NCBI GenBank assembly: GCA_040754075.1
Contig: JBFMDH010000006.1
Location: forward strand, 102,285-166,284
Source of the DNA: Acidobacteriota bacterium
GTDB lineage: Bacteria; Acidobacteriota; Blastocatellia; UBA7656
Length of the DNA stretch: 64,000 nt
Direction: 5' to 3'
The translations under genes and the position numbers were made by a program. Shown piece after piece: positions 1-64,000 of the stretch. The first letter of the stretch is position 1. Every line of letters begins with the position of its first letter. A model generated the notes under the pieces. The model was not told where the DNA came from. It saw only the letters and a list, made by a program, of their open reading frames with translations, and did not search any database.

Positions 1-28
1 CCCAGACACCGGACTCCAGACTCTTAAC
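1..28. repeat. Partial arm of a tandem-heptamer hairpin cut by the window edge; the reverse complement reads (AGTCTGG)(AGTCCGG)(TGTCTGG)
   Basis: Same CTGGAGT unit family as the hairpin at 17954-18117. Seen directly in the sequence. Confidence 0.3.
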
Positions 29-104
29 TCTTATCATTGACATCAGCGACATTGACAATTAGTCTGCAAGTGCTTTGCGGGTGAAATTGCTGGGAGGAAA
101 AGTT

Positions 105-482
105 ATGGTCTGTGCAAAGTGTGGTTCGGAAAATCGAGAAGAGTCCAATTTCTGCCGTTATTGTTCGGCACCGCTCAAACAACCCAATTCCGGTTATATT
201 CCATCCGTACCACCGCCCGGTGTCGATACCGCTAACCCTTTTAGTTCACAGCAAACTTATCAACAAGCGCCGCAGCCGCCGATGGCAATGCCCGCAGCAC
301 ATGCGGCGCACGGTTTGATTTGCCCGCGTTGCGGTTCAGCAAATGTTTTAAAAGGCAGCACCCCGATATGGGCAATCGTCGCTACGGTTGTCGGATTCTT
401 TTTCGTCTGCATTGTTTCTCTGCTCTTTCTGCTCGTCAAAGACCCCAACAAATGTCTCAATTGTGGGCTGGATTTCAAATAA
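105..482 (+). CDS. Zinc-ribbon domain membrane protein with two CxxC pairs and a C-terminal transmembrane helix
   Basis: ATG at 105 with a GGAGG ribosome-binding site 7 nt upstream. CAKCGS..CRYCS and CPRCGS..CLNCG motifs. The ORF track's TTG start at 75 was rejected. Confidence 0.55.
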   Translation: MVCAKCGSENREESNFCRYCSAPLKQPNSGYIPSVPPPGVDTANPFSSQQTYQQAPQPPMAMPAAHAAHGLICPRCGSANVLKGSTPIWAIVATVVGFFFVCIVSLLFLLVKDPNKCLNCGLDFK

Positions 483-485
483 AAA

Positions 486-518
486 AGCGACCAACAGTTT
501 ATCTATTGGTCGCTTTTG
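486..518. terminator. Bidirectional rho-independent terminator between two convergent genes
   Basis: A run of As, then stem AGCGACCAA/TTGGTCGCT, then TTT. It lies between the stop of 105..482 (+) and the stop of htrA (-). Confidence 0.55.
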
Positions 519-549
519 AGGTTTCCATTAAGGTTGATTTTCAATCACC

Positions 550-2025
550 TTAATCAAGGGTAACGGTTACGAAATCGAATTGACCGCCTGAACGCTCGAT
601 TTGCAAGGCAATCTCTTTTTGCCCTTTGAGACTGGCGATGGCGCTCATCCATTCGGCACGGTTTCTGACCAGCTTGCCTTCTACGCGATGAATCACCACG
701 CCGCGTTGCAAACCGGCTTCAGCCGCAGGGCTATCCGATTTGACCGCTTGCACCACAACGCCGGTATTCACTTTGAGGTTCAGTTGCGAAGCCATCTGCG
801 GGGTCACCGTTACAACCGAGATACCAAGCTCGTTATCGGTACTGTTTTCTTCTTCGTTCTCTTCAGGTTGCTCTTCGTTATTATCCGATAATTTCGGACG
901 CTCGGCTAAAACCACATTAGCTGATTGTTCCGTGCCTTCACGCACGAATTTCAGGTTGATTTGTTTACCAACCGGTAAATCGGCAACCGTTTCCACCAGC
1001 TCTTTAGAAGTTTTAATCGCTTTGCCGTCCACTTCGGTAATGATGTCACCGCTTTGCAAACCGGCTTTTGCAGCAGGACCACTTTGCGACGGAATGTTGG
1101 CAATCAACGCGCCGGTAGTTCCGCCTTTATAGCCGAGGCTGCGAGCGATTGCCGGGGTTAAATCCCGCGGATTGACGCCCAGATAGGCTCTGGTCACTTT
1201 ACCGTTTTTAACGATTTGCGAATAGACTTTCGATGCCAGGGATGAAGGGATAGCAAAACCGACGCCTTCGCTGGCTCCCGAACGCGAAAAAATCATTGAG
1301 TTAATGCCGATGATTTCGCCGTTCATGTTGACTAACGGGCCACCGGAATTGCCCGGATTAATCGAAGCATCGGTTTGAATGAATTTGGTAAATTGCGCCT
1401 GTGCGCCGAGGTCACGACCGAGCGCCGAAACGATGCCTGCGGTCATCGTCTGCTCTAAACCAAACGGGCTTCCCAGAGCAATCACCCATTCGCCCTGCTC
1501 AACCTTTTCGGAATCGCCGAGTTTAGCAAAGGGCAGGCTCTGGGCATCAATTTTAATTACCGCTAAATCGGTTTCCGGGTCTGAGCCTACGAGTTTGGCA
1601 GTAAACTCACGACCATCCGTAAGCTTCACCTTCAATTTACTGGCGTTGCCTGCGACATGGTTGTTGGTCAAAATGTAACCGTCCTGGCTGATGATTACAC
1701 CGGAGCCGGTTCCACGTTGACGACGCGGGACGCTATCGCCGAAATCAAAAAATGGAATCGGATTACTTTGACGCGATGAAGTCGAGCGTTTCACCTCTTC
1801 AACTGTATCAATGTTGACGACTGCCGGTTTAACCTGCTTGGCAATGCCTACGAAGGTCCGCGATAAATCCTGTGGTGTGGGCAACTGAGCTTGCGTAGCT
1901 GATTGTGCTGCTGCAATTTTTTCCAGTGAATACCCCGTCCCTATCGCCAGCATCAAAGCCAGCATTAAGACAATAATTTTTACGCGCTGCAATTGTTTTT
2001 TAATCATCGTTAGATTCTCATCCAT
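550..2025 (-). CDS. htrA: HtrA/DegP family periplasmic serine endoprotease with a trypsin-like domain and two PDZ domains
   Basis: GNSGGPLVN catalytic serine motif, an N-terminal signal or transmembrane segment and PDZ-like C-terminal repeats. Confidence 0.9.
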   Translation of the reverse strand: MDENLTMIKKQLQRVKIIVLMLALMLAIGTGYSLEKIAAAQSATQAQLPTPQDLSRTFVGIAKQVKPAVVNIDTVEEVKRSTSSRQSNPIPFFDFGDSVPRRQRGTGSGVIISQDGYILTNNHVAGNASKLKVKLTDGREFTAKLVGSDPETDLAVIKIDAQSLPFAKLGDSEKVEQGEWVIALGSPFGLEQTMTAGIVSALGRDLGAQAQFTKFIQTDASINPGNSGGPLVNMNGEIIGINSMIFSRSGASEGVGFAIPSSLASKVYSQIVKNGKVTRAYLGVNPRDLTPAIARSLGYKGGTTGALIANIPSQSGPAAKAGLQSGDIITEVDGKAIKTSKELVETVADLPVGKQINLKFVREGTEQSANVVLAERPKLSDNNEEQPEENEEENSTDNELGISVVTVTPQMASQLNLKVNTGVVVQAVKSDSPAAEAGLQRGVVIHRVEGKLVRNRAEWMSAIASLKGQKEIALQIERSGGQFDFVTVTLD

Positions 2026-2205
2026 CGTTCACATACTCCTATTAAACTTTTCAATAAGTACCTTTTTTGAAGAAGAGGCTGTTTGGCGATTGCTTAAACG
2101 CCTCAATAAAATTATGGTTCACAAATTATTTTATACCAACACGCAAGAGCCGGACTAACACGCGGCTAGCCCGGCTCTTATTTTCAGATGTTAAATTTGT
2201 CAAAC

Positions 2206-2757
2206 TTAACTGCGACGTTCAACTTTAAGATTATTGGTCACCGAAAAAGAACCGGGTACGCCTCTGGCTGAAATTCCGGCTAAATTCTTATCGCCTTCCG
2301 TAGCAACAATGCCTTCCAACGAAACATGACCGTTTTTCACAATAATGTGAATCGAAGGATTGACGCCTTGTCCATAACGATAAAGACTTCCTGCGCCGAA
2401 CACCGCGCGGTAAGTGCGCAGACGAATCGAATCATCGAAGCGTGATAGCGGCAAAACTTCAATGTTATTGATTACCCGCTCAACGCCTTCGATTTTGGCA
2501 ATCCGTTTTTCAGCATCTTTGCGCGTCGTCGGACGCACAACCTGCCCGTAAAGGATTACCGTATCGCCTTCCAGTTTAAATGCAAGGTTATCGAACACGC
2601 CGTAATACGGCAGAGTAACCAGTTCTTTTCTGATTTCTCTGGCGGTTCCGCTCTGTATGTCATTACCTTTTTTGCTGCCACCTGCCAAAACGGCTGATGA
2701 TGTTGCAATTAAAAACGCGACTGTTAAAGCTAATATTGTTGTTCTTATTCTTAACAT
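2206..2757 (-). CDS. BON domain-containing periplasmic protein (OsmY-like, two BON repeats)
   Basis: Signal peptide, two BON-like repeats and an AGGAGG ribosome-binding site. Confidence 0.55.
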   Translation of the reverse strand: MLRIRTTILALTVAFLIATSSAVLAGGSKKGNDIQSGTAREIRKELVTLPYYGVFDNLAFKLEGDTVILYGQVVRPTTRKDAEKRIAKIEGVERVINNIEVLPLSRFDDSIRLRTYRAVFGAGSLYRYGQGVNPSIHIIVKNGHVSLEGIVATEGDKNLAGISARGVPGSFSVTNNLKVERRS

Positions 2758-2962
2758 AATCTCTACCTCCTGGTGCTTCTACGAGCAACACCCGTAAATC
2801 CGATTTCATCTTGATGGGGTTACTCTCTCAAAGCCCTTGACGCATTCGGTTGGATGCTTGAGTTAGCCACATCGTAGCCCGTGTGAATTTTCATTTTTTT
2901 AAAATTGTTCACAATTTTAAGCGCAAAAAATTTCCTCCTTTTCCCTCAAATCAATTCGCCGG

Positions 2963-3550
2963 TTATGAATTTTCGGATTCTCTGGAATCAAATTCTGCTT
3001 TAAGTCGTTCGATGCGATTCTTTTCCGATTGCAGTTGTTCCAAAACAATTCCCATTCTGGCGCGTTCGCTTTTGTAGTATTCCAGTTTGTCGCGGTTCAT
3101 CAATTTGCGCCGCATCCGCAAAACGCTTATTACCAGCACTGCACCCACCGCTATCCAGAAAATCCAACCGCCGAAATAGCTTTTGCCAAGCGTTACAAAA
3201 GCTGCAAAAACCAGCAGTAAAATGCCGAACGTCCCGAATAACGAACAGCCCAACTGCAACGGCGCAACCTTTTCATTGGCTCTTAGAACTTCAATCTCTT
3301 CCGTCACTTTTTCAATGTCTTCATTCAGTTCGGCAAGACTGGCTTCGATAGCGTTGAGGTTGCTGGCATCATTTGGAAGCAGCATCGCTTCGTCCGTTTT
3401 GCCGATAATCGCCAGACTCAAGGTGTCTTTGTACTTACGCACACGATAAGAAGCGCCGCACACCGAACAAATCACATGCTCGAAATCGCTCGGAAATTCA
3501 AGCGCCACCGTACACGCGGGACAATTGGTTTTAATGATTTCCATAGTCAT
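2963..3550 (-). CDS. Hypothetical zinc-ribbon, coiled-coil and transmembrane protein
   Basis: N-terminal CPAC..CSVC zinc ribbon, a central hydrophobic helix and a charged coiled-coil tail. Confidence 0.45.
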   Translation of the reverse strand: MTMEIIKTNCPACTVALEFPSDFEHVICSVCGASYRVRKYKDTLSLAIIGKTDEAMLLPNDASNLNAIEASLAELNEDIEKVTEEIEVLRANEKVAPLQLGCSLFGTFGILLLVFAAFVTLGKSYFGGWIFWIAVGAVLVISVLRMRRKLMNRDKLEYYKSERARMGIVLEQLQSEKNRIERLKAEFDSRESENS

Positions 3551-3705
3551 TCAATCGCATTATAACGAATGCTCAAACGATGTCGGCAATCAGGGATTGG
3601 TTCAACCGTTTGTCATCAAACGGTAAACTTTCTAATCCCCTCCCGATTGTTGTATAGTTGCTGATTCAATTTTTGCAAAAATTCAAGCATTGAAGGATTC
3701 ATAAG

Positions 3706-5211
3706 ATGGTCACAATCGATACGATAACCTCGCTGGCGAAACGGCGCGGGTTTGTTTTTCAATCAAGCGACATTTATGGCGGACTCGGTTCGGTCTGGGA
3801 TTACGGCCCGCTCGGCGTTGAACTGGTCAACAACATCAAACGCGCCTGGTGGCGTTCGGTGGTCTATGAGCGCGACGATATGGTCGGACTCGACGCGGGC
3901 ATTTTAATGAACCGTCTGGTCTGGCATTATTCCGGTCACGAAGCGACGTTTTCCGACCCGATGGTCGATTGTCGCGAGTGCAAATCGCGTCTCCGCGCCG
4001 ATAAAATAGAAGGCAAATGTCCGGTTTGCGGCTCAACCAACTTAACCGAACCGCGTAAATTCAACCTGATGTTTCGCACCACGGTTGGCCCGGTTGATGA
4101 CGGGTCGGGACTCGCTTACCTGCGCCCTGAAACCGCGCAAGGCATCTTCGTTAATTTCAAAAACGTACTTGATTCGACCAATCGCAAATTGCCTTTCGGG
4201 ATTGCACAAACTGGCAAAGCCTATCGCAATGAAATCACGCCGGGCAATTTCATTTTCCGTACACGCGAATTCGAGCAGATGGAAATCGAATTTTTCGTCA
4301 AACCGCCGCACATTCTCAAAGAAGGCGATTTGAATGACGAACAATGGCACGACCGCTGGATTGAAGACCGCTTCAACTGGTATTTGTCGCTCGGCATGAA
4401 TGCCAATAATTTACGCCAATACGAACAACCGCCCGAAGAACTCGCGCATTACGCCAAGCGCACAGTCGATTTGCAATATCGCTTCTTCCCCGAACGCGAA
4501 GAGGAAGATAAGCAATTTGATGAACTCGAAGGCATCGCCAATCGCACGGCATTCGACACCATGTCACACTCGAAAAAAATGGTGCGCGTCAATAAACCTG
4601 TTAGCGAGCAAGCCGAAGGCGAATACATTTTGATTGACCCGGTAACCGGCGAAAAGGTTCTCGCGCGGATTAAAGAGGATTCCAAAAAATCCAAGGGCGA
4701 AGAGGAAGTCCGGCACAATCCCGATTCGACCGCCGATATGACCTATTTCGACCACGAATCGAATAAGCACGTCTTCCCTTACGTGATTGAACCGTCGGCG
4801 GGCGTAGCGCGTTCGACGCTCGCCTTCCTGATGGACGCTTACAACGAAGAGGAAGTGCGCGGCGAAACCCGCGTCGTCCTGAAACTTCATCCCCACCTCG
4901 CGCCGATTAAAGTCGCGGTTTTGCCGCTTGCCAAAAACAAAGAAGGCATCGTCAGTCTCGCTAAAGATATTAAAACCCGCTTGCAACGCACCGGCACCAT
5001 GCGCGCCGTTTACGATGACACGGGCGCGATTGGCAAACTCTATCGTCGGCAGGATGAAGTCGGCACGCCGTTCTGTTTGACGGTTGACCATCAATCGCTG
5101 GAAGATAATCAGGTCACCATACGCGACCGCGATACGATGGAACAGGAACGCATCGGCATTGCCGATATTGAAAAAACCATTGCACAAAAACTTGGCTTCA
5201 CGTTGAGCTAA
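3706..5211 (+). CDS. glyQS: Glycine--tRNA ligase (class II, homodimeric GlyQS type)
   Basis: N-terminal sequence and class II motifs, 501 aa. Confidence 0.9.
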
Positions 5212-5247
5212 CCACTATCACAAATTCTTGAAAGGGGAACTGATTGA

Positions 5248-5676
5248 ATGAAAAGTTTGAAGGCAGTTTTTGCTCTTATTTTCGCAGCAATTTTCTCTGT
5301 CGCTTGCGGCACCACAAGCGAATCCGCCAATAAAAACACGGCTACGCCGGTCGCCACCAGCACGACGCCGGCAGCGACGGCGAATGCCAATCAACCGGCA
5401 TCCGGTGAAACGATGAAAGCCAGCGTCGACGCGAAAGCGCTCTACACCGAAAAATGCGAGATGTGCCACGCCGCCGATGGCAAAGGCAATGCGCAAATGA
5501 AAATGAAAGAGATGCCTAACTTCACCAATGCCGAGTGGCAGAAAAAAGAGACTGATGAAGAATTCACCAAAGCCATTAAAGAAGGCAAAAAACCGATGCC
5601 GGGATTTGGCGACAAGATGAACGACGAACAGATCAAAGCTCTGGTCGCTTACGTTCGCGCCTTTGCGAAAAAATAA
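5248..5676 (+). CDS. Class I c-type cytochrome lipoprotein
   Basis: Lipobox SVAC, CEMCH heme-binding motif, Ala/Thr-rich linker. Confidence 0.75.
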   Translation: MKSLKAVFALIFAAIFSVACGTTSESANKNTATPVATSTTPAATANANQPASGETMKASVDAKALYTEKCEMCHAADGKGNAQMKMKEMPNFTNAEWQKKETDEEFTKAIKEGKKPMPGFGDKMNDEQIKALVAYVRAFAKK

Positions 5677-5682
5677 ATTTCA

Positions 5683-5760
5683 CGGTAGTCGGAAGCCGGA
5701 AGCCGGTGGTCGGTAATTCATATCTAAAACCGGCTACCGATCACCGACTACTGACTACCG
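5683..5760. repeat. Tandem-heptamer hairpin with unit CGGTAGT
   Basis: Left arm (CGGTAGT)(CGGAAGC)(CGGAAGC)(CGGTGGT)(CGGTAAT). The reverse complement of the right arm is (CGGTAGT)(CAGTAGT)(CGGTGAT)(CGGTAGC). Confidence 0.8.
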
Positions 5761-5763
5761 AAA

Positions 5764-7149
5764 ATGCTCAACGAAGTCTTGAAAATCTGTGAAGCGATAC
5801 GCGACGCGGGCGGGCGAGCGATGCTGGTTGGCGGCATCGTGCGTGATCGTTTGTTTGGCTACGAATCGAAGGATTACGACCTCGAAGTTTATTATTTAGA
5901 ACCTGCGCTTCTGCGTTCCACCCTCGAATCCTTCGGACACGTCAACACCGTCGGCGAACATTTCGCAGTTTACAAATTAACCATTTATGTTCCATCTTCC
6001 GAAACCAATTCTAAAAATGTAAAAATTATCCCGAAATCCGCAATCCGCAATCCGCAATCCGCAATTGTAAAGAAACAGCGCGTCGAGATAGATGTTTCCA
6101 TTCCGCGTCGCGAATCGAAATCGGGACGCGGGCATCGCGGCTTTGTTATCACAGGCGACCCGCACATGACATTTGCCGAAGCTGCCAGACGTCGCGATTT
6201 CACCATCAATGCGATTATGCAAGACCCGCTCACCGATGAAATCGTTGACCCATACGGCGGCGTTGCCGATATTGAAAACCGCATCATTCGCGCAATCGCT
6301 GCCGATACTTTTATTGAAGACAGCCTGCGCGTGCTGCGCGCAATGCAAATAGCCGCGCGTTTTGAAATGACGATTGCGCCGGAAACCATCGCGCTTTGTC
6401 GCACCATTGATCTATCGGATTTGCCGCATGAGCGCATCTGGGGTGAATTTGAAAAATTGTTTTTGCGCGCTGCCAAACCTTCTATTGGACTGCACGTCGC
6501 ACTGGAACTCGGCGTACTGGAAAAACTTTTCCCTCCGCTTTACGCGCTAACAAAAAATCCCCGTGCAAATGAATTGACGGCATTTACAAAAACGCAAAAG
6601 CGATTAGACGCCGGGGCAAGTCAAGTTGGTGAGTTGGCAAAAGAGAAACACTTGACGCTCATGCTGGCGGCGCTTTGTCTTGATTTATCGGTTGAGCAAG
6701 CAATTGACGTTTTAGACACCCTCAGCATTTTTACAATAAACAATTACGATGTGCGAAAACAGGTGCTCGCGCTGGTGAGCGAACACCAAAAGCCGATTCA
6801 ATTTTTTGAATCGCGCGAACAAACCACCGATGGCGACTTTCGCAGACTTGCCGGGCGGGTTGAGATGAATTTGCTTTATCACACCGTGAAAGCCGATTTG
6901 ATTGCCGGCGGTGATAAAAAAGCTCCGGCAGCAAAATGGTTCATCGAAAAAGTGCGGCAGCTTGATTTGCAGCGCGGCGCGCCGGAACCGATTTTGATGG
7001 GGCGACATCTGCGGGAAATCGGCATTCAACCGGGACCGCAAATGGGGAAACTTCTGCATCAGGTTTACGAACTACAACTCGACGGCGTTGTGCAAACCTT
7101 AGAACAAGCCCTTGAAAAAGCCTGTTCCATCCTTGCCAATCAAAAGTGA
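5764..7149 (+). CDS. cca: CCA tRNA nucleotidyltransferase (class II polymerase-beta head plus HD domain)
   Basis: Conserved N-terminus GGxVRD, DYDLEV, RRDFTIN and ERI..E motifs. Confidence 0.8.
   Translation: MLNEVLKICEAIRDAGGRAMLVGGIVRDRLFGYESKDYDLEVYYLEPALLRSTLESFGHVNTVGEHFAVYKLTIYVPSSETNSKNVKIIPKSAIRNPQSAIVKKQRVEIDVSIPRRESKSGRGHRGFVITGDPHMTFAEAARRRDFTINAIMQDPLTDEIVDPYGGVADIENRIIRAIAADTFIEDSLRVLRAMQIAARFEMTIAPETIALCRTIDLSDLPHERIWGEFEKLFLRAAKPSIGLHVALELGVLEKLFPPLYALTKNPRANELTAFTKTQKRLDAGASQVGELAKEKHLTLMLAALCLDLSVEQAIDVLDTLSIFTINNYDVRKQVLALVSEHQKPIQFFESREQTTDGDFRRLAGRVEMNLLYHTVKADLIAGGDKKAPAAKWFIEKVRQLDLQRGAPEPILMGRHLREIGIQPGPQMGKLLHQVYELQLDGVVQTLEQALEKACSILANQK
6035..6062 (+). repeat. In-frame tandem heptamer (AATCCGC)x4 inside the cca coding sequence
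   Basis: Four exact copies plus a partial AAT, encoding ..SAIRNPQSAI.. inside an apparent roughly 30-aa insertion in the head domain. Confidence 0.85.
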
Positions 7150-7218
7150 TTCCACATTCAGAAATTTCCGGCTCGCAAAAATCTTCTACACACGCTGCGA
7201 CCGCTGCGGGTTGCGGCG

Positions 7219-7680
7219 GTGCTTGCAAACTCTATCGAAGATTTCCGCAACCACCTCGAAGTCCTCATCGCGCCCGCCGATGTCAATCGATTCATTGAAG
7301 TCATCAATCATTTCTATCCGCGTTTTCATGCGTGGTGGCAGGCAGGCGCTGAGGAGCAACTGCGGAAAAAAGCTGAAAGTTACCGGCAAACAGAAATCTG
7401 CTTTCTGTCAGTGATTTTCTTTTCCTGCCGAACCTTTGGGAATTTTGGTGCCCGATTCCGGCATTTTATTTATGTCAGCAGAATGAACCTGGATTCGACA
7501 GTTAAACAGGAGGAAGCTATGCTCAGTGAAATCGGTTCCGAAGAATTCGCAGTTTATGAAAAATTCGTCCAAAGCGCGCTCGAAGCCTTCACCCATCAAA
7601 TTGTCGATTGTGAAGATTTTTTAACCGGCGACGCTTTGTATCTGCGGTTAGGCATCCTGCCCAACCGATTGAGGAGGTAA
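7219..7680 (+). CDS. Hypothetical protein; the full 153-aa ORF has a GTG start and no ribosome-binding site, while an internal ATG at 7519 has a strong AGGAGG site and would give 53 aa
   Basis: Open reading frame only, no recognisable domain. Confidence 0.25.
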   Translation: MLANSIEDFRNHLEVLIAPADVNRFIEVINHFYPRFHAWWQAGAEEQLRKKAESYRQTEICFLSVIFFSCRTFGNFGARFRHFIYVSRMNLDSTVKQEEAMLSEIGSEEFAVYEKFVQSALEAFTHQIVDCEDFLTGDALYLRLGILPNRLRR

Positions 7681-7684
7681 TTTA

Positions 7685-8740
7685 ATGAAGCGAGGGTTAT
7701 GGATTCTGCTTTTAAGCATCACCTTGTACTTCGCGGCGCGCGCTCCGGCAAGTGAGCCGCCTGCTTTTGTCGCGAATGAAAAAGTCGCCCCTGTCGATCA
7801 ACCGACCAAAGCAGGAAACATCATCCGCCTTGACCCGCGAATCGATAAACTGATTGCAACGGATGCCAAGCTTGAAAAGGTTGCCGACGGGTTCGATTGG
7901 GTCGAAGGTCCGGTGTGGAATCGCCAAGAAAATTACCTGCTGTTTTCCAACATTCCCGCAAATGCCATTATCAAATGGCAGGCAGATAAGCCTACAGAGA
8001 TTTTTATGAAACCGAGCGGCTATACGGGAAGCGCGCCATTTGCAGGGCGCGAACCCGGCACCAACGGGTTGACTTATGATAATGATGGTCACCTGGTGAT
8101 GTGTGAACATGGCGACCGCCGCATTACGCGACTTGAAAGCAACGGCAAAAAGACGACGCTTGCCGACAGGTTCGACGGCAAACGCCTGAACAGTCCGAAC
8201 GATTTGGTGTTTAGCGCGAAAGGCGATTTGTATTTCACAGACCCGCCCTGGGGACTTCCGAAAACTTTTGATGACCCGCAGAAAGCCTTGGATTTTTGCG
8301 GCGTCTACCGGCTGTCTAAGACCGGCAAACTCACCTTGCTTACCAAAGAACTCAAAGCCCCCAACGGCATCGCGCTTTCACCCGACGAGAAAAAACTGTA
8401 TGTGACCGAATCATTGGGTGAGCGCGCCGCCTGGTATGTGTTCGATGTCAAAGAAGACGGGACGATTACCAACGGGCGTATATTTTTTGACGCGGCGGCA
8501 TTGATGAAAATTCGCAAAGGCGCGCCCGATGGTTTGAAGGTCGATAAAGACGGCAATCTATTCAGCGCCGGACCCGAAGGCATTTATGTATTTGCGCCGG
8601 ATGGCACATTGCTCGGCACTATTGAAACCGGCGTGCCGACCGGCAATTGCAACTGGGGCGAAGACGGCTCGGCGCTTTTCATCACCGCCGACAAAGCCAT
8701 TTACCGCATTAAAACCACAACCAGAGGCAAAGGATTTTAA
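7685..8740 (+). CDS. SMP-30/gluconolactonase/LRE family secreted protein
   Basis: GAGGAGG ribosome-binding site, signal peptide, six-bladed propeller motifs. Confidence 0.75.
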   Translation: MKRGLWILLLSITLYFAARAPASEPPAFVANEKVAPVDQPTKAGNIIRLDPRIDKLIATDAKLEKVADGFDWVEGPVWNRQENYLLFSNIPANAIIKWQADKPTEIFMKPSGYTGSAPFAGREPGTNGLTYDNDGHLVMCEHGDRRITRLESNGKKTTLADRFDGKRLNSPNDLVFSAKGDLYFTDPPWGLPKTFDDPQKALDFCGVYRLSKTGKLTLLTKELKAPNGIALSPDEKKLYVTESLGERAAWYVFDVKEDGTITNGRIFFDAAALMKIRKGAPDGLKVDKDGNLFSAGPEGIYVFAPDGTLLGTIETGVPTGNCNWGEDGSALFITADKAIYRIKTTTRGKGF

Positions 8741-8802
8741 GATGAATGCGGTTGCTTGGCGATGCTCACAACTATAGCCGTTTGCAAAACGATTTACTCA
8801 AG

Positions 8803-8862
8803 TTGAGGAAGCGGTCTTTGACCGGGTTTCCCGTCATACGCGATCAAAGACCGTTTCCTCAA
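8803..8862. repeat. REP-like element, inverted pair
   Basis: TTGAGGAAGCGGTCTTTGACCGG ... CGATCAAAGACCGTTTCCTCAA. Confidence 0.75.
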
Positions 8863-8894
8863 CAGCGGCTGAGTAAACTCAATCGCAAACCGCT

Positions 8895-9188
8895 CTAAGC
8901 GACTGCATATTCGGTGTAAGGTCTGAGGTCAGGGTGGCGAAAACCTAAAACAATTTGATTTTTGGGAATGCCTGCGGCTTCGAGGTCGGTGGCAATGCCT
9001 TCTTCGGTGTTGTTTTCCTGAATCCAGATTTTGCCGTTGACGATTTCCAGATGCGCGATTACTCCGTGTTCGTGCCGTTTATTGTCCCAGCCATAACAGA
9101 GCCATAAATACTGGTCTCGTTCGTGGTCAAAAACAACACGGTCTTCAAGTTCGCTATTTGAGTTAGGAATCTTGGCATAGTTCGTCAA
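8895..9188 (-). CDS. XisI-like protein, probably N-terminally truncated
   Basis: Resembles XisI as recalled (..ERD.Y.....GW...R.HG...HLEI..GKIWIQ.N.TE.GIA..L...GIPK..IVLGF). At 97 aa it is shorter than typical XisI proteins. Confidence 0.5.
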   Translation of the reverse strand: MTNYAKIPNSNSELEDRVVFDHERDQYLWLCYGWDNKRHEHGVIAHLEIVNGKIWIQENNTEEGIATDLEAAGIPKNQIVLGFRHPDLRPYTEYAVA

Positions 9189-9257
9189 TACCTTTTCAAT
9201 GATGTCGCGGTATTGGTTTAAGGTATCTATAGCAAAACCTCTTCGTTCTCAAAAGAG

Positions 9258-9476
9258 CTAGAGTTTTTCCCAGTCGTCCTTATCAATTCCGGCTTGTCGT
9301 AGTATGCGGCTCAACAGGTCTTTGCTGATGTCGCCTTGATGTGGATTCGGAATTCGTAGAGTGATTGCGCCTTTCACCATAAATTGATGTTTGCCGCCAG
9401 AGTAAGGACCTTCAAATCCCAGTTGCCGCAAATATTGAATCAAATCTTTTCTTTTAGTCGCGCCGAAACTTGGCAT
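9258..9476 (-). CDS. hicA: HicA-family toxin of a type II toxin-antitoxin pair (mRNA interferase)
   Basis: YcfA/HicA-like sequence. Its start overlaps the hicB stop as ATGA. Confidence 0.65.
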   Translation of the reverse strand: MPSFGATKRKDLIQYLRQLGFEGPYSGGKHQFMVKGAITLRIPNPHQGDISKDLLSRILRQAGIDKDDWEKL

Positions 9477-9718
9477 CAGGCAACTTCCTTGATGGTTAAT
9501 TCGATGCCGTCAGCCACTGGTACAGGCAAATTACGGGAGATGCGAAACAGCAGCCATTCTTCGAGAACTTCCGCCAATTCTTCGCGGCAATCTTCCAGCG
9601 TTGCGGCATTGGCATAAACGCCCTCAAAGCCAGGAATCTCTGCGTAGAAACTATGGTCATCGGGCAAGATTTCGTAGCGTGCCTGTCGCATTGCGGCTTT
9701 CAGATAATTTGTCAACAT
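9476..9718 (-). CDS. hicB: HicB-family antitoxin (UPF0150 fold)
   Basis: YEILPDD..FYAEIPGFEGVYANAATLEDCREELAEVLEEWL is typical of HicB. It is translationally coupled to hicA. Confidence 0.65.
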   Translation of the reverse strand: MLTNYLKAAMRQARYEILPDDHSFYAEIPGFEGVYANAATLEDCREELAEVLEEWLLFRISRNLPVPVADGIELTIKEVA

Positions 9719-10072
9719 AACCGTTCTTCTCCTTGTCGAAAGCTAGATTGCGCCATTTTGTTCCATCCATCCTAACGCCGCCGCTTCCGATTCTTCAATG
9801 GCTATCTCAACCCCGCGTTTGGCAATGTCGAGCAGGCGTTTTGATACTCGGTAATATCATTTGAAATTTAAGGTCAAGATATTTAGCCGAATGAGTGGCG
9901 ATGCGCAATGCCGAAATGCTGATTGATTTTTCGTCAAGCATCGTACCTGCAATAAGCGCACTGCAAGTGTCGGATGATCTTTGCGGTGCGCTTGCAGTTG
10001 ACTTTGTCGCCCGTCAATAAAAATCAATAAAATAGCAGCAGCGCCGCTGTGGCACAGGGTTCGCTCTAAGGG

Positions 10073-11032
10073 TTGGCTCGGACTGCCGAAATTTTTATCA
10101 AGGGTTCATCTTTGGCGACGCATCTGGCAATCAAACCACGCTTACAATTCTGGCAACTGGCTGTGGGGCTTTGTGTGCTGGCGTATCTGGCGCTCGGTAT
10201 ATTGACTCACACGTTGAAAACCTATCACTGGTTTTTATTGCTGGCGATTCCGGGGGCACTATTTGCCGCTGAACGCGGTCGTCGATTTTTTATTGACTGG
10301 CTGCCGCTTTTTGCTTTCTGGTTGGGCTACGACCGCCTGCGTCTCGTCCAACCCCATTTGCTATCACGCGTCGTTGTCGAAGCGCCATATCAATTGGAAG
10401 CCTGGCTATTCGGCTGGTTGTTTGCGGGCGAAGTGCCGCCGCATGCGCTCAGAATATGGCTTGCAACCAACAGCCAGCAATTTTTCGCGCAGGCAATTTT
10501 GCTCAGTGCTCAACTCATCTATTTTTCACACATCTTCATCTTTCCATTGCTGATGCTTTTCTGGTGGTTGAAAAGCGTGTGGTTTGGCGCAAGCCGCGAA
10601 ATTTTCGCGCGTCACCTGCGGGCTTTTACCATTTTGAACGCTCTGGCGATTCTCACCTATTTGCTCTTGCCCGTAGCGCCGCCCTGGTGGGTGAGTTTAT
10701 ATGGTAACGCGCAACCGAACGCGGAACTGGTGGCGCAAACCAATATGGCGATGGCGATGGATGGCGCGCTGGTGCAAAAGATGATTGGCACCGCGCCGAT
10801 GTGGTTTGGCGCAGTGCCTTCGTTGCACGGCGCTTATCCGGTGCTATTTTTTCTGCTCGCCCTTCGTCAAAGAAATTTTTCTCTGCTTACGGGGATTGTC
10901 GTCTATGGTTTGGCGATGTGGTTTTCCACTGTAGTGCTCAATCAACATTACATCATTGATTTATTTGCCGGTGCGATTCTGGCATTTGCGGCTTACCGGT
11001 TAGGCGAACGCCTCTCCAGAAGATTTCGCTGA
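10073..11032 (+). CDS. PAP2-superfamily integral membrane protein (inositol-phosphorylceramide-synthase-like phosphatase)
   Basis: Multiple transmembrane helices and C-terminal PSLHGAY and NQHYIIDLFAG motifs resembling the PAP2 PSGH and SRxxxxxHxxxD motifs. Confidence 0.5.
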   Translation: MARTAEIFIKGSSLATHLAIKPRLQFWQLAVGLCVLAYLALGILTHTLKTYHWFLLLAIPGALFAAERGRRFFIDWLPLFAFWLGYDRLRLVQPHLLSRVVVEAPYQLEAWLFGWLFAGEVPPHALRIWLATNSQQFFAQAILLSAQLIYFSHIFIFPLLMLFWWLKSVWFGASREIFARHLRAFTILNALAILTYLLLPVAPPWWVSLYGNAQPNAELVAQTNMAMAMDGALVQKMIGTAPMWFGAVPSLHGAYPVLFFLLALRQRNFSLLTGIVVYGLAMWFSTVVLNQHYIIDLFAGAILAFAAYRLGERLSRRFR

Positions 11033-11252
11033 GAATAAAATACGCTTCTTAAAAGCGAAAGCTTTGTCCTCGGATTAAGCGGATTGAACCGATAAAGCGG
11101 ATTACATTTTTGCGATGAATCCGCCCAATTCGTTTCATTCGTTCAATCCGCGGATAACTTTTTACCTTCGGCTGATGAGCCAACCAACTTGCTAAGTTAT
11201 CCTGAATGAGCCTGCGGCTTCTCAAAGAATAAAAGCTGAAAAATTATAAGTG

Positions 11253-11281
11253 TTGACAAGGTTAAAAGCCTAAATTATAAA
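11253..11281 (+). promoter_or_regulatory. Candidate sigma-70 promoter (TTGACA, 17-nt spacer, TATAAA) in the AT-rich region upstream of the LuxR gene
   Basis: Hexamers read directly from the sequence. Confidence 0.35.
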
Positions 11282-11470
11282 AGGCTCGAAGCTACAAATA
11301 GTCCCGGAATTTTATAAAAGCAGGGCTAAAAATTATCTCCTTTTTTTCCCTGATGTTCCTGCCCCTTATGAATCGTCTCTTTGCTAATGATTGCTGAGGT
11401 TTTTGTGCCTGAAGGGAATGAACGGATTGCGACCTCTTCATTAGTAGAACAGGAATCAAGGAAAATATCT

Positions 11471-12097
11471 ATGCTCGCTCAAAGTTCTTTTGTCTCTGTG
11501 CCCGTCGAACCACCGCCATTTTTTCAACAAGGAGAGCGGTTCTCCTCACTGGCTAATATCCTTGACGAAATCAACGAAGGCGCACTCTTACTCAATGAAG
11601 AGGGACAGTTGCTCTGGCGCAACCGCGCGTTTGACAAACTTCTGGTTGATAATCGCGAAGGTCATCTGTTGGTGGCTGCCGTCATTGAATTCGCTTCGGA
11701 CTTTTATCAAGACCTCGATGGCGCGGATTTTTCAGGCAATCATCGCGGCAGTTCAAAAATCTATGATGCGACGGTCGGGCGCGTCGAACATGAATTCGTA
11801 TTCTCGTTATTGCCCAAAGGCATGCTTGGAGCCGATTGTTTCCTGCTCTGTGTGGTCAAACGACTGGCGTCCAGATGGTCGAACTATGAAGAACACCTGC
11901 GCCAGAGTTGGTCGCTTACCGAACGCGAGGCGCAAGTCGCTGTTGAATGCCTGCGCGGCAAAAAGAATCTGGAGATTGCCGATTATCTCAAAATCAGCGT
12001 CGAAACGGTCAATAAACATCTGGATAAGGTTTATCAAAAGGCAGGGGTTCGCGGACGCGCCGAACTGGCATCGCGCCTCCTGGACAGCACATTTTAA
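11471..12097 (+). CDS. LuxR-family transcriptional regulator with an N-terminal sensory (PAS-like) domain
   Basis: C-terminal LuxR helix-turn-helix LTEREAQVAVE..NLEIADYLKISVETVNKHL. ATG at 11471 with an AAGGA site. The ORF extends upstream to a TTG at 11381. Confidence 0.7.
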   Translation: MLAQSSFVSVPVEPPPFFQQGERFSSLANILDEINEGALLLNEEGQLLWRNRAFDKLLVDNREGHLLVAAVIEFASDFYQDLDGADFSGNHRGSSKIYDATVGRVEHEFVFSLLPKGMLGADCFLLCVVKRLASRWSNYEEHLRQSWSLTEREAQVAVECLRGKKNLEIADYLKISVETVNKHLDKVYQKAGVRGRAELASRLLDSTF

Positions 12098-12247
12098 TTT
12101 GCCAAATTCAATTTTCTTGCAACGCGCATAAGCTTCGGTGTCGGAGTTTGTGCGCGTTGGCGTTTGTAGACCGCCAACTATTTTGCATCGGCTGCACTTT
12201 AAAATGAACTTGCAAGGACTCGGTGGCAGCGATTATTTTTTAATCCG

Positions 12248-12517
12248 ATGCAAATCAATAAATCCATTGCAACTGTTTTCACGCCGCTTGATGATGGCAC
12301 GGGCATCTTACTTAATAAAGAGACGAAATCCACCTACAGCCTGAATCGCACCGGGTCATTGCTTTGGAAATTGCTCGAAGAAGTCCACAGCGTGTCGCTT
12401 GACGACCTGGTGTTGATTACCTGTGAACGCTTTGATGTTGGCGAAGATGATGCGCGGCTGGCGCTGCTTGCCTTCGTTGACCGCCTGGAAAAATACCGCA
12501 TGATTAAACTCTCCTGA
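12248..12517 (+). CDS. PqqD-family protein (RiPP recognition element, RRE)
   Basis: 89 aa with ..DDGTGILLNKETKSTYSLNRTGSLLWKLL..VSLDDLV..F.V.EDDARLALLAFVDRLEKYRMIK, typical of PqqD/RRE proteins. Confidence 0.6.
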   Translation: MQINKSIATVFTPLDDGTGILLNKETKSTYSLNRTGSLLWKLLEEVHSVSLDDLVLITCERFDVGEDDARLALLAFVDRLEKYRMIKLS

Positions 12518-12745
12518 AGTAATCGCCTGATAAATTCCGCAAGGTCGCCACTGTTTGTATAGTTTATTTTGAATTCGCGGATGCTTACCTGACGGCATTT
12601 GTCAGCCCGGTTATTCCAGTTTTTGTTACACCGATTTGGGGAAGGCGCAGTGCAGGCTTTTATTTTTAATAATTTAGGCTTACCCAAACAGGGCTGAGCC
12701 TTTGGCACGAGCCTTGCCAAATGAAACAGCGTATCTCGAAAGTAT

Positions 12746-12863
12746 GCAGCAATCGGGGTCACGGGGGCGACGCAGATTGCTGCTAACTTAGGGAAGCGAC
12801 AGAAGCACTTTCAATGAGCCACAGCGGGTTAGGGTCACGGGGGCGACGCTGACCTACTGTGGC
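12746..12863 (+). other. Twin stem-loops (12746-12783 and 12818-12863) each carrying the identical 18-nt loop core GGGTCACGGGGGCGACGC; candidate cis-regulatory or small RNA element
   Basis: Stems GCAGCAATC/GATTGCTGC and GCCACAG/CTGTGGC. The shared core falls in different reading frames in the two copies, so it is unlikely to be coding. Confidence 0.4.
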
Positions 12864-13003
12864 TTACTTACATGCTCGACTCCCCCTGAGCAAAGCGCTT
12901 ATTCAAAATATTTTTATCTCCCTTTAACGCTGTCTTAACAACTCAGGAATATAATCAACCTTCTAAGAGATGTAATTCTTGAAAGGAGTATGGGGGATTG
13001 ATT

Positions 13004-13204
13004 ATGAACAATTCGATTTCCAATATACAAAAAAACATCGCGTCATTTGTGCCGGGCGAAAATGTTGAAACCAGTTTCGGACCCGGTGTGGTTTCAAGCG
13101 TCAATCTGATTGATTCGCTGATTTATGTGGCTTTGTCACGCAAGCCCAAAGCGCTCTACATTTTCAAACCTGAACAATTGAATGAAGCAACGGCTGGCGT
13201 ATAA
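13004..13204 (+). CDS. Unannotated small protein (66 aa) downstream of the PqqD-like gene
   Basis: ATG with GGAG/GGGGGA upstream and a 201-nt open frame. No homolog recalled. Confidence 0.3.
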   Translation: MNNSISNIQKNIASFVPGENVETSFGPGVVSSVNLIDSLIYVALSRKPKALYIFKPEQLNEATAGV

Positions 13205-13256
13205 CAGAGCCTCACACTGGCTTGCGAATCAACTATCGCAAGTTGTTCAGGAGGCA

Positions 13257-13391
13257 ATGATGGAATTTATGACCGTAACCGGAACGCAGGATGGTCGTCG
13301 CTATATCGCGATTTACCGAAAATGGTTTAACGAAAAATTGAGCGCCTGGGAACTCAATATGGTTCCGGGCACGTTGCGCTGGTTGAGCTGA
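13257..13391 (+). CDS. Unannotated small peptide (44 aa, MMEFMTVTGTQDGRRYIAIYRKWFNEKLSAWELNMVPGTLRWLS)
   Basis: ATGATG start with a CAGGAGG ribosome-binding site 4 nt upstream. Confidence 0.3.
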   Translation: MMEFMTVTGTQDGRRYIAIYRKWFNEKLSAWELNMVPGTLRWLS

Positions 13392-13708
13392 CGGCTTCCC
13401 GCAATTGATTTCAACCGCCATCAAGTAATCGAAATCAACCTCACCCACCCTTGAACGACGGCTCTTCGTCCTCTCTGAATTTGCTTATTTTCCCTTCAAA
13501 TAGCCGATTTTATCGCTGCCAGGCATCCGTCATCTTTATTAACAAAGCGTTTTCCTAAGCCACGATTGACAATGCTTTCAAGCGTGTGCTAAAAGCAATC
13601 CCGTCAAGTAAGCATATAGTTTTTTCCAGCAGCAATACTCAATAATCGAAAGTTTACGAGTAAGAATTTCTGCGCGTTGACGCTCTCTTAAAATGCGCAA
13701 GTGCGGGG

Positions 13709-14656
13709 TTGAAAATGTCAGACGAAACCAAAGACCCTAACGCAACTCAAGACACGCCTCAGACGGAAGAACCGCCTAAACCGGAAGCGGTTCCGGCTTC
13801 TACAGAAGCCGCAGCCAAATCGCCAGACGCCAAACTCACCGAAACTGCCAACGTTGAGTCATCAGCGGAAGCCGATAAACCCGTCGATGCCAAGCCGGTT
13901 GACACACCCTCAACCGAAACTCAGACAAAACCTGAAGCGCCTGCTGAAGTATCAACAAAACCCGAACCCCCTAAAGCTGAAGCGCCCGCAAAACCTGCAC
14001 CGCCGCCGCGTCCGCCCGCGCCGCCCAAAGCCACGCCGACGGCTGCCGCCGCAGGTGGACACAAACCGCCCGCGCCGCCCGCAAAAAAAGGGCCGGTCGT
14101 TACGGTTGAGATTACCGACGATCCGTTTATTGATAAAATTAAAGCTAAATTCGGTGATGCCATTTCAGAAGCGGTCGCAACTTACGGACAGAAAATTGTC
14201 CGTGTTAAAAAAGCGACTTATCACGAATTGCTTGAGTTTTTGCATGATGACCCGGACAGCGAGTTCGATATGCTCGCGGATTTAACCGCCATGCATTATC
14301 CGGCAAAAGCCGGTGAAGAGTTCGATATTGTCGCGCAGCTTTATTCAACGACGAAAAATCAACGGTTGCGCGTGAAGACCGCGGTTGCCGATGGCGAAGA
14401 TGCGCCGAGCGTCACGGATATTTGGGAAGGGGCAAATTGGATGGAGCGCGAAGCCTACGATATGTTCGGCGTCAAATTCAGCGGACACCCGGATATGCGC
14501 CGCATCCTACTGCCGGAAGATTGGCCCGGCTTTCCGCTTCGCAAAGAATATCCGATTGAATATCGCGACAATGAGTGGACGGATAAACACATCGAATATC
14601 GCGAGGTCGATTACGATACCAGTTTGATTAATGTGCGTTATGCAGAACGCCGATAA
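13709..14656 (+). CDS. nuoC: NADH-quinone oxidoreductase subunit C (30 kDa) with a roughly 130-aa Pro/Ala/Lys/Glu-rich N-terminal extension
   Basis: C-terminal 180 aa match the NuoC core (EREAYDMFGVKFSGHPD, LPEDWPGFPLRKEYP). Confidence 0.85.
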   Translation: MKMSDETKDPNATQDTPQTEEPPKPEAVPASTEAAAKSPDAKLTETANVESSAEADKPVDAKPVDTPSTETQTKPEAPAEVSTKPEPPKAEAPAKPAPPPRPPAPPKATPTAAAAGGHKPPAPPAKKGPVVTVEITDDPFIDKIKAKFGDAISEAVATYGQKIVRVKKATYHELLEFLHDDPDSEFDMLADLTAMHYPAKAGEEFDIVAQLYSTTKNQRLRVKTAVADGEDAPSVTDIWEGANWMEREAYDMFGVKFSGHPDMRRILLPEDWPGFPLRKEYPIEYRDNEWTDKHIEYREVDYDTSLINVRYAERR

Positions 14657-14665
14657 ATAGATTTT

Positions 14666-14730
14666 AGTTTGTAGCCCATAGTCCGTAGTTCAGATTTCTG
14701 CTACGGGCTACGGGCTACAAACTGCGGACT
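14666..14730. repeat. Tandem-heptamer hairpin with unit AGCCCGT/AGTCCGT
   Basis: Left arm (AGTTTGT)(AGCCCAT)(AGTCCGT)(AGTTCAG). The reverse complement of the right arm is (AGTCCGC)(AGTTTGT)(AGCCCGT)(AGCCCGT). Confidence 0.75.
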
Positions 14731-14737
14731 CATCAAT

Positions 14738-15871
14738 ATGCAATCCATCGAAGTAACCAAACCACACGAAACGTTACTCGACACCGAAGAGATGGTGTTG
14801 AATATGGGACCGCAACACCCTTCGACGCACGGCGTGTTGCGCGTCATTTTAAAGCTTGATGGCGAGACCGTCACCGACCTTGATTGCGATGTCGGCTACC
14901 TGCACAGAGGCGTTGAAAAGATTGCCGAAAATTGCACCTATCAGATGATTACCCCTTACTGGGATCGGCTCGATTACGTTGCCGCGGTTTCAAACGACCT
15001 GGTTTATGTCGAAGCCGTCGAGAAATTGTTGCAGGTCGAAGTGCCGCGTCGCGCTCAGTATTTGCGGGTGATTTTAACCGAACTGCAACGCATTGCTTCG
15101 CATCTGCTGTGGCTTGGCACCCACGCCATTGATATTGGCGCAGTCACTGTGCTGCTTTATTGTTTCCGCGAGCGCGAAGAGATTTTGAAAATCTTTGAAG
15201 ATTTCATCGGCGCGCGCTTAACGGCGCATGCGTTTCGCATCGGTGGTTTGTGGTGGGATGCTTACCCGGAATTTGTTGAGCGGGTGCGCGCCTTTATTCA
15301 GATGATGCCCGGTCGCATTGATGAATACGAAACCCTGTTGAACACCAATCGCATCTGGCTGTCGCGCACGGTCGGCATCGGACATATCTCTGCCGAAGAC
15401 GCGATCAATTACAGTTTGACGGGTCCTGTGCTGCGCGGGTCGGGGGTCAAATATGACATTCGCAAAGCCAATCCCTACTCGGCGTATTCCGAATTCGATT
15501 TTGAAGTTCCGATTGGCGAAAACGGCGACACCTATGACCGTTATCTTTGCCGCATGGCTGAACTCAGGCAATCGCTGCTTATCATTGAACAGGCATTGAA
15601 TGGATTGCCGGAGGGACCGGTGATGGCGAAGGTGCCCAAGATTATCAAACCGCCGGTTGGCGAAGTGTATCATTCGATTGAAGCGCCGAAAGGTGAAATC
15701 GGCGTTTATCTGGTGAGCGATGGAACCGGTAAACCCTATCGCATGCGTATTCGTCCGCCTTCATTTATTAATCTGCAAGCGTTGAAGAAGATGTCCATCG
15801 GGCATCTGGTCGCAGATGTTGTGGCAATCATCGGAACGATTGACATCGTTCTGGGCGAAGTTGACAGGTAA
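14738..15871 (+). CDS. nuoD: NADH-quinone oxidoreductase subunit D (49 kDa)
   Basis: Conserved throughout, 377 aa. Confidence 0.9.
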
Positions 15872-15874
15872 TTT

Positions 15875-15928
15875 CAGTAATGAGTGATGAGTTATCGCTC
15901 GTCATTCTTTACTCATCACTGATCACTG
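15875..15928. repeat. Tandem-heptamer hairpin with unit AGTAATG/AGTGATG
   Basis: CAGTAATGAGTGATGAGTTATCG ... reverse complement of CTTTACTCATCACTGATCACTGAA. Confidence 0.7.
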
Positions 15929-15935
15929 AAGAACT

Positions 15936-17267
15936 ATGCAAGCACTCCTAACTATAACGTTGTTTGTTGCGCCGGAATGGGTGAGAAATCTGACAGGCGA
16001 AAAATTGCCCAATGTTTTCTGGGCTGAATATGTCGTCTGGCCGCTCGTTCAAATTATTGTTGTGCTTTTCATCATTCTGACGCTGGTGGCTTATCTGGTT
16101 TATGTCGAGCGTAAGGTATCGGCATTCATGCAGGCGCGACTCGGGCCGATGCGCGTTGGTCCTTGGGGACTATTGCAACCGGCTGCCGACGGACTCAAAC
16201 TCTTACTCAAAGAAGACATCATTCCGATTAAAGCCGACAAAGCGATTTTCCAACTCGCGCCGATTATTTCGGTCGCCGCGGCACTCGTTGTGCTGGCGGT
16301 CATTCCCTGGGGCGCGGCTTGGGCAACAATTGCCAACGTCAACATCGGCTTGCTGTTCATTCTCGCGGTGTCCTCGGTCGGGGTGCTTGGTTTAGTGCTT
16401 GCCGGTTGGTCATCGAATTCAAAATATTCATTGCTTGGGGCGCTTCGTTCATCGGCACAGATGGTGAGCTATGAAATCGGCATGGGACTTTCAATCATCG
16501 GGGCATTGATGTTTGCCCGCACCCTGTCGATGAACGGCATCATTGAAGCCCAACGCGCCGATGGCATCTGGTATTTTCTTTTTCAACCGCTCGGCTTTCT
16601 GGTTTATATCATCAGCGCGCTTGGCGAAACCAACCGCGCGCCATTCGATTTACCCGAAGCCGAATCCGAACTCGTCGCCGGTTATCACACGGAGTATTCG
16701 GGCTTTCGCTGGGCGCTGTTTTTTATGGCGGAATACACCGCGATGATTGTCACGTCGGCAATTGCGGTTACACTCTTTTTAGGCGGCTGGTCGTTTCCAG
16801 GATTGGATTTGATTAAAGACCCGAATATCTATGTGATTGCCAGCGTCCTGGTTTTTGCCGCAAAAGTCATGGCGTTGATTTACGCTTATATGTGGTTCCG
16901 CTGGACGTGGCCGCGTTATCGTTACGATCAGTTGATGGAACTCGGTTGGAAATGGATGATTCCGGCAGGGTTGGTGAACATCGTCCTCACGGGAATTTTA
17001 TATGTGCTGGCAATGCCGAAATCGCGCGGTGGATTTTTTGATTTCATGCACGAAGTCAACGGGCGGTTGACGCCAACCGGCGCGGGAAAAGTTTTCTTTA
17101 TTGTCACCGGTTTTTTAATCACCATTCCGGTGTCGTGGGCGATACTCGCATACATCAATCGCCATTCGCCGGATTTCAATTTAGATGAACAGCGACAGTT
17201 GCAAATCGCTTTGCGGCGCGAACGGCTGAAGAAAATCGAAGCGCAGTCGCCCGCCGAATCGAATTGA
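15936..17267 (+). CDS. nuoH: NADH-quinone oxidoreductase subunit H with a roughly 100-aa C-terminal extension
   Basis: Conserved NuoH core. Confidence 0.9.
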   Translation: MQALLTITLFVAPEWVRNLTGEKLPNVFWAEYVVWPLVQIIVVLFIILTLVAYLVYVERKVSAFMQARLGPMRVGPWGLLQPAADGLKLLLKEDIIPIKADKAIFQLAPIISVAAALVVLAVIPWGAAWATIANVNIGLLFILAVSSVGVLGLVLAGWSSNSKYSLLGALRSSAQMVSYEIGMGLSIIGALMFARTLSMNGIIEAQRADGIWYFLFQPLGFLVYIISALGETNRAPFDLPEAESELVAGYHTEYSGFRWALFFMAEYTAMIVTSAIAVTLFLGGWSFPGLDLIKDPNIYVIASVLVFAAKVMALIYAYMWFRWTWPRYRYDQLMELGWKWMIPAGLVNIVLTGILYVLAMPKSRGGFFDFMHEVNGRLTPTGAGKVFFIVTGFLITIPVSWAILAYINRHSPDFNLDEQRQLQIALRRERLKKIEAQSPAESN

Positions 17268-17280
17268 AAATCGTCTTAGG

Positions 17281-17353
17281 TTCAACCAGCGGTCTTTGAC
17301 CGCGACCTGGTGAGAAAGCGATTGACTATTTAGCGAGTGGTCTTTGACCGCAC
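17281..17353. repeat. REP-like elements, two direct copies
   Basis: CAGCGGTCTTTGACCGCGA and GTGGTCTTTGACCGCAC. Confidence 0.65.
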
Positions 17354-17410
17354 AATCAATGGCGTTAAACCATATTGAATTTGTCCTAATAAATTTGTAG
17401 TAGGTGAATT

Positions 17411-17956
17411 ATGACAGTCACATCAGTGCCGGGAAGAAGGCGAACTTTTACGAATGCCATCAAACGGCTGCTTTTGATTGATTTATTCAAAGGTCTGGCA
17501 GTGACCTTTAAATATAATCTTCGCGCCTTGTATGAAAAACGCGAAGGCGGCAATCCCAATCAGGCGATTTACACCGAGCAGTATCCGCTCGAACCGGCTC
17601 GCGTATCCGAGCGGTTTCGCGGCGCGCCGCGTCTCAACCTCGACCCGGAAACCGGCGGCACATTGTGTATTGCCTGCGACCTGTGCGCGCTGGCGTGCCC
17701 GGTTGATTGCATCACCGTCAACTCGACCCGTCGCGAAGTGCGTGACGGCGAAAAGGTGAACAAGAAAAAAGTGCTCACCACCTTTTTCTTCGACACCTCG
17801 CGTTGTATGTTTTGCAATCTCTGTTCGGAAGCCTGCCCGACCGATTGTCTGGAACTGACGCAAAGCTTCGAGCTTGCGGTTTATCACCGTTCAGGTTTCC
17901 GCTGGGATAGAGAAATGCTCGAAAAGGGCGTGAAGTATGTGAAATATAATAAGTAG
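17411..17956 (+). CDS. nuoI: NADH-quinone oxidoreductase subunit I (two 4Fe-4S ferredoxin motifs)
   Basis: CIACDLCALACP and CMFCNLCSEACP motifs. Confidence 0.9.
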   Translation: MTVTSVPGRRRTFTNAIKRLLLIDLFKGLAVTFKYNLRALYEKREGGNPNQAIYTEQYPLEPARVSERFRGAPRLNLDPETGGTLCIACDLCALACPVDCITVNSTRREVRDGEKVNKKKVLTTFFFDTSRCMFCNLCSEACPTDCLELTQSFELAVYHRSGFRWDREMLEKGVKYVKYNK

Positions 17957-18117
17957 TCCAGAGTCTGGAGTCTGGAGTCTGGAGTCAAAATAAAGAAAAG
18001 TGAAGTATGAATGATGAGGTATGAACAATTAAATTATTCTTTCAGTTCATCGTTCCGACTTTATCGTTTTCCTAAATTCTGACTCCCGACGCCAGACGCC
18101 AGACTCCAGACTCCCGG
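17954..18117. repeat. Tandem-heptamer hairpin with unit CTGGAGT; the longest one, with about 34-nt arms and a 93-nt interior carrying a secondary palindrome
   Basis: Left arm (CCAGAGT)(CTGGAGT)x3. The reverse complement of the right arm is (GGGAGT)(CTGGAGT)(CTGGCGT)(CTGGCGT)(CGGGAGT). Confidence 0.8.
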
Positions 18118-18124
18118 AGAATGG

Positions 18125-18721
18125 ATGCAACTACACGGATGGGAAGCAGTTCTCTTTTATGTACTGGCGTTTTCGACGCTGATTATGGGTGTGCTGGTGG
18201 TGTCGGCGCGCATCGCTGTACATTCGGCGCTTTTTTTAATCGGCACGCTGGTCAACATCGCCTTGCTGTTTATTCTGCTGCGCTCTGAATTCGTCGCCGG
18301 TGTGCAGATACTGGTTTATGTCGGCGGCGTGATGGTTTTGTTCCTGTTCGTCATTATGCTGGTGCAGACCCGCGCCGAAGAAGAGGCGAAAATCAAACTC
18401 TACACCGGGCAGATGTGGAGCGCCGTGGTCATTGCCTTGCTGCTTGCGGGCGGATTCTTTTTCGCCATGCATCCGGCGCAACCGGCATTTCGTCCGTCAA
18501 TCGAAGCCGCGCAGGAAACCCAGAGTAAACAGGACGAAGCCACCGAACGCACCCAAGCCGGTGCCGGTCAGGCAATTTCCACCGACACTCAGGATGTCGG
18601 TCAGGCGCTTTATAAAGAAGCTGCGCTGCCTTTTGAAATCGCTTCGGTGTTGTTACTCGTCGCGATGGTTGGCGCGGTGTTGCTCGCACGCGGCACCAAA
18701 CAAGAGAGCGAGCATAATTGA
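18125..18721 (+). CDS. nuoJ: NADH-quinone oxidoreductase subunit J with a charged C-terminal extension
   Basis: Conserved NuoJ transmembrane core. Confidence 0.85.
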   Translation: MQLHGWEAVLFYVLAFSTLIMGVLVVSARIAVHSALFLIGTLVNIALLFILLRSEFVAGVQILVYVGGVMVLFLFVIMLVQTRAEEEAKIKLYTGQMWSAVVIALLLAGGFFFAMHPAQPAFRPSIEAAQETQSKQDEATERTQAGAGQAISTDTQDVGQALYKEAALPFEIASVLLLVAMVGAVLLARGTKQESEHN

Positions 18722-18795
18722 TTCGCAATTTTCCTTCGCCGCATTAATTGATTCGATTTTCATTCGCTCATTTTTGATTCATTGAGGAGAACGCT

Positions 18796-19227
18796 GTGAC
18801 CCATCTTCTGTTAAGCGCATTCGGATTCTTAGCATTTATCCAAACTCAAGCTCAACAAAACGAACCATTCCTCAAACGTTTTGAACCGACGCTGGTCAAT
18901 TTTCTGATGCTCAGTTTTCTGTTATTTGTCGTCGGCATTGCAGGTGTTTTGTCGCGGCGCAATATCATCATCATTTTCATGTCCATTGAACTGATATTGA
19001 ATGCGGTCAATCTCAATTTGATTGCCTTCTCGCGCTATTTTCAATTGAACCCGGATGCATTAAAGAAGATGGGGCTTGACCCGAATCCGCTTTCCGGGCA
19101 GGTCTTTACAATTTTCATCATCGTCGTTGCCGCTGCCGAAGCCGCAGTCGGACTAGGTATCGTCATCTCGCTTTTCCGCAATCGCGAAACCGTCGAGGTT
19201 GACGAAATTGATTTATTGAAATGGTAA
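18796..19227 (+). CDS. nuoK: NADH-quinone oxidoreductase subunit K (GTG start, GAGGAG ribosome-binding site, about 35-aa N-terminal extension)
   Basis: Conserved ..[25 protein letters not shown].. NuoK core. Confidence 0.85.
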
Positions 19228-19233
19228 CTAGCA

Positions 19234-19311
19234 AGTAATGAGTAATGAGTGATGAGTGATGAGTGGATAGCCCACAACTTACTCATTACTCATTACTCAT
19301 TACTCATCACT
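19234..19311. repeat. Tandem-heptamer hairpin with unit AGTAATG
   Basis: Left arm (AGTAATG)x2(AGTGATG)x2. The reverse complement of the right arm is (AGTGATG)(AGTAATG)x3. The loop is GATAGCCCACAA. Confidence 0.85.
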
Positions 19312-19318
19312 TGGAAAT

Positions 19319-21469
19319 ATGTTAAAACTCGTTTGGCTTATACCCGTCTTACCCCTCATCGGCTTTTTAATCAATTTCATTCTCGGCAAAAAGCTTGCCC
19401 TCAGCGAAAAGGCTGTCTCTGTAATTGCCTGCGGCGTCATTCTGTTGTCGCTGTTGCTGACCATTGGGGCGTTTTTTGACTACAAGTACAACTTCAATCC
19501 GCAGAATGAAACCAAGCCTTATGTGACGAGTCGCGAAGGCGGCTTTGGCTTCACCTGGATGCCCGGCGGTCGCGCCCATCAAACGCAAGGTGAAGAAGCG
19601 GGAAAGCTTGCGAATTTCAACATCGAGTGGAGCTATCAAATTGACCAACTGTCGCTGGTGATGATGTTCGTCGTCACCTTTGTTGGTTTTTTGATTCACG
19701 TCTTTGCCACCGGGTATATGCACGGCGACACCGGATTTTATCGCTTTTTCGCTTACCTCAATCTGTTTATGTTCATGATGCTTCTGCTGGTGATGGGGTC
19801 GAACTTCATGATTATGTTCATCGGCTGGGAAGGCGTAGGGCTTTGTTCGTATCTGCTCATCGGTTACTACATCAATAAACAGGAAGCGGGCGACGCTGCA
19901 AAGAAGGCTTTCGTCGTCAACCGCATCGGCGATTTCGGTTTTGCGCTGGCAATTATGGGGGCGTTTGCCACTTTCGGCACTTTGCAATTCGATGAGATGG
20001 CGCGCGTGGCAAGCGCCTATCATGTGGAAGCGTTTGGCGCATTTGGACTGATGAGTTGGCTGGCGCTTGGACTGTTTATCGGCGCGACCGGTAAGAGCGC
20101 GCAGATTCCGCTCTATATCTGGTTGCCGGATGCAATGGCAGGTCCCACGCCCGTATCGGCGCTGATTCATGCGGCAACGATGGTGACGGCAGGCGTGTTT
20201 ATGGTGACGCGCACCAATTTTATTTTTCAACGCTCCGGGACAATGATGGCGGTCGTTGCCATCGTCGGCTGCGCGACGGCACTGGTTGCGGCAACCATCG
20301 GCATCACGCAAACCGACATTAAAAAAGTGCTGGCTTATTCGACGGTCTCGCAACTCGGCTATATGTTCTTAGGCGCAGGCGTCGGCGCATTCATTGCGGC
20401 AATTTTCCACGTCTTCACACACGCCTTTTTCAAAGCCCTGCTTTTCCTCGGCTCCGGTTCAGTGATTCACGGCATGCATCATGAACAGGAGATGCCGAAA
20501 ATGGGCGGTTTGAAAAAATATATGCCCACGACCTACAAAACCATGCTGATGGGATGGTTGGCGATTTGCGGCATTCCGATTTGGGCAGGCTTCTTCTCGA
20601 AAGACGAAATTCTCTGGAGCACCTTCAATTCGCACATCTTCGGCGGCGCAAAAGTTTTATGGATTATCGGCTTGATTACTGCTGGCATCACTGCCTTCTA
20701 TATGACGCGGTTGATGACGCTGACCTTTGAAGGCGAAGAGCGATTTAGAAAAAACCCTGATGCGCATTCAGCGCACGGACATGATGGGCATGGTCATCAC
20801 GGCACATTTGAACCGCACGAATCGCCGCAGAGCATGACTGTGCCGCTCATTGTGCTGGCGTTCTTTTCGACTTTCGTCGGACTTCTGGGCATTCCGCACT
20901 ACAGCGCCTTCGAGCATTGGCTTGAACCGGTGATGGATAAACCGCACGGAGCGGAAGCTGCGCATGGCAGTTTCGGGCTTGAGGTGGGGCTGATGATTGT
21001 ATCGGTTGCCGTAGCCGTTATTGGCATCTATCTGGCGCGACAATTTTATTTGAACAGACCGCAACTTGCCGAAGAGTGGACGAAGCGTTTACAACCGCTC
21101 TACAAACTCAGTTTCAATAAGTGGTATTGGGACTGGCTGCTGGATGTAAAAGGCGTCGAAGCAGGCAAGTCCGTAAACAACGCGCTCTGGAAAGTTGATG
21201 CGGCAGTCGTTGACGGTGGTGTCAACGGCGCGGGGGCGCTGACGCGCATCTGGGCGCGCATCAGCAACCTCTGGGACAAGTATGTGGTTGATTTATTAGT
21301 GAACGCCACCGGCTGGACATCGAAAGCCGGTTCGATTGTTCTGAGAACCGTGCAGACCGGATTCTGGCAAAATTACGCGCTGGTGTTCGCGCTTGGCGTT
21401 TTGATTATTCTGGGATTTTATGTTTTCCCGGCAATATCAACGACCTTTAGAGCTTTATTTGGGAAGTAA
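19319..21469 (+). CDS. nuoL: NADH-quinone oxidoreductase subunit L
   Basis: 716 aa with the conserved antiporter-like core and a long C-terminal horizontal helix region. Confidence 0.9.
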   Translation: MLKLVWLIPVLPLIGFLINFILGKKLALSEKAVSVIACGVILLSLLLTIGAFFDYKYNFNPQNETKPYVTSREGGFGFTWMPGGRAHQTQGEEAGKLANFNIEWSYQIDQLSLVMMFVVTFVGFLIHVFATGYMHGDTGFYRFFAYLNLFMFMMLLLVMGSNFMIMFIGWEGVGLCSYLLIGYYINKQEAGDAAKKAFVVNRIGDFGFALAIMGAFATFGTLQFDEMARVASAYHVEAFGAFGLMSWLALGLFIGATGKSAQIPLYIWLPDAMAGPTPVSALIHAATMVTAGVFMVTRTNFIFQRSGTMMAVVAIVGCATALVAATIGITQTDIKKVLAYSTVSQLGYMFLGAGVGAFIAAIFHVFTHAFFKALLFLGSGSVIHGMHHEQEMPKMGGLKKYMPTTYKTMLMGWLAICGIPIWAGFFSKDEILWSTFNSHIFGGAKVLWIIGLITAGITAFYMTRLMTLTFEGEERFRKNPDAHSAHGHDGHGHHGTFEPHESPQSMTVPLIVLAFFSTFVGLLGIPHYSAFEHWLEPVMDKPHGAEAAHGSFGLEVGLMIVSVAVAVIGIYLARQFYLNRPQLAEEWTKRLQPLYKLSFNKWYWDWLLDVKGVEAGKSVNNALWKVDAAVVDGGVNGAGALTRIWARISNLWDKYVVDLLVNATGWTSKAGSIVLRTVQTGFWQNYALVFALGVLIILGFYVFPAISTTFRALFGK

Positions 21470-21478
21470 AAGTTTTTA

Positions 21479-21545
21479 CCACAGAGACACCGAGGCACAG
21501 AGATAAAAATATAATTTCTTCTCTGTGTCTCGGTGCCTCTGTGGT
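21479..21545. repeat. Hairpin with 8-nt tandem units CACAGAGA/CACCGAGG; 25-bp arms with one mismatch
   Basis: ACCACAGAGACACCGAGGCACAGAG ... CTCTGTGTCTCGGTGCCTCTGTGGT. Confidence 0.85.
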
Positions 21546-21578
21546 TATCCATAAATCTATTCTCTCTCAGGAGATGGC

Positions 21579-23357
21579 ATGAAGAACATTCTTTCATTAA
21601 CGACCTGGCTGCCGACCATCGGCGCAATCATTCTGCTCTTTTTCAACAAATCGAAAAACGATGCGATTCGCTGGTTTGCCAATATCTGGATGGGGCTTTG
21701 CTTTTTAATCTCTATCCCCATCATCACAGGCTATGACAAAGGGCTTGGTGGGTTACAATTCATCGAAGATTACGACTGGATTCCACTGATCGGCGCGCGT
21801 TATCAACTCGGCGTCGACGGACTCACGGTGACGTTGATTATTTTAACGACCTTGCTCGGCGTGATTGCGGCGGTCTGTTCGTGGTCTTATATACGCGAAA
21901 AAGGGCGCGAGAAAGAATACTACATCATGCTCTTGTTGTTGCAGACCGGCATGATTGGCGCGTTCGTTGCGGCAGACCTGTTCCTGTTTTTCATCTTCTG
22001 GGAAGTGATGCTGGTGCCGATGTACTTTCTGATTGGCATCTGGGGCGGCAAAAATCGCCTCTATTCGGCAATCAAATTTTTCCTCTACACACTGGTCGGT
22101 TCCGTGCTGATGTTGCTTGCGGTTTTAAAACTCTATTTCGTGTTTCCCGAAGTCGTAAAAGCGCAACTTGAACCGACGCGAGTAACCGCTATGCAATACG
22201 CCACCAATCAGGCGACCGGCAGAGTTAATGATGGCATGATGAAGATGGTTGAGGATGCCCTCAAGCGCGCACAAGGCATAGACCCCTCGGATGCAAGCGG
22301 CAAAAAATCCCTGCCCACAAGTCATGTCCGCTCGTCGTTTAACATTGCGGCGCTGACGGCAATCGGGCCACACATCAAAACGGTTTATGGCGTGAGCGTG
22401 GTTATCTGGATGTTTTTAGGGTTTGCCATTTCCTTTGCGATTAAGGTGCCGATGTTTCCCTTCCACACCTGGTTGCCGGACGCCCACTATGACGCGCCGA
22501 CTGCCGGGTCAGTTATTCTGGCGGGGGTGTTGCTGAAGATGGGAACTTACGGTTTTATGCGATTTTCCTTGCCGATATTTCCCGATGCCGCAACCCATCC
22601 GACGGTCAGAGCGTGGGTGATTGTGCTGGCGATTGTCGGCATCATTTACGGCGCGCTGGTCGCAATGGCGCAAAAAGATGTGAAGAAATTGGTCGCTTAT
22701 TCGTCCGTCTCGCACCTGGGCTTTGTGATGCTCGGACTGTTTGCCTTGAACCCGAACGGCATCAATGGCGCGGTGATGCAGATGATCAATCACGGCATTT
22801 CAACCGGCGCGCTCTTCATGCTTGCGGGTATTTTGTACGAACGCCGCCACACTTATGAGATTGCCGAATTCGGCGGACTGGCAAGCGTGATGCCGACCTA
22901 TTCGACGATCTTTTTAATCGTTACGCTGTCCTCACTTGGTTTGCCATTGATGAACAATTTCATCGGCGAGTTTTTGGTTTTAAGAGGCGCGTTTGAAGCC
23001 AATGTTTACTGGGGCGCGCTTGCCACAGTCGGCATTATTTTAGGCGCGGCGTATATGCTGTGGCTCTATCAACGGGTGTTTTTCGGCGAAGTGAAAAACG
23101 ACCACAACCGGGAGTTACCGGATATGAATGCGCGTGAAGCGTGGCAATTTGCGCCGCTCATCTTTTTGATTTTCTTCATCGGCATCTATCCGAAACCGGT
23201 GCTCGATTTCATCAATCCGCAAACCGAAGCGGTGGTCGCGCAAGTTTACCCGGACTATTTCAAACCGGCTGCTCAACCTGCGGTGGCAAAAGAAAAAATG
23301 GAAGGGCAAACCGGCGAAGAAGAAAAAGTTGCGCCCAAAGCCGGTGAGTCGCATTAA
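21579..23357 (+). CDS. nuoM: NADH-quinone oxidoreductase subunit M with a roughly 75-aa internal insertion
   Basis: Conserved NuoM core. The insertion spans approximately residues 185-260. Confidence 0.9.
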   Translation: MKNILSLTTWLPTIGAIILLFFNKSKNDAIRWFANIWMGLCFLISIPIITGYDKGLGGLQFIEDYDWIPLIGARYQLGVDGLTVTLIILTTLLGVIAAVCSWSYIREKGREKEYYIMLLLLQTGMIGAFVAADLFLFFIFWEVMLVPMYFLIGIWGGKNRLYSAIKFFLYTLVGSVLMLLAVLKLYFVFPEVVKAQLEPTRVTAMQYATNQATGRVNDGMMKMVEDALKRAQGIDPSDASGKKSLPTSHVRSSFNIAALTAIGPHIKTVYGVSVVIWMFLGFAISFAIKVPMFPFHTWLPDAHYDAPTAGSVILAGVLLKMGTYGFMRFSLPIFPDAATHPTVRAWVIVLAIVGIIYGALVAMAQKDVKKLVAYSSVSHLGFVMLGLFALNPNGINGAVMQMINHGISTGALFMLAGILYERRHTYEIAEFGGLASVMPTYSTIFLIVTLSSLGLPLMNNFIGEFLVLRGAFEANVYWGALATVGIILGAAYMLWLYQRVFFGEVKNDHNRELPDMNAREAWQFAPLIFLIFFIGIYPKPVLDFINPQTEAVVAQVYPDYFKPAAQPAVAKEKMEGQTGEEEKVAPKAGESH

Positions 23358-23459
23358 TCGTCTGAGAGTTTGTACCACCCCTGGTTAGCGGGCGGGTTCT
23401 CTCGATATAACGCAGCACGACAGGGCGGCATTTACCGCCTTTCTTACAAAAGAAAAACC

Positions 23460-25124
23460 ATGATCTTAGCACTTCTACAAACAACGGTTGATCTCTCAGC
23501 CATCGCCAAACAAACCACACAGTTGCTCATGCCCGAAGTGATTTTGATTCTCTTCGCTTGCGGCGCGCTGGTTCTCGATGTGTTGTTGCCGCGCGGGCAA
23601 AAACGCGCCGTCGCGTGGTTGAGCCTTGGCGGATTGGGCGTGTCGCTGGTCTCGTTAATCCTTCTCTACGCAGATGTCTTATCCCAGGGCGGCGCGCGCA
23701 AAGGTTTCTTTGACATGATTGTCATTGATACCTATGGCTTCGTTTTCAAAGTGATATTCATCATCGGAGCCATCATCTCTATTTTGCTGTCGATTCGCTA
23801 TCTCGACGAAGAAGGCGAGCAACGCGGCGAATATTATTCGCTGATTCTGTTTTCCGTAGTTGGCATGATGTTTATGGCATCGGGCGCGGATTTACTCAGT
23901 CTGTTTATCGCCCTTGAACTGATGGCGATTTCGATTTACATCCTGGTCGGTTATTTGCGCCGTAGCGAAAAATCGAATGAAGCGGCAATGAAATATTTTC
24001 TACTTGGCGCATTTTCATCCGGCATTCTGCTCTATGGCATTTCACTGGTCTACGGCATGACCGGCACCACCAACCTTGCCAACATCGCCGCCGCGCTGCC
24101 GACGGTTATCAGTAAAAGTTATGCGCCGCTCGGCACGGTTGCCGATATGCGTTATCTGGTGTTGATGTCCATGATTTTGATGGCAGCCGGGATGTTCTTT
24201 AAAGTTGCAGCAGTGCCTTTTCATATGTGGGCACCCGACGCTTACGAAGGCGCGCCGACGTCGGTCACAGCGTTCATGTCGGTTGCTGTGAAAGCCGCAA
24301 GTTTCGCCATGTTCGGGCGCATCTTCCTTTATGGCTTATCGGATATTCGCGGCGCGATTGCGGGCAATGCCGCAAATAATATTCCGGGGCTTCCCGGCTG
24401 GTGGGCGTTGATGAGCGTGGTCGCTGCCATCACTATCGTCTGGGGAAATCTTGCGGCGCTGACGCAAAACAACACTAAACGATTGCTCGCTTATTCATCG
24501 ATTTCACACGCGGGCTACACGTTGCTCGGTATGATTGCCGGCAATCGCACGGGCTACACCGGGTTTGTGATTTATCTGTTCATTTACACGTTAATGAACC
24601 TGGGGGTTTTCGGGTGCATCATCGCGCTGCGCCGTCAAGGGGTGATTGGCGACCAGATGGAAGACCTCAACGGACTCATCAAAAAATCGCCGTGGCTCAC
24701 GGTGATGATGACGATCTTTCTGTTATCGCTTGGCGGCATTCCGCCGACCGCGGGGTTCATCGGCAAGTTCTATCTGTTTGCCGGGCTTATTGAAACCGGC
24801 AACCCCTGGCTTGTGCGTCTGGCAATCCTTGCGGTGCTGATGAGCGCGGTGTCACTTTATTACTATCTTCGTTTCATTCGCGCGATGTATATTGATGAAG
24901 GCAAAGAGAGCGCGCCGATAGCTGCGGCAATGCCGCTCAGGGTTGCGCTGGGGGTTGCGGCAATTCTCGTCCTGTTAATCGGCATCTTCCCGCAGCGGTT
25001 GATTGATTTGACACAAAAAGCGGGAGCGGAACCGAAGACTTACATTTATGAAAAGAAGGACGCGACCGAAACCGAAAGTAAAGATGACGAGTCGGATGAG
25101 CCGATGCGTTCATCTGCAAAATAA
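23460..25124 (+). CDS. nuoN: NADH-quinone oxidoreductase subunit N
   Basis: ATG at 23460 (MILALLQTTVDLSAI..) matches the NuoN N-terminus. The upstream TTG at 23370 was rejected. Confidence 0.85.
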   Translation: MILALLQTTVDLSAIAKQTTQLLMPEVILILFACGALVLDVLLPRGQKRAVAWLSLGGLGVSLVSLILLYADVLSQGGARKGFFDMIVIDTYGFVFKVIFIIGAIISILLSIRYLDEEGEQRGEYYSLILFSVVGMMFMASGADLLSLFIALELMAISIYILVGYLRRSEKSNEAAMKYFLLGAFSSGILLYGISLVYGMTGTTNLANIAAALPTVISKSYAPLGTVADMRYLVLMSMILMAAGMFFKVAAVPFHMWAPDAYEGAPTSVTAFMSVAVKAASFAMFGRIFLYGLSDIRGAIAGNAANNIPGLPGWWALMSVVAAITIVWGNLAALTQNNTKRLLAYSSISHAGYTLLGMIAGNRTGYTGFVIYLFIYTLMNLGVFGCIIALRRQGVIGDQMEDLNGLIKKSPWLTVMMTIFLLSLGGIPPTAGFIGKFYLFAGLIETGNPWLVRLAILAVLMSAVSLYYYLRFIRAMYIDEGKESAPIAAAMPLRVALGVAAILVLLIGIFPQRLIDLTQKAGAEPKTYIYEKKDATETESKDDESDEPMRSSAK

Positions 25125-25135
25125 GCAGTAAACCG

Positions 25136-25372
25136 ATGGCAGATGATGAAGAGAAACCGAAAGATGATATCGATTGGCGGCAAGCGTTGACCACCGTCGG
25201 GCTTGCCTTTGCAATTCCCTGGATGATCGGCGTTCCAGCCTATCTTGGCTGGTTAGCAGATAAACGCTACGAAACCACTCCTCTTTGGTTTATTGTCGGC
25301 TTAATTTTAGGCTTGTTAAGCATGATAATAGACATTTACAAAATTCTTAAACGCCTCGGTCAATTCAAATAA
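25136..25372 (+). CDS. AtpZ/AtpI-like small membrane protein with two transmembrane helices
   Basis: 78 aa, acidic N-terminus, two hydrophobic helices. Confidence 0.4.
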   Translation: MADDEEKPKDDIDWRQALTTVGLAFAIPWMIGVPAYLGWLADKRYETTPLWFIVGLILGLLSMIIDIYKILKRLGQFK

Positions 25373-25413
25373 ATCAAAACATCCCACAAGAATTTGCCGA
25401 GGGTCAGTGCAGT

Positions 25414-26013
25414 TTGAATCAAGAAGCAGGTTGCCCTATGCCTACAGAAAACTATAGCAATCCCGCCCCACGAGGCGGCTGGACATACACCCAAAGTGAT
25501 GTTGATACCCTGAGAGAACACATTCAACAAACCGAAGCCGTCAAACGCCGCTGGCTTTTTTTGCTGTTGCTTTTGACCGCTGCCGCGCTCGTTGGCAGCA
25601 TCATCTGGCTTTCGACCAACTATGCCTTGTATGCCGCAAGCGAAGCGGAGAAGAAAAAACTGAGCGACGAGAATGCCGCCTTGAAAGCGCAACTCAGCAA
25701 AACCCAAAAAGAGTTGAGCGTCTATGTTGATAAAGAGAAGAAACAGACCGAAGCCGTCGATAAAGCCAAACAGAGCGTCGCGCAGATGTTGCCGGGGGCG
25801 CTTGGCGGCGTCAATGTCCCGGCGTTTGCCAAAATGGTTTACGAATCGCCCAACAGCCGCGTCGAGATGGACAACATCCCGCCAAGCAGTTTGTTTCGCA
25901 ACTGGAAGATGCCCAATGAAGCGGGCGGCGTTGATGTCTATACACTCGTAGGCGGCAACGTCAGCGGCAAATGGGTAATCTATTCCAACCTGATTTCCAA
26001 ACAAGCGCAGTGA
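25414..26013 (+). CDS. Hypothetical membrane-anchored coiled-coil protein
   Basis: One transmembrane helix and a Lys/Glu-rich coiled coil. No known domain. Confidence 0.45.
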   Translation: MNQEAGCPMPTENYSNPAPRGGWTYTQSDVDTLREHIQQTEAVKRRWLFLLLLLTAAALVGSIIWLSTNYALYAASEAEKKKLSDENAALKAQLSKTQKELSVYVDKEKKQTEAVDKAKQSVAQMLPGALGGVNVPAFAKMVYESPNSRVEMDNIPPSSLFRNWKMPNEAGGVDVYTLVGGNVSGKWVIYSNLISKQAQ

Positions 26014-26040
26014 GCATCTTTATAGCGGTCAACACACTAA

Positions 26041-26100
26041 CTGAGGAAGCGGTCTTTGACCGCGTTATCCTGTAAATCGCGGTCAAAGACCGCTTCCTCA
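26041..26100. repeat. REP-like element, near-perfect inverted pair
   Basis: CTGAGGAAGCGGTCTTTGACCGCG ... CGCGGTCAAAGACCGCTTCCTCA. Confidence 0.85.
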
Positions 26101-26170
26101 ATAGACTGAACACATAAATTGCCAAGTGCTATAGCCTCACCAAGTTTTAAAAATATCAAATCCCCCATTT

Positions 26171-27415
26171 TTACTTCGCTGTAGATACTTTTAATATCGC
26201 AGTGCGAACACGCGCCGGTTGCGTTGGGTCAGTCCACGCAAAAATAATCTCATCTTTAAGCGCGGCGATTTGTGGAAAGCCGCTCGCGCGCGCGCCGCTC
26301 GTGGCGCTCACGATAATGCTTGCGCTCGTCTTGCCGCCTGGCTCGATGCGTTTGGCGCGAATCTCGGTTTGCTTTTCGGTATTCTCCAGCCACACCACAA
26401 ATGCCGAGCCATCCGCAAGCAAAACCACTTCGACACGACCTGCGGGTCTGCCGTCATCAACCTGAACCGGCGCTTTGAAGGTCGCCCCTGCGTCATCGGA
26501 AAATGCAAGTTTTACGCGCCCCTGCTCATTTACGCCGGTGAACCACGCGACCGCAACCCGTTTGCCTGATGCCGTAATCGAAGGACCGTTGACCGGGCAA
26601 CCGTTGATTTTCCAGTTGTCGGCGTAAACGCTTTTCGGCTGTGTCCATTTGCCTTTGACGAAACGCGCTATCGAAATATCGCGCACCTCATCGTTTGACC
26701 GGTCACGATAGGCGACAATCAAACCTTCTGAAGTCACTGCCGCAGAGGTCTGACAACACTCGCAGGCGCGTCCGTCAATCTCGCTCTCATCCGATAGTTT
26801 GCCGTCCCGCCCAATCGTCGCATAACGCAAGGTCATTTCATTCATTGAAGCTGTATGCGCGTCGTGCCCGTGCCCGTCACTTTTGAATTTGCGCCCGTCC
26901 AGCCAGATGGCTGCGGCGCGACTTTCGGAAAGCGGTAACAAGGAAACAAATCCATGTTCGGTTGCGGTGGCGTCTTTATGCGGGGTAAACGGTTTGCTCC
27001 AGCTTTTGCCACCGTCGCTTGAACGCGCGATATTGACATCATAGGCAAAGGTATCTTTGCTGCTTTTAACCAGCCAGTGAGCGACAAGCGTACCGTCATC
27101 GAGCGCCACCAGCGAAGGAAAATCCGCCCAGTTGACGAACCAGTTTGCGCCTTCAGCAATGGTTTGCCCCATCGTCCATTGGTTCTTTTCATAAATGGAA
27201 AACTTCAATGCATGGCGGCTGTCGGCGAGTTTTTCAATCCAGCTTAAATAGATGCGCCCGTCACGCGCCGCAAACAGATTCGGTTCGGCGGAATTTGTGG
27301 CGGCAGGCGAATCCAGCATTTGCATTTTGGCTTCCGGCATTTGCGCGAAAACAAATGGCGAAGCAATGAGAAAGTAAAAAATCAGGACGACAATATTTTT
27401 TAGACAAGGTTTCAT
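26171..27415 (-). CDS. BNR-repeat (sialidase-like) secreted beta-propeller glycoside hydrolase family protein
   Basis: Signal peptide starting at MKPCL, and an SSDGGKSWS BNR motif. Confidence 0.5.
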   Translation of the reverse strand: MKPCLKNIVVLIFYFLIASPFVFAQMPEAKMQMLDSPAATNSAEPNLFAARDGRIYLSWIEKLADSRHALKFSIYEKNQWTMGQTIAEGANWFVNWADFPSLVALDDGTLVAHWLVKSSKDTFAYDVNIARSSDGGKSWSKPFTPHKDATATEHGFVSLLPLSESRAAAIWLDGRKFKSDGHGHDAHTASMNEMTLRYATIGRDGKLSDESEIDGRACECCQTSAAVTSEGLIVAYRDRSNDEVRDISIARFVKGKWTQPKSVYADNWKINGCPVNGPSITASGKRVAVAWFTGVNEQGRVKLAFSDDAGATFKAPVQVDDGRPAGRVEVVLLADGSAFVVWLENTEKQTEIRAKRIEPGGKTSASIIVSATSGARASGFPQIAALKDEIIFAWTDPTQPARVRTAILKVSTAK

Positions 27416-27440
27416 AAATTCAGTACCCACTTTGAAATTT

Positions 27441-27818
27441 TTAAACCAGATTGATCGCCATCACTGTGCGCTGGCGTTTGCGCAGGCGACTGAACAGATT
27501 GCCGATTTTTTTCATCCAGCCATATTTTTTATCAAGCAGTTGATGACCGAGTTGTTCTTCATCGCCCGTGACGATTCGCGCCTCGGCATCAAGCCATTCG
27601 CCTTTCAAGTTGCCGCGCATATCGCAAGGCGCAAGGCGAACTTTCGGGTTATGGCGCACCCGTTTGACTTTCCACGACTCGGCTAAAGTATAAACGTAAA
27701 TCGTGCCCTGGCGTTCGGCAAACCACACAGGCGTCGGAACCCCTGTGCCATCTTTTTTAAAGGTCATCAGATTCAGATAATTTTCATTCGCAAAAGCTTT
27801 CAGCCGGTCATCGCTCAT
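27441..27818 (-). CDS. Pyridoxamine 5'-phosphate oxidase / F420-dependent split-barrel family protein
   Basis: ..TFKKDGTGVPTPVWF..GTIYVYT...KVKRVRHNPKVRL.. is typical of the family. Confidence 0.5.
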   Translation of the reverse strand: MSDDRLKAFANENYLNLMTFKKDGTGVPTPVWFAERQGTIYVYTLAESWKVKRVRHNPKVRLAPCDMRGNLKGEWLDAEARIVTGDEEQLGHQLLDKKYGWMKKIGNLFSRLRKRQRTVMAINLV

Positions 27819-28004
27819 CGGGATTGCCTCGCTTGTTTATCATCAAAAAGTGGCGACACTATAACACAACTTCGACATCTGCGTGAATGCTTGTGAACCG
27901 CCTAAATCGTGTGGTATAAGCCTCAGTGTTGTTTTGTCTCAGTCTTCTTCAGCAACCATTTAACCGGTGAATTCTAATAATGGAGTCATAACCCTCAAAT
28001 CAAC

Positions 28005-29333
28005 ATGTCAACGTTTACGCTTTTTAAATTTCTCGTAAAACCGATTACTAAAACCGTCGCTTTTGCGCAGGGTGCGGTGTCGGCGCTGTGGACGTTTCCA
28101 TCGGTGCTGGGGTCTGCGGTTTTAATCGCCTGGGCAGCCGAAGCCGCGCAATTTTTCATCTCTCAGGGGCTTGCGCTTGCCATTCTCGCGTGGTTGCAAA
28201 CCTTGCCGGAATTTGCCGTCGAAGCGGTGATTGCCTGGCAAGCCGGTAAAACCGTTCTAGCCAGTCCCGATTCGCAGGAAGCAGCGCACGCGACGGCGCT
28301 GATGACCGCAAATTTTACCGGCAGTTTAAGACTGCTGGTCGGACTCGGTTGGCCGATGATCTACGCCACGGCATCATTCTTTAAACGCAAAGGCGATGGC
28401 AATAAACTGGACGGTATTGAACTCGATGATGAACATTCGGTTGAGGTGATTTTTTTACTCGTTTGCATCCTTTACTTTTTCATCGTCTGGTGGAAAGGCA
28501 CGCTCAATTTAATCGATTCAGCGATTTTGACAATCATCTATGGTATCTATCTTTTCTTTTTAAATAAAATTCCACCGCAAAGCGAAGAGAGCGTCGAAGA
28601 CCTTGACCGCGTGCCGCGTTATATCATCGCGCAAAAACGGCTGACCCGAAATTTGCTCATTACCGGACTTTTCATTGGCGGCGGCTTGATTCTCTATTTC
28701 GCGGCACATCCGTTTCTCGAAAGCCTGAAATCCATCGCCCTCGGTTTAGGCATTTCAACCTTCGTATTCGTGCAATGGGTTGCGCCGTTTCTATCGGAAT
28801 TTCCCGAAAAGGTTTCCGCCTTCAACTGGGCGCGCAGAGTCTCTACAGCGCCGATGGCGGTGATGAATATGGTCAGTTCCAACATCAATCAATGGACGAT
28901 GCTGGTGGCAATGATTCCCATCGCTTATGTGTGGGCGCTCGGACAAAACGGCACCATTATTTTCGACCATCATCAAAGAGTTGAAATTATAATGACCATC
29001 GGGCAATCGTTGCTTGGCGCATTGCTGCTTTCCAATATGCGATTTTCATGGTGGGAAGCCCTTTTGCTATTTTTGCTGTGGCTCATACAATTTGTTTTAT
29101 CGGGTTTTGAAAAACCCCTCGATCCGGGCGTTGAACATAATGCTTTTGCCGTGCAGGTTGGCGGGCTGCTTTCCGTGAGCGCCACCGCTATAGAAAATCT
29201 GGCGCGCATCGGTAAAGAAACCATCACCATCCTCTATTTCGTGTGGGCGGGCATCTTGGTTCTTTTAGGATTGACGGGCAGAGGCTTTAGCGTATTCAAA
29301 GTCTTTCCAAAAATGATTCGCGAACACTGGTAA
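28005..29333 (+). CDS. CaCA-type cation/calcium exchanger family membrane protein
   Basis: Two alpha-repeat-like motifs (QTLPEFAVE and LSEFPEKVSA) and at least 10 transmembrane segments. Confidence 0.45.
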   Translation: MSTFTLFKFLVKPITKTVAFAQGAVSALWTFPSVLGSAVLIAWAAEAAQFFISQGLALAILAWLQTLPEFAVEAVIAWQAGKTVLASPDSQEAAHATALMTANFTGSLRLLVGLGWPMIYATASFFKRKGDGNKLDGIELDDEHSVEVIFLLVCILYFFIVWWKGTLNLIDSAILTIIYGIYLFFLNKIPPQSEESVEDLDRVPRYIIAQKRLTRNLLITGLFIGGGLILYFAAHPFLESLKSIALGLGISTFVFVQWVAPFLSEFPEKVSAFNWARRVSTAPMAVMNMVSSNINQWTMLVAMIPIAYVWALGQNGTIIFDHHQRVEIIMTIGQSLLGALLLSNMRFSWWEALLLFLLWLIQFVLSGFEKPLDPGVEHNAFAVQVGGLLSVSATAIENLARIGKETITILYFVWAGILVLLGLTGRGFSVFKVFPKMIREHW

Positions 29334-29338
29334 AAGAA

Positions 29339-29470
29339 TTTAGGATACAGGCAGAAGAAACGATGAAGGCGGAATGTTAAACGATGAACAAGGTGAAATT
29401 CTTTTTGTTCATCGTTCATCGTTCCTACTTCATACTTTCCTTTCCCTGAATCCTGAATCCTGTATCCTGA
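29339..29470. repeat. Compound hairpin: outer arms TTAGGATACAGG and (CAGGATT)x2-type tandem units, inner arms AACGATGAAC tandem units
   Basis: The reverse complement of the right arm is (TCAGGATA)(CAGGATT)(CAGGATT). The interior carries GAACGATGAACGATGAAC inverted against AACGATGAAG...AACGATGAAC. Confidence 0.65.
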
Positions 29471-29623
29471 TTCTATTGATTTTCCCTCATCAGCGGCTGC
29501 CCCTCCGGTTTGTCGTTTCATCGCTTGTTTATGCAATCCAAGCCATGATATTTCTTTATGCATTCGCGCAAGCCTCAATTAATGCGTCCCCGATATACTG
29601 ATAAGTTCTCTCGGAGGGAGTTC

Positions 29624-31444
29624 ATGAAAAAATCGCTCTATACAATTCTCATCGCTCTACTGATATTTGCTGCATCTTGTGCGTCCTGTAGTCCAAAACC
29701 ACCTAAAAGCACGAACGCGCCCAATCCTCCCTTCGAGGGTGAAACGCCGCAAGAAGCTTATCAATTTCCAGGCGAAACGGGCACCTACGGCGGACAACTG
29801 GTGATGGCTTCGCCCGATGATATGCAAAAATTCAACATCGTCACCGCCGATGATGTGCCTTCGACTTTCGTGCTCTGGTATCACGTCTTTCGCTGTCTGG
29901 TCGATTATCGCAATGGCGCGAATCCGCCGGATTATGACCCGGGCGTCTGCACAAAATACGAAGCCTCGCCCGATGCCAAAGAGTGGACATTCTATATCAG
30001 AAAAGGGGTGCGCTGGTCTGACGGTCAACCGTTTACCGCCGATGATGTTTTATTCACCTATGAGGTGATTAAAGATGAGCGCGTGCAAACCCCGATTCGC
30101 GATATTTTCACCGAAGGCAAAGACGCCAGCGGCAAAGCGACCTATCCCGAATTGCAGAAGATTGATGACCACACGGTGCGTTTTAAACTCACGAAATCCA
30201 ACGGCGCATTTCTCGATTCGATTTTCAACCTCTGGTTAATTCCCAAACACAAATGGGAGCAAGCCTGGCGCGAAGGCAAATTCAATGACGCCATGAAAAT
30301 CAGCGATGACCCGAAAGATGTCGTCGGTCTTGGACCTTTCCGCATTAAAGAATATACCTCCGGTCAACGTGTCGTCCTCGAACGCAACCCTTATTTCTGG
30401 AAAGTCGATAAACAGGGACAGCGCCTTCCATATCTTGACCGCATCATTTTCGTGATTGCCAAAGATTTCAATGCCCTCACCGCGAAATTCCAAGCCGGTG
30501 AAATCGATGTCATGGATAGAGTGCGCGCCGCGGAATTCACTCTGGTTCAAAAGATGGAAAGCCCCGAAGTCAAAGTCGAAGACATCGGCATTTCGCTCAA
30601 TCCCAACTGGATTACCTTGAATCAAAACACCGGCACTAATCCGAAAACCGGCAAACCTTATGTTGAAGCCTGGAAACTCAAACTCTATCGCAATCAAAAA
30701 TTCCGTCAGGCGCTCTCCTTTGCGATTGACCGCGAGGGTTTAGCCAATACGGTGTTTGCCGGTCGCGCGGTGCCGATTTATTCCATCATCACGCCCGGCG
30801 ATAAAACCTGGTATTCCGACGACATCATGAAATACCCGTATAACAAAGACCTCGCCAAACAGCTGCTTGCGGAACTCGGACTCAAAGACACCAATGGCGA
30901 TGGCTTTCTGGAAGACGGCGAAGGGCACACAGTTGGAATCAATATCACCACCAATGCCAGCAATTCACAGCGTGTCAGCACCGCGGCATTCATCGTGAAA
31001 AATTTTCAGGATGTCGGCATCAAAGCCATTTCCAATCCATCGGATATGAAAGTGATTCGCGAAGCCCTCAGTTCAACCTTCATGTTCGATGCGATTGTTC
31101 TCGGTTGGAGTACGGGCGTGCCGCCGGGTCCGCCAAATGTCAAAAATACGCTTTTATCATCGGCGCAAAATCACTCGTTTTTCCCTTTGCAGAAATCGCC
31201 ATCAACCGAATGGGAAGCGCGTATTGATGAGTTGATAGAAAAGATTGACGAAACCGCCGACCAGACTGAACGCAAACGACTGTTTGCCGAAGCCCAGCGC
31301 ATCTGGTCAGAACAGATGGCGGAAATCAACACGGTTGCCGAAAAAGTCGGCATCGCTTATAAAAACAAATTCGGCAATGTGCTACCGAGTCCTTTAGACC
31401 CGAAATTCTCCTGGAACAGCGAAGAGCTTTACATCAAGAAGTAG
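29624..31444 (+). CDS. ABC transporter substrate-binding lipoprotein, family 5 (oligopeptide/dipeptide/nickel type)
   Basis: ATG at 29624 with a GGAGGGAG site and lipobox AASCASC. The ORF track's start at 29558 was rejected. SBP_bac_5-like sequence throughout. Confidence 0.85.
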   Translation: MKKSLYTILIALLIFAASCASCSPKPPKSTNAPNPPFEGETPQEAYQFPGETGTYGGQLVMASPDDMQKFNIVTADDVPSTFVLWYHVFRCLVDYRNGANPPDYDPGVCTKYEASPDAKEWTFYIRKGVRWSDGQPFTADDVLFTYEVIKDERVQTPIRDIFTEGKDASGKATYPELQKIDDHTVRFKLTKSNGAFLDSIFNLWLIPKHKWEQAWREGKFNDAMKISDDPKDVVGLGPFRIKEYTSGQRVVLERNPYFWKVDKQGQRLPYLDRIIFVIAKDFNALTAKFQAGEIDVMDRVRAAEFTLVQKMESPEVKVEDIGISLNPNWITLNQNTGTNPKTGKPYVEAWKLKLYRNQKFRQALSFAIDREGLANTVFAGRAVPIYSIITPGDKTWYSDDIMKYPYNKDLAKQLLAELGLKDTNGDGFLEDGEGHTVGINITTNASNSQRVSTAAFIVKNFQDVGIKAISNPSDMKVIREALSSTFMFDAIVLGWSTGVPPGPPNVKNTLLSSAQNHSFFPLQKSPSTEWEARIDELIEKIDETADQTERKRLFAEAQRIWSEQMAEINTVAEKVGIAYKNKFGNVLPSPLDPKFSWNSEELYIKK

Positions 31445-31586
31445 TCGGCGGTCAGTAGTCGGTAGCCGGTGTTTGATTTGAAAAGTAATCATTGAATGAT
31501 TCACTGTAATATTCATGTTTTAAATTCCGGCTACTGACCACCGGCTACCGACTACTGACCACCGACTACCGGCTACCGACTATTGG
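31441..31586. repeat. Tandem-heptamer hairpin with unit CGGTAGT; asymmetric (about 4 units on the left, 8 on the right) with an inner AATCATTGAATGATT palindrome
   Basis: The reverse complement of the right arm is (CGGTAGC)(CGGTAGT)(CGGTGGT)(CAGTAGT)(CGGTAGC)(CGGTGGT)(CAGTAGC). It lies exactly between the binding-protein stop and the permease start. Confidence 0.8.
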
Positions 31587-31589
31587 CTA

Positions 31590-32561
31590 ATGAAAACCTT
31601 TATTCTGCGAAGGCTGCTTGCAGCTATCCCGTTAATCATCGTCGTCACCTTCATCACTAGTGCGATGCTGGTGTTGTCGCCGGGAAATTTTTTCGATGAA
31701 CTCAGGCTCAATCCCACCATCTCGCCCGATTACATCCGCCGCATGGAGCAAATCTATCATCTCGACAGTCAGAATATTTTTGAACGTTACTGGTACTGGT
31801 TGATGCCTGCGCTCAAAGGTGACTTGGGATTTTCCTACGCTTCGCGCGTGCCAGTCACTTCGTTAATCGGTGAGCGGGTACTCAATACTTTGTTGCTTAC
31901 AGGTTCGGCATTGATTTTTTCCTGGCTTCTGGCGATTCCTTTCGGGGTGCTCGCGGGTGTCTATCGCAATCGCTGGATAGATAAATTGTCGGGGTTCATT
32001 TCCTATTTCGGTCTGTCAATTCCGAGCGTCTTTTTCTCTCTGCTTGCCTTGCTGTTTGCGGCAAAAACCAAACTCTTTCCGGTTGGCGGCATTCACGACC
32101 AGGTCAACTGGGATTATATGAGCGCGGGAGAAAGAATCCTGGATACCCTCTGGCATATGGTCTTGCCCTGCATGGTGCTGGGCACGATTGGTGTTGCGCA
32201 GTATATGCGTCAGATGCGCAGCGAAATGATTGAAACCTTGTCGCAGGATTTCATTCGCACGGCAAAAGCCAAAGGACTCAGCCGGCGGCGCATCATCTTT
32301 CGCCACGCGCTCGGCAATGCCATCAATCCGTTGATTACGCTGTTTGGTTTTTCGCTGGCGTATCTGTTTTCGGGCGCTTTGCTTACCGAGTATGTTTTCA
32401 GTTGGCCCGGACTTGGCACTTTGATTTATGACGCCCTGATTAAAAAAGATGAGCCGGTGGTGATGGCGGCAGTCACCATGCTGACGATTATGCTCGTCAT
32501 CGGCAATCTCGTCGCAGACATTTTACTTGCTCTGATTGACCCGCGCATCCGGCTGGAATAA
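31590..32561 (+). CDS. ABC peptide transporter permease (OppB/DppB family)
   Basis: BPD_transp_1 EAA-loop region and 6 transmembrane helices. Confidence 0.85.
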   Translation: MKTFILRRLLAAIPLIIVVTFITSAMLVLSPGNFFDELRLNPTISPDYIRRMEQIYHLDSQNIFERYWYWLMPALKGDLGFSYASRVPVTSLIGERVLNTLLLTGSALIFSWLLAIPFGVLAGVYRNRWIDKLSGFISYFGLSIPSVFFSLLALLFAAKTKLFPVGGIHDQVNWDYMSAGERILDTLWHMVLPCMVLGTIGVAQYMRQMRSEMIETLSQDFIRTAKAKGLSRRRIIFRHALGNAINPLITLFGFSLAYLFSGALLTEYVFSWPGLGTLIYDALIKKDEPVVMAAVTMLTIMLVIGNLVADILLALIDPRIRLE

Positions 32562-32599
32562 GAGCAGAAAGGAATTGAATTTGAATTACTGAAAGGATG

Positions 32600-32625
32600 T
32601 TGAAGGAGCGGTCTCTGACCGCGAC
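32600..32625. repeat. REP-like element, single copy
   Basis: GTTGAAGGAGCGGTCTCTGACCGCGA. Confidence 0.65.
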
Positions 32626-32663
32626 CCGTAACTACTCACAAACTGCTCCGGTGAAAGCAAATT

Positions 32664-33824
32664 ATGAGCGACCCGAATATATTGGAAGAAATCAAACTCG
32701 CCGAATCGTCAACACAACTGGTTGATGCAGGCGAAAGCGCCTCGCGTGTCATCAGTCGCTCACCGTCGCAAATCATCTTAATGAAACTGAGGCGCAACCG
32801 GTTGGCGATGACAGGATTTTATCTTCTGACCGTATTTTATTTTTTAGCGATTTTTGCCGGTTTTTTCGCGCCTTATAAATATGACACCGCCGACCACGAT
32901 TTGCCTTTTCACGCGCCGATGCTAACCCGCATTCACTTTTTCGACGAGCAAGGCAAGTTTCAAAGACCGTTTGTTTACAGCATCATTCCCGAAGACCTGC
33001 AACTGAAAACCTATCGCGAAGACACCACCAAAAAATATCCGATACGCTTTTTGGTGCGCGGCGATAGCTATCACATTTTATGGATGATTCGCGCCAACAT
33101 TCATCTATTCGGGGTTGATGAACCGGGACGCATCTTTTTATTCGGGTCAGACAAACTCGGACAGGATATGCTCTCAAGGTTGCTTTACGGGGCGCAGATT
33201 TCTTTATCCATCGGCATTGTCGGCATCGTCATCTCAACTATTATTGGCATGTTGATTGGCGGCATTGCCGGATATTTCGGCGGCGCGATTGATTTCCTGT
33301 TGATGCGCGGCGTCGAAGTTCTGCTTGCGCTTCCGAGTCTCTATTTCATTCTGATTTTGCGGCAAACTTTCGGCACCGCTTTCAGTTCAACGCAAATCTA
33401 TCTGGTCATCGTGATTATTCTGGCATTCATCGGCTGGGCAACCGAAGCGCGGGTGATTCGCGGCATGGTCTTATCCATTAAAGAGCAGGATTATGTGACG
33501 GCAGCGCGGGCTTTGGGACTTAGCAATATGCGCATCATCATTCGTCACATTCTGCCGAACACTTTTTCGTTTGTGATCGTCACGGCGACGCTTTCGGTGC
33601 CGTTTTATATTTTAAGCGAAGTCGCCCTGTCGTTTCTGGGCGTCGGCATTCAGGAACCCGAAGCCAGTTGGGGCAATATGTTAAAAGACGCCAACGACAT
33701 TCGTTTCCTACAGGATTTCCCCTGGGTTTTATTGCCGGGCGTTTGCATCTTCATTGCAGTAATGGCTTGGAATTTTTTAGGCGACGGGCTACGCGACGCC
33801 GCCGACCCGCGAACCATGAATTAG
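32664..33824 (+). CDS. ABC peptide transporter permease (OppC/DppC family) with an N-terminal extension
   Basis: Conserved permease core, 386 aa. Confidence 0.85.
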   Translation: MSDPNILEEIKLAESSTQLVDAGESASRVISRSPSQIILMKLRRNRLAMTGFYLLTVFYFLAIFAGFFAPYKYDTADHDLPFHAPMLTRIHFFDEQGKFQRPFVYSIIPEDLQLKTYREDTTKKYPIRFLVRGDSYHILWMIRANIHLFGVDEPGRIFLFGSDKLGQDMLSRLLYGAQISLSIGIVGIVISTIIGMLIGGIAGYFGGAIDFLLMRGVEVLLALPSLYFILILRQTFGTAFSSTQIYLVIVIILAFIGWATEARVIRGMVLSIKEQDYVTAARALGLSNMRIIIRHILPNTFSFVIVTATLSVPFYILSEVALSFLGVGIQEPEASWGNMLKDANDIRFLQDFPWVLLPGVCIFIAVMAWNFLGDGLRDAADPRTMN

Positions 33825-33959
33825 CAGACAGTAGGCAGAAAGCAGTAGGCAGTCTTTTCGTTTAAGGTTTATACTCTCTTTGGCGAGGAAATTGGAAAAG
33901 TAATTCAAGGAAGAAATTTTATAACTGCCTGCTGCCTGCTGCTTTCTGCCTACTGATGC
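33824..33959. repeat. Tandem-heptamer hairpin with unit CAGTAGG/CAGAAAG
   Basis: Left arm CAGACAGTAGG CAGAAAG CAGTAGG CAGTC. The reverse complement of the right arm is (CAGTAGG)(CAGAAAG)(CAGCAGG)(CAGCAGG). The right arm abuts or overlaps the ptsH start codon. Confidence 0.8.
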
Positions 33960-34246
33960 AAGAGCGCACTGTAAAAATCAAAAATCGTTTGGGACTGCAC
34001 GCCAGAGCTGCCGCAAGGTTTGTACAATGTGCTGCGCAATTTACCAGTAAAGTTCAACTACAACGCGATGACAAAGAAGAAATCGCCAATGGCAAATCCA
34101 TTCTCGATGTGTTGATGTTAGCCGCATCAAACGGCACGACGCTTATCATTCAAACCGATGGCGCAGATGAAGAACGCGCTGCCGACGCGCTGGTAAAAAT
34201 AGTTGAAGACCGTTTCGGCGAAGAGGTGTCGGATGGACTTTTCTAA
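33956..34246 (+). CDS. ptsH: Phosphocarrier protein HPr
   Basis: GLHARAAA active-site His region, 96 aa. Confidence 0.85.
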   Translation: MQERTVKIKNRLGLHARAAARFVQCAAQFTSKVQLQRDDKEEIANGKSILDVLMLAASNGTTLIIQTDGADEERAADALVKIVEDRFGEEVSDGLF

Positions 34247-36044
34247 CGAATCTTCCCCTATCAAAAAACCCACTCAACGAGATGTCAGAATGCAGGGACT
34301 TGCGGCAAGTTCGGGAATTGCCGTGGGTCGCGCTCTGCGTCTTGATGAAAAAGGCCGCCAGCAAATTTTTTATGTGGTGGTATCGAGCAATCAGGTGCGC
34401 AGCGAAGTCCGCCGCCTGCGCGATGCCATCACGGAAGCGCGCGCGCAACTCGAAGAGATACGCTCAAAACTGGTGCGCGAACTCGGCATCGAACATTCTT
34501 ACATTCTTGATTCGCATTTGATGATGCTCGAAGATGAACGCTTTCAAGCGGAACTCAAACAGGAAATCCGCGCCCGAAAAATCAATGCCGAATGGGCGGT
34601 GCGCGCCGTAACCGACCGCATCGTCAGCGCCTATAAACAGGTGCAGGATTCCTATCTTCGCGAACGCTCGACCGATTTGGAAGATGTTGCCGCGCGCCTC
34701 ATTAACATCTTGTCGGGTCACACCAAATTCAACCCGGAGGAATTGAATGAAAAGGTTGTCCTCGTAGCCGAAGACATATTGCCTTCGACGGTTGCTGAAC
34801 TCAATTTCAATAATGTGCTTGGCTTTGCCACAAATTCCGGCGGACTCACTTCGCATTCGGCAATTATCGCCAGAGCTTTAAATATTCCGGCGGTCGTCGG
34901 TCTGCATGACATCACCCTGAAAATCAAAACCGGCGACGCAATGGTGATTGATGGAACCGCAGGCGAAGTCATCCTGCGTCCGACCAAACCGTTGATTCGC
35001 GATTATCTCGAAAAGAGCGAGCACGAAGCGAAACGCCCCACTAATTCGGCAACCAGAGTCGCCGAACCGACGATGACCATTGATGGGGTTCGCATTAAAT
35101 TGCGCGCCAATCTTGAACTCCCGAATGAGATTGTTTCGCTGCCGTTATTTGGCGCAGAGGGCATCGGGCTTTATCGTTCGGAATTCATGTTTTTAAATCG
35201 TTTGCCGAATTTGCCCGATGAAGAAGAGCAATGTCTGCTCTATTCCTGGCTTGCCGAATCGGCAGGCGACGCGGGCGCAAGCATTCGCATTTTTGATTTG
35301 GGCGGCGATAAACTTTCACTGCAAGGGTTTGAAGGCGAAGCCAACCCGGCGCTCGGTATGCGGGCGATTCGTCTATCGCTCAGGGTGCAGGAAATTTTCA
35401 AAACCCAGTTGCGCGCCATTTTTCGCGCCAATATGCAGGGCAATTTGCGAGTCATTTTGCCGCTGGTCACGACCATCAATGAACTGAGAGAAGCCAAAAA
35501 AATTATTGAAGAGGTCAAGCGCGACCTCAAAAACGAGCGCGTCAAATATAATCCCAACACCAAACTCGGGGTAATGATTGAAGTACCCGCTGCCGCGATG
35601 ATGGCGGATTTGTTTGCCCACGAATCCGATTATTTATGCGTAGGGACGAATGATTTGATTCAGTATATCCTGGCGGTTGACCGCGCCAATGAAAGCGTTG
35701 CGCATCTTTATCAACCGTTTCATCCGGCAGTGCTGAGGACACTGGCGCATCTGGTGCGGGTTGCCGAAGCGGAAAATAAACCCCTGGAAGTTTGCGGCGA
35801 GATGGCATCAGACCCTGTGCAGGCGATTGCTTTGGTTGGGCTTGGCGTGCGCACCCTGAGCATGGTGCCGACCTCGATTCCGCTGATCAAAAATGCGCTC
35901 GCGACCATCGATTGCTCCAGTGTGCGCGAGTTGATGACCAAAGCCTTGAAACTCGCATCCGCCGATGAAGTGCAGGAGTTGCTCTCAAAAGAACTCCCCA
36001 ATCAAGCGCCGCGATTAGTCGCCGCACTGGCTTCGCAAAGTTAG
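34233..36044 (+). CDS. ptsI: Phosphoenolpyruvate-protein phosphotransferase (PTS enzyme I)
   Basis: Conserved enzyme I N-terminal, PEP-utilising and TIM-barrel regions. Chosen ATG at 34233 with a GAAGAGG site, overlapping the ptsH 3' end by 14 nt. Confidence 0.85.
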   Translation: MDFSNESSPIKKPTQRDVRMQGLAASSGIAVGRALRLDEKGRQQIFYVVVSSNQVRSEVRRLRDAITEARAQLEEIRSKLVRELGIEHSYILDSHLMMLEDERFQAELKQEIRARKINAEWAVRAVTDRIVSAYKQVQDSYLRERSTDLEDVAARLINILSGHTKFNPEELNEKVVLVAEDILPSTVAELNFNNVLGFATNSGGLTSHSAIIARALNIPAVVGLHDITLKIKTGDAMVIDGTAGEVILRPTKPLIRDYLEKSEHEAKRPTNSATRVAEPTMTIDGVRIKLRANLELPNEIVSLPLFGAEGIGLYRSEFMFLNRLPNLPDEEEQCLLYSWLAESAGDAGASIRIFDLGGDKLSLQGFEGEANPALGMRAIRLSLRVQEIFKTQLRAIFRANMQGNLRVILPLVTTINELREAKKIIEEVKRDLKNERVKYNPNTKLGVMIEVPAAAMMADLFAHESDYLCVGTNDLIQYILAVDRANESVAHLYQPFHPAVLRTLAHLVRVAEAENKPLEVCGEMASDPVQAIALVGLGVRTLSMVPTSIPLIKNALATIDCSSVRELMTKALKLASADEVQELLSKELPNQAPRLVAALASQS

Positions 36045-36074
36045 AGGAATTTGCGACTGGCTTTACTTTGACTT

Positions 36075-36140
36075 TGTTGAGACAGCAATCTTTGACCGCG
36101 TCGTTGGGAAATCGCGGTCAGAGACCGCTCTCTCAACAAC
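36075..36140. repeat. REP-like element, inverted pair
   Basis: TTGTTGAGACAGCAATCTTTGACCGCG ... CGCGGTCAGAGACCGCTCTCTCAACAA. Confidence 0.75.
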
Positions 36141-36250
36141 CTTCATCTAAACCGGAATGCAGAAGATTGGTACACGACACATTAAGAATAAGCCCGGTTT
36201 ATCGGCATTTTTTCAACATCGAGTGAACCAACCTCTTGTATCTCGGTTTA

Positions 36251-36280
36251 GCAATCGTGGTCAAAGACCGTTTGCTCAAC
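36251..36280. repeat. REP-like element, single copy in reverse orientation
   Basis: TGGTCAAAGACCGTTTGCTCAAC. Confidence 0.6.
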
Positions 36281-36308
36281 CTTAGAATGGTTTGGCAAAC
36301 CGCTGTAG

Positions 36309-36641
36309 TCATTTTCTGCGTTTGAAAAAATAGACCGGATCGCCTTGTGAGCCATAGACGGTTACCAATTCCCAACCCTTCTCGCCTAACTTATCCAGGT
36401 TTGATTCCAGTGGGAACGCTTCACGAAAAGCGCCAATATTTTCTTTGCGCATGGTTGCGCTGGTCGAAGATGAAAGGTTGGTGGTGCCGCCTTGAACGAC
36501 TAAATATTCCCATTGCTCTGCGGCAACCGCTTCTGTGGATGCCGCCGCGTCTTTGCTCTTTTGGAAAACTGTGTTGGCGGTCACGCCGATGACAAATATC
36601 AAAATTAATCCAGCAGTTGAAATGAAGATGATGCGCCGCAT
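36309..36641 (-). CDS. Small membrane-anchored protein, possibly DUF4177-like
   Basis: N-terminal transmembrane helix and a C-terminal ..LGEKGWELV.V....FKRRK tail. Confidence 0.35.
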   Translation of the reverse strand: MRRIIFISTAGLILIFVIGVTANTVFQKSKDAAASTEAVAAEQWEYLVVQGGTTNLSSSTSATMRKENIGAFREAFPLESNLDKLGEKGWELVTVYGSQGDPVYFFKRRK

Positions 36642-36724
36642 ATATTCTCTCCTCTTTTGGGTTGAAGTTACTGATAAGCGTTTAAACGGCGCACCGGCAG
36701 ATTGGTTCAGACTTTAAGTCGTGG

Positions 36725-39307
36725 TTAAACGCGAATCGTGAAGGGTTGTGAACGTTGATTATTTTCAATCACAACGATTTGATTATCGGTGTCGGAAATC
36801 AGTTTGAGTTTCTTGGCTTTCAGGCGAATGCTCAGCGAATTGGTCGCGGCATCGAAAACAAAAGGCATTTCAATGATTTTCCCATTGATTTCAACTTGCG
36901 CGGCAGCAGTGAAATCCTGTCCCGTGATGGTCAGCAGTTTTTTGACATAGGTTACATTCGCAATCACAGGTTTTTTCGGCGGCGGCGGCACATCAGGGAC
37001 AGGGTCGGCGATGTTGTAAACCACCAGCGCAAAATCCTGATCCAATTCACTATCGTTTCCCGGTACGCCATTGCCTGCGATATTGGCAGCGCGAATTGTA
37101 ATCGTGAAATTGCCTGCTACGCCTTCCGGTATCAGTTCAGGTTTGATGAAAACGCTTTCAACATTATTCAAATGGTCGGCTTCGCCATCGGCAATTGAAA
37201 AGGCTTCGGAAAAATTATTGCCGCGATAAATGGTCGCATCGCCAACCTTCACTTCCAAGTCCAAATCATTAACCAGTACCGCACCGAGAAGCGCGCCCGG
37301 CGCATCCGTCCACGCAAGGGTCAAGCGCAAAGGTTTGGTGCGGTCAGCAAGCGAGCCGCGCAATTCATAAACCTGTCCGCTTGCCGTAAAGCGTTCCGTT
37401 TGATCAATGAGTTTGCGCGTGGTCGCATCGAAGGTTTGCGCCAGATTCAAAAGCCCCCAGCCCTGTCGCGCTTGCGGTAAATTGCCTCCAGCATTTTCGC
37501 CGTTCATATACGAAGCGGCATTGATGAGAAAAGCTTTGGTCATCGCCGGCGACGGCGCATGGTTGTTGCCGAGCAGGTTGTTCTGCGCAAAATATTTTCT
37601 CAGCAACCCGGCGGCTCCGGTGACGTGCGGCGCGGCAAGCGATGTTCCCGAAGACCAGGTGTAGAGTTGTTGCCCGGCAGGTTGAAAAATCGGCACGCCC
37701 GGACAAAGCCCCAACCCGAAAAAGTTTTGTGATTGCGAAGCCGCGCCGTGAACGTGGGTGCCGGGTGCAGCAAGGTCAGGTTTGGCGCGACCATCAGCGG
37801 TTGGTCCCCCGGATGAAAAACGCAGAATATCCTGCGCACTGTCCGCGCCATCGGGACCGATGCCGCCAAGCCCGTCGTTATTGCATGAATCCAATCCCGT
37901 GGGTCGGTAATTTTCACTTGCGGCAACCGACAAAACATTTTTTGCAGCGCCGGGTGAACTAACGCGACCACCGGCTCCGTCATTACCTGCCGAGAACACA
38001 AACAGCATTTCCTGATTTCCTGAAACCGCAGGTTGCGCGTCACGCGCCAGCGCATCGTATTGTTGAGAAATGATGTCATAAGCGTTTAAACTCGTGCCCC
38101 AACTGTTATTCGAGATGCGCGCCCCGGCTGCATAAGCAGCGGAAATCACATTAGTGAAATTCAAATTTGCCGGTTGCAATCCGTTATCCGTAAAGATGCG
38201 CGAAGAACCGATGCGGCTTTGCGGGTCAACCCCCAAACCATACAAATAGCCTGCGTCGTCTTGCATACCATCAGCCCCGTTGCCGCAGATAATCGAGGCG
38301 ACCAGTGTGCCATGTCCTCTGATGTCTTCGCTGTTCGCGGTGTAGTTTTTCACATAGACGATGCGGCTTTGATTCTGCGCGTCGAGAAAATCGGGATGCA
38401 AAAGGGTCGGCAACAGCGAACCCCGGTCTACGCCCGAATCAGCTACGTCGATGATGAAATCGCCCTGTGTATTCAACCCTTTTTCGGCAAGCCAATTTAA
38501 ATAGCCTGCCGTTGTCGGTTCCGTGCGCCCCTCATTTAAATTTGCGGCGATGATTTGCAGACTCCGTTCATCGTGCAAAGTGAAACTGGCGGCAGGCTCA
38601 ACAAACACCACTTCATCAAGCGCGGCAATCTTTACCAGTTCACCTGCTGGAACAATCGCTGAAATAATTTGATAGTGTAAAAATTTTTGCGGGGTTGTTA
38701 GGGCGTCCACATTTTTCGCGATGGCTTGGATGTATTCGAGGTCGTCTTGAGCTTCCGGCGCGGCGATGAGTTCGATAGTGACGCGGGCATCATTACTGGC
38801 ATTACCCTGTAAACTCGCGTCGAGTTCCGGGGCGATTTTCTGTAGCGGTTGCAGGCGGCTCATCCAGCGAAGCGGTCGCGCATCGTCGGCAGCCTCTTGC
38901 GCATCGAGTTCAGCGACTCGCGCCATTTCCATTTCATCACCGCGAATCAGATAAGCGTTGTGCGGAATATAAGCGATAATTTCTGCGCCGGTGGCTTTGA
39001 GTTGTTGAAACCAGTCGGGACGAATCGCATCTACAAATTGCACGATGCGCAATTGTTTTCGCGCTGCGAAGCCCTGTGTAGCGATATTTTTTTGCAGCGC
39101 GAGTCGGTCTTCACGTGACGTGTCGAGATGCGCCTGGGCGCGGGTGTCGATTGCGCCGCGCCGAAATAAAATCGCTTGCGAATCGGGTGATGCTTTGCCT
39201 GGCGGCACTGAACTGGCATTGACGCCGACCAGAGCGGCGCAGGCGAATATCATGAAGACAAAAATCAGCAGTGTTTTATTTATTTTTTGCGAAATTGAAT
39301 GTGCCAT
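36725..39307 (-). CDS. S8-family (subtilisin-like) secreted serine peptidase, 860 aa, with C-terminal beta-rich domains
   Basis: Asp (DVADSGVD), His (GHGTLVASI) and Ser (GTSLAAPHVTGAAGLL) catalytic motifs, plus a signal peptide. Confidence 0.85.
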   Translation of the reverse strand: MAHSISQKINKTLLIFVFMIFACAALVGVNASSVPPGKASPDSQAILFRRGAIDTRAQAHLDTSREDRLALQKNIATQGFAARKQLRIVQFVDAIRPDWFQQLKATGAEIIAYIPHNAYLIRGDEMEMARVAELDAQEAADDARPLRWMSRLQPLQKIAPELDASLQGNASNDARVTIELIAAPEAQDDLEYIQAIAKNVDALTTPQKFLHYQIISAIVPAGELVKIAALDEVVFVEPAASFTLHDERSLQIIAANLNEGRTEPTTAGYLNWLAEKGLNTQGDFIIDVADSGVDRGSLLPTLLHPDFLDAQNQSRIVYVKNYTANSEDIRGHGTLVASIICGNGADGMQDDAGYLYGLGVDPQSRIGSSRIFTDNGLQPANLNFTNVISAAYAAGARISNNSWGTSLNAYDIISQQYDALARDAQPAVSGNQEMLFVFSAGNDGAGGRVSSPGAAKNVLSVAASENYRPTGLDSCNNDGLGGIGPDGADSAQDILRFSSGGPTADGRAKPDLAAPGTHVHGAASQSQNFFGLGLCPGVPIFQPAGQQLYTWSSGTSLAAPHVTGAAGLLRKYFAQNNLLGNNHAPSPAMTKAFLINAASYMNGENAGGNLPQARQGWGLLNLAQTFDATTRKLIDQTERFTASGQVYELRGSLADRTKPLRLTLAWTDAPGALLGAVLVNDLDLEVKVGDATIYRGNNFSEAFSIADGEADHLNNVESVFIKPELIPEGVAGNFTITIRAANIAGNGVPGNDSELDQDFALVVYNIADPVPDVPPPPKKPVIANVTYVKKLLTITGQDFTAAAQVEINGKIIEMPFVFDAATNSLSIRLKAKKLKLISDTDNQIVVIENNQRSQPFTIRV

Positions 39308-39478
39308 AAACTATCAAATCAAAGGGGACACAGGGAGAACGCTGTCAAATTTTGATTGGGTCATTATAACTTTTAAGAAAAGCTTTTGTCAGGTATTCTT
39401 TTGATTACTAATCATCAGGGCATGAAATCCCCGTGCTGTCGTTTATAGCGAATTCATATTGAAGAGGAAGGTTCATTG

Positions 39479-40039
39479 ATGAAGCATCTCAGAAGCACTT
39501 TACGACTGATTCAAATGGTGTGCGCAGCATTTATTCTGTTTTCTATCGCATTCACGATTCAGGCGCAAATCCAACTGCAAAGACCGAAATCCGAACAACG
39601 CCTGCCCAATCCTTATATGATGGGAGCGCCGCGTGACGAAATCATAACTTCGACCAAACAGATGTTTGAGGCGCGCGAGATACCGCTCGATAAAGAAGAT
39701 TGCAATCAATTGACCGGCGAATGCACCATAATCAGCAAACCCGTCATCTTCATCAAAGGCACCACCACCCGTAGCCAGTTGGAACATTATTGCGACGTGC
39801 CAGCCGCCAATGTGCAGAACTGGTCAAGGGGGCGTTATGTGTTACGCATTCAAATCGCTCCGGCATCGCCCAGACAATCGCAGGTCAGCGTCCATTGTAA
39901 ATTTGAAGGTATGGTCGATAGCTTCACCGGTAACGAATGGGTGCAGTTGAACTCCAAGGGGGTTTTGGAAGACGACCTCATGCGTTGCATCGAAGACCGT
40001 GTGCGCGGCGGCAATTGCGAAAACATCAAACCGCGATAA
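39479..40039 (+). CDS. Hypothetical secreted, Cys-containing protein
   Basis: GAAGAGGAAGG ribosome-binding site, signal peptide, no known domain. Confidence 0.4.
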   Translation: MKHLRSTLRLIQMVCAAFILFSIAFTIQAQIQLQRPKSEQRLPNPYMMGAPRDEIITSTKQMFEAREIPLDKEDCNQLTGECTIISKPVIFIKGTTTRSQLEHYCDVPAANVQNWSRGRYVLRIQIAPASPRQSQVSVHCKFEGMVDSFTGNEWVQLNSKGVLEDDLMRCIEDRVRGGNCENIKPR

Positions 40040-40235
40040 GGTTTCAATCAATCGGCTCAGACCGACCGTCTAAAGACCACCAAACCGTTTGAAACGGAGC
40101 GGTTGCTGTGCAACCTGATTCAGCATCATTAACTAATCCAAGTTGCCAGTTGCTCACAAAACGACATTGCTCCAAAGGGGCAAAGGAAATTAACCTGTGG
40201 TGCAGCCACAGGTCAATGAGCCAGTTAAAGCTCGC

Positions 40236-40346
40236 GCGCCCTGAAGGGCAATGCCATTAAGTTAAGACTGGGAGCGCGGACGTGGACGTCCGCGCTCCCG
40301 GTAAGTAATTCTCCTTAACTTAATGGCATTGGCACTGAAGGGGCGC
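40236..40346. repeat. Nested palindrome between two convergent genes: 18-bp outer inverted repeats CAATGCCATTAAGTTAAG flanking a perfect 13-bp inner stem GGGAGCGCGGACG with a TGGA loop
   Basis: Read directly from the sequence. CTGAAGGG direct repeats sit at both outer ends. Confidence 0.75.
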
Positions 40347-40429
40347 AAAAATCTCAGGCTTCACATTCCGGCAGTTGCACCGCTGGCTAATCTCCGCTAG
40401 TTCAACGAACCCGCAACCTGGATTAACTA

Positions 40430-41386
40430 TTATTTCTTATCTCTTTTCATTTCCGGTGCAGAAGATTTTTTCAGGCGTTTCCAGAGGATGGTCACTGCGC
40501 CGCTCTCTTCCTGACGAATGACCCGGAAAGCGACGATGATGTCGGCTCCCTGATAAGGGTTGAATGGACTGATGGTGATGGTGGTTCCCGGAATAAATCG
40601 GATGAAGTCCGGGCGTTTGTAGGTTATAGAGCGCAATACATAAGTAATGCCGGGCACAACGCGAATCCCTGACCGGTAACTGAAGTTGCCTTCTTTAAAA
40701 CCTGCGGCATAGCGTTTGGCTTCGGCTGAAGCTTCGGAATAGCGTGTGGGAACGTTTAGTTTATGCAAATACTCGACGCCCGATGTTTGTAAGGTAACGC
40801 TTTCAAGCGCCACATCACCGAGGGCTGTGAAAAGTCCCAGCGATAATCTGGTGACTTGGGTGAGAAAAATATTTTCCTGCAAACCTAAATCAGACCAGAA
40901 GCCGTAAACATGGGTCTTCTTGCCGAAAGAATAAAACGCCCCGCCGCCGCGAATTGGCATTGCTTGCTCAGGCGCAGTTGCCGATACCGTAAGCGACGTT
41001 TCGTAATCGACTTTGGGTAACAGTCGAATCAACCCGGTGTTGGATTGTTTGAGGAATTGAGCGTATTGCAAACGGTCTTCAGCGGAACCCGCGAGATATT
41101 TTTTTTGCTCATCGGTCAACGGCTTTTCATTTATCTCGGGAGGCACCTGTGAAAGTTTTTCGATATTTTCTTCAACCTGGGCTTTAGCAGCCTCGGCGCG
41201 AGCCTTATTCAAGTAATCCACCGGCACATTGTCTCTGGTTATCGAATGTTCAGGAGCGCTCATCGGCGAGGGTGGCAGAGATTGATTGGGCTTATTCTGA
41301 GTTTGAGCAGGCAGAGGCGCACTAAGAGAGATGAATAAACCGGCAGCAACGATTAAAACAGATGACCGGTTGAGCAAACGAGACAT
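40430..41386 (-). CDS. Hypothetical secreted protein
   Basis: ATG at 41386 with an AAGGAG site 9 nt upstream, signal peptide. The TTG at 41404 was rejected. Confidence 0.4.
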   Translation of the reverse strand: MSRLLNRSSVLIVAAGLFISLSAPLPAQTQNKPNQSLPPSPMSAPEHSITRDNVPVDYLNKARAEAAKAQVEENIEKLSQVPPEINEKPLTDEQKKYLAGSAEDRLQYAQFLKQSNTGLIRLLPKVDYETSLTVSATAPEQAMPIRGGGAFYSFGKKTHVYGFWSDLGLQENIFLTQVTRLSLGLFTALGDVALESVTLQTSGVEYLHKLNVPTRYSEASAEAKRYAAGFKEGNFSYRSGIRVVPGITYVLRSITYKRPDFIRFIPGTTITISPFNPYQGADIIVAFRVIRQEESGAVTILWKRLKKSSAPEMKRDKK

Positions 41387-41550
41387 ATAAAACTTCTCCT
41401 TCAACTCCCCAACGCTTCAACGGTTTTGTCATCTTATCACAGCGACAATTTTCTCTTCAAAGAGGGTGCGTGAGACTTCCTAGAAAAACCCTGTAAAATC
41501 GGTGTATCATCGTTGATTCGCAACTAAAGCCGTTTGCGATGGTCACAAGC

Positions 41551-41576
41551 TGTTGAGGAAGCGGTCTCTGACCGCA
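41551..41576. repeat. REP-like element, single copy
   Basis: TGTTGAGGAAGCGGTCTCTGACCGCA. Confidence 0.65.
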
Positions 41577-41638
41577 AACCTTAGTCTTGGCAACGCGCGC
41601 GAAAGCGGAAAAGTGTCTTTACCTATAAAGGAAGTTTC

Positions 41639-42997
41639 ATGACGCAAAAGAAAAAAATCGGCATGGTCAGTCTCGGTTGTCCCAAAAATCTCGTTGACAG
41701 CGAAGTGATGATGGGGCTGCTCGCACAGCAAGGCTATGAACTCACCCACAATCAACAGGACGCCGATGTGTTGGTGGTCAATACCTGCGGGTTTATTGAT
41801 TCGGCGCGACAGGAATCGGTTGAAACGATTCTGGAAATGGCGGAATTCAAAAAATCCGGCAAAGCCCAGCAACTCATCGTCGCGGGCTGTCTGGTCGAAC
41901 GCTATCACGAAGAGTTGCAAAAAGAGATTCCCGAAATTGATGCATTGATTGGCGTCAATCAACTGACGGAAATCACCTCAATCGTCAAACCGAATGGCGC
42001 AAAACCGTTGCCGATTTACAGCGAAGGGCGCACCGCGCCTGAACTTTTTCTTTACGACGAAACCACCCCCAGACTTCGCGCCACCGCGCCTTACAGTTCG
42101 TATGTGAAGATTGCCGAAGGCTGCGACCACACCTGCGCCTTTTGCATTATTCCGAAACTGCGCGGCGTATTTCGCAGCCGGTCGCCGGAATCCATTTTGC
42201 GCGAAGTTGAAATTCTCGCGGCGCAAGGCGTCAAAGAAATCGTTTTGATTTCGCAGGACACCACCGCATACGGAAGCGACCTGGCTTTAAAAGACGGCTT
42301 GGCGCAACTGGTTGAATCCATCGCCAATGTCGAAGGCATCGAGTGGGTGAGGTTTTTATATTGTTACCCGACTGCCATCAGCGATGAACTATTGCGGGTG
42401 ATGGCTGAACATCCAAACGTCTGCAAATATTTCGACATCCCTTTGCAACACGCGAGCAGCAATGTATTGAAGTTGATGCGGCGCGGCGGCAATCGCCAGT
42501 CTTATGAACGATTATTCAAACGCATCCGCGAACGGGTGCCGGGGGTGGCGCTGCGCACCACCTTCATTGTCGGCTTTCCCGGCGAGACTGACGCGGATTT
42601 TCAGGAACTCGTCGAATTCGTCAACGCCATGCAATTTGACCGCGTCGGCGTTTTCACCTATTCGGATGAAGAGAACTCTCCGGCGTTTGAAATCGACAAC
42701 AAAGTGCCGCATTCAGTGGCAAAAAAGCGCGAAAAGATTTTAATGAAAGCGCAGGCGAAAATTTCCAAACGCAAGAACAAAGCTTTAGTTGGCAAGCGCG
42801 TGCAAGTCCTGCTTGAAGGCAAATCGAAAGAGAGCGATTTACTGCTTGAAGGTCGCATGCAATCGCAAGCGCCGGAAATTGACGGCTGCGTATTAATCAA
42901 CGATATACCCGAAGAGGCGGACATTCGCGCCGGCGATTTCGTCACCGTTGAAATCACCGAAGCCCACGAATACGATATAATTGCGCGAATCATTTAA
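41639..42997 (+). CDS. rimO: Ribosomal protein S12 methylthiotransferase RimO (MTTase N-terminal domain, radical SAM domain, TRAM domain)
   Basis: MTQKKKIGMVSLGCPKN.. N-terminus, CDHTCAFC radical SAM motif, TRAM C-terminus. Confidence 0.8.
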   Translation: MTQKKKIGMVSLGCPKNLVDSEVMMGLLAQQGYELTHNQQDADVLVVNTCGFIDSARQESVETILEMAEFKKSGKAQQLIVAGCLVERYHEELQKEIPEIDALIGVNQLTEITSIVKPNGAKPLPIYSEGRTAPELFLYDETTPRLRATAPYSSYVKIAEGCDHTCAFCIIPKLRGVFRSRSPESILREVEILAAQGVKEIVLISQDTTAYGSDLALKDGLAQLVESIANVEGIEWVRFLYCYPTAISDELLRVMAEHPNVCKYFDIPLQHASSNVLKLMRRGGNRQSYERLFKRIRERVPGVALRTTFIVGFPGETDADFQELVEFVNAMQFDRVGVFTYSDEENSPAFEIDNKVPHSVAKKREKILMKAQAKISKRKNKALVGKRVQVLLEGKSKESDLLLEGRMQSQAPEIDGCVLINDIPEEADIRAGDFVTVEITEAHEYDIIARII

Positions 42998-43012
42998 ATC
43001 AAAGGGGAGCTT

Positions 43013-43270
43013 ATGAGCGTCGACGACTCAACATTTGAACAGGCATTGGCAATGGCACAACAACTTCCACCTGTTGACCAAGCGCGTTTAATTGCGCGTC
43101 TGGCTCCGGCTATCGAAAAATTCCTTGAACACGTGGAAAAGCCCGAATTGCCTGAACGCCAGGTTCGTATGCGGGGCTTGCTTGCGGATTTGGGCGCGGC
43201 TCCTTCCACAGAAGAGATTGATGAAGTTCAGCACGAAATGTGGGCATCTTTTGCAGAGGACAAGCGATGA
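43013..43270 (+). CDS. Putative antitoxin of a VapBC-like pair (no recognisable RHH, AbrB or Phd fold)
   Basis: AAAGGGGAG ribosome-binding site. Its stop overlaps the PIN gene start as ATGA. 85 aa, acidic. Confidence 0.45.
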   Translation: MSVDDSTFEQALAMAQQLPPVDQARLIARLAPAIEKFLEHVEKPELPERQVRMRGLLADLGAAPSTEEIDEVQHEMWASFAEDKR

Positions 43271-43626
43271 TTTGTGCGATTGCTGATACCCAAACGGCAG
43301 GTGCATTGATGGATAAAGCAGAAACGGATGGCGAGCAAATCGCCATCTCTTCCGTAACCTTAGATGAGATGGTTTATCTTATCGAAAAAGGGCGTATTGA
43401 TTCTGCCGCCTTTGACCGTGTCATTGATGCTTTAAATATGCCGAATTCGCTGTTTGTGGAAATTCCTTTGGACAGCAACGTCGTTAAAGCTATGCGACTG
43501 ATTGCCCGTTCAGAAGTTCCTGATTTGCCAGACCGTATCATTGCGGCAACCGGACTTTTTCTGGGAGCGCCGGTTATCAGTCGGGATAGCAAGATTCAAT
43601 CTTCGTCCGTAAAACCGTTATGGTAA
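43267..43626 (+). CDS. vapC: PIN-domain ribonuclease toxin (VapC-like)
   Basis: Acidic residues spaced as in PIN domains (D near the N-terminus, LDEMV, DRIIAAT, RDSK). Confidence 0.55.
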   Translation: MICAIADTQTAGALMDKAETDGEQIAISSVTLDEMVYLIEKGRIDSAAFDRVIDALNMPNSLFVEIPLDSNVVKAMRLIARSEVPDLPDRIIAATGLFLGAPVISRDSKIQSSSVKPLW

Positions 43627-43630
43627 AAAC

Positions 43631-44641
43631 ATGGGAACCAACCGACCACAAGAGCTAATCCAACCAAGGCTTTTCCAACCAATTGACCGTTTTGCTTATT
43701 TGATAGCAACAGGGTTTGGCGCGGGGCTTATGCCGAAAGCCCCGAACGTGCCCGGCGCTCTCGAAAGGGTGGTGGCTATTTTTTATGTGTTGATGTTGCT
43801 TTCGTTCGGCAATCCATCTTTTGCCCGGAACGAAGATGAGGTCGGCGCAAAACCTAAACCGATAAAACTACCTGGCGCTTTTGTCGCATTTTCAAACGAT
43901 GATGTGTTAAAGAAAACGTTTTCTGATTATGACATTCAAACGGGAAGAATTTCATCACGTTTGAATGAAAATAATCAGCCTTCATTGGTTCGTATCAATC
44001 AAGCGCGTTTGTGGAGAGTGAAGGGGCAGGAACACTTAGTGGCGCTCATAGATATTGCTGGAGCAGACCATTATTTTAAAGACTTGTGCGGGAATTGCGG
44101 AATATTTGCAACATTAGTTGTGCTCAAAAGAGCAGGTAATCAATTGGTTGTCGTTGCCAAACAACCGCCAAACCAATCTATGCCCTCTGATTTTTCCAGA
44201 GATAGAACGGATGCAATTTATTATACCGGTCATGACCCTATCGTCTCGTTAGACCTTGCGCCATATAAACTCACTGACAACGAGATGTTGATAGGTTTCC
44301 GCGTTGAACATATGTGGTTACCTGCGCGTACTTGGGATGTCTATCTGTCGCTTTATAGAATCGAAGGCGATAAGTTGCGTGAGGTTTTCAGCGAATCGGT
44401 TGTCGAAAGAAGGTATCCAGGCGAAAATCCACAGTACGAGGTTGTGAAATCGGTGTCCGAGCTTTCTCCTCTACGCCTGAACTCAAAATTTTATGATTAT
44501 GAAATCCGTAAAACCGTAACGCATTGCTTTGATAAAAACGATGATGCCGATTGCACCGTAAAAGCTGACAAAATCACGCGAATAGAAAAACAAACCGAAT
44601 TATGGCGATTTAACGGGGCAAGATTTGAAAAAATAAAATAG
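43631..44641 (+). CDS. Chimeric hypothetical protein: the N-terminal ~60 aa are paralogous to the PgpA N-terminus (the IDRFAYLIATGFGAGLMPKAP core is identical), fused to a 275-aa domain of unknown function
   Basis: 60-nt perfect DNA identity with the pgpA 5' region, with diverged homology flanking it. Confidence 0.5.
   Translation: MGTNRPQELIQPRLFQPIDRFAYLIATGFGAGLMPKAPNVPGALERVVAIFYVLMLLSFGNPSFARNEDEVGAKPKPIKLPGAFVAFSNDDVLKKTFSDYDIQTGRISSRLNENNQPSLVRINQARLWRVKGQEHLVALIDIAGADHYFKDLCGNCGIFATLVVLKRAGNQLVVVAKQPPNQSMPSDFSRDRTDAIYYTGHDPIVSLDLAPYKLTDNEMLIGFRVEHMWLPARTWDVYLSLYRIEGDKLREVFSESVVERRYPGENPQYEVVKSVSELSPLRLNSKFYDYEIRKTVTHCFDKNDDADCTVKADKITRIEKQTELWRFNGARFEKIK
43684..43743 (+). repeat. Direct repeat, copy 1: 60-nt perfect duplicate of the pgpA 5' coding region
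   Basis: Identical to 44746-44805. Confidence 0.9.
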
Positions 44642-44700
44642 GCAGTACAACAACAGCCGATTATGATTTTCATCTATTAAAATACGCCTGACACAAATTC

Positions 44701-45219
44701 ATGAACCAACACACCAGCATTCAATTCAAAACTTTCAATGCCATAGACCGTTTTGCTTATTTGATAGCAACAGGGTTTGGCGCGGGGCTTATGCCGAAAG
44801 CCCCGGGCACCTTTGGGGCAATTGAAAGTGTGTTGGTTTTTGTAGCGGCAGTTGCTTTGCCGTTATCTCCGCAAATTCTGCTGATTCTTTTTTCACTAAT
44901 GAGTCTAGTGAGTTTCGCAGCCGGTGTCTGGGCTGCAAATCGCGTCTGCAAAGCGACAGGCTTGGACGACCCCGGTCAAATCGTCGTTGATGAAATCTGC
45001 GGGCAATTCATCGCTCTGGTGCCGGTCGCGCTTGCGCCTTCGTGGCTCAATATCGTCCTGGCATTTTTGTTGTTTCGTTTATTTGACATTACCAAGCCCT
45101 ACCCGATTCGCAAACTCGAAAATTTTCATGGCGGACTCGGCGTGATGGCTGATGATGTGCTCGCCGGAATTTACGCCGCTCTGCTTGTCTGGTTGGCTCA
45201 TCTCTTGCACCTCGTATAA
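44701..45219 (+). CDS. pgpA: Phosphatidylglycerophosphatase A
   Basis: ATGFGAGLMPKAPGTFGA N-terminal motif and PgpA-like transmembrane organisation. Confidence 0.75.
   Translation: MNQHTSIQFKTFNAIDRFAYLIATGFGAGLMPKAPGTFGAIESVLVFVAAVALPLSPQILLILFSLMSLVSFAAGVWAANRVCKATGLDDPGQIVVDEICGQFIALVPVALAPSWLNIVLAFLLFRLFDITKPYPIRKLENFHGGLGVMADDVLAGIYAALLVWLAHLLHLV
44746..44805 (+). repeat. Direct repeat, copy 2, inside the intact pgpA
   Basis: Identical to 43684-43743. Confidence 0.9.
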
Positions 45220-45229
45220 ACTGCATTGG

Positions 45230-45973
45230 ATGGGAAATCTCGAACAGGCGATTGAAACCGCTCGGCACGCTGAACAACCAGTTATTCAATTTATCAAAAA
45301 AGCGCCCATCAAACCGCAACGCTTAGGCATCTTTGCGGCTTCTTTTAATCCGGTCACCACAGCCCACCTTGAGCTTATGCAACAAGCGAAGGTTGATTTT
45401 TCGCTTGATGCAATCATCGCGCTTGCCGGAATCGCAAATGCCGATAAAAGCGAATACGAATGCGCCATCGCTGACCGCTTGCGAATGCTTGAGTTGGTTT
45501 TTAATGAAAACGCGCAAACCTCCATCGCGGTCTCTTCGCACGCTTTTTTTGTTGATAAACTCGACGCCCTTCGCGCGCATTATGACGCGGGAACCGAGTT
45601 GCACTTCATCCTCGGCTTCGATACCTTTGAGCGCGTGCTTGACCCGGAAGACAAATACACACGGCTTTATCACAGAAATTTTGCAAACCGCAACCTGGCG
45701 CTCTCCTATCTGCTCGCACAATCTCGTTTGATTGTTGCAAGTCGCCTGAACGCCAATCGAAACGATTTTCATTCGCTGGTTGAAAAATTCGTACCCGCGC
45801 AATTTGCCGTTCGCATTGCGTTTCTGGATTTCCCGAAAACCTACGGCGAACAATCGGCAACCGAAGTTCGTCGTCGCCTCGAAAATAAAACACCTATTGC
45901 CGGACTTGTCCCCGACGCGGTTGCGCGTTACATCATTGAAAGAGGATTGTATCAACCAAGCTCACGCCAATAA
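45230..45973 (+). CDS. NadD-like nucleotidyltransferase (nicotinate/nicotinamide mononucleotide adenylyltransferase family) with an atypical TTAH in place of HxGH
   Basis: GIFAASFNPVTTAHLELM resembles the GxFGGSFNPxHxGHL motif. ATG at 45230. Confidence 0.5.
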   Translation: MGNLEQAIETARHAEQPVIQFIKKAPIKPQRLGIFAASFNPVTTAHLELMQQAKVDFSLDAIIALAGIANADKSEYECAIADRLRMLELVFNENAQTSIAVSSHAFFVDKLDALRAHYDAGTELHFILGFDTFERVLDPEDKYTRLYHRNFANRNLALSYLLAQSRLIVASRLNANRNDFHSLVEKFVPAQFAVRIAFLDFPKTYGEQSATEVRRRLENKTPIAGLVPDAVARYIIERGLYQPSSRQ

Positions 45974-46050
45974 GCGGATATTTGATTTAAGCGGCGCGGC
46001 TGTTGATCGCCCTGCACCCAAAGAAAATTATTTGAACTTAGGAAAACCTT

Positions 46051-47289
46051 ATGTTGAAAGCAGAAATACTTGCCATCGGTTCGGAAATGCTCACCCCGTT
46101 TAGAGTCGATACCAACTCGCTGTGGCTCACCGAACGATTGAATGCCATCGGTATCGAAGTGCATCTGAAAACCATCGTCGGCGATGACGAAGCGATTATG
46201 GAAGACGTCATCACCCACGCTTTACAACGTTCAGATATTATTATTTCGACCGGCGGGCTTGGGCCTACGGAAGATGATGTGACGCGCAAAGTCTTTTCGC
46301 GGGTCACCAACCGGCAACTCAAACTGGATTATGAAATTCTCGAAAACCTGCGCCAGCGTATGGAGAGCCGGGGTTTCAAGATGACCCCCAATAATGAACG
46401 CCAGGCGCTCGTCCCGCGTGGCGCAATCGTGTTGCCCAATCCGCACGGCAGCGCGCCGGGACTCAAAATCGAGCAGGATGAAAAACTCATCTACTTGCTT
46501 CCGGGACCGCCACGCGAAAATAAACCGATGTTCAATGATTATGTCTTTCCCGAACTTGAAAAACTTTCGCGTGGGGTGCGCATCGCCAAACGTTTTCTGA
46601 AAGTCGCAGGCATCGGCGAATCGGCGATGGATGATATGATTGCGCCGATTTACAAAGAATATACTGATGTAACCACCACCGTGTTATTCACCAACACCGA
46701 CATCGAAATTCATTTGATTGCCAAAGCCGACACCATCCAACGGGCGCAGGAGCGGGTTGACGAACTGGCGGAAAAGTTAGAAGAAAAACTTGATTTGCTT
46801 TGCTACTCGACGCAGGGCGAATCGCTCGAACAGGTGATTGGCAATCGACTGCAATTGAAAGGTTACACCATCGCCACTGCCGAAAGTTGCACAGGAGGAC
46901 TGGTCGCCGAACGCTTGACGCAAATTCCCGGCGCCAGCAAATACTTTGTCGGCAGCATCATCAGTTATACCAACGAAATTAAACAATGGTTGTTGAATGT
47001 GCCGAAAGAGATGCTCGATAGAAGCGGCGCAGTGAGCGGTGAAGTCGCCGAAGCGATGGCGCGCGGCATCAAAGAACAAACCGGTGCGACCATTGGTGTC
47101 AGCATCACGGGCGTCGCGGGGCCTGACGGCGGAACCGAGGCAACACCTGTTGGCACAGTTTACGTGGGGCTTGCCGACGACACCGGCTCATCCAATAAAC
47201 GATTAAACCTGTTCGGCGACCGCGAATTGATTCGCTGGCGTGCATCTGCCGCAGCACTCGAATTAGTCAGGCGAAGATATTTGCTATGA
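46051..47289 (+). CDS. cinA: CinA family protein (competence/damage-inducible, NMN deamidase type) with an MoCF-binding N-terminal domain and a CinA C-terminal domain
   Basis: MLKAEILAIGSEMLTPFRVDTN.. is a canonical CinA N-terminus. Confidence 0.85.
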   Translation: MLKAEILAIGSEMLTPFRVDTNSLWLTERLNAIGIEVHLKTIVGDDEAIMEDVITHALQRSDIIISTGGLGPTEDDVTRKVFSRVTNRQLKLDYEILENLRQRMESRGFKMTPNNERQALVPRGAIVLPNPHGSAPGLKIEQDEKLIYLLPGPPRENKPMFNDYVFPELEKLSRGVRIAKRFLKVAGIGESAMDDMIAPIYKEYTDVTTTVLFTNTDIEIHLIAKADTIQRAQERVDELAEKLEEKLDLLCYSTQGESLEQVIGNRLQLKGYTIATAESCTGGLVAERLTQIPGASKYFVGSIISYTNEIKQWLLNVPKEMLDRSGAVSGEVAEAMARGIKEQTGATIGVSITGVAGPDGGTEATPVGTVYVGLADDTGSSNKRLNLFGDRELIRWRASAAALELVRRRYLL

Positions 47290-47291
47290 AA

Positions 47292-47366
47292 GTTTCTGGT
47301 TTTCTAGTTTGTGTTTCCATCACTCTTGCATTATCAGGATTAAACTAGAAACCAGAAACCAGAAAC
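47292..47366. repeat. Tandem-heptamer hairpin with unit GTTTCTG
   Basis: Left arm GTTTCTG GTTTTCTA GTTT. The reverse complement of the right arm is (GTTTCTG)(GTTTCTG)(GTTTCTA). Confidence 0.75.
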
Positions 47367-47374
47367 TCAAAACC

Positions 47375-49069
47375 ATGCCTAATTCAATTGAATTCTTGCT
47401 CAACCAACTTGAAGAAGCGAAGCGGCGATTTGATGACCAGTCGCAAACACTAATCGTCAAATGCCTTGAAAAGCTCTCCAGGAGCCGGTTTCAAGACGCC
47501 AGCACCTTGATTCGCTTTCATGAAATCCTGCTCTTTTTGCGCGCTTATCCGGCAAGCGCCGAAATTCTTGAGCAAGCGGAAACCTTGCTCAACAACTTTG
47601 TGGAACGGGTTCAGAGGCTATACGACGATGGCGCTGATATGGCTGAGTTTTGGGACGCCGAGTATTCGGGCATCGCAGGAAATGAAATCTCTGCGGTCTT
47701 CTCTTATAAAATCGCCCGCTTCCTTGCTGAACAATTTCCGCAATCCGCTGAAGTCGATTGGCAAGCCTTTAAACGAAAAGACCGACTTGGCGCGATACTG
47801 CCGCGTCTGATTCCGCTACTTGACGAAGATGCTTCAGTTGAAGCGAACGTCCCTTATTATACCTGGCTCAAAACTGCAAAAGGACAACGAGGAAGTGACC
47901 TTGCCTGGATGATTCGCGGTTTTGCTGAGTTGGATTTAAGTGAAAGAGCGAAAGCTGAGCTTTTTGATTCGCTTGATCTGCCTATCTGGTGGCGCATTGA
48001 AAATGCGAAAGCGTCACGAACCCGTTTGCGACTTGCGACCAAAAAATTCTTCTATCATACGACGCCGCTCATTAAACGAAGTGAAGTTTCGATAGCGGAT
48101 GAATTTGCCGGTAAACCGCTTCGCGTAAAAAAGCTTTCCTCAACACAAGGCAAGAAAGCGATTAACCTTGCCCGCGTCGCGTCGGTTGAGCGTTACCGGG
48201 AACTCTATGGATTTACTCACGGCGATGCAAACTGCGTTTCGCACGCTGAACTCGGACGCGGCGTTGAAATGTTCATATATGAACTCGCGCCCGAATGGCG
48301 TTTACCACTTCGCGCTTATCACGCGGGAATGATTTTCAAAAACGGCGTTCCGGTTGGCTATGTCGAAACGCTTTCGCTGTTTGAGCGGTGCGAGGTTGGC
48401 TTCAACCTTTACTACACTTTTCGCGATGGCGAAACCGCCTGGCTTTATGCGCGGTTGTTGAAACTCTTTCATCAACTGTTCGGCGTGACCTATTTTTCGA
48501 TTGACCCGTATCAAATCGGCTTTCATAACGAAGAAGCCATCGAATCGGGCGCGTTCTGGTTTTATCGCAAACTCGGTTTTCGGTCGACGCAACCGGGGAT
48601 TCGACAACTCATTGAGGCGGAAGAAAAGCGTTTGCATGAACGCGCTGGTTATCGAACGCCCGCGCGCACACTTCGCAAAATTGCCGCAGGACACCTGGTG
48701 TTTGAATTGCACAAACCGGAAAGCGATTGGGATGGCTTTCAAATTCGCAACCTCGGATTGAACCTGCAAAAGCACATCGCAAAAAATTTTGCCGGCAGCG
48801 CCAAAAAGATGAAAGCGGTGACGATCAAGGAAATCGCTCGCGAGTTACGAATCCAGCTCGCATCCTTCAGTGAAAGCGAACATCGATTGTTTGAAAATTT
48901 TGCTCTGGTGCTCGCTTTAATAAACGATTTCCATACCTGGACGCCAGGCGAAAAACAACTCCTTGCCGACATTATTGAGGCGAAACTGCAGCGCAGCGAA
49001 AACGATTATCTCGCATTACAACAAAAACACTCGCGATTGCGCGATGCAGTGATTCGTTCAGGCTTTTGA
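47375..49069 (+). CDS. Hypothetical 564-aa protein: helical N-terminal half and a C-terminal region with a possible GNAT-like acyltransferase signature
   Basis: ATG at 47375. The ORF track's upstream extension runs through the hairpin. ..GAFWFYRKLGFR.. is GNAT-like. No confident family assignment. Confidence 0.4.
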   Translation: MPNSIEFLLNQLEEAKRRFDDQSQTLIVKCLEKLSRSRFQDASTLIRFHEILLFLRAYPASAEILEQAETLLNNFVERVQRLYDDGADMAEFWDAEYSGIAGNEISAVFSYKIARFLAEQFPQSAEVDWQAFKRKDRLGAILPRLIPLLDEDASVEANVPYYTWLKTAKGQRGSDLAWMIRGFAELDLSERAKAELFDSLDLPIWWRIENAKASRTRLRLATKKFFYHTTPLIKRSEVSIADEFAGKPLRVKKLSSTQGKKAINLARVASVERYRELYGFTHGDANCVSHAELGRGVEMFIYELAPEWRLPLRAYHAGMIFKNGVPVGYVETLSLFERCEVGFNLYYTFRDGETAWLYARLLKLFHQLFGVTYFSIDPYQIGFHNEEAIESGAFWFYRKLGFRSTQPGIRQLIEAEEKRLHERAGYRTPARTLRKIAAGHLVFELHKPESDWDGFQIRNLGLNLQKHIAKNFAGSAKKMKAVTIKEIARELRIQLASFSESEHRLFENFALVLALINDFHTWTPGEKQLLADIIEAKLQRSENDYLALQQKHSRLRDAVIRSGF

Positions 49070-49082
49070 AACGATCTTCAAC

Positions 49083-50003
49083 TCAATCTTTCGGTTCGCC
49101 TTTGGCAATAGCCTGCAATTTATTGATGTTTTGCAAAATAAAATTCACGAATGCTCTGGTGGCTGATGCCTGAAAGCGACCAAGCGATACCATTGCCACC
49201 GTGCGTCTGAGATTGTGACCCTCGATTTTCAGCTTCGCGAGTTTTCCTGATTTCAATTCATCGCGCACTGTCCAACTGGGTAAAACCGAAATACCCAGAC
49301 CTTTTTCAACCATGCGTTTAATGAAATAGGTGTCATTGGATTCCATTGCCACGTCGGGTTTGATTTCCACCTGTTTGAAAAAATTGTCAGTCGCCCGTCG
49401 CACTGATGCGCCGCGTTCAAATAAAATCAAGCGTTCGTGTTCGATCTCTTCGACCCGGATTTTGCGTTGGTGGGCAAATTTATGTTTTCGACCGACAACC
49501 AAAACCAGTTCATCGTTAAAGAGTTCGGTGACTTGCAGGTTCGGCGAGTAAATCGGCAGCGAGGCAAATCCGACATCAGCAACTCCATTTAAAATATCGG
49601 CGATGGTTTGTTCCGTACTGACGGTGGTGCGGTAAGAAACTTCTATGCCGGTATGTGACCGCATAAAGGCTTCAAAGAGCGGGTCGAAAAGGTAAACAAA
49701 CGCCTGGGTGGCGGCAGCGACGCGAACCCTTCCTTTAAGTTTGGCTTTTTGTCCCGATACGCTTTCGCGCAGTTGTTCGACATCTTCGAGAATGCGTTCG
49801 GCATAGGCAAGCGCGATTTTCCCGGCTTGTGATAATTTGACGCCGCGTTTGGCGCGAATAAATAACGGTTCGCCGAGTTCCGATTCCAAAGCTTTGATTT
49901 GATGGCTGACCGCCGATTGGGTCATGTGCAGACGTTCGGATGCGCGCGTAAAATTCAAATGTTCGGCGACGACCCGAAAGGTTTTTAGATGTGATAATTC
50001 CAT
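49083..50003 (-). CDS. LysR-family transcriptional regulator
   Basis: N-terminal helix-turn-helix (FTRASERLHMTQSAVSHQIKALE) and a LysR substrate-binding domain. Confidence 0.85.
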   Translation of the reverse strand: MELSHLKTFRVVAEHLNFTRASERLHMTQSAVSHQIKALESELGEPLFIRAKRGVKLSQAGKIALAYAERILEDVEQLRESVSGQKAKLKGRVRVAAATQAFVYLFDPLFEAFMRSHTGIEVSYRTTVSTEQTIADILNGVADVGFASLPIYSPNLQVTELFNDELVLVVGRKHKFAHQRKIRVEEIEHERLILFERGASVRRATDNFFKQVEIKPDVAMESNDTYFIKRMVEKGLGISVLPSWTVRDELKSGKLAKLKIEGHNLRRTVAMVSLGRFQASATRAFVNFILQNINKLQAIAKGEPKD

Positions 50004-50181
50004 TCTCTCCTCCTGATGATAAGATGAGACATTAGCATAATTGATGATAGTGATGAAAACAATGAATTAGACGAATCGTAGTGTATGGGTTACTCTATGG
50101 TTGTCACACTGAACGATGATTCAAAGTTTTGAAAATCGGTTGGCTTACGAATTGATTTTCATTAACGAGAAAGGAGTTTTT

Positions 50182-50502
50182 ATGCCGATACCGTTCAGGT
50201 TGGAATATGTTATTGAAAAGACGCTTGTCGAACCGGATAACCTCAAACAAAAAGCGTTGAGAAAGCTGGCGGGCGTAAAACTTTCGCATACCGAGGCGCT
50301 GACGATTTGGAATCGCATCTTAGACCACAAATGGTTTTTGAGCGAGCGTCTGGGTCGCGATGTCGGGATGCGCGTGGCAAGCATTGATTATTTTGAAAAT
50401 ATTTATTCGCCGCGCCAACGTCATCATAACGAATTTTATAGATTGATGCGTCGTTTAATGCGACCGTTAATAAGTTACAGAGTTATTTCATCTCTCCTAT
50501 AA
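50182..50502 (+). CDS. Small DUF-type protein divergently transcribed from the LysR gene (DUF4032-like)
   Basis: ATG at 50182 with a GAGAAAGGAG site. IWNRILDHKWFLSERLGRDVG motif. Confidence 0.4.
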   Translation: MPIPFRLEYVIEKTLVEPDNLKQKALRKLAGVKLSHTEALTIWNRILDHKWFLSERLGRDVGMRVASIDYFENIYSPRQRHHNEFYRLMRRLMRPLISYRVISSLL

Positions 50503-50538
50503 CGACCCTTCCTTAGATAATTAGAGAGCTTACTAAAC

Positions 50539-50580
50539 GAGGTCGTGAGCCAATTAAACTCACGACCTCAATTTTTTTTG
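50539..50580 (+). terminator. Rho-independent terminator
   Basis: Stem GAGGTCGTGAG/CTCACGACCTC followed by AATTTTTTTT. Confidence 0.75.
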
Positions 50581-50594
50581 GCTGAATATCGAGG

Positions 50595-52058
50595 TTACTC
50601 GACATGATGTTTCTTTTTGAGATTATGGACGTGAACTTTTGATACGCCGAGTTTACGCGCAGCGCGGGTCAAACTGTTATTGGTTTGACGCAAGGCATTG
50701 CGTAAGAGAAACCCTTCGAGGGTGCGTTTGGCTTCCTGCCAGCGCGGCAATTGATTCCCGTCAAAAACCAACCGGTTATCGTCGGTGAATTGAATCTGTT
50801 CTTCATATTTTGCAGAAACGCGGTCATATTCTTCGCCAAGCCAGGTATCTTCGATACCACTGAGAATGCTTGCCGCCCGGGTTAATTCCGCACGACCGGC
50901 TCGCGTATCGAAATTATGATAGGCTTCAGCAAGAAAGATGGTGGCTTCAAGTTCTGCGCGCTTGAGAATCAATGAAGGACTGGACTGTCGAGCGATTTCG
51001 GCAGCTTCTGCTAAAAATTGCGCGGCTTCTCGGAAATCGTGTGAAGCCAATTTCACGTGACCGAGTGAGATGCGCGCCCGCGCCCGTGAAACCGCCGATT
51101 TGCTCTGGTCTGCAAGTTCCAGCGCTTTGCTGGCATAACTCAAGGCATCTTCAATTTCATTTTGCAGGAGAGAAACAAACGATAAAACTGAAAGGGCGGC
51201 GCTTTCACCCGCCGGGTTATTGCTTTGAATTTCCCGGCTGTCGAACGCCATGCGCTCGGCGCGTTCAAAGCGTTTGAGCCTGATGAGCGCGGTTGCCAGT
51301 TTCAGTTGGCTTTCGGCGCGGTCGCGCTTCAAATCATAACGTTCAAAAACAATATTGGCTTCTTTGTAAATTTCCAGCGAATCCTGAAACTCACCCAGCG
51401 CATATTTGAGGTCAGCAATGCCGACCAGGGTATAGGCATAATGGCGTCCCCGTTCAACGCCTTTCAAAATCGTTGAAGCCTCTTCATAACGTTTATTGGC
51501 GGCTTCGAGGTCTCCCAATTCAGCCAGCACCGCCGCCTGTTCACTGATGATGAGACCTTTGAGATATTCGGCTTTTTTACTGGCTCGACCGGCGAGTTTG
51601 GCTTCGGCGATTTTTAATTTTTCAGCAGCCTGTTCAAATTGTCCGGTTTTTCGCTCCAAACGGGCGATTTCCAGCAGTGCCTGGCTGGCGCCAAACGCAT
51701 CTTCTTTGAAGGTATAAAAATAGTAAGCGCCTTGGAGAAGCGTTTGCGCACGCTCAGCGTCATTTAACGAAAGCGCCAATCGTCCCTGCGCCAAGGAAAA
51801 GCGTGAGGCAACTTCGATATCGGTGGCGCGACCTTTGACTTTATCCAGCAAGTTCGCGGCTTCATCATATTTTCCAAAATAGTTAGCGACTTCGGCACGA
51901 ACCACCATTTCCAGGGGATCGTCGGTTCTGCGCTCGGAAAATATCTCTTCCGCCGCAAGAAACTGTCCGCTATCTATCAAATCAACATAACTCTCTTGAG
52001 CTGTTCTCCTTTCCATCTCTACTTTTTCGTCCAATAGAGCTTTTGATTGCAGTTGCAA
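50595..52058 (-). CDS. TPR-repeat protein with a C-terminal Fis-type helix-turn-helix domain
   Basis: Multiple TPR-like helical repeats. C-terminal ..NSLTRAARKLGVSKVHVHNLKKK. Confidence 0.55.
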   Translation of the reverse strand: MQLQSKALLDEKVEMERRTAQESYVDLIDSGQFLAAEEIFSERRTDDPLEMVVRAEVANYFGKYDEAANLLDKVKGRATDIEVASRFSLAQGRLALSLNDAERAQTLLQGAYYFYTFKEDAFGASQALLEIARLERKTGQFEQAAEKLKIAEAKLAGRASKKAEYLKGLIISEQAAVLAELGDLEAANKRYEEASTILKGVERGRHYAYTLVGIADLKYALGEFQDSLEIYKEANIVFERYDLKRDRAESQLKLATALIRLKRFERAERMAFDSREIQSNNPAGESAALSVLSFVSLLQNEIEDALSYASKALELADQSKSAVSRARARISLGHVKLASHDFREAAQFLAEAAEIARQSSPSLILKRAELEATIFLAEAYHNFDTRAGRAELTRAASILSGIEDTWLGEEYDRVSAKYEEQIQFTDDNRLVFDGNQLPRWQEAKRTLEGFLLRNALRQTNNSLTRAARKLGVSKVHVHNLKKKHHVE

Positions 52059-52505
52059 CCAATACAGACAACTCTCCCTCTCAAACAGCTTACGCTATCC
52101 CTTTAGAGATCGTCCTATAAATACTCCCACAAGCCCCCGCTCTAATGGGCGTATTCCTCCTTTATGTGATATTAAACTCCCCTTGTTCTAAACCTACACT
52201 AATACCCGAACTGCTTTCGCAGCTTTCTAACATCAACAATGGATTCCCCACTGACTAAGCTAAGCGAAACTTTTTAAAGTGAAATATATCTTCCCCTCTT
52301 CACTTAAAAAGTTATTTTCTTTTAATCCGCTCAAAATATATGGTGAAAGAGTACCAAGAGCAGGTCAGCAATACAAGCAGTTTTTAAAAGGATAACGAAT
52401 GATAAAGTTTAAGCGAACGATGGATTGAAGCAGCGTGCTGGGATTTAATAATATCCAAATAATTGCCGGACGAGTAACTTTTACGAAACCTGCAATAAAT
52501 CCCAA

Positions 52506-52539
52506 CAGCCGCCTTCAGATTATTCTCCAAAGGCGGCTG
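52506..52539 (-). terminator. Candidate terminator hairpin downstream of the small zinc-ribbon ORF
   Basis: Stem CAGCCGCCTT/AAGGCGGCTG, with a moderately U-rich tail on the minus strand. Confidence 0.4.
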
Positions 52540-52545
52540 TCAATT

Positions 52546-52698
52546 TCACTCTGAAACCGCGTAACGATGACCTTCAGCATCGCTGATCCCGCTACCCGAT
52601 TCTGAGTGGAATCTGTGACCTAAAGGACAGGTGAACCAAACTGCATCTTCAGTTGTGGCAACCTTCCTCAGGGGGTTGTAACATTTTGGGCATTTCAT
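52546..52698 (-). CDS. Unannotated 50-aa zinc-ribbon protein (MKCPKCYNPLRKV...CPLGHRFHSE..)
   Basis: CxxC...CxxGH pattern and a 153-nt open frame. It falls below the ORF track's size cutoff and is followed by a hairpin. Confidence 0.35.
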   Translation of the reverse strand: MKCPKCYNPLRKVATTEDAVWFTCPLGHRFHSESGSGISDAEGHRYAVSE

Positions 52699-52752
52699 AG
52701 GCTGAATTCTAGCACAAGTTTTTTAATTTGTGCGGATTTTTTTTAGAAAAAT

Positions 52753-53721
<969 letters not shown>

Positions 53722-53882
53722 TCAGATGTTAGCTTCATCAGGCGGGCTAATCGCGACCTTCGGACATCTACCATCTGTTAAAAGTAAGCTGATGATTTTA
53801 ACGCACAGGAGGGGAATCGTAAATCAAGAATAGCGGCTACCAAACAGGTAAAGGATTTAAGAAAAGGGGCAAACTTCCGCTA

Positions 53883-54833
53883 CTAAATTGCCGTCAGTTT
53901 TTTTGGCGCAAGCACGCTGAACAGTTTTTGAATGCGCCCTTCGCTATCAACTTCGCAATGCAAGGTATAGCGTTTAGCTAAACCGGCTTTAAAACGCGGC
54001 GCTAAATGCTCTCCTTCATAGCGCACCTTGATTAGCAAAGCCGGTAACCCATTCAATGTCATAAATGAATAGTCCAGTATATTCGCGCCTTTTTTGGCAA
54101 GTCCGAACAATAGCCGCAGAACATTGCGACGACCACGAATCGGATTAAGCGCGGCATACACATCGCCGCCGCCATCGGAAAAACTCACGGCATCTTCGGT
54201 CAATAATTTTTCAAGTCCTTCAACATTTCGAGTCTTCATAAACAGCAAAAATTTTTCCAGCGCCTTGCGAGTCAAGTCTCCGAGATTGGCGCGCGCTGCC
54301 AATCGCTCTTTGTTATACCCTTGCAAAGCTTTGCGCGCGCGATGCAGATGCACTTTGACATTGGCTTCGGTTATATCAAGTGCCCTGGCAGTTTCAACGG
54401 TTGAATAATCGAAAACATCGCGCAATAAAAGCACGGCGCGCGCCGTTGGCGTCAAGACTTCGAGCGCCAGCAAAAAGGCGAACGACACACTCTCTAACAT
54501 TTCATATCGCCACACCGGCGAATCTTCATCCGGCGCGGATGGCTCATAAGATGGCAGCGGCTCTATTTCCTGAGTTGGCACAGGTGACGGCAACCACTCA
54601 CCAACATATCGGCTGCGTTTCCGCTTTCTCAGTAAATCGCGGCTGAGATTGATGGCAACGCGAATCAGCCAAGGTTTAAGCGGTTCATCCAAACGCGCAG
54701 GCGGTCGTTCAATTGCTCGCATAAAGGTTTCCTGCACAAGCTCATCGGCATCGGCAGCGTTGCCCGTCATGCGATAACAAAGTCCCCACAACATCGATTG
54801 ATTCGCTTCAAAAACTTCCGCGCTTATTGCCAT
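53883..54833 (-). CDS. ECF sigma-70 factor with a fused C-terminal SnoaL-like extension (ECF41/SigJ-like)
   Basis: Sigma region 2 (ELVQETFMRAIE) and region 4, plus a roughly 120-aa C-terminal extension. No anti-sigma gene nearby. Confidence 0.75.
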   Translation of the reverse strand: MAISAEVFEANQSMLWGLCYRMTGNAADADELVQETFMRAIERPPARLDEPLKPWLIRVAINLSRDLLRKRKRSRYVGEWLPSPVPTQEIEPLPSYEPSAPDEDSPVWRYEMLESVSFAFLLALEVLTPTARAVLLLRDVFDYSTVETARALDITEANVKVHLHRARKALQGYNKERLAARANLGDLTRKALEKFLLFMKTRNVEGLEKLLTEDAVSFSDGGGDVYAALNPIRGRRNVLRLLFGLAKKGANILDYSFMTLNGLPALLIKVRYEGEHLAPRFKAGLAKRYTLHCEVDSEGRIQKLFSVLAPKKLTAI

Positions 54834-54887
54834 CTCTTTCGCTCTGTAAAATTTAAAATCTGCAACCTATCTCCTGAATTCAAGGCT

Positions 54888-54914
54888 GGTTTAGCAAGCG
54901 GTCTTTGACCGCGA
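54888..54914. repeat. REP-like element, single copy
   Basis: GGTTTAGCAAGCGGTCTTTGACCGCGA. Confidence 0.65.
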
Positions 54915-54963
54915 ATTATCACAGAATAAAACCGCCTCTCAATAGAATATCAACATTAATCCC

Positions 54964-56286
54964 TCAGGCAGTTTTTGCCAGTTGCGGCGCGTTCCGTTTA
55001 ACAATCAAGTTCGCCGCTTGCCTGGCGCTCGCCAAACTTGCATCAACCAGCAAACCTTCATTGCCAATCCAATCGCCTACCACAAAAAGCCCATCTACAT
55101 CTTCAATCTGAGGTCCCGGTCTGCCCGCGATTCCGCGCATCGTCGCGGTGGGAATCGCATGGGTTACGGTGAGCGCAGGCAAAAATCTGCGATGCACCAC
55201 GGTCTCGCGCCAACCCGGTTGCACCAAATCCATCAACCCTTCGAGTTCCCTTTCAACATCGCCGTTTTTCGCCTGTTCATCAGGCGGCAAATATTTCATC
55301 AAGTGAACCAGCACACCACCTTCAGGCGCAAGCGCCGCGACTGCCGAATGCACTGAAAGATAGTGCGGCTTATCGATTCCCAAAGCAAATGTTGCGTTTT
55401 CAACCGGCAAGCGTTCCAGAGCTAAATCCAGACACGCCGCTTTCACAACGTTTAATTCTTGCGCCCATCGGGCAAGCGAAGTGCTCTTACTGTTTTCAAC
55501 CAGCGCGGCGGCAACCGTGGGACTTGCGGCAATGACGACGACATCCCCTTCATATACGCGACCATCCGCCAGACGAACCGCCCGCACCGCGCCATTACTT
55601 GCGCGTTCGATGAGTTTCACATTGGCGTTGGTTTCAATCATCGCTCCGGCTTGTCGTGCCACATCTCGCACGCCACTTACTAAAACCTGCCAGCCGCCAT
55701 CCAGATAAAGCACATTCTTTTTGAAAGCTTTCTGCAACTGGTCAATCGCTGCGCCCGCGCTCATCAACTCCGGCGCATTGACATACGAAGACACGCGAAC
55801 CAATGCCCTGAGTAAATCTTTCACTTTTTCATGCGAAATCGTTTCATCAAGCCAATCTTTTAAGGTCACCTTCATCAGCGCATTGGCATCAAGTTTAGGC
55901 AACGCGCCAAGCAATTTGCCGACTTCCAGCTTTTCAGAAAAGTTGAACAAACCGGTGGTCACCAACGAAAGAAATCCCGCCGGTAAGGTATGTTTCGTGT
56001 TGTCATAAATCGCAAATCCGCCTGAAGTCAGCGGCTGTGCGCCTTTTGGCTCAATCCCAAGTTCACGCAAAACCTCTATACCGTAACTGCCGCGATAGAG
56101 GGCGTGCGCGCCAAGGTTGAAAAGAAAACCGTCCTGCTCCTGCGTGCGCGCCCGCCCGCCGAGTTCCTGTGATTGTTCAAATAGCCTGACCGATTTTCCG
56201 GCTCTTGCAAGAAACGCCGTTACCGTTAGTCCCGCGAGTCCGCCGCCAATGACGATCACCTCGGTTTTGTGTGGTTCCAATGACAT
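54964..56286 (-). CDS. FAD/NAD(P)-binding oxidoreductase (phytoene-desaturase or amine-oxidase-like)
   Basis: VIVIGGGLAGL dinucleotide-binding motif, 440 aa. Confidence 0.65.
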   Translation of the reverse strand: MSLEPHKTEVIVIGGGLAGLTVTAFLARAGKSVRLFEQSQELGGRARTQEQDGFLFNLGAHALYRGSYGIEVLRELGIEPKGAQPLTSGGFAIYDNTKHTLPAGFLSLVTTGLFNFSEKLEVGKLLGALPKLDANALMKVTLKDWLDETISHEKVKDLLRALVRVSSYVNAPELMSAGAAIDQLQKAFKKNVLYLDGGWQVLVSGVRDVARQAGAMIETNANVKLIERASNGAVRAVRLADGRVYEGDVVVIAASPTVAAALVENSKSTSLARWAQELNVVKAACLDLALERLPVENATFALGIDKPHYLSVHSAVAALAPEGGVLVHLMKYLPPDEQAKNGDVERELEGLMDLVQPGWRETVVHRRFLPALTVTHAIPTATMRGIAGRPGPQIEDVDGLFVVGDWIGNEGLLVDASLASARQAANLIVKRNAPQLAKTA

Positions 56287-56446
56287 ATAGAAATCTCCTT
56301 GTAAAACAATCTCATTTGCTTCCTACCCACAACACGTTTGAGTCCGGGGAAACGTTACACATCGCAAAAAAAATTTTATTTGGAACAGAAAATCACTCAG
56401 AGGTGTCTATGTTCGTGAGCGCCCAATCCAATCAGAGGTCGCGATT

Positions 56447-56851
56447 TTGAAAAATGAAAATGTAAAAGCTGCACCCGCCAAACCCAACATCAACGTCACA
56501 CCGCTCATCGATGTGTTGCTCGTGTTAATCATTATCTTTATGGTCATCAATCCGCGCCGCGAAGAACAATTACCGGTCAAAGCTCCGCAACCGGCACCTG
56601 AAGGCGCGGCTCCTGCACCTGAAACCTTGATGCTTACGGTATCGCCTGATTATCAACTCGCCTTGAATACCAAACCTGTGGGAATTGATGAAATCGGTGT
56701 GGTGCTGAAAACCTTGATGGAGCAAAGAGAGGCAGAAGCGCGTGTGTTGTTTATCAAAGCCCCGGCGGTGCTGCCTTATGATTCAATTGTGCGCTTGATC
56801 GATAACGCCAGAGGTTCAGGGGTTATCACCATTGGACTATTGACTAATTGA
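56447..56851 (+). CDS. exbD: ExbD/TolR family biopolymer transport protein
   Basis: INVTPLIDVLLVLIIIFMV transmembrane segment and a periplasmic domain. Confidence 0.7.
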   Translation: MKNENVKAAPAKPNINVTPLIDVLLVLIIIFMVINPRREEQLPVKAPQPAPEGAAPAPETLMLTVSPDYQLALNTKPVGIDEIGVVLKTLMEQREAEARVLFIKAPAVLPYDSIVRLIDNARGSGVITIGLLTN

Positions 56852-56886
56852 TTGGCAATCAACATCGGTTTAACTGGCGGCTGGCA

Positions 56887-57561
56887 TCATTCGAGCGCGC
56901 AATCAAACACCACATCGGTTCCCAGTTGCGCGATTTTTACTGACTGAAAAGTAATGGCATCGCGCAATCTGGTGATACTCAAATCGCCGATGGCTTCGAT
57001 GCCGCGCCCGATGATTTTCGGAGCAATCACCACAATCAATCGGTTGACCAATTGTTCACGAAGTAGAGCCGTAATGATTCCGGCTCCGCCTTCAACTAAA
57101 ACCGACTGGATTTGGCGTCTGCGGAGTTCTGCCAGTAACTGTTTAAGATTTACGCGGGAAGAGATGACATCCGGAATTTCGCCACCAATGGTCAGGACTT
57201 CCGCGCCAAGTTCTTTTATGGCTGCTTTGCGGGTTTCATCGGCACCAGGACTGGTGGCGATGAGTGTGCCTGGTGCTGCATCTTCACTTAATATATTTGC
57301 CTCAAGTGGAATTTTTAAATCGCCATCAACAATCACTCGCAAAGGGTCACGGCCTTTAACCAAACGGACATTCAAACGCGGATTGTCGGCGAGAACCGTG
57401 CCAACGCCAACCATAATCGCATCATGTTCTGCGCGCAGTTGATGCGCGAGGGTGAGCGTTTCCTGACAACTAATCCATTGCGAATCGCCTGTGCGGGTGG
57501 CGATGCGACCATCAAGCGTCGATGCATATTTCACCGTAACAAAAGGCTGAGAATGTTTCAC
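56887..57561 (-). CDS. RibD C-terminal domain reductase (5-amino-6-(5-phosphoribosylamino)uracil reductase / DHFR-like family)
   Basis: FVTVKYASTLDGRIA..GDSQWIS motif. Reductase domain only, with no deaminase domain. Confidence 0.7.
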   Translation of the reverse strand: MKHSQPFVTVKYASTLDGRIATRTGDSQWISCQETLTLAHQLRAEHDAIMVGVGTVLADNPRLNVRLVKGRDPLRVIVDGDLKIPLEANILSEDAAPGTLIATSPGADETRKAAIKELGAEVLTIGGEIPDVISSRVNLKQLLAELRRRQIQSVLVEGGAGIITALLREQLVNRLIVVIAPKIIGRGIEAIGDLSITRLRDAITFQSVKIAQLGTDVVFDCALE

Positions 57562-57665
57562 ACCTACGATTACCTTTCAAAGTTTTTATTGACAGGCAGT
57601 TTAACCGAATCGCTGATGGTTGGTCATTTACAGGAAGGAAATTTTTAATGACAGGTTGATAAACT

Positions 57666-60122
57666 TTACATCACGCGAAATGAAGTCAAATCAACTTCAG
57701 CAGGGTTATCAGGAGTTGAATCTGCCGGTTGTCCGGCATTTTTGCGTTTGAATTTATTGCTATACATTCCTCTATCGGCGGAAAGCAGTAATTCATCGAG
57801 CGTATAGCCATCCAAACCATAGCAAGCATACCCAATGCTTATGCCAATGTGTTTGCCGGCTTGATGACAACTGAAAACGTGTGCATCAATGGTGTGTTGA
57901 ATACGCCCGACCACCATCGGGGCTTCTTCGGATGTTGCCTGAACGATAGCCACAAACTCATCGCCGGCATATCTGCACAAAAAGTCAAATGAGCGAATCT
58001 GTTTTGAAAGCGTGGTGGCAATCTCTTTCAACACCGTATCACCTGCCTGATGCCCCAAGCTATCGTTGACCGTTTTGAAGCCATCCAAATCCATCATCAA
58101 CACGGCAAATTTATTACCGTAACGTTGGGAACGCGAAACCTCTTCTTCAAACCGTTGTCTGAGGGCGCGGGCATTCGGCAGCCCCGTCAGCGGATCGGAC
58201 AATGCACTGGCTTCGGTTTGTTTATGATGTAAAACATTGGCAATCGCATCCGATGCCAGTTTGGCAACGGCTTCGACCAATCGCAAGTGGTCGGCTTCGT
58301 AGGCGGCTTTATCCTGCGAATACAAAGTCAATGCGCCAAATATCTCCTTCCCTTTAATCAAGGGCACCGCCATCACGGTTTGATAATTATCGAGTTTATC
58401 TAATTTCAAGGCATTGAAATCCAATCGTGGGTCAGCGTTATACATCGGTTTGGCGTTGTCGACCACCCACCCGGAAATGCCTACCCCCAGCCCCATTTTC
58501 GCGCCTCTTAAATATTCCGAATTGCGCCCGATGACGTGTGCGACTTCGAGCATCCCCGCGTCTGCCGAGCGCAGGTAGAGGACACAGGTCGTATAACTGA
58601 CAATATCCTGTAAACGCGAAGAGAAGACCGTAAAGGTATCGCGCAAATCGAGACTCGTGCCGATGGTTTGCGCGATGTTGTAGAGGGTGATGACTTCACG
58701 ATGCGCATTGCGTATGGTTTCAAACGGCGCGTATTTCACCGGCATTGCGTCCGCTGAATCCACCGATGAACGCATCTCCGTTTGTCTATCTTTGCGTTCG
58801 ACATTCTGATATTTTACTTCCGCTTCAAATCTCGACAGGTTGTCCACAAACGCTTTAACGACTTTCGGATCGTACATTCGCCCGGTATTGTCTTCTAAAA
58901 GTTTGACGGCTTCGGCGGGTGTCATGGCTTTGCGATATTGCCGCTCTTCGAGAGCCGAATCATAACAATCAACCACTGAGAGAATGCGTGCCGTAATGGG
59001 AATTTGTTCGCCGCGCAAGCCGTCAGGGTATCCTTGACCATCCCAACGTTCGTGATGATGGCGGACAATCGGCACCACCGGGTAAGGAAAGCTGACACGC
59101 TCTAAAATTTCCGCGCCGACAATCGTATGGACTTTCATCTTGTCATATTCGGCGGGCGTCAATTTGCCAGGCTTATTGAGAATGTAATCGGGAACCGCCA
59201 GTTTGCCGATGTCGTGCAGGAGTGCGCCGGCTTTTAAGGATTCGGTTTCGCTTTCCGAAAGTCCAAAAATTTTTGCCAGACCCGTCGCATAAATCTGTAC
59301 TCGACGCACATGGTCGTGAGTGACTTCATCTTTGGCATCGATGGCAATCGCCAACGCTTCAATGGTTCTGAGATGCAAATCCGCCATCTCTTCCGAATGG
59401 CTAATCGAAGCCCGGACTTTGTCGAGATAGTTTTTATAAGTCAAATAGGTGATTGCCAGAATCGGCACCGCGATGATGAAGGCAAAAAACGAAACCCAGG
59501 AAATTAATTCCACCACCAGGCAGGCGGCGATGGCTCCGGCAAAATAGGAAACCGAAGTCCAGAGGAAAGATTCGCGCCAGAATTTGATGACATCGCGCCC
59601 GCGCCTCAACGCTTGAACAATGTTTACCAGTCCGGCATTGATCAGGTAATGAACCAATGCCAGCGTCTGCGCTGCTAAAATCAATTGACTGAAATTTCCC
59701 GGCAAACCTTTCAGGTCGTCGAAAAGATACCTGACAAATGAACTCGATAAAAATACAGACAAACTCATGACCGCCGTATTAAAGCGCATGACTTTGAGCC
59801 GGTTCGGATAATTCAATGAACAGACCGCCGCATTCAATCCGGCAAGGACTACCGCAGGCGCTACACCGTACAGCAATGCCGCAACATAAATAAAAGTATC
59901 ATCGAGTGTAACGGTGTTTGATAATTTCGGAATGTGTATATCGGTGCGGGAAACCACCACAACCGTCACCAAACTGAGCAGCACCCATTCAATGGTGAAT
60001 TCCTGTGTGGCAACTTTGAATGCGGAATAGGCAAAAATGACAAGCCCGAATAACGAAACCACGTTGATGAAGAACATGGAAGAGGCGTTTTCATTTTTTC
60101 TGGAGCTAGCTTGCATTTTCAC
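57666..60122 (-). CDS. Multidomain c-di-GMP signalling protein: N-terminal polytopic membrane sensor, HD-GYP phosphodiesterase, GAF domain, and a GGDEF domain with an AGDEF variant motif
   Basis: HDIGKL...HHERWDGQGYP (HD-GYP), a GAF-like middle region, and RYAGDEF in the GGDEF domain. Confidence 0.8.
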   Translation of the reverse strand: MKMQASSRKNENASSMFFINVVSLFGLVIFAYSAFKVATQEFTIEWVLLSLVTVVVVSRTDIHIPKLSNTVTLDDTFIYVAALLYGVAPAVVLAGLNAAVCSLNYPNRLKVMRFNTAVMSLSVFLSSSFVRYLFDDLKGLPGNFSQLILAAQTLALVHYLINAGLVNIVQALRRGRDVIKFWRESFLWTSVSYFAGAIAACLVVELISWVSFFAFIIAVPILAITYLTYKNYLDKVRASISHSEEMADLHLRTIEALAIAIDAKDEVTHDHVRRVQIYATGLAKIFGLSESETESLKAGALLHDIGKLAVPDYILNKPGKLTPAEYDKMKVHTIVGAEILERVSFPYPVVPIVRHHHERWDGQGYPDGLRGEQIPITARILSVVDCYDSALEERQYRKAMTPAEAVKLLEDNTGRMYDPKVVKAFVDNLSRFEAEVKYQNVERKDRQTEMRSSVDSADAMPVKYAPFETIRNAHREVITLYNIAQTIGTSLDLRDTFTVFSSRLQDIVSYTTCVLYLRSADAGMLEVAHVIGRNSEYLRGAKMGLGVGISGWVVDNAKPMYNADPRLDFNALKLDKLDNYQTVMAVPLIKGKEIFGALTLYSQDKAAYEADHLRLVEAVAKLASDAIANVLHHKQTEASALSDPLTGLPNARALRQRFEEEVSRSQRYGNKFAVLMMDLDGFKTVNDSLGHQAGDTVLKEIATTLSKQIRSFDFLCRYAGDEFVAIVQATSEEAPMVVGRIQHTIDAHVFSCHQAGKHIGISIGYACYGLDGYTLDELLLSADRGMYSNKFKRKNAGQPADSTPDNPAEVDLTSFRVM

Positions 60123-60780
60123 CGCTACGAACTTATTTGACCTAAGCTATGTTTGCTGCGTTTTGTGAGCAGGGGCTTGAGCCATCAATTGCTTAAATTT
60201 CTCATTCGCATTACCAAAAAGGGGGAGCATTTTTTGTAGGTATCAACAGGCACGCATCTCCACCTGCTGTTAAATAGCTTTTGCGATATTTGCGACTCCT
60301 TTTTCGCTACAAGAAGATGGCAAAAATCTCAATCAATAATCGTGCCACAAACACAACTTCCCCTTACTATCATCAAGATTTTTCCTGTCGCATTTGCGGG
60401 TTCGCCTGAAGCGCTGAATGAATACGGAAATTATTGAATTAAATCACTTTTGAGGGCATTTTCTGCGCTGAATAATTCTATTAAGAAAATTTCTGCTTAT
60501 CCCGTCTATAAAAATTATCATTGTAAATATCAGTCATCTTGATTGAATCGCATCTCCTCAATCAGTCAAAATGCCTGAACAGGTTTATTTTTTATAACCG
60601 TACCGATTACAAGATAAATAACCAGCACCAATCTCAATCGTTGGTCAATTTTCTAATAGGGTGTTTATAAATTTTAAACTCTTGGCTACGGTTGTATTCA
60701 AGCAGGTTGAAATTGGTTCAATCTGAACTTTTGGAAAAACCTGTCATCACCAATACAATTTGTTATCTTGCGAAACCATT

Positions 60781-61554
60781 TTATGGCACATTCATTCCCA
60801 TAACGTGATATCCGCTATCAACATGTAGCAATTCGCCAGTTACGCCGCGTGATAAATCCGAGAGTAAAAATAACCCGGCATCGGCAACCTCTTCCTGTGT
60901 AACATTGCGCCGCAACGGCGCATTATTTCGCATATGTTCAAGAATTTTTGAAAAGCCGGTAATCCCTGCTGCCGCGAGTGTCTTAATCGGGCCAGCCGAA
61001 AGCGCATTGACGCGAATCCCTTTTGGTCCCAAATCGGCTGCCAGATAACGCACACTCATATCGAGCGCCGCTTTTGCGACCCCCATCACATTGTAATGCG
61101 GGATGACTCGTTCGCCACCAAGATAGGTGAGCGTCAAAATGCTGCCGCCGTTTTCCATCAACGGCGTCGCATGTTTGGCAATCGCCGTGAGCGAATAAAC
61201 ACTGATGTCCTGAGCGATGCGAAACCCTTCACGTGAAGTTTCAACATATTCGCCTTCGAGTTCTTCTTTTAGCGCAAAAGCAACGCCGTGTACCACAAAA
61301 TCCAGGGTGCCAAATTCTTCTTTCACTTTACTGAAAACACCTGCGACATCTTCGTCTTTGGTCACATCGCATTCAAACAACGAGGGGTTATCTATGGTTG
61401 CCGCCAATTCTTCGGCATTCTCTTTTAACCGTTCACCCTGGTAGGTTAAAGCGATTCTCGCGCCGTGCTCTGCGGCTTTCTTGGCAATCGCCCAGGCAAT
61501 GCTGCGTTTATTAGCAACACCAAAAATGATTCCCTTCTTTCCATTCAAAAGCAT
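60781..61554 (-). CDS. fabI: Enoyl-[acyl-carrier-protein] reductase (NADH) FabI
   Basis: SDR fold with the FabI Tyr-x6-Lys region, 257 aa. Confidence 0.9.
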   Translation of the reverse strand: MLLNGKKGIIFGVANKRSIAWAIAKKAAEHGARIALTYQGERLKENAEELAATIDNPSLFECDVTKDEDVAGVFSKVKEEFGTLDFVVHGVAFALKEELEGEYVETSREGFRIAQDISVYSLTAIAKHATPLMENGGSILTLTYLGGERVIPHYNVMGVAKAALDMSVRYLAADLGPKGIRVNALSAGPIKTLAAAGITGFSKILEHMRNNAPLRRNVTQEEVADAGLFLLSDLSRGVTGELLHVDSGYHVMGMNVP

Positions 61555-61561
61555 AGTCTCT

Positions 61562-61725
61562 CCGTTTTTAGTTTCTAGTTTATGGTTTTTAGTTTCTGGT
61601 TGCTAATCTCTGCCGGGTAGTCCTTCAACTTGTTGCGAAAAAATTTCGGCTAAATCTGATACCCGCAACTTGCCGGGCAGCAATTCATTTTCTGAACCAG
61701 AAATCAAAAACCAGAAACGAAAAGG
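61562..61725. repeat. Tandem-heptamer hairpin with unit GTTTCTG/GTTTTTA and a structured interior
   Basis: Left arm (GTTTTTA)(GTTTCTA)(GTTTATG)(GTTTTTA)(GTTTCTG). The reverse complement of the right arm is CGTTTCTG GTTTTTGA TTTCTG GTTCAGA. Confidence 0.7.
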
Positions 61726-63693
61726 TCATTGTCTTTTTTCAGGTGTGAGTTTAACTTTCAACTCCTGCCCGTCACGTTTAATGACGACTTCGATCTCTTC
61801 ACCCGCTTTCAATTCACCCAATACCGCTGTGTAATCATAGACGTTTTTAATATTCATTTGCGCGATTTTGATAACCACATCGCCCGCTTTGAGTCCGGCT
61901 TTTTCGGCAGGCGAACCCGGTCTGACGCCGTCGAGTTTCAACCCGTCGTTTTGTTCTGCATAACTTGGTACGGTGCCGATGTACACACGAAAGCCGCCGC
62001 GTCTGCCTTGATTCGGTTGTTCGCTTTTAACCCGAACAAAAGCGATGCGCTGAGGTTCATTGGCAACTGTCGTAGCAATTTCGCGAACGAATTCGGCAAT
62101 CTGTCTGGTGCCTTCGGCATTAATTTTTTCTGCGGTATCTGTCGATTTGTGATAATCATCGTGCGAGCCGGTGAAGAAAAACAGCACCGGCACATCCTTC
62201 ACATAAAATGATTGGTGATCACTGGGACCGAAACCGTCCTGCCCCGTGCCAAGCTGAAACCGGCTACCAGAGCCATTTCCAGGGTTTGGACCGCTCGCTG
62301 AGGTTACGGTTTCACCGTTCAATTTATCGAGCAATGGTTTCCAGGTTGGCGATGTGCCGACGCCACCGACAAACAGTGAACGGTCGCGAAGCCGTCCAAC
62401 CATATCCATATTGAGCATGGCGACGGTTGACGCAAGCGGCACCAGCGGGTTGCGCGTGTAAGCTGCTGAACCGAGCAAGCCAAGTTCTTCGGCAGAAAAC
62501 GATAGGAAAACCACGCTACGTTTAAGGTTGGCTTTGTCGCTCATCATCACCCGCGCGAGTTCAAGTAATGCCGAAGTTCCCGACGCATTATCATCCGCGC
62601 CGTGATGAATCTTGCCGTAAGGGTTGCCTTCAAGCGATTCGCCACCGCCCAATCCGAGATGGTCATAATGCGCGCCGATGACGACGTATTCGGATTTGAG
62701 TTGCGGGTCGCTGCCTTCAATCAAGCCTGCAACGTTTGCCGTCTTGCCATTGAGCTTTACAACATCGGTTTGAAACCCAACTGTGGTGGTCTTTATAACC
62801 GAGTTGGCTTGCTTGGCTTCGACAGTCTTTTCTCCATTAGCGCGTTTGGTCGCGTCTTGAATCGAAAAGCCCAACAACGACTCAGCAGCTTGTTTGCTCA
62901 CCACGACAACCGGAATGCCGGCATCGAGGAAATTCAAATCGTGGCGCATGGTCGAGAGTTTATCGTCGCTGAACTTGTCGGTTTCGCTGATAAAGATGAC
63001 GCCTGCCGCGCCTTTTTCGCGGGCTTTAATGGTCTTCTTTTGTACTTCGAGACCGGGCGCGGTGAATTCAGCGAATTTGCCGTGCGGGTTGTTGCCATCG
63101 GGACTGCCGCGCAAAATGGCGACAACTTTGCCTTTCACATCAACACCCGCGTAATCATCGTGCTGTAGTTCCGGCGCGCTGATGCCATAGCCGACAAACA
63201 CTAATTGACCATTGACCGGAGTCGAAGATGAAAACGCCAGCGGCATAAAATCGGTGCCAACTTTTAATTTCGTACTAACGATTCCCGGCGTCTCATTGGT
63301 GAAAGTTGATGCTACGACCATTTTAATAGCATGGAATTCAAAACTGTTCTTGGCTCCCAGTTTCACGCCTGAAATAAACGAAAAATCCTGTAGATAATTT
63401 TTTCCGTCAACCGGTTTCAATCCGGCTTTTTTAAATTCATTGGCGATGTATTTAGCGGCTTCGTCGGCTGGCGGCGTTCCGGCGCGACGACCTTGCAATT
63501 TATCCGATGCCAGATAATTGACGTGACGAGTGATGGCATCGGCTGATACTTTGCCACTTGCGACTTTCTGCGCAGTTGCCTGTTGCGCGTAAGCCCGCTG
63601 CCAGGCGGGAGTTGCCAACATCAATGCAACAACAAATGAAAATACAAAAGTTTTTTGTACAAATTTATTCACGGCACGATACGGAATTTTCAT
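61726..63693 (-). CDS. M28-family zinc peptidase with a PA domain and a C-terminal PDZ domain, secreted
   Basis: Signal peptide, HYDHLG...DDNASG zinc-binding motifs, C-terminal PDZ. Confidence 0.75.
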
Positions 63694-64000
63694 AATTGCC
63701 TCTTGTAAATACGCGGCACGCGTGCGCTGATGCCGCAGGTAATTTCATACGATATAGTGCCTGCCAGTTGAGCGATCTCTTCTGCAGTAATTTCTGCATC
63801 GCCTTGCCGACCCATTATAACAACCTCATCGTCAAGCGTCGCCTCAGTAATGTCGGTCACATCGACTAAAGTCAAATCCATACTGATGCGTCCGACAATC
63901 GGCGCAAACTGCCCGCGCACCAGCACACGCCCGCGATTTGACAGCACGCGCGGCAATCCGTCTTCATAACCGATGGCAATCGTCGCAATCCGGCTTTCGC
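63690..64000 (-). CDS. alr: Alanine racemase, C-terminal portion; the gene continues beyond the window edge
   Basis: ..[13 protein letters not shown].. is the conserved Alr C-terminal domain. Its stop overlaps the M28 gene start. Confidence 0.7.

What the first reader, a model, noticed from the sequence alone, without database searches (positions are those of the whole stretch)
43631..44810. 60-bp perfect duplication of the pgpA 5' end creates a chimeric pgpA'-unknown gene immediately upstream of intact pgpA
Positions 43684-43743 and 44746-44805 are identical over 60 nt, encoding IDRFAYLIATGFGAGLMPKAP. The roughly 50 nt 5' of each copy, and the roughly 60 nt 3' of each, are recognisably homologous but diverged (MGTNRPQELIQPRLFQP versus MNQHTSIQFKTFNA, and NVPGALERVVAIF versus GTFGAIESVLVF). 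A 60-bp island of perfect identity inside diverged paralogous flanks suggests recent gene conversion or an insertion that carried or reconstituted the target. The upstream copy is fused in frame to a 275-aa domain with no recognisable family. That places a PgpA-type membrane anchor on an unknown protein, directly after a vapBC-like pair and before the conserved pgpA-nadD-cinA block.
Basis: seen in the sequence. Interest (0 to 1): 0.65.

Follow-up and report, generated by a model that had tools for sequence, protein, structure and literature searches.

The report
Partial pgpA copy fused to secreted-protein gene
In one uncultured Acidobacteriota genome, a rearrangement beside a toxin-antitoxin cassette put a decayed copy of the first ~45 codons of the lipid-phosphatase gene pgpA in front of a conserved secreted-protein gene; it is a real but ordinary scar of genome evolution, not a new kind of protein or system.

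Summary
Orthologous pgpA genes are only 73-83% identical over these bases.

The upstream copy belongs to a ~138-nt partial copy of pgpA, running from the ATG to about codon 45. Its flanks are heavily decayed. It is fused in frame to "X", a conserved secreted protein of Acidobacteriota (about 25 homologues). Every homologue starts with its own ordinary signal peptide, and none carries a PgpA-like N-terminus.

The rimO|pgpA junction varies between relatives:
- The two closest relatives have rimO-pgpA with nothing between.
- More distant relatives have rimO-X-pgpA.
- Only this window has rimO-vapB-vapC-pgpA'::X-pgpA.

X keeps its hydrophobic core, its SFA|R cleavage site and 73 of 78 family-conserved residues. 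It is therefore probably still exported, and the PgpA' segment is most likely a leader extension that is cleaved off or bypassed, not a membrane anchor.

The identical 60-nt island inside the decayed flanks is best explained by gene conversion with the resident pgpA 1,061 nt downstream. The order of events could not be resolved. No integrase or att-type mechanism is evident. Interest is low to moderate: this is an instance of known processes.

The parts
41639..42997 (+). rimO, the conserved left border of the variable junction
   Evidence: Pfam UPF0004 + Radical_SAM + TRAM_2. 92% aa identity to L094/L095 and 83-86% to L001/L002. No mosaic break at its 3' end.
43013..43270 (+). vapB-like antitoxin gene (85 aa)
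   Evidence: No Pfam family. A homologue lies directly upstream of the VapC homologue in 75 of 80 metagenome loci. Overlaps vapC by 4 nt.
43267..43626 (+). vapC (PIN-domain toxin), with an in-frame 14-aa deletion of helix alpha-1
   Evidence: Pfam PIN, 34.8 bits against a cut-off of 23.6. All homologues are 132-134 aa; the window lacks the 'HAVIWYLYNDSRLS' block but keeps the invariant D, E, D and D residues.
43631..43768 (+). pgpA': decayed partial copy of the pgpA 5' end (ATG to about codon 45), starting 4 nt after the vapC stop
   Evidence: tblastn of PgpA residues 7-45 gives 72% identity. Pfam PgpA aligns chimera residues 24-53 to profile positions 1-30 (12.3 bits) and the NCBIfam PgpA equivalog aligns residues 23-58. 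The DNA alignment implies 'ATG+GG+AACCAAC' against the resident 'ATGAACCAAC', plus a further 7-nt insertion.
43654..43682 (+). 15-nt tandem duplication inside the pgpA' 5' flank (LIQPR/LFQPI)
   Evidence: Family D5 (two copies, spacing 15 nt, 86% identity).
43685..43744 (+). 60-nt perfect repeat, copy 1
   Evidence: Its 3' half folds into an 8-bp GC-rich hairpin that ends at the repeat boundary.
43760..43785 (+). zone containing the pgpA'/X fusion joint; candidate microhomologies are GAAAG(G) and ATTTTT
   Evidence: On the left, GGCGCTCTCGAAAG matches L001 pgpA GGCGCTCTGGAAAG. From L44, 'LERVVAIFYVLMLLSFGNPSFA' has the same 22-aa length as the L001 X signal peptide 'MKRLLSILLVWLLLVSQFVSFA'. 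The exact joint cannot be resolved.
43769..43825 (+). hydrophobic core and cleavage region of X's signal peptide (residues 47-65, ...SFA|R)
   Evidence: Aligns with the signal peptides of all homologues. Kyte-Doolittle peak of 3.06. The AlphaFold2 (AF2) model has a helix at residues 42-59.
43826..44641 (+). mature part of X, a beta-rich secreted protein of unknown function
   Evidence: 24 homologues with E<=1e-46. Keeps 73 of 78 positions that are >=90% conserved, the same as control family members. AF2 pLDDT is mostly 70-97. No PDB fold match. Weak NCBIfam PA3715_dom match, 39 bits against a cut-off of 70.
43631..44641 (+). chimeric ORF as annotated (336 aa, GenBank MEW6127131.1, AB1757_08835)
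44642..44700 (+). X-pgpA spacer
   Evidence: 'GACACAAATTCATG' resembles the L002 X-pgpA spacer end 'GACACGATTTTATG'.
44701..45219 (+). resident, full-length pgpA, orthologous over its whole length
   Evidence: Pfam PgpA, 145 bits, covering profile positions 1-141. 76% aa identity to L095 PgpA over 172 aa.
44746..44805 (+). 60-nt perfect repeat, copy 2
45227..47289 (+). nadD-like and cinA genes, the conserved right-hand context
   Evidence: Pfam and NCBIfam. Same gene order in L001, L002 and L095.

Best explanation
This is a lineage-specific rearrangement scar at a variable spot between rimO and pgpA.

A partial copy of the pgpA 5' end (start codon to about codon 45, window 43631 to about 43768) lies 4 nt after a vapBC toxin-antitoxin cassette. 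It is joined in frame, at a short microhomology, to codon ~3 of X. X is a conserved secreted protein, and the join cost it its own start codon.

The copy is not under PgpA-type constraint. Its flanks have decayed to about 46-58% identity and carry indels: +2 and +7 nt, plus a 15-nt tandem duplication. The central 60 nt are kept identical to the resident pgpA, 1,061 nt downstream, by intrachromosomal gene conversion. This reads as a shrinking island of concerted evolution whose donor copy is held constant by selection on the PgpA motif.

Functionally, X is still made and exported, because its hydrophobic core, its SFA|R cleavage site and its conserved residues are intact. The PgpA' peptide is then either a 46-aa cytoplasmic extension of the signal peptide that is cleaved off, or untranslated leader bypassed through an internal start. 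In-frame candidates are ATG 43730, GTG 43769/43772 and ATG 43793. Expression is now coupled to the vapBC operon.

Two histories give the same structure and could not be separated:
- S1: X was resident, and vapBC plus a copy of the nearby pgpA 5' end were inserted in front of it.
- S2: the lineage had rimO-vapBC-pgpA, and a fragment 'X + spacer + pgpA 5' end' from an X-bearing relative integrated, homologously in pgpA and illegitimately at codon ~45. This would resemble homology-facilitated illegitimate recombination.

Shown directly: the anatomy, the uniqueness of the arrangement, the retained constraint on X, and the variability of the junction. Inferred: gene conversion, export, and the order of events.
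For: - **Repeat and ORFs:**
- **Homologues of the X part:** they start with M-K/R-R, a hydrophobic stretch and (V/P)xFA|Q. None has residues 1-46 of the chimera.
- **Synteny:** rimO-X-pgpA, with no vapBC and no pgpA', in L001, L002/L003/L004 and the contig carrying P0002. rimO-pgpA directly in the two relatives with 92% RimO identity, L094 and L095.
- **The resident pgpA is the orthologue:** 76% aa identity to L095 over the full length.
- **Core identity:** 100% between the two window copies, against 73-83% between the window and orthologues.
- **Flank homology:** significant at fixed offset, and the ATG..AACCAAC signature is unique to the two starts. The PgpA HMMs align to residues 23-58.
- **Indels in the pgpA' flank:**
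- **Constraint on X:** X retains 73 of 78 conserved positions, like the control family members.
- **Leader anatomy:** hydropathy and predicted helix of the leader.
- **vapBC is a widespread two-gene module:** 75 of 80 loci. Its vapC copy here has a 14-aa deletion, so the cassette is not brand new.
- **Operon context:** no + strand terminator-like site between the 3' end of rimO and pgpA.
Against: - Gene conversion is inferred only from the pattern of identity. RecA-type conversion normally needs a block of identity to start, so the island must have been homogenised continuously, and that cannot be shown from one genome.
- The order of events is unresolved.
- No start codon has been mapped, and there is no Shine-Dalgarno sequence before ATG 43631.
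- The 46 open codons of pgpA' could be open by chance, about 0.11 (my estimate).
- If the FAYLIATGFGAGLM segment inserted into the membrane, X's topology would be inverted. No signal-peptide or topology predictor was available to test this.
- The genome is a MAG seen in a single assembly, so the perfection of the 60 nt could be slightly overstated by the assembler.
Confidence: 0.65

Rival explanations
1. pgpA' is foreign. A fragment 'vapB-vapC-pgpA(5')' from another organism, in which the cassette sits directly upstream of pgpA, was inserted in front of X. The flanks differ because the donor gene was a diverged orthologue, and only the 60-nt core was later converted by the resident gene.
For: The flanks of pgpA' are at least as diverged from the resident as orthologues from other species are. 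The 3' flank GGCGCTCTCGAAAG is closer to L001 pgpA than to the resident. The 4-nt vapC-pgpA' spacing looks like a native operon joint.
Against: None of the 80 loci with the closest VapBC relatives has pgpA next to the cassette. An exhaustive search of 1.84 billion representative proteins found no PgpA with pgpA'-like flanks. The 5' flank is nearer to the resident (12/24; 58%) than to L001/L002 (9-10/24; 47%). The frame-shifted homology just after the ATG looks like decay rather than a functional orthologue. There is no mosaic break in rimO.
Confidence: 0.12
2. Only the 60-73 nt are derived from pgpA. A short templated patch was copied recently from 1 kb downstream into a pre-existing leader of X, and the flank similarity is coincidental.
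For: The boundaries of identity are very sharp, 100% against about 50%. Gapped DNA alignments of the flanks give only z = 1.9 and 2.8. The 3' flank past about 24 nt can equally be read as X's own signal peptide.
Against: Fixed-offset flank matches give P = 0.008 and 0.003. The ATG..AACCAAC signature occurs only at the two start codons in 128 kb of sequence (both strands). The distance from the ATG to the core is nearly the same in both copies, 54 and 45 nt. The PgpA HMMs extend 15-20 residues past the identical segment.
Confidence: 0.07
3. The repeats are att-like ends of a site-specific mobile element that inserted into the pgpA 5' end and carried a replacement 5' end.
For: Direct repeats bracket a 1,001-nt segment and the target gene is intact downstream. 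Relative to the two closest relatives, the whole 43013-44700 block is absent.
Against: No integrase, transposase or recombinase domain was found in any of the ORFs scanned between 36.7 and 50 kb. The segment between the repeats is X, which occupies this exact position with its own start codon in other relatives. vapBC lies outside the repeats. Neither PADLOC nor Rfam gives any hit here.
Confidence: 0.04
4. Assembly artefact. The contig is chimeric across the repeat, or the assembler homogenised two similar but non-identical 60-mers.
For: The genome is a MAG. The chimeric protein, VapB, VapC and PgpA are each known from one contig only. The exact vapC-pgpA' junction was not found in JGI metagenome contigs.
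Against: The pgpA'-X joint lies 20-40 nt outside the repeat, in unique sequence, so collapsing or mis-joining at the 60-mer cannot create the fusion. All four flanks of the repeat are unique, and a linear path must cross the loop once. The contig is 306 kb. The ORF stays open and X keeps its conserved residues.
Confidence: 0.06
5. The fusion is a functional innovation: a PgpA-derived N-terminal segment tethers or retargets X, so the chimera is a new membrane protein.
For: The reading frame from ATG 43631 is preserved despite +2, +7 and +15 nt indels. X remains under constraint. The 4-nt spacing after the vapC stop allows translational coupling.
Against: The arrangement is unique to one MAG. 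The copied segment is only moderately hydrophobic, and X's cleavage site follows it. The flanks look neutral or decayed. AF2 gives pLDDT <50 for residues 1-40.
Confidence: 0.06

Closest known systems
Concerted evolution by intrachromosomal gene conversion between duplicated bacterial genes (for example tufA/tufB in Salmonella and E. coli; my own knowledge, not checked in a paper here)
   Same: Two copies in direct orientation on one chromosome, with a tract kept identical while the surrounding sequence diverges. The functional copy is under purifying selection.
   Different: Here one partner is a 138-nt gene fragment fused to another gene, and the identical tract is only 60 nt and 1 kb away. 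Conversion is inferred from a single genome and was not measured.
Homology-facilitated illegitimate recombination (one homologous end, one microhomology end; defined in the abstract of PMC3240628)
   Same: History S2 needs exactly this: a homologous anchor in pgpA and an illegitimate joint at a 4-6-nt microhomology (GAAAG or ATTTTT). The result is foreign DNA next to an intact anchor gene.
   Different: Neither donor nor recipient is known. The event duplicates part of the anchor rather than deleting recipient DNA. Natural transformation is not documented for this organism.
Sequential displacement of effector-immunity modules at a fixed locus in Vibrio cholerae (PMC5361080; title, abstract and listing as a paper that uses the HFIR term; main text not read)
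   Same: A fixed chromosomal slot between conserved genes accumulates and exchanges small cassettes.
   Different: Different genes and no type VI secretion context. I did not read that paper's mechanism in detail.
attL/attR repeats of integrative elements that reconstitute the end of their target gene
   Same: A direct repeat of part of a gene, with an intact gene on one side of the inserted DNA.
   Different: There is no integrase. The DNA between the repeats is a gene native to this position in relatives. The repeat flanks are diverged homologues rather than unrelated element DNA.
VapBC type II toxin-antitoxin modules (PIN-domain toxin, Pfam PF01850)
   Same: A two-gene operon with a 4-nt overlap, a PIN domain above the Pfam threshold, and a conserved partner gene upstream in 75 of 80 relatives.
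   Different: This VapC lacks 14 residues (helix alpha-1) present in every homologue. It may be inactive.
PgpA, phosphatidylglycerophosphatase A (Pfam PF04608; NCBIfam NF008288)
   Same: The resident gene 44701-45219 is a full-length member. The chimera shares residues equivalent to PgpA 1-45, including the GFGAG...PKAP motif.
   Different: The chimera covers only profile positions 1-30 of 141 and scores 12 bits against a cut-off of 28. It lacks the rest of the protein, so it is not a PgpA.

Membership tests
PgpA (PF04608), chimeric ORF 43631-44641 | Match to the PgpA domain at or above Pfam's gathering score, covering the domain | tested here: not met
   No hit at E<=0.01 for the 336-aa ORF. 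The 60-aa N-terminus alone scores 12.3 bits against 28, covering profile positions 1-30 of 141. The NCBIfam equivalog scores 16 bits against 226.
PgpA (PF04608), resident ORF 44701-45219 | Full-length match above the gathering score, plus orthologous synteny | tested here: met
   145.2 bits, covering profile positions 1-141 of 141. pgpA-nadD-like-cinA order is shared with L001, L002 and L095. Phosphatase activity was not tested.
VapC / PIN-domain toxin (PF01850) | PIN domain above threshold with the conserved acidic residues | tested here: met
   34.8 bits against 23.6. The invariant D, E, D and D columns are retained in the alignment.
VapC / PIN-domain toxin (PF01850) | Complete fold (all helices of the family) | tested here: not met
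   A 14-aa block present in all 8 aligned homologues (132-134 aa proteins) is missing.
Type II toxin-antitoxin operon | Small antitoxin gene directly upstream of the toxin, with co-conserved adjacency | tested here: met
   A VapB homologue lies upstream of VapC in 75 of 80 loci. The two genes overlap by 4 nt in the window. Toxicity and neutralisation were not tested.
Integrative element with att repeats | Integrase or recombinase gene within or next to the repeat-bounded DNA | tested here: not met
   The ORFs between 36.7 and 50 kb are a subtilase, three proteins with no Pfam hit (187 aa, 324 aa, and 586 aa at 47309-49069), RimO, VapB, VapC, X, PgpA, NadD-like, CinA and LysR. No recombinase domain was found.
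Integrative element with att repeats | Repeat-bounded DNA is absent from the empty site in relatives and is foreign to the locus | tested here: inconclusive
   It is absent in L094 and L095. However, X is present at the same site, without repeats, in L001-L004 and the contig carrying P0002.
Sec-type signal peptide (X and its homologues) | Positively charged n-region, hydrophobic h-region, small residues at -3 and -1 before the cleavage site | tested here: inconclusive
   By inspection, the homologues have MKR/MPK + 12-15 hydrophobic residues + SFA|Q. The window has R46 + VVAIFYVLMLLSF + NPSFA|R after a 46-aa extension. No signal-peptide predictor was available.
PA3715 family (NCBIfam NF052451) | Score at or above the curated cut-off | tested here: not met
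   39.2 bits against 70, for residues 205-332 only. This is distant similarity at most.
Gene-conversion tract between paralogous sequences | A tract far more similar between the paralogues than the flanks are, and than orthologues are over the same tract | tested here: met
   60/60 in the core, against 46-58% in the flanks and 73-83% between the window and orthologues in the core.
Gene-conversion tract between paralogous sequences | Direct evidence of transfer (phylogenetic incongruence across several genomes, or experimental observation) | not testable with these tools
   Only one genome carries both copies.

The most novel reading that the evidence does not exclude
The 60-nt direct repeats may act as a RecA-dependent excision switch. 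Recombination between them would delete X precisely and leave an intact hybrid pgpA (MGTNRPQ... N-terminus) directly coupled to vapBC, so the population could toggle between X-plus and X-minus states. Alternatively, the PgpA'-X precursor could be a real dual-start or dual-topology protein, with the PgpA-derived leader changing where or when X is exported. The evidence excludes neither reading and specifically supports neither.
Probability: 0.06. Interest if true: 0.5.

Novelty: new member of a known kind. Interest (0 to 1): 0.25.

Why it matters
It is a clean natural example of three things. A small intergenic slot (rimO|pgpA) is remodelled between close relatives: empty, X, or toxin-antitoxin cassette plus X. 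A partial gene duplicate can donate a start codon and leader to a neighbouring gene. And a short island of identity can persist inside a decayed duplicate.

It also matters for annotation. The 336-aa 'hypothetical protein' is really a secreted-protein family member with a borrowed N-terminus, and should not be read as a PgpA-related membrane protein. It does not open a new biological question by itself.

Tried and rejected
- **Homologue search with the N-terminus.** A word-indexed search with the 56-aa chimeric N-terminus returned no candidates and used one search.
- **Exact look-ups.** PgpA, VapB, the chimera and RimO from the window are not in the positional index, so no independent assembly of the locus was obtained.
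- **Junction search.** The exact vapC-pgpA' junction gave 0 hits in JGI metagenome contigs.
- **Search for a donor 'vapC-pgpA' arrangement.** 80 VapC loci were fetched and none has pgpA nearby.
- **Search for a PgpA with pgpA'-like flanks.** Among 1.84 billion representatives there were 4 weak hits: three ordinary PgpA-type sequences and one repetitive junk translation.
- **Remnants of pgpA', vapBC or X in the rimO-pgpA spacers of L094/L095.** The best local matches (for example TTTTCCAACC) are within the shuffled null.
- **Recombination breakpoint in rimO.** Sliding identity shows no drop at the 3' end.
- **Recombination breakpoint in the resident pgpA, as predicted by history S2.** A maximum-chi-square scan gives heterogeneity against L001 at nt 316 (permutation p=0.008) but not against L002 (p=0.27). 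The split is not near codon 45-50, so it is probably saturation of the poorly conserved transmembrane region. I did not use it (one search timed out).
- **Other scans.** No Pfam family for X or VapB, no PADLOC hit, no Rfam hit, no solved PgpA structure. The PA3715 literature search returned nothing relevant. The promoter and terminator scan was not informative beyond showing no + strand terminator between the 3' end of rimO and pgpA.
- **Rejected idea: X is a PgpA paralogue.** There is no similarity beyond residue ~58.
- **Rejected idea: the identity is due to codon-level conservation.** Orthologues differ at 10-16 of the 60 positions.
Full report

Yes. At offset 1,061 nt the longest perfect run is 60 nt, 43685-43744 = 44746-44805 (also family D1 and blastn). 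There are only two copies in the window, both on the + strand. A chance 60-mer match in 64 kb is expected about 1e-27 times (my calculation).

Both copies are in frame and encode IDRFAYLIATGFGAGLMPKAP. Copy 1 lies in ORF 43631-44641 (336 aa). Copy 2 lies in ORF 44701-45219 (172 aa), a full-length PgpA (Pfam PF04608, 145 bits, profile positions 1-141 of 141).

Protein conservation does not explain the identity. Over the same 60 nt the window is only 44-50/60 identical to pgpA in four related genomes.

**2. How far does the copied segment extend?**

The flanks are homologous but decayed. At fixed offset, with no alignment freedom:
- The 24 nt 5' of the core match the resident at 12/24 (P=0.008).
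- The 24 nt 3' of the core match L001 pgpA at 13/24 (P=0.003) and the resident at 11/24 (P=0.02).
- 'ATG + 0-3 nt + AACCAAC' occurs only at 43631 and 44701 on either strand of the window.

A multiple alignment places the upstream copy's ATG-GG-AACCAAC against the resident's ATG-AACCAAC, followed by a 7-nt insertion. The first ~20 nt are therefore homologous in a different reading frame, and the frame is restored (+2 +7 = 9 nt). There is also a 15-nt tandem duplication at 43654-43682 (D5).

The PgpA HMMs align chimera residues 24-53 (Pfam) and 23-58 (NCBIfam) to the start of the family profile, at sub-threshold scores.

The copy (pgpA') therefore runs from the pgpA start codon to about codon 45, roughly 43631-43768. 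Identity to the resident is 58% in the 5' flank and 46% in the 3' flank, against 100% in the core.

**3. What is the rest of the ORF?**

The C-terminal ~270 aa ('X') has 24 homologues (E 1e-46 to 1e-123) from Acidobacteriota MAGs and metagenomes, mostly Pyrinomonadaceae. All full-length homologues are 288-337 aa. They begin with an ordinary signal-peptide-like N-terminus, for example MPKLFFCVLILISLVNVSFA|Q or MKRLFFCSLFLLALVNVPFA|Q. None has anything like residues 1-46 of the window protein.

The window's L44-A65 (LERVVAIFYVLMLLSFGNPSFA) has the same 22-aa length as the L001 X signal peptide MKRLLSILLVWLLLVSQFVSFA, once the upstream ATG of that gene is used. X's start codon position now reads CTC.

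The joint lies somewhere in 43760-43785. To the left, GGCGCTCTCGAAAG matches pgpA (L001: GGCGCTCTGGAAAG). To the right is X. GAAAG(G) and ATTTTT are candidate microhomologies. Both parents are hydrophobic here, so the joint cannot be placed more precisely.

X has no Pfam family. It has a weak sub-threshold NCBIfam PA3715_dom match over residues 205-332. Its AlphaFold2 (AF2) model is confident and beta-rich (pLDDT mostly 70-97 after residue 70), and it has no significant PDB fold match. Its function is unknown.

X is not decaying. It keeps 73 of 78 positions that are >=90% conserved in the family, the same proportion as five control members.

**4. Comparative anatomy of the locus**

| Relatives | RimO identity to window | Arrangement |
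|---|---|---|
| L094 (GCA_034680565.1), L095 (JGI 3300048539) | 92% | rimO-pgpA directly, spacers of 95 and 72 nt; no X, no vapBC |
| L001 (Logan ERR5859547), L002/L003/L004 (GCA_016201275.1 and two Logan runs), JGI contig carrying P0002 | 83-86% | rimO-X-pgpA-nadD-like(-cinA); X has its own start; no vapBC, no pgpA' |
| Window | - | rimO-vapB-vapC-pgpA'::X-pgpA |

In more distant X-bearing genomes (L005-L013), X is not near rimO or pgpA. There it sits among other small secreted-protein genes.

The rimO|pgpA junction is therefore a variable slot, and the chimera is unique to the window. The resident pgpA is the orthologue along its whole length (76% aa identity to L095). pgpA' is the derived copy.

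**5. The cassette**

43013-43270 and 43267-43626 form a VapB/VapC-type pair. The toxin scores above the Pfam threshold for the PIN domain. The upstream partner is co-conserved in 75 of 80 metagenome loci.

The window's VapC lacks a 14-aa block (helix alpha-1) that is present in all homologues, which are 132-134 aa long. The cassette is therefore not brand new and may be inactive.

The vapC stop codon is 4 nt from the pgpA' ATG. No terminator-like site lies on the + strand between the 3' end of rimO and pgpA.

**6. How it most likely arose and works**

*Shown.* This is a partial 5' duplicate of pgpA fused in frame to X, which has lost its start codon. It sits next to a toxin-antitoxin cassette, at a slot that differs among relatives.

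*Inferred: gene conversion.* The 60-nt island is maintained by gene conversion with the resident pgpA 1,061 nt away. Flanks at about 50% identity with several indels imply long neutral decay, under which about 25 differences would be expected in the core. None is seen. The island coincides with the most conserved PgpA motif, where the resident copy cannot drift. Its right edge abuts a 10-nt patch with almost no identity, which would block heteroduplex extension.

*Inferred: function.* X is still under selection, so it must be translated and exported. The hydrophobic core (Kyte-Doolittle peak 3.06) and the SFA|R site are intact, whereas the copied PgpA segment is only moderately hydrophobic (peak 1.68). 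The PgpA' part is therefore most likely either an N-terminal extension removed with the signal peptide, or a leader bypassed from an internal start. In-frame candidates are ATG 43730 (inside the core, giving MPKAP...), GTG 43769/43772 and ATG 43793.

*Order of events unresolved.*
- S1: X was resident, and vapBC plus a copy of the nearby pgpA 5' end were inserted in front of it.
- S2: the lineage had rimO-vapBC-pgpA, and a fragment 'X + spacer + pgpA 5' end' from an X-bearing relative integrated with one homologous end in pgpA and one illegitimate end at codon ~45. This matches homology-facilitated illegitimate recombination as defined in the abstract of PMC3240628.

Tests for a mosaic in rimO and in pgpA did not discriminate between the two.

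**7. Rivals**

- **Foreign vapBC-pgpA fragment.** Not excluded, but no such arrangement or PgpA variant was found. The 5' flank is nearer to the resident than to other lineages.
- **Only a 60-73-nt patch was copied.** Disfavoured by the flank statistics.
- **att-type mobile element.** Disfavoured: there is no recombinase, and X is native to this site in relatives.
- **Assembly artefact.** Unlikely for the fusion itself, because the joint lies in unique sequence outside the repeat. However, the genome is a MAG known from one assembly, and an assembler could have erased a few differences between the two 60-mers.
- **Functional membrane-anchored fusion.** Possible but unsupported.

**8. Comparison with what is known, and novelty**

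The processes involved are all known: partial gene duplication, chimeric ORFs, toxin-antitoxin cassettes in intergenic slots, illegitimate or one-sided homologous recombination, and gene conversion. The chimeric ORF fails the PgpA membership test (12 bits against 28, profile positions 1-30 of 141). It should be annotated as a member of the X family of secreted proteins with a borrowed N-terminus.

**9. Verdict**

This is a new instance of known processes, with interest about 0.25.

Noticed in passing
window 43267-43626 (deletion point near 43290): VapC has an in-frame 14-aa deletion (the block 'HAVIWYLYNDSRLS', helix alpha-1) relative to all 132-134-aa homologues, while VapB is full length. 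This may be a toxin-inactivated, decaying TA module.
   Followed up: partly
L002 4195-4794 (= L003 3150-3749, L004 716-1315): In this relative, X is only 199 aa. An in-frame internal deletion removes roughly the equivalent of window residues 117-206, including the conserved LCGNC motif. It is seen in three independent assemblies, which suggests X is dispensable or decaying in some lineages.
   Followed up: partly
L094 7360-7454 and L095 6336-6407: The rimO-pgpA spacers of the two closest relatives contain imperfect ~10-11-nt tandem motifs (GACTCGCAAG / GACTCGCCAGA, three copies each). These are absent from the window. Their function is unknown.
   Followed up: no
L092 659-2657 and L046 10-1297: In two peat-metagenome loci the same VapBC-type cassette lies directly downstream of cinA, a gene from the same conserved neighbourhood as here. 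This may be coincidence (2 of 80 loci) or a preference for this region.
   Followed up: no
window 43721-43744 and 44782-44805: The 3' end of the 60-mer forms a perfect 8-bp GC-rich hairpin (CGGGGCTT-ATGCCGA-AAGCCCCG) that ends exactly at the identity boundary and carries an in-frame ATG in its loop. The whole 60-mer folds at dG -23.2 kcal/mol, z = -2.1. The stem is imperfect in L001 by eye, so it is probably a by-product of the GAGLMPKAP codons.
   Followed up: partly
window 40430-41404 (- strand): A 324-aa ORF with a signal-peptide-like N-terminus and no Pfam family lies between a 187-aa ORF and rimO. In L001 only about 155 nt separate the 189-aa gene from rimO. This would be a second lineage-specific difference next to rimO, but homology of the 187- and 189-aa genes was not checked.
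   Followed up: no
L005-L009, L011 (about 3 kb around the X match): In Pyrinomonadaceae, X sits in a conserved co-directional cluster of three or four small ORFs that all have signal-peptide-like N-termini (about 230-240 aa, 180-210 aa, X, then 190-225 aa). This hints at a multi-protein extracytoplasmic system of unknown function.
   Followed up: no
window 47309-49069: A 586-aa ORF directly after cinA has no Pfam match at E<=0.01.
   Followed up: no
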